Positions 1 to 39,213 of a stretch of DNA of 39,213 nt are shown piece by piece. The DNA lies in contig NZ_JBMFOX010000011.1 of NCBI RefSeq assembly GCF_049969415.1, positions 1-39,213 on the forward strand, written 5' to 3'. Source of the stretch: Candidatus Hadarchaeum sp. (GTDB lineage Archaea; Hadarchaeota; Hadarchaeia; Hadarchaeales; Hadarchaeaceae). A program made the translations under genes and the position numbers. Each line of letters begins with the position of its first letter. Positions within the stretch are counted from its first letter, which is position 1. The notes under the pieces were generated by a model that did not search any database, had not been told where the DNA came from, and was given only the letters and a program-made list of their open reading frames with translations.

Positions 1-66
1 TGAAGATTCTATTGATCGCCTAGAACCAATGTTTTTATTTACCAACGCAGACGTAATGGGGGTAAA

Positions 67-993
67 ATGGTTGAGCCAATAGTCATCGACGGCATAGTTT
101 ACGCTGCACTTTTGGCCTGTATGACAATCGGCTTTACTCTAATCCTGATGTCTACGAGGATCTGGAACTTTGCCTACGGATCAATGGCCACTGCCGGGGC
201 ATATATTTCTTTGACCGCGGCCGAGGTTTGGAAACTGCCCGTTTACAGTCAGCTGATCACGGCCTTTGTTATTTCCGGAATTGTGTCCTTTGCCCTGTAT
301 CGATTTCTGGTCAGGCCGCTAAGCCAGAGAGGCATTTCCCTTGATGGCCTGTTTGTCCTGACGTTCGCGTTTAACTTCGTCCTGCTGGGTTTTTTGAATA
401 TCTACGCGGATTATTTGACAAACGTGTTCAAGCTGCGTGCCAGACTGTTCTTCCTCAGAGGGGCCGATATACAGATCTTTGGCACCCCGGGCGTGACAAT
501 AATTGCACCGTTGCTGGCGGTGTCCATAATCATAGTGCTGCATCTCTTCCTGACGAGAACGAAGTTCGGCACGGCCATGCGGGCGACCATCGAGAACCCT
601 CCCTTGGCCGGGAGCGTTGGTGTGAACGTCAACTTGGTTTACTCAGTAGCCTGGTTTGTAGCTGGCGGGCTCGCCGGGTTGGCAGGGGGACTACTTCCGC
701 TTTGGATTTTGTGCTATCCCAACATAGGCGACGTAATCATGCTGAGCGTTTTCGCCGCCAGCATACTGGGTGGGATACACAGCATCTACGGTGCCTTGCT
801 GGGCGGTTTTATTGCCGGCTTGGCTGAGGTCTGGGGGACATCGGCTCTGGCCGGTGTATTAGGATCGGCGGTTATCCAGTACAGACCCCTTATTCCTTTG
901 ATTATTGTGGTCGTCTTCTTCCTCACCGCGCCGGAGGGAATCACGGGAATCGAATGGCGCGGAAAACTGACTAAAAGGATAAGAAAAGTTTAG
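67..993 (+). CDS. livH: Branched-chain amino acid ABC transporter permease (LivH-like)
   Basis: Hydrophobic 308-aa ORF with NFAYGS (NFAHG-type) motif and RTKFGTAMRATIENPPLAGSVGVN loop typical of LivH; GGGGT site before the ATG. Confidence 0.9.
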   Translation: MVEPIVIDGIVYAALLACMTIGFTLILMSTRIWNFAYGSMATAGAYISLTAAEVWKLPVYSQLITAFVISGIVSFALYRFLVRPLSQRGISLDGLFVLTFAFNFVLLGFLNIYADYLTNVFKLRARLFFLRGADIQIFGTPGVTIIAPLLAVSIIIVLHLFLTRTKFGTAMRATIENPPLAGSVGVNVNLVYSVAWFVAGGLAGLAGGLLPLWILCYPNIGDVIMLSVFAASILGGIHSIYGALLGGFIAGLAEVWGTSALAGVLGSAVIQYRPLIPLIIVVVFFLTAPEGITGIEWRGKLTKRIRKV

Positions 994-1019
994 GGCAATT
1001 CAGTTTGTTGGTAAATCGG

Positions 1020-2195
1020 TTAATTTATTTTTTTCTCAAGAAATTCAACGATTTTTGATATCCCTTTTACCACGCTTTCGTATGGGGCCGAATAGGAGAT
1101 TCTGAGGTGACCCTTGCAGCTCTCGCCGAATCCTGAACCTGGGGCCGTGCAAACGTGCGTTTTATTCAATAGTTCCTTGGCGAAGTTTTCGTCGTCCTTC
1201 TCGAATCGTGAAAAATCAGGAAACACGTAAAAGGCCCCCTTTGGTCTGACAAAGTAAACTTCAGGAATTCTTTCCAGCTCTTTGATCACGGCCCTTCTTC
1301 TCCGTTCGTATTCTTGGCGCATTCTCTCCACGCAATCTTGTGGTCCGGTCAGGGCAGCCAGAGCCGCTTTTTGGGATATTGAGCTGGGGCAGAGGACCAT
1401 ATAGTAATGCAGCTTGTTTATTTCCCTTGCCAGAGCACCCTTGGCCGCCACATATCCGATTCTCCATCCTGTCATGGCGTAGGCTTTGGAAAAGCCGTTA
1501 ACGGTTATCGTTCTATCCTCGGCGCCGGGAAGCGAGCCAATGCTTATGTGCCTGGCATCATCATAAATCAGCTTTTCATAAATCTCGTCCGAAAATATCA
1601 GCAGGTCATGTTTTTTGGCAACTTCCACGATTGTTTCTAAGTCCTCGCGGGTAAAGACATGACCCGTTGGGTTGCTCGGGCTGCACATCCAAATCAGTTT
1701 TGTCCTCGAATCAACCCTTTTTTCCAATTCCTCTAAGTCAACCCGGTAGCCTTCCTCCCTATTCAGCGGAACCGGTATCGGCACGGCGCCGGCTATCAAG
1801 GTGTCCTCAAAATATGCCGGATAGTAGGGCTCCAGAACCAGCGCCCTGTCACCAGGGTTCAGGAAGGCCAAGGCAGCAATTGCCATCGTCTCTTGGGTGC
1901 CAGAAACAATGATGACTTCAGTTTTTGGATCCACATCAATACCGTTTTCCCGCGACAGCTTTTCACTAACGGCCTCCCTAAGTTCGAGCGTTCCCGGGGT
2001 GTGCGTGTAGTGGGTAAACCCTTCATCCATAGCTTTTTTTGCCGCTTCCAGTATGTGGGGCGGGGTAATAAAATCCGGTTCCCCTTGTTCCAGATGAATA
2101 ACGTCCCTCATACCCGCGCTGAGGTCTATCATCCTTCTGATGGCGGATGGTTTGATAAACTTAAGCCGTTCAGAGGAGGTATTTTCGCCTTTCAT
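1020..2195 (-). CDS. PLP-dependent class I aminotransferase (aspartate/aromatic aminotransferase family)
   Basis: GEPDF, SPSNPTG, SDEIY, NGFSKAYAMTGWRIG (PLP lysine) and GAFY motifs. Confidence 0.93.
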   Translation of the reverse strand: MKGENTSSERLKFIKPSAIRRMIDLSAGMRDVIHLEQGEPDFITPPHILEAAKKAMDEGFTHYTHTPGTLELREAVSEKLSRENGIDVDPKTEVIIVSGTQETMAIAALAFLNPGDRALVLEPYYPAYFEDTLIAGAVPIPVPLNREEGYRVDLEELEKRVDSRTKLIWMCSPSNPTGHVFTREDLETIVEVAKKHDLLIFSDEIYEKLIYDDARHISIGSLPGAEDRTITVNGFSKAYAMTGWRIGYVAAKGALAREINKLHYYMVLCPSSISQKAALAALTGPQDCVERMRQEYERRRRAVIKELERIPEVYFVRPKGAFYVFPDFSRFEKDDENFAKELLNKTHVCTAPGSGFGESCKGHLRISYSAPYESVVKGISKIVEFLEKKIN

Positions 2196-2359
2196 GTCTG
2201 GTCCACGTTCACCTGATTTTGAAAATATATATCTTTTTGGATTTTTTACAATCAGGTTTCTTAATCATTGATAAATTGTCAAAAGGAGATTTCTTGATTA
2301 AAATTTAAAAAGCAGGATAAAAGTTAAATAATGGATTGTTTAGTTAAAAAGGAAATACA

Positions 2360-3388
2360 ATGGCAGCCATTGATTTCCTGTTGGATATGTTGGCGACAGT
2401 GGGCGTGTACCTAATTCTGACTTTGAGTTTAAATCTGGATTCAGGATATTGCGGCATCCCCAACTTTGGTAAAGTTCTGGCCATGATTGCAGGTGCCTTT
2501 GTCGTGGCATTTTTTCCCGGTAGAATCTTAGCCTGGATTTTGGGCTTAAGCGGCGATTTTGTTACTGACAATGCCTCGATGATATTCCAGATAAATAACT
2601 TTCTTGCTTCGGATTTTCTGATGAGTGCGGTCCTGTTTATTGCCACGATAATCGTCGCCATTGGTTTTGGCATGCTGGTTGGTTACGTCTCGACCCGTCC
2701 TGCGGTCAAGATAGGAAGTGGTCCGTTAGCGATAATGTTGCTGGCAATGGGCGAAGGAATGAGGGTGATCGGCACCAACTATGCTCCGTTGGCGGGCGGC
2801 AGCATAGGTATTTCAGCCCCGGATGTGTTTGCATGGGCTGGTGGCGACAGGTTTGTTGTCGCGTCGGTTGTGCTGTTCGCTTTTTCCATCGCCATTTTCT
2901 TTTACATCAACCGATTGACCAACGCTCCGTTGGGTAGGATGTTGAGGGCTGTCAGGGACAACGAGATCGCTGCCGAGTGTCTTGGCGTAAATATTGTCGG
3001 AGTTAAACTTAAAACCATGATGATTTCATCGGCGATCGCCGCCGTCGCCGGGGCCCTGTATGCCTTTTACTCAGGAGCCATTATTAGTACCGCCTACACG
3101 CGTGCCTCATGGACATTTATCCCATGGGCCATGATGCTGCTGGGCGGAGTGGCCAATAACGTTGGTGTTGTCGCCGGAGTGTTTTCATTCGTATTTTTAA
3201 GAAAATTAATAGTCATGTATAAAACCGAAGTGGGCCCGTATCTCCCCTTCGATGTTCTTTGGCTCGAGCTTATCCTTTATGGCGTTATGGTTATCTTGAT
3301 TCTCCTGTACCGGCCTGAGGGCTTGATACCAGAGAAAAGGACGAAAACTTTAGATTTAGGGACGTTAAAAAAACTGCAGAAGGCTTAA
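2360..3388 (+). CDS. livM: Branched-chain amino acid ABC transporter permease (LivM-like)
   Basis: LSLNL..GYCGIPNFG, PLGRMLRAVRDNEIAAECLG and C-terminal RPEGL motifs; polytopic. Confidence 0.9.
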   Translation: MAAIDFLLDMLATVGVYLILTLSLNLDSGYCGIPNFGKVLAMIAGAFVVAFFPGRILAWILGLSGDFVTDNASMIFQINNFLASDFLMSAVLFIATIIVAIGFGMLVGYVSTRPAVKIGSGPLAIMLLAMGEGMRVIGTNYAPLAGGSIGISAPDVFAWAGGDRFVVASVVLFAFSIAIFFYINRLTNAPLGRMLRAVRDNEIAAECLGVNIVGVKLKTMMISSAIAAVAGALYAFYSGAIISTAYTRASWTFIPWAMMLLGGVANNVGVVAGVFSFVFLRKLIVMYKTEVGPYLPFDVLWLELILYGVMVILILLYRPEGLIPEKRTKTLDLGTLKKLQKA

Positions 3389-4098
3389 CTACCACTTTTT
3401 ATCCCGAGGTAGACCTTACCCAATTCTGGGTGGGCCAGAAGGTTCTTGGCGCTGCCTTGATAGGTCACTTTTCCGCTGGTCATCAATAACGCGTCGTCAG
3501 CGATTTGCAGCGCTTTCTTCGCCGCTTGCTCTATCAAAACTACAGTAATTCCCCTTTTGTTAAGCTCTAAAATCTTCTTCATCACCTCATTCGCTGCCTT
3601 TGGTGAGAGGCTGGCCACGGGTTCGTCAAACAAAATCATCTCCGGTTTTCTGATCATTGCCATGGCCATGGCCACCATTTGCCTTTCGCCGCCGCTGAGG
3701 AAACCGCATTTTTTCCTGAGGTATTTTTTCACGATTGGGAATTCCTCTATTGTTTCACTGATTCTTTTTTTTGTATCTTCTTTAGACAGGGTATAACCAG
3801 CCAGCATTAAGTTTTCCTCCACCGTCAGGTTGCTGAAAACATTTCCTGTTTGTGGCAGGTATGAGATGCCTCGCTTGGTAACAAGGTGCGTTGATAAACC
3901 GGTGATATCATCGTTTTTGAAAGTTATTTTCCCAGAATACACTTTAGTCATCCCCATCACAGTTTTTATCAAAGTACTTTTCCCGCTGCCGTTTGGCCCC
4001 ACGATGGTGAGGATTTTACCTTTTTTTACTTCCGCGTTGACGTCAAACAGCACTTGAAACTTTCCGTAACCGGCGTTCAATCCACGGATTGTTAGCAT
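3385..4098 (-). CDS. livF: Branched-chain amino acid ABC transporter ATPase (LivF-like)
   Basis: Walker A GPNGSGKST, signature LSGGERQM, Walker B ILFDEP, EQ switch, C-terminal YLG. Confidence 0.92.
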   Translation of the reverse strand: MLTIRGLNAGYGKFQVLFDVNAEVKKGKILTIVGPNGSGKSTLIKTVMGMTKVYSGKITFKNDDITGLSTHLVTKRGISYLPQTGNVFSNLTVEENLMLAGYTLSKEDTKKRISETIEEFPIVKKYLRKKCGFLSGGERQMVAMAMAMIRKPEMILFDEPVASLSPKAANEVMKKILELNKRGITVVLIEQAAKKALQIADDALLMTSGKVTYQGSAKNLLAHPELGKVYLGIKSGS

Positions 4099-4863
4099 CT
4101 ACTCACCCAGATAGCTCTCAATCACCTTTTCATCGTTTAGAACTTCTTTAGGCTTACCTTCCGAGATAATATTGCCCCGGTCCATCGCGTAAACATAATC
4201 GACATAAGGCAAGACCGGCTCCAACCTGTGCTCAATGATCAGGAAGGTTATACCCGGCTTCTTTTTTAAGTCGACGAAGTGTTTAAACATCTTGTCGATC
4301 AGGCTGGGAAAAACACCCGCGGCCGGCTCGTCCATCAGTATCATTTTGGCCCCACTCATCAGCGCTCTTGCGGTTTCCAGGAGCTTCATCTGTCCGCCGC
4401 TGAGTTCCGAAGCCTTCTTGTCCCACATGTGTGATAGGCCAACCGTGTTGAGGATTTCAAAGGCCTTTTCCGTGGCTTCTTTCTCCGCATCTCTCCAAGT
4501 TTTTTTAACGCAGGCTTTGAGAAAATTGGTTCCAGGATTCTCCTTGTAGGCCACGAGCACATTTTCCAAGACCGTCAGTTTGGTGAACAGCTGGGGGATT
4601 TGAAAAGTTCTTACCAGACCTTGTCTACAAACCATATCGGCGGTACAATGAGTAATTTCTCGGCCTTCAAAAAATATCTTCCCTTCATCCGGTCTGTAAA
4701 TTCCCGAAATGACGTTTATCAGCGTGGTTTTTCCGCTGCCGTTAGGACCGATTAACATGACCAAAAGCTGTTTTTTAACCTTCATGTTCACCTTATCCAG
4801 CGCCACTAGGCCGCCGAATGTCTTTCTGACCCCTTCAACAACGAGCAAATCTTCTTTTGCCAT
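4099..4863 (-). CDS. livG: Branched-chain amino acid ABC transporter ATPase (LivG-like)
   Basis: FGGLVAL, GPNGSGKTT, RTFQ, LSGGQ, MDEPAAG, IEH, YLG. Start moved from the track's 4974 to the ATG at 4863 (MAKEDLL...), because the extension lies in the divergent promoter region. Confidence 0.9.
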   Translation of the reverse strand: MAKEDLLVVEGVRKTFGGLVALDKVNMKVKKQLLVMLIGPNGSGKTTLINVISGIYRPDEGKIFFEGREITHCTADMVCRQGLVRTFQIPQLFTKLTVLENVLVAYKENPGTNFLKACVKKTWRDAEKEATEKAFEILNTVGLSHMWDKKASELSGGQMKLLETARALMSGAKMILMDEPAAGVFPSLIDKMFKHFVDLKKKPGITFLIIEHRLEPVLPYVDYVYAMDRGNIISEGKPKEVLNDEKVIESYLGE

Positions 4864-5000
4864 CACTATTTTTTCATAGATGCTTTTTATAACCCTTGCG
4901 GAAGCATTGAAATCCGCCCCGCATTTAAATATCCTTCCAACGCTGCCAAGATGAGGCGGAAAATATAAATTCAATAAATTAATGTAGGTGTGGTGATAGC

Positions 5001-6026
5001 TTGCAGAAATTTAAGGCAGTTATAGAGCATGCCACGTTTTATGACCTGAGCATGGAACGTGACGCTCTGGGAAAAATGGGCGTGGAAGTCGTAGATATCG
5101 TTGAAAGTGGTGCCGACATTAGAAAGGAAGCGGTCGACGCAGACGCGGTAATGGTTGAAACGGAGACCATTGATCGGGACCTAATTTATTCTATGAAAAA
5201 ATGCAAGATCATTGCAGTTTACGCAACCGGCTATGATAACATAGATGTGAAAGCTGCAACTGAACGGGGGATCTTCGTTACCAACGCGGGAAATTATTGT
5301 TCCGAGGAAGTTCAGGATCATGCCTTGGCCTTGATCATGGCCAGCGTGAGAAAGCTGTTTTTGTACTCCCAGGCGCTGAAATCTGGAAATTGGGAGAAGA
5401 AGTTGGGTAGGCCGGTGCGGAGCCTGCTGGATCTCAAGGACTTGGGCGTGCCGATTAAGGGTATCCCAGATACTGTCCTTGGAATATTTGGTTTCGGCCG
5501 AATCGGTCGCGGCCTGTGTCGGAAGGCTAGGTGTATCGGGTTCAAGGTAATCGCCCATGACCCATTAGTGCCACCAGAAGAGATACTTAAGGAAGGAGCC
5601 ACTCCGGTGAGCTTCGAGGAGCTGCTTGAGAAATCCGATGTAATCTCAATTCATGCCCCCCTAACTGAGGAAACTAGGCACAAATTCTCTTATAACGAGT
5701 TCAAGAAGATGAAAAAGACAGCCATATTGGTGAATGCCAGCCGCGGGGCCATATTGGATGAAGCTGCCCTCGTAAAAGCCCTAAAAGAGGGAGAAATCCA
5801 AGCAGCCGCCCTCGACGTGCTTGAAGAGGAGAATCCACCCTCGGAGGACAACCCGCTGTTCAAGTTAGACAACGTTATTGTTACGCCGCATTGTGCCTTT
5901 TACTCAGAGAGGTCTCAGATGGAGCTTCGCCGGAGAATTTTGAATCAAGCGATGCAGGCGTTGCGGGGAGAAGTGCCGGATAACTTGGTCAACAGAGAAG
6001 TGCTTGCTAAGCTCGGGCGAGAATGA
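5001..6026 (+). CDS. D-isomer-specific 2-hydroxyacid dehydrogenase (CtBP/phosphoglycerate-dehydrogenase-like), probably NAD-dependent
   Basis: GFGRIG Rossmann motif followed by HDP, HAPL, NASRG (Arg), LDVLEEE (Glu), TPHCAFYS (His); TTG start after GGTG; no ACT domain. Confidence 0.9.
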   Translation: MQKFKAVIEHATFYDLSMERDALGKMGVEVVDIVESGADIRKEAVDADAVMVETETIDRDLIYSMKKCKIIAVYATGYDNIDVKAATERGIFVTNAGNYCSEEVQDHALALIMASVRKLFLYSQALKSGNWEKKLGRPVRSLLDLKDLGVPIKGIPDTVLGIFGFGRIGRGLCRKARCIGFKVIAHDPLVPPEEILKEGATPVSFEELLEKSDVISIHAPLTEETRHKFSYNEFKKMKKTAILVNASRGAILDEAALVKALKEGEIQAAALDVLEEENPPSEDNPLFKLDNVIVTPHCAFYSERSQMELRRRILNQAMQALRGEVPDNLVNREVLAKLGRE

Positions 6027-6080
6027 TTACGGTTAGGAATGAATTAATTAGCTTTAGGCCGCATCCTTGGTAATGGTAAA

Positions 6081-7070
6081 ATGATAGACCTTGCCCTCGC
6101 CGATTTAAAGTTTCCGCCGCCGCGCGGCGTGTTGAGGGAGCTGGTTCGAGAAATTTCAATGGTGAACTTTTATCCCTCAGGAGATTACCTAGAACTCAAA
6201 CGCGCTTTTTGCGATTACTTGAGACCAAAAGTTTCGTTAGCAATTGAAAATGTGGTGTTCGGCAACGGGTTGGATGAAGTAATTGATCTTGTCACTCGGG
6301 TTTGGGGTGGCGTGAATTTAATTCCGATGCCGACCTTTAGCCAGTATTCCGCAGCAGCAGCGAGGTCTAACCAGAAGGTGATTAGCTCGGGCATGCTGCA
6401 GCAGGGTAAGTATGAGCTGGATTTTGATGAAGCCGATTTGAAGAGGGCCAGTTTGGTTTGGATTTGTAACCCCAACAACCCGACTGGAGATTTGATACCG
6501 CGCAGGAAAATCGAGCAGGCCATCGATAGCGCCAAGGGTATGGTAGCAGTTGACGAGTGCTACTATGAGTACACGGGAAAAACCGTCGTTGATTTGGTGA
6601 AGGATTATGATAATCTGATAGTCTTGAGAAGCTTTTCCAAGAATTTTGGCATCGCAGGCCTGAGGCTGGGCGTGGCGATATCGAGCAGGGAGAACATCAT
6701 GAAAATAGAGAAAATTAGACAGCCCTTCAACGTGAATCGATTTGCGGAGAAGGCCGGTGTGATTGTTCTAAGACATGCAGATGAGTACAAAAAGATTTGG
6801 CAGAGGGTGCTGAAAATAGGCAAGAAATTTGCTGCAGAGGTGAAAAAGATGGGATATAGACCCTTTCCCGTTAATGCCAACTTTGTCCTCGTAGATTTCT
6901 TGGACGAAAGAAAAGCAAGCGAGGCTTATCTAAAGTTGAAGAACAGCGGCATAAAGACATATCCAGGCTGGAGCGAGGAGGACTTCGAGGGTGACCTTAA
7001 TCAGCACATCAGGTTTGCGGTCGGCGCCGAGAGTGACATGGAGCTGGCTGTAAAGATTTTAAAGGGCTGA
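6081..7070 (+). CDS. HisC/CobD-family (class I/II) PLP aminotransferase, substrate uncertain
   Basis: YP, GNGLDEVI, PTFSQY, CNPNNPTG, DECYYEY, LRSFSKNFGIAGLRLG, ANF motifs. Confidence 0.85.
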   Translation: MIDLALADLKFPPPRGVLRELVREISMVNFYPSGDYLELKRAFCDYLRPKVSLAIENVVFGNGLDEVIDLVTRVWGGVNLIPMPTFSQYSAAAARSNQKVISSGMLQQGKYELDFDEADLKRASLVWICNPNNPTGDLIPRRKIEQAIDSAKGMVAVDECYYEYTGKTVVDLVKDYDNLIVLRSFSKNFGIAGLRLGVAISSRENIMKIEKIRQPFNVNRFAEKAGVIVLRHADEYKKIWQRVLKIGKKFAAEVKKMGYRPFPVNANFVLVDFLDERKASEAYLKLKNSGIKTYPGWSEEDFEGDLNQHIRFAVGAESDMELAVKILKG

Positions 7071-7081
7071 AAACTGGTTGT

Positions 7082-8302
7082 TTAAATTTTTTCTTTTCTT
7101 AGTAGGGCGGAAAAAACGACCGCGAGTGCGCAGATAGTCCCTCCGAGCAAAAAGGCCAAATCGTAATTTTTAACGCTGTCAAAGATTAGCCCACCTAGGT
7201 AAGGGCCTATCAGACCACCTAACCCAACCCCAGAGTCAAAAGTACCCAAAATTGAACCAATGTGTTTTGTTCCAAAAAAGCCACGCACTATGATCGGGTA
7301 GATTGCAATCCAACCGCCGAAACCGATGCCCATCAGCACCATCGCCAAATAGATTATCCAAATGTCCCCAGATCTAAAGAGCAAGAAAGTAGCGATGGAT
7401 TGAAGGGCAATGAAAATGGTGAAGAGATTCGTAGTGCTCAACTTGTCCGATGCCGCGCCGCCTATGATTCTGGCCAGCATGCTGCAGATTCCCAGCAGAG
7501 TAAGGGCCGTGCTTGCCGTTATCTCGTTAATGCCGAGTCCGATGGCGTGAGGTACCACGTGTACGGTCACTAAAAACAGAGATATGTGGGTGAAGACCAT
7601 TACAAGGTAAATGTACCAGAACGGTTTTTTCCCCATTGCAGATTTCAGGTCACATTCAACCGGCCTCTCGTTTTTTGCAGCGATGTCTCCGCCGTAAGGG
7701 GTCAGTCCCAGCGTTTTTGGTTCATGCCTGATTAAAAAGCTGGAAATGGACAGAAGCAAAAGGACAAGGATTCCCAAGATTAGAAAAGTTGTCCTCCAGC
7801 CAAAAATCTCGATCAACATTCCGATGACCGGAGGGAAAAGGGCCATTCCCCCGCTGAGGGCCGAAACGGCAAAGCCCGTGGCCATCCCCTTTCCCTTTTC
7901 AAACCAACGGGCAATTGCGGACACAGGAGGCACGTATAGCGCGCTGATGCCGAAACCAGCAATTCCAATGTAAATGCAAAATTCAACGAGAGAAGTAACC
8001 TGGCTTGATAACAGCAGCCCGCCTCCGGTAAGAAAGGCACCGATTGCCACGACCTTTCTCACTCCATAAAGATCGCTCATCCTTCCCAGAGGCAGCGACA
8101 TCGTTGACAAAAAGATGGAGATGGAAAAAGCCAGGGAGATGCTGGCCCTGGACCATCCGAACTCTTGGGTCAGCGGTTTGACGAAGACACCGTAGCTGTA
8201 GATGAGACCGACGACCAGCATGGAAAGGAAAGAAGCCAAAACCACGATCCAGCCATAAAAGAGCTTTTTTTCTCCGATTGTTTTTTCGTACTTGGTTGGC
8301 AT
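7082..8302 (-). CDS. MFS transporter (OFA/monocarboxylate-porter-like)
   Basis: About 12 hydrophobic segments; FYGWIVV start, GRMSDLYG motif A, WFEKGKGMATG, FFGTKHIG. Confidence 0.88.
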   Translation of the reverse strand: MPTKYEKTIGEKKLFYGWIVVLASFLSMLVVGLIYSYGVFVKPLTQEFGWSRASISLAFSISIFLSTMSLPLGRMSDLYGVRKVVAIGAFLTGGGLLLSSQVTSLVEFCIYIGIAGFGISALYVPPVSAIARWFEKGKGMATGFAVSALSGGMALFPPVIGMLIEIFGWRTTFLILGILVLLLLSISSFLIRHEPKTLGLTPYGGDIAAKNERPVECDLKSAMGKKPFWYIYLVMVFTHISLFLVTVHVVPHAIGLGINEITASTALTLLGICSMLARIIGGAASDKLSTTNLFTIFIALQSIATFLLFRSGDIWIIYLAMVLMGIGFGGWIAIYPIIVRGFFGTKHIGSILGTFDSGVGLGGLIGPYLGGLIFDSVKNYDLAFLLGGTICALAVVFSALLRKEKI

Positions 8303-8440
8303 TCTAAAACCTTCTGGAGAAGATGGTCCTTCACCTCGCCGCTATTTGTTTAATTACCGGCGGCTCCTTTATTTTTGTTTTTATCACTTCGTCGGCATTG
8401 CTCAGATTATTCTTCAGGTTGCTAGCTGCAGGATAATTAC

Positions 8441-8516
8441 AGTTGTGATTTTTTGATTTTGAGAACAACTTTTAGTTAAGCGTAAGTTGTTTTGCCCCGA
8501 CGGACGAGCAACAACT
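8441..8516. repeat. Four alternating AGTTGT/ACAACT half-sites; the central pair forms AACAACTT-N12-AAGTTGTT
   Basis: AGTTGT 8441-8446, ACAACT 8465-8470, AGTTGT 8485-8490, ACAACT 8511-8516, in the intergenic gap between iorB and the MFS gene. Confidence 0.5.
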
Positions 8517-8563
8517 GCATTAGTGTTGATAAATCTTTTTGGCGGCGTTTGAGATTTGAGCGA

Positions 8564-9172
8564 TTACCTGCCCATCAACTTTTCAATTTCTTTTTCTCCG
8601 GCATTGAAGGCAGCAATATTTTCATTCAGGTATTTTTTCGGCACGGTGTCTACCATCGCCTGGTAGAGCTCATCTCTTGTGAACGGAGAAACGCCCAGTT
8701 TGGCTAGGGAACCAAGCAGCACAACGCTCATGGCCCTGAGGGATCCGGCCTGTTTGGCAAGGCCGTAGGCGTCGTAGGCGTAGACCTCTTTACCCAACTG
8801 CTTGAGCAGGGAAATTTCTTCTTTCAGATCGGGATATTTTTCTTTACCCATCAGCACCGAAACCGGCAGAATTCCATTGGTGTTCATTATGATTGTCGTT
8901 TTCTCCCCAACGTAGTCTGCGGCGCGCAAAGCCTCGTTGGGGTCCAAGGCGATCAGGACATCGGCCTGGCCCGGTGGTATGAAGGAACTGTAGACTTGGC
9001 TTCCTAACCGGATTTGGACCTGGACGCTTCCTCCGCGTTGTGCCATGCCCAAGGTCTCATGCATTCTTCCTCTCAGACCCTTTCGAGTTGCTGCTTCCGC
9101 AATCACGTTGGTCAGTGTGGCCCCGCCTTGGCCGCCAACCCCCACGATAATACAATTAAATTCATCACTCAT
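8564..9172 (-). CDS. iorB: Indolepyruvate:ferredoxin oxidoreductase beta subunit
   Basis: GVGGQG, ETLGMAQRGGSV, EALR and N..AF..G motifs; start overlaps the end of iorA. Confidence 0.92.
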   Translation of the reverse strand: MSDEFNCIIVGVGGQGGATLTNVIAEAATRKGLRGRMHETLGMAQRGGSVQVQIRLGSQVYSSFIPPGQADVLIALDPNEALRAADYVGEKTTIIMNTNGILPVSVLMGKEKYPDLKEEISLLKQLGKEVYAYDAYGLAKQAGSLRAMSVVLLGSLAKLGVSPFTRDELYQAMVDTVPKKYLNENIAAFNAGEKEIEKLMGR

Positions 9173-11039
9173 GGCTGGTGCCCTCCTTGATTGCCTTTAC
9201 CGGACAGATGGCCGCACAAATGTGGCATCCGATGCAGACATCCGGGTTTATCTTTACCTTGCCCTCGAACGGAACTAGGGCCGAGCAGGAAAGCGTTTTC
9301 ACGCAGGTCATGCAACCCGTGCATTCTTCAGCATCTATTACTAAAGGCTTCCCGATTGCCTTTCTCCTGATTGCAGTAATCGCACAGAGTCTGCGCAGCA
9401 CGACGACCGACGGACCGTTGTACCGGAGGGCCTCAACAAAGGCTTCAGTTGTTTTTTCCACGTCGTAAGGATCAACGACCACGACGTGCTCCACGCCGCA
9501 GCCTCTGGCTATTTCCTCAGCCTTTACAATCTTGGCGCTCTCTCCGGTGGCCGTAAACCCGGAGCCGGGGGTGGGCTGATGGCCGGTCATGGCGACGATT
9601 GAGTTGTCCATTATTGCGACCACTATTTTCGTTTGATTCCAGACAGCGTCGATCAAGGCAGGTATCCCCGCGTGGTAGAAGGTGGAGTCACCGATTGCGG
9701 CTATCACCGGTTTTTTGATCCCGGAGCGTTCGAAACCGTTGCCCAATCCTATGGACGCCCCCATCGCCACTTCAGTCCAGCAAGCGTCAAAGGGAGGATT
9801 CATGCCCAAGATTGTGCAGCCGATGTCTCCTGTAATTATCACATCTTCCCGGCCATATTTCAGCTTTCGCATTGCCCTGAGGATGGAGATGTATGTGCCC
9901 ATGTGCGGGCAGCCGGCGCAGAAGGTGATGGGACGGCGAATTGAGATGGACTTTGCCCTTTCGATAATTTTCTGTCTTTCCGGATCAACTGGTGGGACGA
10001 TGTCTTTGCCCAGAACCTTGCTCAGGGCATTTTCGACAATGGCCTGATTGAACTCACCCACCGGTGAAGTTGTTCCATCGATCTTGCCGTATACTTTCAC
10101 CTTCTTCCCCATTTCACCCAGAATCTTTAGAACGTAGTCCTCGATGAGTGGTTCCAGTTCTTCAAGGATTAGAACTGAGTCAACCTTTTCAAGCATTTTT
10201 CTTATTTTTTCCTCAGGTAAGGGGTTGATTACCCCTATCTTCAAGGTTGAGATTTTTAGGTTATGTCTGATCATGGCTTCCTTCAGCAGGTTCCATGGAG
10301 CCCCGGCCGTTATGACGCCGACCTTGGAGTCGGTCGGCTCCAGTAAGTTGAATTTGTCCGCATCTTTACCGGCCTTTTTCGTATTCGCGAGCAGCGTGGC
10401 GTGCTGTTCCATGCACCAAGCGGGGCCGGCCTTGGTGTACCTTCTGATGTCCCGGGAATAGGTGGGAACTCTGTCTATTTTTCTCACCGGTCCGAATACC
10501 ACATTTCCGATCATGTGGGCAGTGTTCGTCGTGCTCCTGAGCATCACCGGGACCTTGTTTCTCTCCGATATTTCAAACGCCTCAATCACCATTTCCTTTG
10601 CCTCTTGGGGGTCAGACGGTTCCAGCATGGGCAGGGCCGCGAACTTGGCGAATAAACGGTCGTCCTGCTCAGCCATGCCGGCATGCGTTGCCGGGTCGTC
10701 GGCCACGTAGAGGACCAAGCCGCCCTCGGTGCCGCTGTAGGCGATTGAAAGCACCGAGTCCGAGGCGACGTTTAAACCGGCATTTTTCATCGTTGCCATG
10801 GCCCTTAGTCCCGTCCAAGCTACACCAGAGGCCACTTCAAAGGCAACTTTCTCGTTCACCGCCCACTGAACTTTCATGTTGATATCTTTGGCCACCGCCG
10901 CCAGCGTCTCGATTACCTCGGTTGAAGGGGTTCCGGGATAACCGGTGACAAGATAGGCCCCGGCTTCGATGGCCCCTCTGGCGATGGCCTCGTTTCCCAG
11001 CAATAGTTTTACCGTGCCCTCTTTACCAATTACGGTCAT
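9165..11039 (-). CDS. iorA: Indolepyruvate:ferredoxin oxidoreductase alpha subunit
   Basis: GNEAIARGA, YPGTPSTE, NEKVA, CAGCPH, GDIGC, TPP motif GDSTFYH...DN..AMTGHQP, C-terminal 2x[4Fe-4S] cysteines. Confidence 0.95.
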   Translation of the reverse strand: MTVIGKEGTVKLLLGNEAIARGAIEAGAYLVTGYPGTPSTEVIETLAAVAKDINMKVQWAVNEKVAFEVASGVAWTGLRAMATMKNAGLNVASDSVLSIAYSGTEGGLVLYVADDPATHAGMAEQDDRLFAKFAALPMLEPSDPQEAKEMVIEAFEISERNKVPVMLRSTTNTAHMIGNVVFGPVRKIDRVPTYSRDIRRYTKAGPAWCMEQHATLLANTKKAGKDADKFNLLEPTDSKVGVITAGAPWNLLKEAMIRHNLKISTLKIGVINPLPEEKIRKMLEKVDSVLILEELEPLIEDYVLKILGEMGKKVKVYGKIDGTTSPVGEFNQAIVENALSKVLGKDIVPPVDPERQKIIERAKSISIRRPITFCAGCPHMGTYISILRAMRKLKYGREDVIITGDIGCTILGMNPPFDACWTEVAMGASIGLGNGFERSGIKKPVIAAIGDSTFYHAGIPALIDAVWNQTKIVVAIMDNSIVAMTGHQPTPGSGFTATGESAKIVKAEEIARGCGVEHVVVVDPYDVEKTTEAFVEALRYNGPSVVVLRRLCAITAIRRKAIGKPLVIDAEECTGCMTCVKTLSCSALVPFEGKVKINPDVCIGCHICAAICPVKAIKEGTSHE

Positions 11040-12388
11040 TTTTCGACCTCCCTTTTAAATGAACACAATGCCCATAAAGCCCTTGCGGCCCTCTTTGGGG
11101 TTTCATAATTTGGGATTTTGTTTTCTTCAAATACGGTGACCGCGTCTCGCACCAGATGTCCGGACATCCAGCAGGTGACCGTGGGCTTGCCCACCTCCTT
11201 AATCGCTTCCTTGAGCAGCCTAGCGGCCTCGGTAGCGCCACGGGCATCCCAAGCGATAGGGACATCGATGATTAGTCCGGCGTCGTAGTAATCCTCGGAG
11301 AAAATGGCCCTGAAAGCTCTGACGTAATTTTCAGGTGAGCCTTCTGCAGTTAGATCAAATGGGTTCCTGCGACTGCAGATGGGTGGCAGAAAGTCCAGCG
11401 CCTTTATGATTCTCTCTGTAGGCTCCGGGACCTTCAGGCCAAGCTTTTCCAGCGCGTCAGTCGCCAGAACAGCCGGACCACCTGAGTTGGTCAGTATCGC
11501 CACTTTGTTTCCCTTCATTGGTTCAAGATAGGCCAGCGCCCTTGCCATGTCAAACATTTCCTCAATTCCGTCCGCTTCGATAATTCCTGACTGCTTGAAA
11601 ACGGTTCTGTAGATGGCTTCCTTGCCGGCGAGCGAGCCGGTGTGGGAGGCGACACTTCTGGCGCCGGCCGTAGACAGCCCGCCCTTGATCACGATGAGCG
11701 GTTTTTTCTTGGTTACATTTCTTGCGGCTTCGAAGAATTTCCTCCCGTTTTTAACGCCTTCGATGTAGAGATTTATCACCTTTGTCTGCGGGTCTTCGGC
11801 AAGATAGTTCAAAAGGTCAGATTCATCGACATCACAACCGTTGCCATAGCTGGCGAACTTGCTGAGCCCGATTCTCTTCTCGATTGCCCAGGCCAACACC
11901 GCCCCGCCCAAAGCCCCGCTCTGGGTCACGAAGGCGATGTCCCCCTTGCCCGCGCGGGATTCCATTGTGGCGTAAAGGTTTTTGTGAGTATTTATAATGC
12001 CCGTGCAGTTTGGCCCGATGATCCTTACTCCGTACTGCTTCGCGACCTTTACGACCTCCTCTTCTAGCCCCTTGTTGCCGATCTCGCTAAATCCGGCCGA
12101 GATGATAACTGCGGCTTTGGTGCCCTTTTCACCGCACTGTTTTATCGCGTTCGGCACTGCCTGCGCGGGGACAACGATGATGGCTAGGTCAACTGGTTCT
12201 TTTACGTCTAAGATTGATGGGTAGCACTTTAGGCCGAGGATTTCTTCGGCCCCGGGGTTTATGGGATAGATTCTTCCTTGAAAGCCTCCATCGATTACAT
12301 TTTTAAGAAGTTCGTGGCCCACCTTTAGTGGTTTTGACGAGGCACCGACGATTGCGATGGAGTCCGGCTCAAAGAACTTGGAAAACAT
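11036..12388 (-). CDS. acdA: ADP-forming acyl-CoA synthetase (acetate--CoA ligase) alpha subunit
   Basis: IAIVGAS, GPNC, QSGALG, YIEG, SHTGSLAG (phospho-His), TNSGG, NPFDL; no fused ATP-grasp domain. Start taken at ATG 12388 (MFSKFFEP). Confidence 0.92.
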   Translation of the reverse strand: MFSKFFEPDSIAIVGASSKPLKVGHELLKNVIDGGFQGRIYPINPGAEEILGLKCYPSILDVKEPVDLAIIVVPAQAVPNAIKQCGEKGTKAAVIISAGFSEIGNKGLEEEVVKVAKQYGVRIIGPNCTGIINTHKNLYATMESRAGKGDIAFVTQSGALGGAVLAWAIEKRIGLSKFASYGNGCDVDESDLLNYLAEDPQTKVINLYIEGVKNGRKFFEAARNVTKKKPLIVIKGGLSTAGARSVASHTGSLAGKEAIYRTVFKQSGIIEADGIEEMFDMARALAYLEPMKGNKVAILTNSGGPAVLATDALEKLGLKVPEPTERIIKALDFLPPICSRRNPFDLTAEGSPENYVRAFRAIFSEDYYDAGLIIDVPIAWDARGATEAARLLKEAIKEVGKPTVTCWMSGHLVRDAVTVFEENKIPNYETPKRAARALWALCSFKREVEK

Positions 12389-12463
12389 TTTTTGGCCCCA
12401 GAGAAATAGTATCATTGGTTTTTTAAGTATTTGTATTAACAACATCGGGATTTTAAAAAAGGG

Positions 12464-12479
12464 GAAAAGTTTATTAAAG
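12464..12479 (+). promoter_or_regulatory. Probable BRE-TATA of the molybdo-enzyme operon (divergent from acdA-iorAB)
   Basis: GAAAAG followed by TTTATTAA upstream of the 12544 start. Confidence 0.55.
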
Positions 12480-12543
12480 CGGTTGTGAAGGGTGAAGCGG
12501 ATAAAAACACGATGGTGAAATGCTAATGGAAGATGTGATTTAA

Positions 12544-13410
12544 ATGATGAGACCCACGAGCGTCATTTTAGCCGATTTTGATTACTCAGCGCCCAGGTCG
12601 CTTGGGGAGGCGCTGAAGGAAAGGAGGGAGCACAAGGGAGCTCACATTCTGGCCGGCGGCACAGATCTGATACCGAAGATGAGGGGACAGGTGGTAAAAC
12701 CGAATTTTGTCATCGATATCAGCGGTATAAAGGAGTTGTCCTATATCAAAAAACAAGAGGGGCAGGTTAGAATCGGAGCCGCGACCAAGATCAGCCACAT
12801 AATTGATTCTAAAATAAATCTCGGAGTTTTGCAGGAGGCTTGTAAAAAGCTCGGTAACCCACTAACACGGAATAAGGCGACCATCGGGGGCAATCTCTGT
12901 AATGCCTCACCGGCGGCGGACACGGCCACGCCGCTGATGGTGCTGGAAGCACAACTGGTTCTCAGGAGCTTCGATGGCGAGAGAATAGTGCCCGTGGAGA
13001 ACTTCTTCGTGGGACCGGGGAAGACGGTTCTGAAGGAGGACGAGATTTTAACTGAGATTAGAATTACCCCGCCGGAAGATGGAGCTAAGGCAAAGTTCGT
13101 GAAGGTTGGGTTAAGAAAAGCCGACGCGATTTCCGTCGTAAACTGCGCCGTGTTGTTGAAGGTGCAGAAAGGCGTTGTAAAAGAGGCCAAGATCGCCTTG
13201 GGATCGGTTGCGCCCACGCCAATTTTGGCCAAGGAGGCTCAGAAGGTTTTAGTGGACAAAAAGTTAAGTGAGGAATTAATTGAAAAGTGTGCCCAAGTTG
13301 CGGCCAGGGAGGCCAAACCCATAGACGACGTAAGGGGTTCGGCGAGATATCGCGAGCTTTTGGTTGAGGGTTGCGTTAAAAAGGCGTTGCGCGAGCTGAT
13401 GGAGGGTTAG
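12544..13410 (+). CDS. Xanthine oxidase-family FAD-binding (medium) subunit
   Basis: AGGTDL, RNKATIGGNLCNASPAAD, GSVAPTP, PIDDVRGSARYR. Confidence 0.93.
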   Translation: MMRPTSVILADFDYSAPRSLGEALKERREHKGAHILAGGTDLIPKMRGQVVKPNFVIDISGIKELSYIKKQEGQVRIGAATKISHIIDSKINLGVLQEACKKLGNPLTRNKATIGGNLCNASPAADTATPLMVLEAQLVLRSFDGERIVPVENFFVGPGKTVLKEDEILTEIRITPPEDGAKAKFVKVGLRKADAISVVNCAVLLKVQKGVVKEAKIALGSVAPTPILAKEAQKVLVDKKLSEELIEKCAQVAAREAKPIDDVRGSARYRELLVEGCVKKALRELMEG

Positions 13411-13413
13411 AGC

Positions 13414-13890
13414 ATGAAGAAATATCCTCTGGAGTTTAAGGTGAACGGGAAAAAATACCGCGTTGAAGTTGAGCCCAAGGTTACCCTGTTACGGCTTTTG
13501 CGGAGCATGGGCTTCACCGAGGTAAAGGCCGGTTGCGAAAAGGGTGATTGCGGCACCTGTGCGGTACTTATGGACGGTGAGCCGGTGAATTCCTGTTTGA
13601 CCTTGGCCCTACAGGCACAGGGCAAGGAGATAATAACCGTGAAGGGTTTGGGGACCATGGAGAAGCTGCATCCGATTCAGGAGGCCTTTGTAAAGTACGG
13701 CGCGATTCAGTGCGGCTTCTGCACTCCCGGCATGGTAATTACCGCGAAGGCTTTGTTGGACAAGAATCCCAATCCCACCAGAGAGGAGATCCGGGAGGCG
13801 ATTTCAGGGAACCTCTGCCGTTGCACCGGCTACCAGAAGATTGTGGACGCGATTGAAGCTGCGGCTAAGATGATGCGGGAGGCGAGATGA
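13414..13890 (+). CDS. Xanthine oxidase-family 2x[2Fe-2S] (small) subunit
   Basis: GCEKGDCGTC...C, QCGFCTPG and GNLCRCTGY cluster motifs. Confidence 0.95.
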   Translation: MKKYPLEFKVNGKKYRVEVEPKVTLLRLLRSMGFTEVKAGCEKGDCGTCAVLMDGEPVNSCLTLALQAQGKEIITVKGLGTMEKLHPIQEAFVKYGAIQCGFCTPGMVITAKALLDKNPNPTREEIREAISGNLCRCTGYQKIVDAIEAAAKMMREAR

Positions 13891-16178
13891 TGGAGATGAT
13901 TAAGGAGTTTAAGGTAATCGGTAAGCGACTGCCGAGCCACGATGCTGTGGAGAAGGTCACCGGGCAGACGAAGTACGCCGATGATTTTGCCCTGCCCGGG
14001 ATGCTCTACGGAAAGATACTGAGGGCAAAATACCCCCACGCGAAAATAAAGCGCATCGACACCAGCAAGGCGGAAAAGCTCGACGGCGTTCACTGTGTGC
14101 TGACTCACAAGGATGTGCCCAACAACGCGATAATCACCCGCTTCGGCCAGACCAGAGCCGTGGGTGGATTTGAGGGAATTTACAGGGTGCTGGCTGAGGG
14201 CAAGGTTAGATATTATGGCGAGCCCGTCGCTTTGGCCGCCGCCGAGACCGAGGAGATAGCCGAGAGGGCCATAGACCTGATCGAGGTCGAATATGAGGAA
14301 TTACCGGGAGTTTTTGACCCTGTGGAGGCCATGAAACCTGAGGCGCCGAAGGTTGAGGGAGGAAAAAGCAACATCATTGCCAGATTCAAGATCAGGAAAG
14401 GGGACGTCGCCAAGGCCTTCAAAGAGGCCGACCTCATCGTCGAAAACGAATACATGTCGCAGTTTATTGACCATGCTTATTTGGAACCAGAGGCGGGCGT
14501 GGCTTGGGTGGAGGATGATGGTTCCATCACCATCAGGGTTTCAACGCAGGTCATCGAGCACTACCGGGAAATAGCGCACGTCTTGGGAATTCCTGAGAGC
14601 CGGGTCAGGGTGATCACGCCGAAAATTGGCGGCGGATTCGGCGGTAAAGAAGATATCACCGTGGAGTATTACTTGGCCCTGCTGGCTTGGAAGACGGGCA
14701 GACCGGTGAAGATAGTCCAGACGAGGGAGGAATCGCTTTCGTTCCGTTCCAAGAGGCACCCCTACAAGATGAAATACAAAACCGGGGTCAAAAAGGACGG
14801 CAGGATAGTTGCCGTTGAGGCCGAGCTGATATCGGATGCTGGAGCCTACATGACCCTGAGCCCGTGGGTATTGCTTTATTCCACAGTTAACGCGGTGGGT
14901 CCCTATAACGTGCCCAACGTGAAAGTAGATTCCTACACCGTGTTGACGAATCATCCGCCGTCCGGGGCCTACAGAACCTTTGGTGCCGGGCAGGCCTGTG
15001 TCGCCTACGAGCAGCAGATGGATGAGGTGGCGAAGAAACTGGGAATGGACCCCGTTGAGTTCAGGAAGAAGAACTATCTGAAGAAAGGGGACACGATGGC
15101 GAACGGCTGGAAGATTCCGAACACGGTTGCCCTGCACGAGACAACTGATCGCGTCCTGAAGGCCTTAGGTAAGAAGCCTAAGCCCTCAGGTCCCAACAAA
15201 CTCGTTGGGATGGGGATAGCCTCAGGGCAATGCAGCTATGGAAGGATGATCTTCCTTCATGACACCTCTAGGTCAAAGGTTCGTCTGGAGCTGGACGGAA
15301 GCGTGACCATTGAGTGCGGAGTTCAAGACGTTGGCGCGGGACAGGAAGCATCTCTCTGTCAGATAGTCAGTGAGGTGCTGGGTGTTCCGTTGAAGAAGGT
15401 TAGAATAATATCGGGGGACACCGCGGCGACACCGATAGCGGGAACCACAACCGCCACCAGGCAGCTGTACATGTCCGGCAATGCTACCTACCTGGCAGCG
15501 ATGAAAGTGAGGGACAACATCCTTACCAAGGCGAGCGAAATCCTCGGAGTTGACAAATCAGAGCTGATCATCGAAGACGAGAAGATCAAGAGGAAGGATG
15601 GTGTGGGCATCAGCCTTCGCGATGCTGCGGTGGCCTGCGCGGAGGCCGGGATTGAGCTGTTCTGCGAGGCCCAGTTCAATGCTCCCTTCGGCGAGGTCCC
15701 TGACCCGGAGACCGGCCAGGGCAGAGTTTTCCCAGATTTCACCTACGGTACCGCTGGAGCCATCGTGGAGGTAGACACGGAAACCGGTGAGGTCGAGGTA
15801 TTAAAGATAGCCTCGGCATTTGACGTGGGCACAGCAATTAACCCGATGAGGGTCGAGGGACAGATTGAGGGTGGAGCATCTATGGGCATCGGCTGGGCGT
15901 TGACCGAGGATGTAAAGTTTGAGAAGGGCATCGCCAAGGCGCAGTCGTTCGCCGAGTATATCATCGCCACAGCTGTTGATGTTCCGGATATCAAGTCGAT
16001 AATCGTTGAAAACCACGACGGATTGGGACCATTTGGCGCGCGAGGGGTTGGCGAAGTTGTTCTAGCTCCGGTTCCTCCCGCAGTGATCAATGCCGTGGCC
16101 GACGCGCTGGGAAGAAGGATAAAGGACTTGCCCATTACTGGGGAGAGAATCCTGCTGACGCTCAGAGGAAAAAGTTAG
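13887..16178 (+). CDS. Xanthine oxidase-family molybdopterin-binding (large) subunit, substrate unknown
   Basis: KVTG...YADD, HAYLEPE, STQ, GGGFGGK, AYRTFG, GQIEGG, GARGVGE (catalytic Glu); ATGA overlap with the small subunit. Confidence 0.93.
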   Translation: MMEMIKEFKVIGKRLPSHDAVEKVTGQTKYADDFALPGMLYGKILRAKYPHAKIKRIDTSKAEKLDGVHCVLTHKDVPNNAIITRFGQTRAVGGFEGIYRVLAEGKVRYYGEPVALAAAETEEIAERAIDLIEVEYEELPGVFDPVEAMKPEAPKVEGGKSNIIARFKIRKGDVAKAFKEADLIVENEYMSQFIDHAYLEPEAGVAWVEDDGSITIRVSTQVIEHYREIAHVLGIPESRVRVITPKIGGGFGGKEDITVEYYLALLAWKTGRPVKIVQTREESLSFRSKRHPYKMKYKTGVKKDGRIVAVEAELISDAGAYMTLSPWVLLYSTVNAVGPYNVPNVKVDSYTVLTNHPPSGAYRTFGAGQACVAYEQQMDEVAKKLGMDPVEFRKKNYLKKGDTMANGWKIPNTVALHETTDRVLKALGKKPKPSGPNKLVGMGIASGQCSYGRMIFLHDTSRSKVRLELDGSVTIECGVQDVGAGQEASLCQIVSEVLGVPLKKVRIISGDTAATPIAGTTTATRQLYMSGNATYLAAMKVRDNILTKASEILGVDKSELIIEDEKIKRKDGVGISLRDAAVACAEAGIELFCEAQFNAPFGEVPDPETGQGRVFPDFTYGTAGAIVEVDTETGEVEVLKIASAFDVGTAINPMRVEGQIEGGASMGIGWALTEDVKFEKGIAKAQSFAEYIIATAVDVPDIKSIIVENHDGLGPFGARGVGEVVLAPVPPAVINAVADALGRRIKDLPITGERILLTLRGKS

Positions 16179-16184
16179 CCACAG

Positions 16185-16502
16185 TTATTTTCCGCCGCCG
16201 ATGATGGGGTAGATTTCAACCTCTTTCCTTCCCTTGAGGAAGGCGTCGGTATCTAAAAGCACCGAGACGCTGGATCCGTCCCTTAGCTTCTCGCCAAGTT
16301 CAGCTTTTTTGGCGATTACCTTTATGTAGGGCTTTATGCCATGCTTAGGATCTAAGACGTAATCCTCGAAGTGCTTTCCATATTTTTCAGCGAGTTTTTT
16401 CATCAGGTCAAGAACGGTACTATCTTCTTTCAGCTCTACAGTCGTCTGTTCCTCGCCGGTGAATTCCTTTACTCTGGTGTAAAATTTTACCTTGATCTTC
16501 AT
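16185..16502 (-). CDS. MoaD/SAMP/Urm1-like ubiquitin-fold protein ending in -GGGK
   Basis: MKIKVKFY..KE.TG, TV.DL..L..KY, LDT..L..EVEIYPIIGGG pattern; codons ggc ggc gga aaa taa read directly from the sequence. Confidence 0.8.
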   Translation of the reverse strand: MKIKVKFYTRVKEFTGEEQTTVELKEDSTVLDLMKKLAEKYGKHFEDYVLDPKHGIKPYIKVIAKKAELGEKLRDGSSVSVLLDTDAFLKGRKEVEIYPIIGGGK

Positions 16503-16594
16503 CAGTATCCCGCTATACCTTATTAAGTCGTTATAATTATTTTTGACTTTTCAGAGGTCAACTTAAGAGCTAGCAAATCAAAAGTGTGGCGTCT

Positions 16595-17944
16595 TCAGGA
16601 TACACGGACCCCACGGAATTTTAGGGCCGGAGTGCACACCGCCGCTGAAGCGCCCCAAGGGATGATTTGTCGCGCTTCCTTGCCGATGCCGTCTAACCTT
16701 TTAAGCAGCCGGGGCAAGTTCTCATGAATTCTCACCTGTTTGATGGCCCCGTTAACTTCTCCCCTCGAGATGAGAAATCCGCATCGTGAGGTGGTGGAGA
16801 AGTCGCCCACCTGTGGCGTGATGGGATAAGTGTACCAGATCCGGGAGAGCAGAAGCCCGGTTCTGATGTCCTCCATCAATTCCTCAAGTTCACTTTTACC
16901 CGGTTGGACCACGAGATTGGAAATGTATGGTGTCGGGCTCAGCTGGTAGCTGCGCCCAAAATCACCCAGACGAAAACCGTTACCGGTGCTTTTTCTTCCC
17001 GCCAATCCCCCGTAATACCAGTCGTAAATGAAACCAATCAACTTCCCCTTTTCGATGAGCGAAGTTTTTTGCGTGGGTGAGCCCTCATCATCGATGGTTT
17101 TTGAGTAAAGCCCCGATGGCATGTTGCCCCAGTCGGCGACATTAAGGGATTCCGAGGCCACCGTTTGGCCCAGACGGGAACTGAAGTATGAAATCTTCTC
17201 GTAGGCATCCTTCCCATTGATCGCATAGGATAACACATGGTAAAGGAGCTCCGCCGCCGCATTGGGTTCCAAGACCACATCATAACTGCCGGGTTGCACC
17301 CGCCTGGCCATTAATGATTTGATGGCGAACTCCGCCGCCTCTTCGCCGATCAGGGTTGGTCTGAAATTTTTTAAGGCGTTGCTTCCCATCCATCCTTGGC
17401 CCTCCCCCCTTTCAAGGCCTTGGGATTCCGCGGTGAGGTGACCGAAGATTTTGGTGGTGGCATCGACAGCCTGCACTCCATTGGTGTTGGCCACCGCGCA
17501 CCTTTCCACCACCAGATTGATGGCTCCCGAGGCCTCGATGATTCTGTTGTCAAAATCCAAAGCCGCCTGTAACATTTCCTCCGCCAGTTCAACTATCCTC
17601 GAACGGGAAATTGCTGCCAGATTAGGATCGTAGATATCAGCAACCTTGCTGGCTTTTCTGGGCGAAGGAAAGCCGTTGAATTTTGGGTTCGGTGGTCTGG
17701 CGCGGGCGATGGAAATCGAGCGCCTTACAAGTTCTTGGGTGAGCTCATTATCGCTGGAGAAACCGATCTTTTTCTTTATTGCCGCACAGAGGCCAATGCC
17801 GCTGTCTTGTACCTGTTTTGTTTCAACAATACGATTGGAGGCGATTCTTATGGTCACGGCGAGGTTGTCTGAGGCGAATGCTTCAGCCTCCTCAGCTCCT
17901 AATTTTTCTGCGAGCTCGAGCGCCCGCTGAACTTTAGCTAGCAC
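16595..17944 (-). CDS. pmbA: TldE/PmbA family protein
   Basis: GAEEAEAF start, DDEGSPT, STGNG, SNLVVQPG, GDFS; no HExxxH; GTG start directly follows the tldD stop. Confidence 0.9.
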   Translation of the reverse strand: MLAKVQRALELAEKLGAEEAEAFASDNLAVTIRIASNRIVETKQVQDSGIGLCAAIKKKIGFSSDNELTQELVRRSISIARARPPNPKFNGFPSPRKASKVADIYDPNLAAISRSRIVELAEEMLQAALDFDNRIIEASGAINLVVERCAVANTNGVQAVDATTKIFGHLTAESQGLERGEGQGWMGSNALKNFRPTLIGEEAAEFAIKSLMARRVQPGSYDVVLEPNAAAELLYHVLSYAINGKDAYEKISYFSSRLGQTVASESLNVADWGNMPSGLYSKTIDDEGSPTQKTSLIEKGKLIGFIYDWYYGGLAGRKSTGNGFRLGDFGRSYQLSPTPYISNLVVQPGKSELEELMEDIRTGLLLSRIWYTYPITPQVGDFSTTSRCGFLISRGEVNGAIKQVRIHENLPRLLKRLDGIGKEARQIIPWGASAAVCTPALKFRGVRVS

Positions 17945-19354
17945 CTATCTCACCCCTACCACCTGGGCAACTCCCCTCAGGTGCGGCCCGCCGTTACCGA
18001 CCCCGATAGTTTGCATCGGGTCACCCTTGCCACAGTTGGGCACCGGCCTCATCTCGAAATCTTTGCCCACAGCATCCACGCTCTTGAAAAACTCGGGAGC
18101 AACTCCCACTATTGAAGCGCCCCGGAAGGGCCCGGTGAGTTCTCCTCTTTTGATCAGAAATGCCTCCTTGGCGCTGATCTGAAAGTTGTGGCGTTTGGAG
18201 TCTATGCTGGGAATTTTCTGACCCTTGAGATAGACGCCATCGTTGATTTCGAAGAGCTCTTCCATGTCGTAATCGCCGGGCTCTATGAACGTGTTGCTCA
18301 TCCGGATTAGCGGAAGGTATTGAAAGCTCTGCGCGCGCATGTTTCCGTTGGGTAAAACGCCGAATTCGGCCGCGGTTTCACGGCTGTGCATGTGCTCCTT
18401 TAGAACTCCCTCTCTAATCAGCTCCTTGCGTCGTGCGGGTGTGCCCTCATCGTCATATTCATAATAACCCAGCGCGCCCTTCACCCGCGGGTCGTCGGTG
18501 GCGTTCAGGAGTTTTGATCCGATTCTTTTTCCGTTCATTCCCGCCCACCAGGCTTTGCCCGCCCACGCGGCTTCTCTCCCTAGCACGCGGTCGGCCTCGC
18601 TGGGATGGCCGATGATCTCATGGCACAAAAGAGCCACCAGATCTTGATCCAGAACCACAGTGGTCTTTTTCTCGGGTATCGTTTTGGCCGCAGCGAGCCT
18701 GCTTGCTTTCTGCCCCACGTTTTTTGCTTTTTCCGGAAGGTCAAAATTTTCGGCAATTTCGAAACCTCCAGAGCCACCGGCCATCTCGTCCATATACTCC
18801 ACAACAATACCGCGCTTGGCAAGGGCAAAGGTCTCACAGTAGGTCACCGTGTTGGAAAAGGCGATTTCGGCTCCCTCGCTGCTGATGAAAAATTTCTCCG
18901 TTTTGTCGCAGGCAAGGTAAGTCGTGGTGCGTTTGATGAACTTGTTCACGCGGGCACACCGATCGCTGTCGAGGCAGAGTTTCACTTTTTCTTCGAGAGA
19001 AATGGTGAATGGATCTGTGATGCTCTTTACTTCAACATTGTCCTCTTTAACAGGTATTTTTGCGAGATTGATTTTCCTTGCCCTATTGGCGCTCTTCCCC
19101 ATGTTGACAGCTGCCGCCACCGTTTTTTGAAGGGATTTTTTGCTCAGGTCAGTGCAGGAGGCAAACCCCCAAGTCTTTAGAAGCACCCGTAGTCCCAAGC
19201 CTTTAGTTTTGCCAGATTTCACCCGTTCAACTTTACCGTCTTTGACGACCACAGTTTCCCAGGTTGATTTTTCTAGCCGTGCGTCGGCGTATTTTGCGCC
19301 TGCCTTCAAGGCTTCTATGACCGCCCGCTCGGCAATGTCCTTGGCTACCTCCAA
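17945..19354 (-). CDS. tldD: TldD metalloprotease
   Basis: HEIIGHPSEAD (HExxxH), YDDEG, GNMRA, RMSNTF, CGKG. Start placed at TTG 19354 (GGTG just upstream) rather than the track's 19462. Confidence 0.92.
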   Translation of the reverse strand: MEVAKDIAERAVIEALKAGAKYADARLEKSTWETVVVKDGKVERVKSGKTKGLGLRVLLKTWGFASCTDLSKKSLQKTVAAAVNMGKSANRARKINLAKIPVKEDNVEVKSITDPFTISLEEKVKLCLDSDRCARVNKFIKRTTTYLACDKTEKFFISSEGAEIAFSNTVTYCETFALAKRGIVVEYMDEMAGGSGGFEIAENFDLPEKAKNVGQKASRLAAAKTIPEKKTTVVLDQDLVALLCHEIIGHPSEADRVLGREAAWAGKAWWAGMNGKRIGSKLLNATDDPRVKGALGYYEYDDEGTPARRKELIREGVLKEHMHSRETAAEFGVLPNGNMRAQSFQYLPLIRMSNTFIEPGDYDMEELFEINDGVYLKGQKIPSIDSKRHNFQISAKEAFLIKRGELTGPFRGASIVGVAPEFFKSVDAVGKDFEMRPVPNCGKGDPMQTIGVGNGGPHLRGVAQVVGVR

Positions 19355-19433
19355 ATGCCCACCGCTAACAGATTCGTGGCTGGCTCTAAAACTTTTCATA
19401 AGGGCTAATTTAATGCCGCACCTATTTGAATGT

Positions 19434-20057
19434 ATGAATAACTGCACGGGCCAAGGGACCAAAATTGTCTTTTACCAAGATAGTAAGTTCATCGTTTATC
19501 CTAGCGTTTATGAACCAGCGGAGGACACTTTTTTGATTGCCGATAATCTAGATGCCACGGCCGGTGAAAGGGTGCTGGAGTTAGGGACGGGGTGTGGTAT
19601 ATTGGCCATCTTGGCGGCAAAGGCAGGCGCAAATGTCGTGGCCACGGACGTCAACCCGGTAGCGCTGGAATGCGCTCGCGCCAATGCTTGCCAAAATGCA
19701 GTGGATGATCGCATCGACTTTAGGCTCGGTGATCTTTTCGATCCAGTGGGAAATGAACGCTTTGATGTTATAATTTTCAACCCACCTTATCTGCCGGTGG
19801 AGCCTCGGGAAAAGTTGAACGAGCCTCTTGAGCTGGCTTGGGACGGTGGAAGGGATGGGAGGAGGGTTATTAATCACTTCCTAAGCGGACTTCCGACTCA
19901 TCTGAGGCCGAGGGGACGAGCTTTTTTTGTGCAATCGTCGCTTTCCAATCTTGCTAAGACGTTTCAGTTTCTTGAGGCGAATGGTTTTGAATTTAAAACG
20001 TTGAAGAAGAGGTTATTTTTTGAGGAGATTTTTCTTTTTCTTTGCCTCAAGCGTTAA
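19434..20057 (+). CDS. hemK: HemK2/Mtq2-family release-factor glutamine N5-methyltransferase
   Basis: VYEPAEDTFL, LELGTGCG (SAM), FNPPY, WDGGRDGR, QSSL, FFE. Start at ATG 19434; the track's upstream extension is antisense to tldD. Confidence 0.88.
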   Translation: MNNCTGQGTKIVFYQDSKFIVYPSVYEPAEDTFLIADNLDATAGERVLELGTGCGILAILAAKAGANVVATDVNPVALECARANACQNAVDDRIDFRLGDLFDPVGNERFDVIIFNPPYLPVEPREKLNEPLELAWDGGRDGRRVINHFLSGLPTHLRPRGRAFFVQSSLSNLAKTFQFLEANGFEFKTLKKRLFFEEIFLFLCLKR

Positions 20058-20115
20058 AGTCCTTTTATCCGGAGAGGTTTAGTTCTTGATAGATGATGGA
20101 TTTTTGGGTGGCTTG

Positions 20116-20841
20116 ATGGATCCAAGATTGTTGGCTGAAATCGAGAGGAAGGCCAGCGGTTTAAAGCTGTCGCCGGAAGAGCTGGCAAAAATGATAGACC
20201 ATGCGTTGCTTCGTCCTGAGAGCACCCGAGATTCCTTTAAAAGGCTCTGTGCGGAGGCCAAAAAGTACCGTTTTTATTCAGTTTGCGTGAACCCGGCTTG
20301 GGTAAAGTTCTGCGCGGAAGAGTTACGGGGCACGGATATAAAGGTGGTTGCTGTGGTGAGCTTTCCATTTGGCCAGATGACGTCCAAGATGAAGGCATTG
20401 GAGGCAAGCGAGGCGATTGAGAACGGTGCCGCTGAGATCGATATGGTGATGAATCTCGGCGCCTTCAAGAGCCAGGACTACGAATATGTCCGGGAGGATA
20501 TCAAGGCCGTGGTGGAAGCGGTTCGGGGGAGCGTTGTCAAGGTAATTATCGAGGCCGGTTATCTCACCGATGACGAAGTGATTAAGGCTTGCGAGATTGC
20601 CAAGCGGTCAGGGGCCAGTTTTGTCAAGACCGCGACGGGATTTGGACCGTCAGGAGCCACGGTGTACCAGGTCTATTTGATGAGAAAAGCGGTCGGAGAG
20701 AATTTCGGTGTTAAAGCCTCGGGAGGGATTAGAAGCCTCCGTGATGCCTTGTTGATGATCGCCACGGGCGCCAACCGGATTGGTTCCAGCTCCAGCGTCA
20801 GAATAGTTGAGGAGTGCATGTCCGTCCAGACCAATAAGTAG
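20116..20841 (+). CDS. deoC: 2-deoxyribose-5-phosphate aldolase
   Basis: IDHALL, EIDMVMN, KVIIE, FVKTATGF (Schiff-base Lys), VKASGGIR, RIGSS. Start uncertain (20086, 20113 or 20116; GGTG precedes the latter two). Confidence 0.93.
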   Translation: MDPRLLAEIERKASGLKLSPEELAKMIDHALLRPESTRDSFKRLCAEAKKYRFYSVCVNPAWVKFCAEELRGTDIKVVAVVSFPFGQMTSKMKALEASEAIENGAAEIDMVMNLGAFKSQDYEYVREDIKAVVEAVRGSVVKVIIEAGYLTDDEVIKACEIAKRSGASFVKTATGFGPSGATVYQVYLMRKAVGENFGVKASGGIRSLRDALLMIATGANRIGSSSSVRIVEECMSVQTNK

Positions 20842-20906
20842 GTTCTAATAGGGAGTCCAACAAGATTTTTACCATACCGTGATGATTAAGACAGGTCGGT
20901 GCTTTC

Positions 20907-21017
20907 ATGGGAAAACGTCCGAGAAAGTGGAAGAAGAAAGGCCGCATGCGCTGGAAGTGGGTTCGGAAGCGGATGCGGCGCAAAATGCGAAGGATTAAGC
21001 AGAGAACCGGTGGCTAG
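20907..21017 (+). CDS. rpl41e: Ribosomal protein eL41 (eS32), 36 aa, not in the ORF track
   Basis: Hand translation [36 protein letters not shown]; contains the MRxKWxxKRxRR core of eL41 and the [10 protein letters not shown] extension of the Thermococcales form; TATA-like TTTTTA near 20866. Confidence 0.9.
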
Positions 21018-21050
21018 TTTTGAGCCAGTTGTAAAGCCGGCGATTGGCTC
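21018..21050 (+). terminator. T-tract plus 10-bp stem-loop after the eL41 gene
   Basis: TTTT after the stop, then GAGCCAGTTG (21022-21031) pairing with CGATTGGCTC (21041-21050), including two G-U pairs. Confidence 0.45.
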
Positions 21051-21051
21051 G

Positions 21052-21086
21052 GCAAAAAGTATTTATAAATTGGATTAATAATCCAA
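21052..21086 (+). promoter_or_regulatory. BRE-TATA followed directly by a perfect 8-1-8 palindromic operator
   Basis: CAAAAAG...TTTATAAA (21062-21069), then TTGGATTA-A-TAATCCAA (21070-21086); start codon at 21099. Confidence 0.8.
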
Positions 21087-21098
21087 CAGGGTAATAAT

Positions 21099-21764
21099 TT
21101 GAGTTTGAGGTGGAAAATAGCGAAATGGCTCTACGGCGGCAGGACAGCCGATCAGGCCTTGGCCAAGAGATTTAAGATTTTCGTCCTTGTTGCGATCGGG
21201 CTCATCGCCGTCAGCAAGCTACTTTACCTGAGTGGTGTCGTGCCCTTTCCCAATCTTGAGTTAATCATCCCCACTTTGGTGGTCATAGGTTCGCTGTCAC
21301 TCTACTGCGGCAATTCTAAATCTTGGAGCCGCCTGGTGAAATATTTTGGCATCGTTGCCTTGGCCAGCGTTTATTTGGCAGACTTGGCCTTCTGGGGTCC
21401 AAACCCAATTTATGCCTTCACTTGGTCCGGTTTCATCATCGTCTGGCTGATTAGCCTGAAAAACAAGCTGTCGGCTTTCGATCGTTTCAAGAAGTTGCTG
21501 TACCAGACGACCCTCACCGCAGCCGTGGGCATTCTGATCTTTGATATCTGGACTGCCTTTGGCTGCTGGCTCGGCTGGGGGGAGAAATCCATCGCCGGTT
21601 TGATAGCCATCTACCTCGCCCAGATTCCCTTTACCCTCTATCACCTAGCATCAGTACTGTTCGTGCCGCCTCTCCTTGGGCTGGGGAAGTTGATGATGAA
21701 GGTTAGGGTACCCGTTTCGGTCGCGGTCAACGTTGGTTCTGGCGTCAGGGCCAAAGAAAAATGA
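21099..21764 (+). CDS. ECF-transporter S-component-like membrane protein (probably corrinoid-specific, CbrT/BtuM-like)
   Basis: About 6 TM helices, PNLELI motif after TM1, late helix ..YLAQIPFTLYH; coupled (ATGA overlap) to a DUF4430-like gene. Confidence 0.65.
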   Translation: MSLRWKIAKWLYGGRTADQALAKRFKIFVLVAIGLIAVSKLLYLSGVVPFPNLELIIPTLVVIGSLSLYCGNSKSWSRLVKYFGIVALASVYLADLAFWGPNPIYAFTWSGFIIVWLISLKNKLSAFDRFKKLLYQTTLTAAVGILIFDIWTAFGCWLGWGEKSIAGLIAIYLAQIPFTLYHLASVLFVPPLLGLGKLMMKVRVPVSVAVNVGSGVRAKEK

Positions 21765-22174
21765 ACGGAGGTGGAAAGTTGAATAAGGGACTCGCCGCAC
21801 AGATTTTGGCGTTGGTCGTCATCGTCGGCTTTCTCTGCTTTGCCGGTGGCTACTATCTGGCGAGCGGGATGACCAAGCAGACCGAGCAGTACACCTATGG
21901 TGAGAACATTAAGGTCCGAGTCAAAATACCGGATCTCGGCATCGACAAAGAGGTAGTTCTTTACAAGGGCATGACGCCTTTTGACGCCCTGCTTAAAGTG
22001 GCCAGCCTGAAAACAGAGTATTACGAGAGCTTCAGTGCCTCGATAGTCACGGAAATCGGAGGACTGCAGCAAGGCTGGGGATATCGTGTAAATGGCAATG
22101 AGCCTCCAGTAGGGATGCAGGATTACCAGTTGAGGGATGGAGATTTGCTGGAGCTGTTTAAGCTCGTTTACTGA
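21761..22174 (+). CDS. Membrane-anchored DUF4430 (transcobalamin C-terminal-like beta-grasp) protein
   Basis: N-terminal TM, then T.FDALL, IVTEIGG, W.YRVNG..P.VG..DY.L.DGD pattern. Confidence 0.8.
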   Translation: MNGGGKLNKGLAAQILALVVIVGFLCFAGGYYLASGMTKQTEQYTYGENIKVRVKIPDLGIDKEVVLYKGMTPFDALLKVASLKTEYYESFSASIVTEIGGLQQGWGYRVNGNEPPVGMQDYQLRDGDLLELFKLVY

Positions 22175-22730
22175 GGGTTCTGGCGGCGGCCCTTGCCCCC
22201 GCCTCGGCGGTCAACAGGTCTTTGCCCCCGCCGATGATCACGACATCTCCTTCCCGCAGGGATAGGGCCTCGATCAAAGATTCGCTAACTTCTTTTTTGA
22301 TTTTGATAAATTCACCAGGAAGACTTAGCTTGCCTTCTTTGAAGACCAGCACCGTGGCACCGTTAGCCCCAACCTTTATTGCCTCATCCCGCTGTTCGAT
22401 GCCGCGTTTCACCCTTGTAGCCGCCCCTCTAACAACAGTAGCCACGCTGGCTTTACCCACCGCCAGATCACCTACGTCAACCGGCACAAATTCATTTGGC
22501 TCTCTGAGGAAGGACTTTCCCTTTTCAGTTATGGCGTGCCCACCCTTGGACGAAGTTATCAAACCCTGTTCTTTTAGATGATCGAGTATCGTTCGGACGC
22601 TGCCTTCGCCAATCCCGAGCTTGCTTGCCAGTTGCTTGCGCCCGATTCTCTTATGTCTGGATATCAGTTCAAGCGTTAGCTGGATGTGAATTTCAGAAAA
22701 TCTTGGCAGCGGTCCCCTTACCCTTGGCAT
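22158..22730 (-). CDS. Winged-HTH protein with DUF4443-like C-terminal domain (PH0730-like putative regulator)
   Basis: IGRKQLASKLGIGEGSVRTIL..LK..GLI...GGH.IT.KG HTH, then GIEQRDEAIKVGANGAT motif; 8 nt downstream of the carbamate kinase gene. Confidence 0.75.
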   Translation of the reverse strand: MPRVRGPLPRFSEIHIQLTLELISRHKRIGRKQLASKLGIGEGSVRTILDHLKEQGLITSSKGGHAITEKGKSFLREPNEFVPVDVGDLAVGKASVATVVRGAATRVKRGIEQRDEAIKVGANGATVLVFKEGKLSLPGEFIKIKKEVSESLIEALSLREGDVVIIGGGKDLLTAEAGARAAARTLSKRA

Positions 22731-22738
22731 GTTTTTTC

Positions 22739-23704
22739 TTATCCCCGAACTATATGGGTGCCGGTTTTGCCCTCAAGGGCCTCGGTCACCTTGTCCAGCG
22801 AGCTGATAATGGCCCGCTTGCCTCTCCATTCCAAAAAACGAATACAAGCTTTAACCTTCGGCCCCATGCTGCCGGCGAGGAAGTGTCCCTCTTTCAGATA
22901 GCGTTTGGCTTCCTCAACTGTCATCCGGGATATTTCTGTCTCGTTCGGTTTGCCGAAGTTTAGCTTGACCTTTTCCACGTCGGTGAGAATGAGGAAGGTG
23001 TCGGCGTCAACCACCTCAGCCAGCTTCTCTCCCGCCAAATCCTTATCGATGACGGCGTCCACGCCTCGATAATTTCCGTTATCGTTCAAAATTACGGGAA
23101 TGCCGCCCCCGCCCGAGGCAATGACGATTATCCCGGCGTCGACCATTTTTCTTATGGCCTCGGCCTCAACGTTGGCAATCGGGTCGGGGGAGGGAACAAC
23201 GCGTCTCCAGCACCTTTCACCCGTGGGCTTAACCTTCTTGAAAATGTAATCGGGATGCTTTGCCTTTTCCTCCTTCATCTCAGCCTCGGTGAGAAAGTTA
23301 CCAACCGGTTTGGAGGCGTTTTCCTCCTGGAATTCTGGGTCGTCCTTACTAACCAAAACCCGATTAACCACTGCGATGACCTGCTTGCGGATGCCAAGCT
23401 TTCTCAGCTGGTTATCAAGAGTTTGCTGCAGCATATATCCTATCTGACCCTGCGTCATGGCGCCCAGAACGTCCATGTCCTGAGGGGGAATCACAGATTT
23501 TGCTAGGTCCTGTTGGACGGCTAGGTTGCCGACCTGTGGACCGTTGCCGTGCGTTATGATCAGCCTGTCCTCTGGCCCCATTTTTTTGACCACTTGGGCG
23601 AGCAATGCCGCCGTCTTTTTACAGTTGTCAAATTGTTCTTGAGTGGTGCCTTTCTCATGCGCTTGTTTTATGGCGTTACCGCCTAAAGCGACCAACAATC
23701 TCAA
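22739..23704 (-). CDS. arcC: Carbamate kinase
   Basis: ALGGNA, THGNGPQVG, KPVG, WRRVVPSP, GGGGIPV, AVIDKD, GSMGPKV. Confidence 0.96.
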   Translation of the reverse strand: MRLLVALGGNAIKQAHEKGTTQEQFDNCKKTAALLAQVVKKMGPEDRLIITHGNGPQVGNLAVQQDLAKSVIPPQDMDVLGAMTQGQIGYMLQQTLDNQLRKLGIRKQVIAVVNRVLVSKDDPEFQEENASKPVGNFLTEAEMKEEKAKHPDYIFKKVKPTGERCWRRVVPSPDPIANVEAEAIRKMVDAGIIVIASGGGGIPVILNDNGNYRGVDAVIDKDLAGEKLAEVVDADTFLILTDVEKVKLNFGKPNETEISRMTVEEAKRYLKEGHFLAGSMGPKVKACIRFLEWRGKRAIISSLDKVTEALEGKTGTHIVRG

Positions 23705-23760
23705 ACCATCACCTTATCTTCCATCAACAGATACCATATAAAAATATTAGGGTGGGCCGC

Positions 23761-24693
23761 TCAGGGAAGTCCCTTTATCAGGGCCACCAGCAGCGCCTTC
23801 TGGGCATGCATTCTGTTTTCGGCTTGATCCCAGACTGCGGAATGAGGACCATCTATTACTTCATCGGTAATCTCCTGTCCCCGGTGTGCGGGCAGACAGT
23901 GCATCACGATAACGTTGGGGCTGGCTTTTTCAACAAGCTGCTCGTTGACTTGGTATTTTTTGAACACTTCCAGGCGAGTTTTGGCTTCCGCCTCTTGCCC
24001 CATCGAGACCCAAACGTCCGTGTAAATGACATCAGCACCTTTAACGGCCTTTTCCGGATCCGTTTCTATTTCAACCAAACTTCCGCTTTTTGCGGCGCGG
24101 TTTTTCGCCCAGCTGGCAATTTCCGCCGGTGGCTCATAGCCTCTGGGACAAGCGGCGCGGAAGTTGGCGCCTACCAAGGAACACCCTTCCATCAGGGAGA
24201 TGCAGACGTTGTTGCCATCGCCGACCCAAGCCACGTTAATTCCACTTAATTTGCCAAACTTTTCCCTGATGGTCATCAAGTCCGCTAGCGCCTGACAGGG
24301 GTGGTGGAGGTCGGTTAGCCCGTTGATTACCGGAACTCTGGAATGTTTGGCGAGCTCCTCGGCATCCTGGTGTTTGAAAAGTCTGGCCATGATCGCGTCC
24401 ACGTATCTGGAAAGCGTTCTGGCGGTGTCGGCAATGGTTTCACCACGGCCGAGTTGAAGGTCGTTCATCCCCAAGTAGATGGCGTGTCCGCCCAGCTGCG
24501 TCATGCCGGTCTCAAAGCTAACCCTTGTTCTCGTGGAGGGTTTGGCAAAAATCATGCCCAGGGTTTTACCGTGGAGAATTTCATGGCTCTTGCCTTCTTT
24601 GGTTTCACTCTTCAGGCGATCGGCTAAGTTCAGAATCGAATCAATTTCCTCGGCACTCAGGTCGTGAATTGCCAGAAGGTGTTTTCCCTTCAT
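23761..24693 (-). CDS. argF: Ornithine carbamoyltransferase
   Basis: PSTRTRVSF, HPCQ, TDVWVSMG, HCLP, QAENR. Confidence 0.97.
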   Translation of the reverse strand: MKGKHLLAIHDLSAEEIDSILNLADRLKSETKEGKSHEILHGKTLGMIFAKPSTRTRVSFETGMTQLGGHAIYLGMNDLQLGRGETIADTARTLSRYVDAIMARLFKHQDAEELAKHSRVPVINGLTDLHHPCQALADLMTIREKFGKLSGINVAWVGDGNNVCISLMEGCSLVGANFRAACPRGYEPPAEIASWAKNRAAKSGSLVEIETDPEKAVKGADVIYTDVWVSMGQEAEAKTRLEVFKKYQVNEQLVEKASPNVIVMHCLPAHRGQEITDEVIDGPHSAVWDQAENRMHAQKALLVALIKGLP

Positions 24694-25874
24694 TTTTCAA
24701 CCTCTGCGATAATACAATCAAGCTCGCTTATTAAGCTATCGATGTGTTCTTGTTCGACAATTAGCGGTGGGACGAACCTCAGGACTTTATCGGCGGTGCA
24801 GTTTATCAGAAAACCGCGCTCTCTGGCTTTAACCACGACGGCTTCTGCAATTGATTTTTCTTTTAGTTCCAGCCCCAAGAGCAAACCGAGGCCCCTGGCC
24901 TCCTCTATGCAGTCGTGTTTTTCGTCGAGCTCGTTCAAACGTTTCAGGAAATATCCCCCCAGCTTAGCCGCGCGCTCAGGAAGTTTTAGCTTCTGCATGG
25001 TCTTTACCGATGCGATGGCAGCGGAGCAGGCCAGCGGATTTCCTCCAAAGGTGGAGGCGTGATCTCCAGGGGCGAAGGATTCCATGACTTCTAGTCTAGC
25101 ACCCATGCAGCCGATTGGGAAGCCACCGCCCAGCGCTTTGGCCATGGTGATCTCGTCGGGCAGCACCTTCCAGTGCTCGCAGGCGAACCACTTTCCCGTG
25201 CGCCCAAGCCCGGTCTGAACTTCGTCGCAGATTAACAACAGGTCGTTTTCATCGCAAATTTTTCTCAGACCAGGCAGATAGTCCTTGGATGGTATGTTGA
25301 CCCCTCCTTCGCCTTGAACTGGTTCGACGATGACGGCGGCGGTTTCATCTCTGATGGCCCTTTCGACCGCATTCAGGTCATCGTAAGGCACGAAGTCGAA
25401 TATTTTCGGGATCAGGGCCTTGAACGGCTCCCGGTAAGAGGGCTTCCACGTGGCGCCGACCGTGGCAATTGTTCTGCCGTGGAACGAACCCTGCATGGCG
25501 ATGATTCTCCTTTTCTTGGTGTGCTTTACAGCCAGCTTGAAGGCGGCTTCGACCGCCTCCGCCCCGGAGTTACAGAAGAAGAATTTACCGATTGAGCGGG
25601 GGACTATCCTTGCCAGCAAGGCAGCGAGTTCAGCCTGGGGCTGGATGTGGTACAGGTTGGAAATGTGGATCAGCTTGTTCGCCTGCTTGGTGATCGCCTT
25701 GACAACCTCGGGATGGCAGTGGCCCAAGGAACAAACGGCGACACCGGCGACGAAATCCAAGTATCTCCTGCCGGCGGAATCCCACACGAACATGCCGCGT
25801 CCTTTCACGATGGTTAAAGGCTGACGTTTATAGGTATGGGCGATGTAGCGCTCGGTCATTTTTATGGTGTCCAT
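24690..25874 (-). CDS. argD: Acetylornithine aminotransferase
   Basis: NSGAEA, FHGRT, EPVQGEGG, DEVQTG, AKALGGG, HASTFGGNP; located between argB and argF. Confidence 0.93.
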   Translation of the reverse strand: MDTIKMTERYIAHTYKRQPLTIVKGRGMFVWDSAGRRYLDFVAGVAVCSLGHCHPEVVKAITKQANKLIHISNLYHIQPQAELAALLARIVPRSIGKFFFCNSGAEAVEAAFKLAVKHTKKRRIIAMQGSFHGRTIATVGATWKPSYREPFKALIPKIFDFVPYDDLNAVERAIRDETAAVIVEPVQGEGGVNIPSKDYLPGLRKICDENDLLLICDEVQTGLGRTGKWFACEHWKVLPDEITMAKALGGGFPIGCMGARLEVMESFAPGDHASTFGGNPLACSAAIASVKTMQKLKLPERAAKLGGYFLKRLNELDEKHDCIEEARGLGLLLGLELKEKSIAEAVVVKARERGFLINCTADKVLRFVPPLIVEQEHIDSLISELDCIIAEVEK

Positions 25875-25875
25875 T

Positions 25876-26793
25876 TTACTTGCCCCGCACGATCATCGTG
25901 CCGATGCCGGTTTCGGTTAGTATCTCAAGCAACAGCGCGTGGGGGATGTTACCGTTGATTATATGGCAGCGCTCAACGCCCAGTTGCAGGGCTTTCAGGC
26001 AGGCTTCCACCTTAGGTATCATGCCCTTCTTGACAATCCCCTGCTGGATCAGCGTCTGGATTTCCTCCGCCGTCAGTGTGGAAATCAGGGTTTTCTCGTC
26101 GTTCGGGTCCCTCATTACTCCCATGACATCAGTTATTATCACCAGTTTTTTGGCACGGATGGCCCCGGCCAGCTCCGCGGCCACCATGTCGGCATTGATG
26201 TTCAAGCTGCGGCCTTCGGCATCTATGCCGATGGGGGCAATCACCGGGATGCAGCCGGCCTTGAGAAAGTTGTGGATGATGGCCGGGTCGATCTTCTCCA
26301 CCTCACCGACCAGGCCGAGGTCAATTTCCACCTCTTTGCCCTTGCTCGTGGTGGTTTTGTAAATGAGCTTGCGCGCGCGAATGAGATTTCCGTCCATCCC
26401 CGAGATTCCGAAGGCCTTTCCTCCGTGTTGGTTTATCCCTAGGACTATTTGCTTGTTAATCTTACCGGCGAGTTGCTCGTGGAGAATCTCCATCGTTTTT
26501 TCATCGGTGACCCTGAGGCCTTCAATGAACTTTGGTTTCACTCCGCTTTTGCGCATTTCTTCACTTATCTCCGGCCCGCCACCGTGAACTATGACCATTT
26601 TCATACCAAAGAGCCTCAGAAGCACTACATCTTGGAGAATGGTGTTCAGCATCTCCTCGTTGCTTATCACCCTGCCCCCCAGCTTCACGACGATTATCTT
26701 GTCGTGGAACTGTTGAATGAAAGGGAGTGCCTCCAGCAGGACCTTTGCCCGATCGGTCATTTTGGCGCTGTTGTTCATGCCATCATTATTCAT
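25876..26793 (-). CDS. argB: Acetylglutamate kinase (arginine-sensitive type)
   Basis: N-terminal helix LLEALPFI, VVKLGG, VHGGG, GLRVTD, NINAD, GMIPKV, C-terminal LEILTETGIGT; exact start uncertain among three Met codons. Confidence 0.95.
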   Translation of the reverse strand: MNNDGMNNSAKMTDRAKVLLEALPFIQQFHDKIIVVKLGGRVISNEEMLNTILQDVVLLRLFGMKMVIVHGGGPEISEEMRKSGVKPKFIEGLRVTDEKTMEILHEQLAGKINKQIVLGINQHGGKAFGISGMDGNLIRARKLIYKTTTSKGKEVEIDLGLVGEVEKIDPAIIHNFLKAGCIPVIAPIGIDAEGRSLNINADMVAAELAGAIRAKKLVIITDVMGVMRDPNDEKTLISTLTAEEIQTLIQQGIVKKGMIPKVEACLKALQLGVERCHIINGNIPHALLLEILTETGIGTMIVRGK

Positions 26794-26869
26794 TACAATT
26801 TATTCTAGGGATAAAAAACTATTCCATAATTTTGCTTCTCAGTCAGATGCAGGCAAAAATTTTCAAGGG

Positions 26870-26887
26870 GTAAAAAGACAAAAAAGG
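26870..26887 (-). terminator. Oligo-T terminator after the 96-aa gene
   Basis: Minus strand reads CTTTTTTGTCTTTTTAC about 12 nt after the stop at 26899. Confidence 0.5.
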
Positions 26888-26898
26888 GTTGGTAATTA

Positions 26899-27189
26899 TT
26901 ACCAACCCTCAGCTATGGCGCCGAGGCCGAAGTCGCTATCGAGTCCGTTGAGATCGATGAAGTTCTCGAGATCGCTGAGCTGTTCCTCTATCGTCGTGAA
27001 ATCCTCCGAAGCTGGCGAGGCCGGTACCGTGGTCGTGGTGTCGGTTGTTTGACCTTGTCTTGTGGTGGTCGTGGTGGTGGATACCGGGCTTCCGGTAGTG
27101 GTAACGGCGGGGTTGTTTTGGATGAAATATGCCGCCGCCGCTATCACGACTATCGCTATCACCGCCCCCATGATTTTAGCCTTGCTCAT
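26899..27189 (-). CDS. Small membrane-anchored hypothetical protein with Thr-rich linker and acidic C-terminal helix
   Basis: K-preceded N-terminal TM, TTTGSPVSTTTTTT linker, EDFTTIEEQLSDLENF helix; GAGGT RBS overlapping the upstream stop. Confidence 0.75.
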   Translation of the reverse strand: MSKAKIMGAVIAIVVIAAAAYFIQNNPAVTTTGSPVSTTTTTTRQGQTTDTTTTVPASPASEDFTTIEEQLSDLENFIDLNGLDSDFGLGAIAEGW

Positions 27190-27200
27190 TGGTATCTACC

Positions 27201-28421
27201 TCATGACGCCTGACCGGTTTCTAAGATCACGGTGATTCCGCTGGCGCTCCAGTTTCCTTCCTCGCATTGGTTTTCTCCGTAGGTTTTGTAGGTGCCAGTC
27301 CCGGTGATTCTAACTCTCCCGGTTCCCGAAGCGACGATGTCAATGCCATTTCCGTTGATGTCAACGGTAATGTCTGTTCCACTGATCGATGCGTTGTCGT
27401 AGCCCTGGTACTGGAAAAATCCGTTGCCGAGCTGGATCTTTGTCCCATCGCCAGAAGTGGTCACCGCTGCGTTCGGGGAGACGATAAAGTTCCCGTCGAT
27501 CGGTCCCCTGATTTCCACAACCCCCGTGCCAGTTAGGTGGATGCTGCCGCTCCCCTGCGCGGTCAGTGTTCCGGTCCCCTGAATGGTTACTTGGCGCCCG
27601 TGTCGCTTTATTTCTGAGATGGCATTCTTGAGGTCATTGAGGGCGTCCTTGAGATATTGTACCGCCTCCCTAATTCTGCTCTGTATTGCCGGGTACATTT
27701 CGGCGAAGGTCGTGTTTTCGTTTATTTGGTTGACGATATCCTTCGCCGCGGCAATCTCCTGTTCGGCCGCGCTGATGTTGGCGCGTGCCTCGTTTAGCTG
27801 ATTTTCTAGGGCCGAGGCATCGATTCCGTTCTCTTTCAACAGTTGCACCGTTGCTTCGACTCTGGCCGCTATTGCCTTGACTCTCTGTACCATCCCGTCG
27901 GCGAAATCCACCATCACCAGTCCGGTCATCTGCTTTAGCCGTGTACGGATTTGGAGCCAGTATCGGTGCAGCTCCCCGGCCGCGGTTCTGAGCTGCTGCT
28001 CGTCCCCCGCGTTCTGAATGTTCAGCTGTTTGGCGCGAATCTCATTTAGGTAGTTGTCGATTTCGGCGTAGAGCCTTTCCCTTTGATTTTCGGAGATGCC
28101 CATGGTGGCCTCGATCCTTGCTCGGACCATCTCTAAGTTCCTTACCATGAGTTCGGCGGCCTTGGTGGCAGCAGACCTTGCAGCATTGGTCAGCTGCGAG
28201 AAGTTCTGTTGATTTTTGTTTCCTCGCCACTGCGCCATCGCTCGGTTGAACTCGTTGTTGGCATCGTTCCACTCAGAGTAACTATTCCGATATTCGTTTT
28301 TTGCCTGTTCGTATTTTACCTTCCCCTGCTCGTAAGGCTGTGCGCTGACTGCAGGCACCATGCTTACGACCATCAGCGCCAGCATTGCTGCCGCGACTAT
28401 TTTTATTTTCATTTCCTTCAC
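27201..28421 (-). CDS. Exported hypothetical protein: signal peptide, long alpha-helical region, Gly/Thr-rich beta domain
   Basis: Sec signal ending AVSA|Q; Ala/Glu/Gln/Arg-rich amphipathic helices to about residue 275; repeated GxG beta strands after that; GGTG at the start. Confidence 0.85.
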   Translation of the reverse strand: MKEMKIKIVAAAMLALMVVSMVPAVSAQPYEQGKVKYEQAKNEYRNSYSEWNDANNEFNRAMAQWRGNKNQQNFSQLTNAARSAATKAAELMVRNLEMVRARIEATMGISENQRERLYAEIDNYLNEIRAKQLNIQNAGDEQQLRTAAGELHRYWLQIRTRLKQMTGLVMVDFADGMVQRVKAIAARVEATVQLLKENGIDASALENQLNEARANISAAEQEIAAAKDIVNQINENTTFAEMYPAIQSRIREAVQYLKDALNDLKNAISEIKRHGRQVTIQGTGTLTAQGSGSIHLTGTGVVEIRGPIDGNFIVSPNAAVTTSGDGTKIQLGNGFFQYQGYDNASISGTDITVDINGNGIDIVASGTGRVRITGTGTYKTYGENQCEEGNWSASGITVILETGQAS

Positions 28422-28477
28422 CTTTTATTTTCGGGCTCAGCTCCCCGCGCAGCCCCTATCGCCGCGCGGATCATTGA

Positions 28478-28489
28478 TGTTTCGAAACA
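28478..28489. promoter_or_regulatory. Perfect 12-bp palindrome TGTTTCGAAACA at the likely transcription start of the 406-aa gene
   Basis: About 20-30 nt downstream (minus strand) of a TTTAAAAG TATA-like box near 28508-28515. Confidence 0.55.
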
Positions 28490-28641
28490 AGGTTGCCCGG
28501 AAAAATCTTTTAAATACACTTTTATTTTTGACGTTTAAAGGACGCTAAAATTGCTCCGATTGCTTTACAAAACTTTATAAGAACTCTGATTACTTTATTC
28601 AGTCAAAAAAAGATTTAAACCTAGCTCTTGGAACTTTATCT

Positions 28642-29376
28642 ATGTATAAGAAGGTTGTGTTTCTTGTCTTCGCCGGGATGCTGCTTTTTGGCTTCTGCTC
28701 CCCAGCAGCTGCCCAAGAGAACTTTGCCCGGGTTCATGGCACCGTTTATTACTGGTATAATCTTGAGCCGCTGAAGAATTCCATCGTGGAGGTGAACAGC
28801 GTCCCAGAGCAAACCTACGTGGCCAAAAACGGGGAGTACTTCTTTAATCTTCCCCCGGGCACCTACAAGATTACCGCGCGCTTTTACCGGGACAACGTGC
28901 TTTTGTATTACGCGGAGGAGAACCTGACCATTCCCGAATACGGCGGAGACTACGTGGTGGATTTGATCGCCTTTCCCCTGTTTGATGATTTTGAGGCTCC
29001 GGAGGAAAACATTGTGCCCATTGTTGAGGCCCCTGAAAATGAAAACGCTTTGGTCGTGCTCGTGGTGGTAGCGGTCGCCGTTCTGGTGTTGGTTCTTGCG
29101 TTTCTCTATCTCCGGATGGTTCGCCAGAGGAAAGTCGTCAAAACCGAGCCGGTGCAGGCGCCGGTGAAGCTGATCGGATTGCCCGCGGACCTTCAGGAGA
29201 TAATCGACAGGATACGAGAGGCCGGGGGCAGGATTACCCAGCTCGAGTTGAGGGGGAAGCTGCCTTACTCAGAGGCCAAAGTAAGCCTGATGTTAGCGGA
29301 CTTGGAGAGCCGGGGCTTAATTCGAAGGATAAAGAAAGGAAGAGGAAACATAATAATCCTGAAGGAACAACCGTGA
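28642..29376 (+). CDS. Membrane-anchored transcription regulator: signal peptide, Ig/carboxypeptidase-regulatory-like ectodomain, TM, C-terminal wHTH (COG2512-like)
   Basis: Signal ending AAA|Q; VHGTVY...GEY.F.LPPGTY.I.A ectodomain; TM ALVVLVVVAVAVLVLVLAFLYL; GGRITQLELR..LPYSEAKVSLML.DLE.RGLI.R.KKGRGN wHTH; TTTAAA box about 25 nt upstream. Confidence 0.85.
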   Translation: MYKKVVFLVFAGMLLFGFCSPAAAQENFARVHGTVYYWYNLEPLKNSIVEVNSVPEQTYVAKNGEYFFNLPPGTYKITARFYRDNVLLYYAEENLTIPEYGGDYVVDLIAFPLFDDFEAPEENIVPIVEAPENENALVVLVVVAVAVLVLVLAFLYLRMVRQRKVVKTEPVQAPVKLIGLPADLQEIIDRIREAGGRITQLELRGKLPYSEAKVSLMLADLESRGLIRRIKKGRGNIIILKEQP

Positions 29377-29451
29377 ATTCATTTTCTTGCCTTTTGTCCG
29401 TTCGGAGAACCAAAGGTTAAAATCTGCGTTGGTTCAAGTTAAATGGGGTAA

Positions 29452-29985
<534 letters not shown>

Positions 29986-30004
29986 GCTAAAATTCAAAAT
30001 TGTT

Positions 30005-31990
30005 TTAGATTATGATATGGTTGATTTCGCTGATATCGGATAGACTATTCATCTTCACCTGCCCTTCGGATACCGTGTACAAGACGTCGTTTATGTAAAA
30101 TGATCTCACGACGAAACTTGTGGGGTCCATGGTTGAATCGGTGTGGGTGTGATCTGCGTGGGAAATTCTACCCTTTAAACTCAGCCCTTGTATCGAAATA
30201 TCAAAAACATAAGCCCCCTGCCAGTCCCACATTTCACCTTCCACCAGTGTGATGGGGATTACGAGCAAATTCTTCGACCGGCTGAATAGAAAGGCCCTGT
30301 GGTCACTAAGTGCGTATGAGTCAGTTCCCCTCTCACCGATAACGTACTTGGAGATCTGTTTGGGATTTTCAGGGTCGCCAACGTCAAAGATGGCCAGCTT
30401 GACACCTTGGTAAAGGGCGAAGTCGGCTTCTGGAGAATTGGTGGTCTCTTTCCCCAGACCGATTATATGTGATTCATCGTATGGGTGCAGATAATCGGAG
30501 TAGCCGGGGATCTTGAGTTCCCCCAATACCTTTGGATTAATCGGGTCGGAGAGGTCTATGACAAAAAGCGGATCCACCTTCACGAAGGTCACCAGGTAAG
30601 CGCGGTTGCCCATGAATCTAGCTGAGTAAATTCTCTCACCTAATGCCAATCCCTCAATCTTTCCCGCGATTGCAAGATCTTCGTCCAGAACATAGATATT
30701 ATTCTTAGAGTCGCCGCTCCAAACGTCTCCGGTTGTGGTGGCTATTCTGAAGTAACCGTTGTATTCGTCCATGGAGAATTGATTCAGAACCTGGCCCGGG
30801 ACTTCTCCGCCCGCCCTGTACTCGACCTTTCCATTTGATATGGATATTTTATGGATCGTTGTGTTTACCAGCCATTCTTCTTTTTCTTGCGCGCCGACCG
30901 TCTGCCCTCTGGTGTAAGTTATGTAGATGTTGTTAAGTGAAACGTACATTGAATTGGCCTGTGTCGTTAGAAAAACTTTTTCCTCGACAAGTTCAGCTTT
31001 TTGGACATCTATCGCCGCAATGGTCGCGAAAACGTAGGGATAGTAAATGTTGTCAAAATAATAGATTTCAGTTGCCGGTACCGTTTTAACCTGGCCATTT
31101 ACTGAAATTCGGGGAAGCACGATGTTTTCGTTTTCGAAGTAGAGACCCATATTGGTAATTATGTATACGTAATCATCGATCATTCTAGAGCTAAAGTAAC
31201 CACCGCTGAGTTCGATTCTTTTAATCAGCTTTGGATTTTCTCTGTCGTCGATATCGTAGATCTCCACCCTTGTCGTCTCTGGATATCTAAGGTAAATTGG
31301 GCTGGTTTTTGTGAGTGGTAAATAGTTGTTGCCCCACAGTGCTTCAAAGACAATTAACCTGTCGCCGTTGATGAATATCTCAAGAGGGGTGCCTTCCACC
31401 TTGATTTCCGAAAGCAACCTGGCGTTTTCGGCCGGGTAAGCTAGCAGGATGACCACCCTTCCCTTGGATAAGAGGTACAAATAGGTCCCGTCGGTTTTTA
31501 TGATATCTGCTTCATCAACTCCTTTGACTTGGACATTTGTGGTTGAATAATCTTTGGAGATGTTTACCGGGCTGTCGCCAATGTTTACGTTGAAGTTCGA
31601 TCCCTCCGCAGCTTTACCAGTGGCGAATAAAGGCGGAAGAATCGTAAAAATTCTCACTACATCACCGTTCCAGTTTTGAGAGCCGACAAAACTTTCCAGT
31701 TCTTGATACGAAGAGAACGTTTTTAGAACTTTTTGGTTTAAATCAGGTGTTTCAAAGATTATGGGCACTGTTGCACCCAAGACAATCGTTGCGGTTATTG
31801 CTACCGCAAAAATTGTTGGGCGTTTTTTCCTCAGCACCGCTTTGTTTTGTATGGTAAAATAGAAAATAATTAGCGAGGAAAATGTTGTAGCAAAAATGTA
31901 AAGAATTAAATGGTTTGCTCCAGACCATGCGATACCAAAACCAACGATTTTTAATAACACGATTGCCGCTGAAAAAAGGACTTGATTCAT
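30005..31990 (-). CDS. Membrane-anchored beta-propeller protein (Beta_propel/COG4880-like)
   Basis: Three N-terminal hydrophobic segments; YSTTNVQVKGVDEADIIKTDG, LNQFSMDEY.G.FRIATT, ERIYSARF, VDPLFVIDL, GELKIPGYSDYLHP. Confidence 0.88.
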   Translation of the reverse strand: MNQVLFSAAIVLLKIVGFGIAWSGANHLILYIFATTFSSLIIFYFTIQNKAVLRKKRPTIFAVAITATIVLGATVPIIFETPDLNQKVLKTFSSYQELESFVGSQNWNGDVVRIFTILPPLFATGKAAEGSNFNVNIGDSPVNISKDYSTTNVQVKGVDEADIIKTDGTYLYLLSKGRVVILLAYPAENARLLSEIKVEGTPLEIFINGDRLIVFEALWGNNYLPLTKTSPIYLRYPETTRVEIYDIDDRENPKLIKRIELSGGYFSSRMIDDYVYIITNMGLYFENENIVLPRISVNGQVKTVPATEIYYFDNIYYPYVFATIAAIDVQKAELVEEKVFLTTQANSMYVSLNNIYITYTRGQTVGAQEKEEWLVNTTIHKISISNGKVEYRAGGEVPGQVLNQFSMDEYNGYFRIATTTGDVWSGDSKNNIYVLDEDLAIAGKIEGLALGERIYSARFMGNRAYLVTFVKVDPLFVIDLSDPINPKVLGELKIPGYSDYLHPYDESHIIGLGKETTNSPEADFALYQGVKLAIFDVGDPENPKQISKYVIGERGTDSYALSDHRAFLFSRSKNLLVIPITLVEGEMWDWQGAYVFDISIQGLSLKGRISHADHTHTDSTMDPTSFVVRSFYINDVLYTVSEGQVKMNSLSDISEINHIII

Positions 31991-32027
31991 TCCGTTTCAC
32001 CGATTAAGCTTCTCGATTTTCAAAATA

Positions 32028-32059
32028 TAAATTAAGTTTCTTTCGTGAAACATAATTTA
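32028..32059. promoter_or_regulatory. 13-bp inverted repeat (12/13 match, 6-nt spacer) spanning both divergent TATA regions
   Basis: TAAATTAAGTTTC-tttcgt-GAAACATAATTTA between the beta-propeller gene and the membrane wHTH gene. Confidence 0.6.
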
Positions 32060-32095
32060 ATAGACGTCAAATTGCTAATTTATTTGGTGGCATAG

Positions 32096-32911
32096 GTGCG
32101 CAAGCCTGCGTTTGGAGCCTTAATCGGTTTGGTCGTGTTTTGTTTGGTGTTAGGGGTCTCCTATGTGGTTTTGAATCAATTTTATGGGACAGCGCAGGTA
32201 TCTTATTCAGCCCAGATTTTGACAATCGAGGATCATGGTCAAAGGATAAGGATAGCTGATGCATCTTTCTTGGTGGAAAATGTAGAGTTCGTACCGACCG
32301 AAAAAGGCGAAAATTATTACCGCCTGTTGGTTGTCCCCGAGTTTTATCTTGCATCGAAGGCCAATGGTGAGAGCATACCGCCACCAGCCGTGATGGAAAG
32401 AACCGATGATTCGTCTGAACTTTATTACGTAAGCGTACCGGCGATTACTTACGATCAGGCGCTTGAATCGGAGAGTCCGGTGGTGGTTTCTAATATAACC
32501 TTGATTGAATCCAAGCCGGTGAATACTCTTCCCTTGGCAGCTACTTTAGGTGTGGGCGCAGGACTTTTGGCAGTGGCGATTTGGGTTGGCTACCGTCAGG
32601 CCTGGGGCGAGGCCGCTTCAACACTAATTGAGCACGGTCTCCACGATATGACGGTTCGGGATGTTGAGATAGTCGGCTACATTATGGAGCGCGGCGAGTT
32701 CACGATACCTGAACTAATGAAGCTCAGCAGCGCGTCCAAGATAACCGTCTGGCGCACCGTCCAGAGGCTGGTTAAAAAAGGACTTGTTGTTCAAACCGAT
32801 AGGACAAGGCTCTCCTCCAATGGTTTGGGCGGCCGGGGCAAACCGAGCCGGATTTATCGATATGTGGGAAAATTCGATTCAGAGGAGGGTTCGAAGTCAG
32901 TGTCAAAGTAA
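32096..32911 (+). CDS. Membrane-anchored transcription regulator: TM, ~110-aa ectodomain, TM, C-terminal wHTH
   Basis: Two hydrophobic helices flank a polar domain; FTIPELMK..SASKITVWRTVQRLVKKGLV HTH and GRGKPSRIYRY wing. Confidence 0.8.
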   Translation: MRKPAFGALIGLVVFCLVLGVSYVVLNQFYGTAQVSYSAQILTIEDHGQRIRIADASFLVENVEFVPTEKGENYYRLLVVPEFYLASKANGESIPPPAVMERTDDSSELYYVSVPAITYDQALESESPVVVSNITLIESKPVNTLPLAATLGVGAGLLAVAIWVGYRQAWGEAASTLIEHGLHDMTVRDVEIVGYIMERGEFTIPELMKLSSASKITVWRTVQRLVKKGLVVQTDRTRLSSNGLGGRGKPSRIYRYVGKFDSEEGSKSVSK

Positions 32912-32913
32912 TT

Positions 32914-33213
32914 TCATAGTTTAAACAAATATTTTGACAGAAGTACTTTGTTTTTCTTAATTTGAACGCCCTCATCTCTTAGCAGTTTTATCTTTTTTTC
33001 GACTCCACCGGTGTATCCTCCAACATTGCCGTCCGATCTCACGACGCGATGGCAAGGAATTTTTATCGGATAGGGATTCTCCGCCAAGGCTCTGGCCACG
33101 GCCCTGTAGGCCTTGGGCTTGCCCATTGCCAGGGCAATTTGCTTGTAGGTCGTCACTTTCCCCCGCGGGACCTTGGCCGTCAGCTCCAGAACGCGGCGCT
33201 GAAATTCTCGCAT
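32914..33213 (-). CDS. ogt: O6-methylguanine-DNA methyltransferase (catalytic domain only)
   Basis: G.VTTY, AYRAVARAL, NP...IPCHRVV (active Cys), GGY..G...K..LL..EG. Confidence 0.9.
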   Translation of the reverse strand: MREFQRRVLELTAKVPRGKVTTYKQIALAMGKPKAYRAVARALAENPYPIKIPCHRVVRSDGNVGGYTGGVEKKIKLLRDEGVQIKKNKVLLSKYLFKL

Positions 33214-33265
33214 CCATGTAAAAAATGGTTCCTTAGTTATTATACCTAGAGTTCCCTATCCTTTC

Positions 33266-34342
33266 TTGATGATCGAAATTGATGGCTCGATGGGCGAGGG
33301 TGGGGGTGCCGTCCTCCGGACCGCTCTGGCGCTCGGTGCCGTGAGCGGGCGACCGGTTCACATTTTCAACATCAGGGCCCGGAGGGAAAAGGCCGGGCTT
33401 CAGCTTCAGCATCTTCGCGGCGTCGAGGCTTTGGCCAAGATTTGCGGGGCGGAGGTTCGGGGAGCGGCTCTGAATTCAACCGAGCTCACCTTCATTCCCG
33501 GACAGATTCAGGGCGGCAGATATCATGTTGATATAGGCACGGCTGGCAGCACCACCCTGATCATGCAGATAATCATGCCTGCGGCTGCCTTTGCGAACGG
33601 CCCGTTGGAAATCGAGATAAAAGGTGGGACGGACAACCCGCTGGCGCCCCCGATCGACTACCTCAGAAACGTTACCGTTCCCGTCCTTCGTCGCATGGGT
33701 TACCGCTGCGAGGTCAGTTGCATCCGGAGAGGGCACTATCCGCGCGGTGGGGGCACCATCCGGGCAAAGATAGAGCCGGTGGAGGGATTGCGGGCCATAA
33801 AACTTGTTGACCAAGGCCGGGTGTTGAGGGTAGCCGGAATCGCCCACGCGGTGAGGCTGCCTTCGCAGATAGCCACCCGGATTGCCCACGCCGCGAGCCT
33901 AGAGCTGATCAGGTCGGTTCGGGCCCCGGTGGACATTCGCTGCGAATCCTATCAGAGCAATCAGGATCCGCATCTTGGCCCCGGCGCCGGAATAACTCTT
34001 TGGGCTGAAACGAGCACCGAGGCCATCATCGGCACCAGCTCGCTCGGGGAACCCGGTAAACCTTCAGAAAAGGTCGGTCGGGAAGCTGCACTCGACCTGA
34101 TTGCCCAGCTGAGGACGGGCATGGCGTGCGATCGCCATCTCTCCGACCAGCTCGTCCCCTATTTGGCTCTGGCCGAAGGCACCTCGGAGATAACCTGTAC
34201 CTCGCTTACTTCCCACACCCTCACCAATATTGAACTGGTGCATAAAATTCTGGGCGTGAAGTTCGGAGTTTCTGGAGAAGGCGGCCAGCCGGGAAAAGTA
34301 ACGGTTGCCGGCATCGGGTTCAAAAAGACAGATAAATCTTAA
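33266..34342 (+). CDS. rtcA: RNA 3'-terminal phosphate cyclase
   Basis: IDGSMGEGGG..LRTAL, NIRARR..GL..QH, GTAGS, RGHYPRGGG, DRHLSDQL (adenylated His). Confidence 0.95.
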   Translation: MMIEIDGSMGEGGGAVLRTALALGAVSGRPVHIFNIRARREKAGLQLQHLRGVEALAKICGAEVRGAALNSTELTFIPGQIQGGRYHVDIGTAGSTTLIMQIIMPAAAFANGPLEIEIKGGTDNPLAPPIDYLRNVTVPVLRRMGYRCEVSCIRRGHYPRGGGTIRAKIEPVEGLRAIKLVDQGRVLRVAGIAHAVRLPSQIATRIAHAASLELIRSVRAPVDIRCESYQSNQDPHLGPGAGITLWAETSTEAIIGTSSLGEPGKPSEKVGREAALDLIAQLRTGMACDRHLSDQLVPYLALAEGTSEITCTSLTSHTLTNIELVHKILGVKFGVSGEGGQPGKVTVAGIGFKKTDKS

Positions 34343-34373
34343 TACGCTAAAACCGAATTAAATCGAAACGACA

Positions 34374-35693
34374 ATGCCGGGTGATATGATGGATTTTGAA
34401 CAGATGGAGAAGGCCAGGCGGGAGTACGTTGAGAAGTTGAAGGGCATTTCGCTCACCGATTTCGACGTGGAGAAATGGGAAAGGATAAGAGAGAGCATCT
34501 ATCCCCCCCGCCGGTTGAACCTGGACGTCATCATAGACGACACGACGCTGAGAGACGGGCTACAGATGGCGGGCCTGGTGAGCCCTCTGCCCGCGGACGC
34601 CGCCCGCATTGCCGAGTTTCTCAGGGACATCGGCGTAGAAAGGCTTGAGGTACTGACTTACACCAAGTCCGACAAGGAGGCAATCAGGATAATGCAGGAC
34701 AAGGGCTTGGGCGACATCATCGCTGCCTGGTGCCGGGCCTCCAAGGAAGACATAGATGCCGCGCTGCAGCTCGATTTCAAACAGATCGGAATTTCCCATC
34801 CGGTGTCGTACATTCACTTTGAGAAATGGTCAGACGTGCCCTTGCAGGGCCTAGTGAAGCGGGTTGCGGATGCGGTTGTTTATGCCAAGGATCACGGTAT
34901 GGACGTCTTCGTGCACGGCGAGGACAGCACTAGGGCTGACTGGAACTTCGAGAGGTATCTTATCAACACCGTGGCCGAGGCCGGCGCCAGCGTCTACCGC
35001 ATTTGCGACACCATCGGCTGCGGTTCTGCGCACCCCGATGACCCGCTGCCGATCGGCATCCCGATGAAGGTCAGGAAGATCAAGGAGGAGACCAAGATTC
35101 CTTACGTTGAGATACACACCCACGATGACCTCGGGACCTCTTTGGAGAACACCATGGCCGCAATCCGAGCCGCCTCCGGTCTTTATGATAAGATCTACGT
35201 GAGCTCCACTTTTCTGGGCATAGGGGAGCGGTCGGGGAACGTCGAAACGGAGAAGGTCATCATGAACTGCTACTTACATCACGGCATGAAAAAGTGGGAC
35301 CTCCGCTACCTCAGGGAGCTCACGATTTTCATGGCTTCCGCGTTGAAGTACAACGTCCCGCTGAACAAGTCCATCGTCGGGGACTTGGCCTTCGCCCATG
35401 AGTCCGGGGTCCACATTCACGGGCTCATGTCCTCGCCGTTGACCTACGAGCTCTTCCCGCCGGAGCTGGTCGGGCAGAAGCGGACCATCGTGATCGGAAA
35501 GAGGTCGGGGAAGCACGGCATCAGGCTGAAGCTGGAACAGCTGACCGGTCAAAAGATTTCCGAGGATGATCCCAGGCTGAACAAATTGGTTGAAATCATC
35601 AAGGACAGGTTTGTCTCCGGACTGAGGAGGTATCCCATAAAGGATACCGAGTTCCGAAACCTGGCGCAGAAAGTTGGATTTGAGATGAAGTAG
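34374..35693 (+). CDS. DRE-TIM metallolyase acyl-CoA condensing enzyme, most like Re-citrate synthase
   Basis: DTTLRDGLQ, HTHDD metal site, GIGERSGN, HESGVH; no LeuA regulatory domain; Re-CS-like segments YTKSDKEA, WCRASKED, HGEDSTRAD, RICDTIGCG...P...LP...P. Confidence 0.75.
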   Translation: MPGDMMDFEQMEKARREYVEKLKGISLTDFDVEKWERIRESIYPPRRLNLDVIIDDTTLRDGLQMAGLVSPLPADAARIAEFLRDIGVERLEVLTYTKSDKEAIRIMQDKGLGDIIAAWCRASKEDIDAALQLDFKQIGISHPVSYIHFEKWSDVPLQGLVKRVADAVVYAKDHGMDVFVHGEDSTRADWNFERYLINTVAEAGASVYRICDTIGCGSAHPDDPLPIGIPMKVRKIKEETKIPYVEIHTHDDLGTSLENTMAAIRAASGLYDKIYVSSTFLGIGERSGNVETEKVIMNCYLHHGMKKWDLRYLRELTIFMASALKYNVPLNKSIVGDLAFAHESGVHIHGLMSSPLTYELFPPELVGQKRTIVIGKRSGKHGIRLKLEQLTGQKISEDDPRLNKLVEIIKDRFVSGLRRYPIKDTEFRNLAQKVGFEMK

Positions 35694-35719
35694 AATGCTG
35701 AAGGCAATCGGGTGATCCG

Positions 35720-36979
35720 GTGGGTAAAACGATAACGGAGAAGATACTGGGCAGGGCATCGGGAGCGGACGTGACCCCGGGCGACTTGATCGTTGCCCCG
35801 ATAGACGCCTGCATGGCGCACGATGGCACCGCCCCGCTGGCCATCAGGGCCTTCCGCGAGATGGGGGCCAAGAGGGTCTGGGACCCGAATCGGATCGCGT
35901 TGGTTATCGACCACATCGCTCCCAGCTCCTCGGAAGGAACGTCGGAGCTCCACATCATGATGAGGCAGTTCGCCGCCGAGCACGGCATCAGGCTGTTTGA
36001 CGTGGGGGAGGGCATCTGTCATCAGATCATGCCGGAGAAGGGCTACGTTCTGCCCGGCCGCGTGATCGTTGGCGCCGACTCGCATACCTGCACCTACGGC
36101 GCCTTTGGAGCCTTTTCCACCGGCATCGGCTCCACGGAGCTGGCGGCGGTGATGGTTTCGGGGAAGCTTTGGTTCAGGGTGCCGGAGACGATTAAATGTG
36201 TGGTGAACGGCCGGATGCCGGTCGGGGTCACGCCGAAGGATGTGATCCTGCGGATACTGGGGTTGATCGGGGCGGATGGCGCCACCTACAAGGCGATTGA
36301 GTTCACGGGGGAGACCATAGCTCAGATGAGCGTCTCGGGCAGAATGACGCTTTGCAACATGGTGGTCGAGATGGGGGCGAAGAACGGGATAGTCGAGCCC
36401 GACGAAAAGGTGAGGCAATTTCTCCAAGGAAGGACACAGGCTGAGGGCGATTATCTGAGGAGCGACCCGGACGCTGTCTATTGTGATATCATTCAGATTT
36501 CAGCCGAGGAACTTGAGCCCCTGGTCGCCTGCCCGAGTTCCGTGGACAACGTCAGGCCCATCGGCGAGGTGGAGGGCATCAAGGTGAACCAGGTCTTCTT
36601 GGGCAGCTGCACCAACGGTCGGCTGGAAGACCTGCAGGAGGCCGCCAGAATTTTGAGGGGGAGGAGGGTCAAGGAAGGGGTGAGGATGCTGGTGATACCG
36701 GCATCCCGCGAGGTTTATCTTGAGGCCATGAAGACGGGCCTGCTGCAGATCCTGGCCGAGGCCGGCTGCTCCATCTACGGTCCGGGGTGCGGGCCCTGTC
36801 CCGGCGGCCACCTGGGCGTTTTGGGGCGGGGTGAGGTCTGTGCTTCAACGTCAAATCGCAACTTCGTGGGAAGGATGGGCAGCAAGGAGGCACAGATCTA
36901 TCTGGTCTCCCCGCTGACGGCGGCGGCCTCGGCGGTAACCGGGGAGTTAACGGATCCCAGAAGGTTCCTGGAGGGGTAG
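35720..36979 (+). CDS. Aconitase-superfamily large subunit (LeuC/HacA/AksD type)
   Basis: TITEKI, HDGT, DH, GICHQ, GADSHT, GSCTNGR, CGPC, STSNRNF.GRMG; GTG start after GGTG. Confidence 0.92.
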   Translation: MGKTITEKILGRASGADVTPGDLIVAPIDACMAHDGTAPLAIRAFREMGAKRVWDPNRIALVIDHIAPSSSEGTSELHIMMRQFAAEHGIRLFDVGEGICHQIMPEKGYVLPGRVIVGADSHTCTYGAFGAFSTGIGSTELAAVMVSGKLWFRVPETIKCVVNGRMPVGVTPKDVILRILGLIGADGATYKAIEFTGETIAQMSVSGRMTLCNMVVEMGAKNGIVEPDEKVRQFLQGRTQAEGDYLRSDPDAVYCDIIQISAEELEPLVACPSSVDNVRPIGEVEGIKVNQVFLGSCTNGRLEDLQEAARILRGRRVKEGVRMLVIPASREVYLEAMKTGLLQILAEAGCSIYGPGCGPCPGGHLGVLGRGEVCASTSNRNFVGRMGSKEAQIYLVSPLTAAASAVTGELTDPRRFLEG

Positions 36980-36981
36980 CC

Positions 36982-37500
36982 TTGACGATAAAGGGACAGG
37001 TCTGGAAGTTCGGCGACTCCGTCAGCACAGACGCCATCATCTCCGGCAAATACAAGTTCAAGACGATAGATCTGGATGAGCTGGCACAGCACGCGATGGA
37101 GACGCTGGCGCCGGATTTTGCCCGGCAGGTGAAGAGGGGTGACATCATCGTGGCCGGGGAAAATTTTGGCTGCGGCTCCAGTCGGGAACAGGCCCCGCTG
37201 GTGCTGAGGCAGCTGGGGGTCGGTGCGATCGTGGCCAAATCTTTTGCGCGGATATTCTATCGGAACAGCTTCAACGTCGGTCTCCCCGTCCTCGAATGCC
37301 ACGAGCTTCCCGACCGGACCAGGCAGGGGGACCTGCTGGAGATAGATCTGAGGAGGGGGTCGCTGGTGAACCTCACTACCGGCGAGATCTTCCGGGCCAA
37401 GCCGGTGCCGGAATTTCTTCTCCAGATGCTTGAGGACGGCGGCTTGGTGGAGCAATACAAGAAGTACGGTGTGTTCAAGTGGAGCATGTCGTCACGCTGA
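36982..37500 (+). CDS. Aconitase-superfamily small (swivel) subunit (LeuD/HacB/AksE type)
   Basis: [37 protein letters not shown]. Confidence 0.92.
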
Positions 37501-38564
37501 TCTACGGCGATGGGGTTGGTCCGGAGGTCATCACTGCCGCGAGGCGGTGCATCGAGGCCACCGGTGTGAGGATAAAATGGGAGGTCGTCGAGGCCGGGGC
37601 CGACGTGATCCCCAAGTACGGCACACCCCTTCCGGAGAAAGTTCTGGAGTCGATAAGGAGAAACGGTGTGGCCCTGAAGGGACCGATAACCACCCCCGTC
37701 GGCACCGGCTTCAGGAGCGTCAACGTGGCGCTGCGGAAGGAGCTCGACCTCTACGCCTGCCTGAGGCCCTGCAAGCTGTATCCCGGCGTGAGGTCCAGGT
37801 ACAGCAGCGTTGACGTTGTTGTGGTCAGGGAGAACACGGAGGATCTCTACGCGGGAATAGAGTACGAGTCGGGGAAGCCGGAGACCGAGGAGTTCATCAA
37901 CTTCGTGAAGGAGAGGAAGAAGGTGGCGATCAGGCCCGGTTCCGGCATCAGCCTGAAGCCGATATCTCCCCAGGCCTCGGAGCGGATCGTCAGGTTTGCC
38001 TTCAACTACGCGCGGCAGAACGGCAGGAAGAAGGTCACGGCGGTGCACAAGGCGAACATCATGAAGTTCTCCGATGGTGTCTTTCTGGAGGCGGCGAGAA
38101 GGGTGGCTGAGGAGTTTCCGGACATCGCGTTTGAGGACAGGATCGTCGATAACATGTGCATGCAGCTGGTGCAGAAGCCGGAGCTCTATGACGTGATCGT
38201 TGCACCCAACCTCTACGGCGATATCGTCTCGGACCTATGTGCCGGGCTTGTGGGGGGCCTCGGCGTGGCCCCGGGCGCGAACATCGGGGACCGCGCGGCG
38301 GTGTTTGAGCCGACCCACGGCAGCGCCCCGAAGTATGCCGGGAAGAACAAGGTGAACCCGACGGCGGCGGTGCTCTCCGGAGTGATGATGCTGCGGCATC
38401 TGGGGGAGCTGGAGGCGGCGCGGAGGCTGGAGGCGGCGGTGGCCCGGGTCATAAAGGAAGGTGAGCGGGTGACCTACGATCTGAAGCCGGAGCCGGACGA
38501 TCCCACTGCGGTGGGGACCATGGAGATGGCCGATGCCATCATAGACGCGATGAAAATCTCATAG
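37479..38564 (+). CDS. icd: Isocitrate dehydrogenase, probably NADP-dependent
   Basis: [28 protein letters not shown] (isocitrate-type Ser/Asn), [34 protein letters not shown] and VTYDL (NADP-type Lys/Tyr/Tyr). Confidence 0.82.
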
Positions 38565-38814
38565 AAAATAGTATTTCGTAAATTTTTGATGAATTGGCAA
38601 AGGTTAAAATTTAACTTTTTTATCATTTTCCCACTTTCCCCCTCAAAAATTACCCATCTGGAAAAGAATAACACCTTTTCCAGCCAATCTGAGCACTTAT
38701 AGAACGGCGAACAACAGGAAATCCTTTAGATAGCTTCTTTTTAGCCAATACTGCCTCGAACCTTCCCCCGTTTGTCCCCGCCGAAAACCCTGAAAAGTGA
38801 ATTAGGGTCATGAA

Positions 38815-39213
38815 TTAGTCGCTCTTTAGGACTACAATATTGCTTTTTCTTTTGGAAATTTCTATCTGTATTTCACTTACGTATGTGGGGAGATCGTCAT
38901 TTCTTACTACAACATTCAGCTCATCTATAGCGCGTAATATCCTCAAAAATTTTTCCTGCAATTTCAAATTGAGTGTTGGCATCGGAATAGTTTCCAGCTA
39001 TAGCGTACTCGCAACCCATTATGAGATGCGAAAGAGCGTTTTCTATAGTACTCGTTATCGAGTATTCTTCAGAGGCTACTGTGGCGAATTCTGCCGTTTT
39101 ACAGTTTTCAAATTCTCAAAACTGCTTTTGGCTTCTCTGATATATGGTAGTGAGTCTTGAAAAGCGATTTTTGCGGCATGCCAATCTTGCCGATTTATTT
39201 AATTGACTCCATC
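38815..39213 (-). pseudogene. 3' remnant of a decayed helical protein gene running off the window edge
   Basis: Hand translation joins DGVN*INRQDWHAAKIAFQDSLPYIREAKSSFENLK / KTAEFATVASEEYSITSTIENALSHLIMGCEYAIAGNYSDANTQFEIAGKIFE / ILRAIDELNVVVRNDDLPTYVSEIQIEISKRKSNIVVLKSD* with one nonsense codon and two frameshifts. Confidence 0.45.

Follow-up and report, generated by a model that had tools for sequence, protein, structure and literature searches.

A four-gene cluster of chain-elongation-family enzymes

Does a gene cluster that resembles leucine or homocitrate biosynthesis supply a subsurface archaeon with 2-oxoglutarate? The question is raised by four ORFs on the forward strand of the window, that is, the whole stretch of DNA analysed (39,213 nucleotides), from a Hadarchaeota MAG that is 95.25% complete. 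They encode a short synthase of the LeuA/HCS family, a candidate Re-type citrate synthase (34374–35693, 439 aa), a LeuC/HacA-type large subunit (LSU; 35720–36979, 419 aa), a LeuD/HacB-type small subunit (SSU; 36982–37500, 172 aa), and an IDH-like beta-decarboxylating dehydrogenase (DH; 37479–38564, 361 aa), with Pfam matches to HMGL-like plus HCS_D2, Aconitase, Aconitase_C, and Iso_dh, respectively. The ORF list agrees with the tight coupling given in the preliminary description, namely 26 nt between synthase and LSU, 2 nt between LSU and SSU, and a 22-nt overlap of SSU and DH. Directly 3' of the last stop codon, a T-rich stretch on the same strand (38575–38635) was read from the sequence as a possible archaeal oligo-T terminator. 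The synthase may start at 34386 or 34389, as the alignments of its relatives begin at residue 5–6; its Atlas record begins at residue 6.

We consider it probable that the operon encodes enzymes of the 2-oxoacid chain-elongation type that together run the oxidative branch leading from oxaloacetate to 2-oxoglutarate, a reading already put forward in the preliminary description and supported here by computational evidence, namely the synthase tree, the DH motifs and the genome content. We infer the substrates, stereochemistry and cofactor of all enzymes, and observe their gene order, families, motifs, phylogeny, genome content and context. The synthase would condense acetyl-CoA and oxaloacetate to citrate, with Re-face addition proposed by family analogy, and the LeuC/LeuD-like heterodimer would act as aconitase, moving the hydroxyl onto the acetyl-derived methylene much as IPMI does with 2-isopropylmalate. 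The DH would then convert isocitrate to 2-oxoglutarate by oxidative decarboxylation, probably with NADP, and 2-oxoglutarate would pass to glutamate dehydrogenase. If this is true, the archaeon makes 2-oxoglutarate, a glutamate precursor, with enzymes like those of leucine and lysine biosynthesis.

The synthase lies beside a Re-citrate-synthase-like clade

LeuA_dimer gave no Pfam match in the operon synthase and is present in the LeuA paralog of the same genome, in line with the claim that the synthase has no LeuA regulatory domain. All segments previously likened to clostridial Re-citrate synthases (Re-CS) could be read in the sequence (YTKSDKEA, WCRASKED, HGEDSTRAD, and RICDTIGCG with a Pro-rich insert after it), and in the alignment the same four features occur in a clade named 'citrate (Re)-synthase' by JGI, a Re-CS-like reference clade whose identity rests on three automatic JGI names. 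Among 29 aligned rows, the 10-residue insert after CDTxGxG and the His of H-x-E-D were common only to this clade and the synthase. The synthase scored below every NCBIfam equivalog cut-off for HCS, IPMS and CimA; its best match was nifV (261 bits vs a cut-off of 463), the other HCS model gave 209 bits vs 414, and the best PDB match was Sulfolobus HCS (6ktq). Its close homologs appear in public records as 'isopropylmalate/homocitrate/citramalate synthase', 'homocitrate synthase NifV', 'LeuA family protein' or 'hypothetical protein', much as the preliminary description had expected of annotation pipelines, which it said would label such genes leucine or homocitrate biosynthesis.

In a 59-row IQ-TREE phylogeny, a branch with support of 100/99 separated the synthase and the Re-CS-like clade from 35 IPMS, NifV and Lys-HCS rows, although this tree is unrooted and a root on the classical Re-CS branch would make the Hadarchaeal clade sister to the HCS/IPMS group. 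The same split received support of 98 in a 174-row tree. The synthase thus stood apart from HCS, IPMS and CimA, the groups against which the preliminary description had proposed to place it. AU tests rejected joining the synthase to Lys-type HCS (p-AU 0.0002) and marginally rejected joining it to the NifV-type rows (p-AU 0.033). By these sequence comparisons the synthase belongs to a distinct lineage, mostly of archaea, that stands beside the Re-CS-like clade and outside the clostridial clade, which qualifies the clostridial likeness noted in the preliminary description. Several observations count against citrate as the product: the nearest member on the Re-CS side (P0123) is at most 40% identical to the synthase and another (P0242) 32%; the HCS_D2 domain and AHESGVH, lost in classical Re-CS-like proteins, are kept; and Phe stands where HCS and classical Re-CS-like rows both have Arg. 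Compared with solved HCS chains, the synthase has Phe and Trp in place of an Arg and a His that we take to bind the distal carboxylate of 2-oxoglutarate.

The dehydrogenase carries isocitrate dehydrogenase motifs

The motif RSVNVALR was read in DH, as expected from the earlier claim of an isocitrate signature (RSxNVALR) rather than a LeuB-type one. The motifs TTP..RSxNVAxR, HKANIMK and GIxxKPIS are common to DH and a classical NADP-IDH (TIGR00183, 632 bits vs a cut-off of 567) and missing from the genome's own LeuB; they suggest a substrate whose side chain is a carboxymethyl group. The best matches of DH were IDHs in both NCBIfam (NF006529, 397 bits) and PDB (6lky, 372 bits), with Thermus HICDH at 268. 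DH falls under every IDH equivalog cut-off (397 bits vs 510), which counts against the citrate reading. Its cofactor loop is APKYAG, and in three clostridial loci with Re-CS-like and aconitase genes the neighbouring dehydrogenase is 58–60% identical to DH.

A LeuCD-like pair as candidate aconitase

Both subunits exceeded subfamily cut-offs (LSU, NF001614, 612.8 bits vs 385; SSU, TIGR02087, 210 bits vs 109), and the GSSRE motif is present in the pair. LSU remained under both equivalog cut-offs (HacA_Meth, 505.8 vs 550; LEU2, 507 vs 611), as did SSU under that of its best model, HacB2_Meth (213 bits vs 230). The NCBIfam scores of the pair are equally near the methanogen homoaconitase and IPMI models, and the genome's own LeuD scores nearly the same on these models; both facts count against the citrate reading. 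LSU is 58% identical to the LeuC of its own genome (contig C1), and SSU 47–49% to the LeuD.

The short loop of the small subunit is held to fix substrate specificity in IPMI and HACN (PMC7308503). In SSU this loop reads GKYKFK, vs RYLVYT in MjIPMI, PYLRTT in MjHACN and RYLVQR in the genome's own LeuD, and contains two Lys at positions that are hydrophobic in IPMI loops. GKYKF[KR] was found in 8/8 dedicated small subunits from five genera, with KFR in one of them (G040). LSU orthologs in the sister genus g14 (56–60% identity) lie between a Si-citrate synthase (TIGR01800, 488 bits vs a cut-off of 421) and NADP-IDH; among three g14 loci inspected, the pair stands between the Si-type synthase and IDH in two and only follows the synthase in the third. 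The 66 Hadarchaeota genomes yielded no AcnA/B-size ORF.

In metagenomes, a synthase 52–62% identical to P0127 precedes GKYKFK-type LSU/SSU genes in 21/42 assessable loci, and in 27/46 the SSU is followed by a dehydrogenase whose best match is the DH of the window; most of these 27 are 55–68% identical to DH and have RSxNVxLR. The LeuCD-type aconitase of the preliminary description is therefore a supported candidate but not peculiar to this archaeon, and such a two-subunit stand-in may fill the "missing aconitase" gap in many anaerobes.

Genome content and distribution in the phylum

Si-citrate synthase, an AcnA/B-size aconitase, LysW and MCR alpha were not found in the source MAG, and succinyl-CoA synthetase beta gave nothing above cut-off; because the MAG is incomplete, these absences are not proof. 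The genome holds adjacent genes of the DAP route (DapA and LysA), two GDH genes, a GTP-type PEPCK, two long LeuA/CimA-type synthases, and a separate ilvBHCD-leuCDB operon whose LeuB passes its cut-off. The preliminary description had proposed to look for a lack of gltA and acnA/B and for separate leu/lys operons; in this MAG neither a gltA-type synthase nor an AcnA/B-size aconitase was found, and a separate ilv-leu operon and lysine genes of the DAP route are present. Contig C3 carries another short synthase that could be the real citrate synthase, which counts against the operon synthase as the source of citrate.

Window-type synthase orthologs were found in 46/66 Hadarchaeota genomes, Si-citrate synthase in 7/7 genomes of g14 and 0/59 elsewhere in the phylum, and a third synthase type in genera g8 (2/3 genomes) and g12 (2/2), both of which have DH and no window-type synthase. 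Three kinds of citrate synthase thus appear to alternate across Hadarchaeota; one genome with both the Si and the window type (G049) counts against the citrate reading. By our own reading of coordinates, synthase and DH lie no more than 4 kb apart in 34 of the 42 genomes with both, and they form one open frame of 805–810 aa in 3/5 g19 genomes. The C3-type synthase occurs in 6/66 genomes, and in the nearest relative (G033) stop codons interrupt its gene.

Alternative readings

It is rather unlikely, in our estimate, that the module is promiscuous, handling citrate along with homocitrate, citramalate or the like, or that the C3 synthase supplies citrate while the operon synthase makes another hydroxy-acid for the same hydro-lyase and DH. 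In the four type-B genera inspected (g2, g6, g10, g11), leuB, the synthase and an IDH-like gene cluster with a LeuCD pair that is the only one found in these genomes and would therefore need to work in both pathways. Both synthase types are present in the window's genome, metagenome locus L194 has a C3-type synthase (70% identical) directly next to a pair with the GKYKFK loop, and broad specificity is described for archaeal IPMI and HACN loop variants in PMC7308503. Against this stand the tight linkage of window-type synthase and IDH-like gene throughout Hadarchaeota, with fusion in three genomes, the rarity of the C3-type gene and its stop codons in G033, and the IDH motifs with the carboxymethyl substrate to which they point.

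A homocitrate module, leading from 2-oxoglutarate to 2-oxoadipate through homocitrate synthase, homoaconitase and homoisocitrate dehydrogenase for aminoadipate-route lysine or a coenzyme-B-like cofactor, we regard as improbable. The nifV and 6ktq matches, HCS_D2, the HacB2_Meth score of SSU and the fit of LSU to the hacA_fam subfamily all favour it, and basic loop residues in SSU would suit a tricarboxylate such as homoaconitate too. However, the synthase is far under both HCS cut-offs, the AU tests and the Phe and Trp substitutions speak against HCS, LysW and MCR alpha were not found in the MAG, DapA and LysA are adjacent, DH has IDH motifs, and the g14 pair is flanked by Si-citrate synthase and NADP-IDH. 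More improbable still is a different or unknown elongation in which oxaloacetate takes no part, such as an additional pathway of the leucine or isoleucine type. All four proteins do come from chain-elongation families, and type-B genomes hold these genes within a leuCD...leuB cluster, but the genome already encodes LeuCD, a LeuB over its cut-off and two long synthases of the LeuA/CimA type, the SSU loop is not hydrophobic, and the LeuB motif is missing from DH.

Comparison with known systems

The classical Re-CS clade includes C. kluyveri and Syntrophus (PMC12016533). The preliminary description had confined characterised Re-CS to anaerobic bacteria, but the same paper cites a report of the activity in the archaeon Ignicoccus. 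In 80 clostridial loci, the Re-CS-like gene was followed by an aconitase-family gene in 48, by a dehydrogenase in 33, and by both, in the gene order of the window, in 27; one of the aconitases (L044) passes NF005558 with 988 bits vs 612. These data support the Hadarchaeal operon as a variant of the clostridial Re-CS–aconitase–IDH operon. The two share the order of synthase, aconitase-family gene and dehydrogenase, DH identity of up to 60%, and the same putative role in organisms that lack Si-citrate synthase; the synthase also has the CDTxGxG insert, the His of H-x-E-D-x-T-R-A, Y[ST]xxD[KR]EA and a non-Glu residue in RDGxQ in common with the classical clade. They differ in the separate lineage of the window synthase, with its low identity, retained HCS_D2 and AHESGVH, and Phe for Arg, and in the splitting of the aconitase into LeuC/LeuD-type subunits, which resemble the LeuCD of their own genome more closely than the fused clostridial enzyme of 642 aa (35–40% identical). 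The substrate loop of the latter reads ..LP[YF]RSN.

A second Re-CS clade, with members from Dehalococcoides, Clostridioides difficile, Thermoanaerobacter and Heliomicrobium (HM1_2993), is usually annotated as homocitrate synthase (PMC12016533). It resembles the present case in being a short, mislabelled LeuA-family synthase of anaerobes without Si-citrate synthase, but in our trees the window synthase falls outside this group and the C3 synthase inside it. From names and taxa, we infer that P0127 and its relatives represent this characterised clade.

Single-chain aconitases (mitochondrial, 5acn; clostridial, NF005558 type) share with the pair the superfamily and the proposed reaction, but the pair consists of two polypeptides, without a linker and with a different loop length. 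The loop of pig aconitase (..LKFRGH..) contains Arg580, which presumably binds a substrate carboxylate, and locally resembles the K-F-[KR] of the dedicated small subunits, a likeness of three residues that may be chance. Archaeal IPMI LeuCD and methanogen HacAB (PDB 3vba, 2pkp, 4kp2, 4nqy) are likewise built of two subunits and pass the same subfamily models. The operon pair differs from both in its loop, which is neither RYLV[YQ] nor PYLRT, in falling under both the IPMI and HACN equivalog cut-offs, and in its genomic partners, which are putative citrate synthases and IDHs.

Operon organization and surroundings

The operon was proposed to lead from oxaloacetate and acetyl-CoA through citrate and isocitrate to 2-oxoglutarate. 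Mutually independent computational arguments support this reading, and we consider it quite probable that the pathway as a whole is the one proposed. The four plus-strand open reading frames encode a synthase (window positions 34374–35693, 439 aa), the large (LSU; 35720–36979, 419 aa) and small (SSU; 36982–37500, 172 aa) subunits of a LeuC/LeuD-like pair, and a dehydrogenase (37479–38564, 361 aa). The ORF calls and the spacing (intervals of 26 nt and 2 nt, followed by an overlap of 22 nt) confirmed the coupling of four same-strand genes noted in the preliminary description, and sequence inspection placed a T-rich stretch 3′ of the last stop codon. In Pfam, the synthase matched HMGL-like and HCS_D2, without the LeuA_dimer domain found in the genome's LeuA paralog; the LSU matched Aconitase, the SSU Aconitase_C and the dehydrogenase Iso_dh. 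Automatic annotation labels the operon genes leucine or homocitrate. The 5′ end of the synthase gene (34374–34391) contains in-frame ATG codons at 34374, 34386 and 34389. Since relatives of the synthase align from residue 5–6 only and its Atlas record begins at residue 6, the start is possibly annotated 12–15 nt too early.

The same-strand upstream neighbor of the operon is an RNA 3′-phosphate cyclase gene. Genes for MGMT-like and beta-propeller proteins are also found nearby, and no neighbor was functionally related to the operon. The beta-propeller gene (30005–31990, minus strand) encodes a protein of 661 aa that is hydrophobic over an N-terminal stretch and matches Beta_propel (PF09826) over the full length of the domain. 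The region of this gene is lower in G+C than the operon (0.44 for 30001–32000 vs 0.57–0.61).

Assignment of the dehydrogenase

Among the four operon assignments, that of the dehydrogenase as a predicted isocitrate dehydrogenase (IDH) is the firmest. The protein scored best on IDH models, reaching 396.6 bits on NF006529, which is below the cut-off of 510; the dehydrogenase of the clostridial locus L044 likewise remained under this cut-off (459.6 vs 510). Its best solved relatives were IDHs, with 372 bits for 6lky vs 268 bits for the Thermus homoisocitrate dehydrogenase and 180–228 bits for isopropylmalate dehydrogenases (IPMDHs). The dehydrogenase was aligned with the genome's LeuB and with the classical IDH of a related genome, which passes TIGR00183 (632 bits vs 567). 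In this alignment, the dehydrogenase and the classical IDH share TTP..RSxNVAxR, HKxNIMK and GIxxKPIS, and have a stretch of 18 residues (letters not shown) and GISLKPIS in common. The genome's LeuB carries EQGILLRLR and DKANVLT in place of these motifs. Hence, the IDH-type signature reported earlier holds up, with the IDH substrate-site motifs present and the LeuB motifs absent. We take the motif positions to be those of the isocitrate-binding Ser113 and Asn115 of E. coli IDH. The cofactor loop reads APKYAG, vs APDIAG in the L044 homolog, and its Lys-Tyr presumably marks NADP use.

Family and phylogeny of the synthase

A protein labelled Candidatus Hadarchaeum yellowstonense is the closest homolog of the synthase, at 90% identity. 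Of the 120 best matches, those with a name mostly bore names of Hadarchaeota type; three were labelled Thaumarchaeota or Nitrososphaeria and one Methanobacteriota. Outside the Hadarchaeal cluster, a search against 50%-identity representatives returned P0121 (55% identical), a Lokiarchaeota protein (47%), an Altiarchaeales protein (40%) and others at ≤38%. Judged by these identities, the synthase family is isolated. P0121, its nearest non-Hadarchaeal relative, carries a fused DNA-binding domain of the Lrp type. The Atlas gave cluster-level leads only, to Chloroflexota and Planctomycetota. The synthase scored below every NCBIfam cut-off, the top model being nifV (TIGR02660, 261 bits vs 462.9), and it failed the Lys-type homocitrate synthase (HCS) model TIGR02146 (209 bits vs 413.55).

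Through the distant match P0242 we reached a large clade of bacterial proteins, which includes three proteins named citrate (Re)-synthase by JGI as well as homologs from Clostridia, Planctomycetota and Thermodesulfobacteriota (hereafter the Re-CS-like clade). The link from the synthase clade to characterised Re-citrate synthases rests on these JGI names, C. kluyveri being absent from the 80 loci of P0347 homologs that were retrieved. According to PMC12016533, characterised Re-citrate synthases fall in two distant clades, and Ignicoccus is cited there as an archaeon using this activity. Many classical Re-CS-like proteins of ~600 aa (P0283 and others) carry dCache-type domains (PF02743, PF22673) and are publicly named ‘histone-lysine N-methyltransferase’, which looks like mis-annotation.

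A tree of 174 rows placed the Hadarchaeal clade and its two nearest relatives, together with the Re-CS-like clade and the Altiarchaeales protein, on one side of a branch (SH-aLRT 98). The same branch was supported at 100/99 in a careful 59-row tree, where the Hadarchaeal clade was a separate lineage; this tree is unrooted. The control rows P0155 and P0150, which pass their own models among the Lys-type HCS and NifV ones, were positioned opposite the Hadarchaeal clade. Joining the Hadarchaeal clade to Lys-type HCS was rejected at a cost of 80 log-likelihood units (p-AU 0.0002), and joining it to the NifV-type rows was marginally rejected at a cost of 49 (p-AU 0.033), both for groups defined after inspection of the unrooted tree. 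A grouping of the synthase with HCS, which would have spoken against the preliminary description, was therefore not recovered, marginally so for the NifV type.

The segments that had first suggested a Re-citrate synthase are indeed those common to the Hadarchaeal and Re-CS-like clades. Among 29 aligned rows, a 10-residue insert after CDTxGxG and the His of H-x-E-D-x-T-R-A were found only in the Hadarchaeal rows, P0121–P0123 and the Re-CS-like rows, and the Hadarchaeal and Re-CS-like clades alone share a Y[ST]xxD[KR]EA segment and the loss of Glu in RDGxQ. Unlike the classical Re-CS-like clade, the Hadarchaeal synthases retain HCS_D2 and AHESGVH, and they have Phe at a position where both HCS and the classical Re-CS-like clade have Arg. 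This Phe was considered as evidence against an HCS function and dropped, because the Arg of the classical Re-CS-like rows makes the position non-discriminating.

Genome content and alternative roles

The window is an entire contig of a 1.47-Mb MAG (completeness 95.25%, contamination 2.09%), in which the leucine and homocitrate labels could be weighed against gene content. With regard to leucine, tblastn revealed two long LeuA/CimA-type paralogs of the synthase, with LeuA_dimer shown in one, and a second LeuC-LeuD-LeuB set within an ilvB-ilvH-ilvC-ilvD-leuC-leuD-leuB cluster, whose LeuB passes the IPMDH cut-off. Adjacent DapA and LysA genes were found by family search; together with the separate ilv-leu cluster, they indicate that leucine and lysine are made elsewhere. 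With regard to homocitrate, family searches of this 95.25%-complete genome detected neither of two possible consumers, LysW (aminoadipate route) and MCR alpha (coenzyme B); given the lack of a detectable MCR alpha, no methanogenic cofactor appears to require 2-oxoadipate in this organism. The same searches found no Si-citrate synthase, pyruvate carboxylase B or archaeal PEP carboxylase, and nothing above the cut-off for succinyl-CoA synthetase beta. They did detect two glutamate dehydrogenases, a GOGAT fragment at a contig end, a GTP-type PEPCK and a class I fumarase. We saw no alternative route to 2-oxoglutarate in the genome. The genome content anticipated from the operon alone was borne out in this MAG, in which no Si-citrate synthase and no AcnA/B-size aconitase ORF was detected and the leucine and lysine genes are separate; at 95% completeness, such absences fall short of proof.

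The LeuC/LeuD-like pair

The LSU passes NF001614 (612.8 bits vs 385) and the SSU passes TIGR02087 (210 vs 109). No models other than these broad ones, for the LeuC/HacA and LeuD subfamilies, are passed by the two subunits; equivalog cut-offs were not reached. Substrate specificity is set by a loop of the small subunit, according to PMC7308503. In the SSU this loop reads GKYKFK, which is neither the YLV type of isopropylmalate isomerases (IPMI) nor the YLRT type of homoaconitases. For comparison, the loop is RYLVQR in the genome's LeuD, RYLVYT in M. jannaschii IPMI (3vba) and PYLRTT in M. jannaschii homoaconitase (2pkp). A near-cut-off score of the SSU on the HacB2_Meth model was dismissed as a homoaconitase signal, as the genome's LeuD scored nearly the same (201.7 vs 213). 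Dedicated small subunits were compared across five genera, and each of the 8 carried the GKYKF[KR] loop. In fused clostridial aconitases the loop reads TDHIMP..AK.LP[YF]RSN, and in pig mitochondrial aconitase ..GPWLKFRGH.., with Arg580. Over three residues, the pig loop is similar to the K-F-[KR] found in dedicated small subunits, a likeness that may be taken as a hint only.

Distribution and gene order in Hadarchaeota

We surveyed 66 Hadarchaeota genomes, including the window's own. The window-type synthase was present in 46 and the window-type dehydrogenase in 50, and none of the 66 had an AcnA/B-size aconitase ORF. Si-citrate synthase was restricted to seven genomes, all of genus g14 (7/7). 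A fused aconitase-family frame of 636–735 aa occurred in four of the five g19 genomes, the fifth (G061) having fragments only.

Three layouts were distinguished in twenty fetched loci. In type A (genera g1, g3, g9 and g17), the synthase is followed by the dedicated LSU, the dedicated SSU and the IDH-like gene. Type B (g2, g6, g10 and g11) has the order leuC, leuD, synthase, IDH-like gene, leuB, and a second LeuCD pair was not found in genomes of this type. In type C (g14), the dedicated LSU and SSU genes lie between a Si-type citrate synthase, which passes TIGR01800 (488 bits vs 421), and a classical NADP-IDH; this layout was complete in two of the three g14 loci with Si-citrate synthase, the third being without IDH. 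No other aconitase was found in the g14 genomes with this arrangement. That a LeuCD-like pair is flanked by a true citrate synthase and a true IDH where no further aconitase was detected argues more strongly than any other single observation for an aconitase function of the pair. In the g14 genome G049, a window-type synthase occupies the operon position and the Si-citrate synthase is located elsewhere. The LeuD loop of type B loci (L108–L113) reads RYL[IAV][KH]H in four of six, L110 and L111 being missed by the regular expression, vs RYLVQR in the window's genome, which has two pairs; the type B loop could mark a dual-purpose isomerase.

Coordinates were read for the 42 genomes with both synthase and dehydrogenase. 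The two genes lay within 4 kb on one contig in 34 (24 directly adjacent, 10 with the pair between them) and on different, mostly short contigs in 8. In three g19 genomes (L114 in G063:C1, G064:C51 and G065:C4), they form a single open frame of 805–810 aa, apparently fusing the enzymes of pathway steps 1 and 3; in the sister genome G062 the synthase and IDH-like ORFs are separate, 2 nt apart.

The window's genome encodes a second short LeuA-family synthase on contig C3 (L002:5658–6962, plus strand; 434 aa), which shares 27% identity with the synthase of the operon. It has an unusual NRDGVQ motif and adjoins a gene of the molybdopterin aldehyde/xanthine-dehydrogenase family. This C3-type synthase occurs in 6 of the 66 genomes, with the G033 copy interrupted by stop codons. 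The dehydrogenase is present in genera g8 and g12, which lack the window-type synthase; four of their five genomes carry the C3 type. From this distribution, three alternative citrate synthases (Si-type, window-type and C3-type) seem to alternate at the citrate-forming step in the phylum, a pattern consistent with the proposed pathway that, with few evolutionary events among related genomes, does not amount to statistical proof.

Related loci in bacteria and metagenomes

In the 80 clostridial loci of P0347 homologs, an aconitase-family gene was directly downstream in 48 and a dehydrogenase was present in 33; both occurred in the window's order in 27. The aconitase of L044 passes NF005558 and consists of one chain of 642 aa, and the dehydrogenases of L044, L061 and L082 are 58–60% identical to that of the window. 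A scan of metagenome contigs for the SSU loop pattern returned at least 119 stretches, of which 80 loci were kept. Upstream of the LSU, 21 of the 42 assessable loci listed had a short synthase 52–62% identical to P0127, one had the window type and one the C3 type, with no recognisable gene in the remaining 19. Downstream of the SSU, 27 of the 46 assessable loci listed had a dehydrogenase best matching the window's, most of them 55–68% identical with RSxNVxLR and four only 36–45%; the rest had a classical IDH (2), a LeuB-like gene (1) or none (16). The P0127 relatives are ‘homocitrate synthases’ of Dictyoglomus, the Desulfotomaculum group and other anaerobes, and by names and taxa they would fit the second Re-citrate synthase clade as described in PMC12016533. 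In the metagenome loci L135 and L193, classical Re-CS-like synthase fragments (38–43% identical to P0347) lie directly upstream of the LSU gene; L193 has a GKYKFK-type SSU after the LSU, and L135 shows the loop pattern at the contig end. This gene order suggests that the split aconitase candidate also partners the classical synthase clade.

Implications and comparison with known systems

The comparison across genomes yields a concrete two-subunit aconitase candidate with a recognisable loop motif. The broader proposal that GKYKF[KR] LeuCD-like heterodimers are a distinct aconitase class, and the missing aconitase of many anaerobes using LeuA-family citrate synthases, appears to us evenly poised. 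Such a candidate could explain genomes with Re-citrate synthase and a ‘missing aconitate hydratase’, as stated for Chloroflexi RBG-1351 in PMC3971608. Owing to the leucine and homocitrate labels, no route to 2-oxoglutarate and glutamate would appear in metabolic reconstructions of Hadarchaeota and comparable anaerobes. If the broader proposal is correct, the Hadarchaeal conversion of oxaloacetate to 2-oxoglutarate would amount to a further round of 2-oxoacid chain elongation, the Si-type, window-type and C3-type citrate synthases would be interchangeable, and genomes with a single LeuCD pair would use one hydro-lyase for both leucine and glutamate synthesis. A first enzyme swapped in three ways around a conserved IDH within one phylum would be a clean case of enzyme displacement, and would support seeing the oxidative TCA branch as one version of a common module, of which the elongation pathways to leucine and lysine are others.

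The literature searched, which left out several key papers, described no archaeal operon of this kind and no LeuCD-type aconitase. The known counterpart is the cluster of Re-citrate synthase, aconitase and IDH in anaerobic bacteria. Relative to that cluster, what is new in the Hadarchaeal operon, as predicted from sequence, is the archaeal setting, a distinct synthase lineage and a split, LeuCD-derived aconitase candidate with a loop signature of its own.
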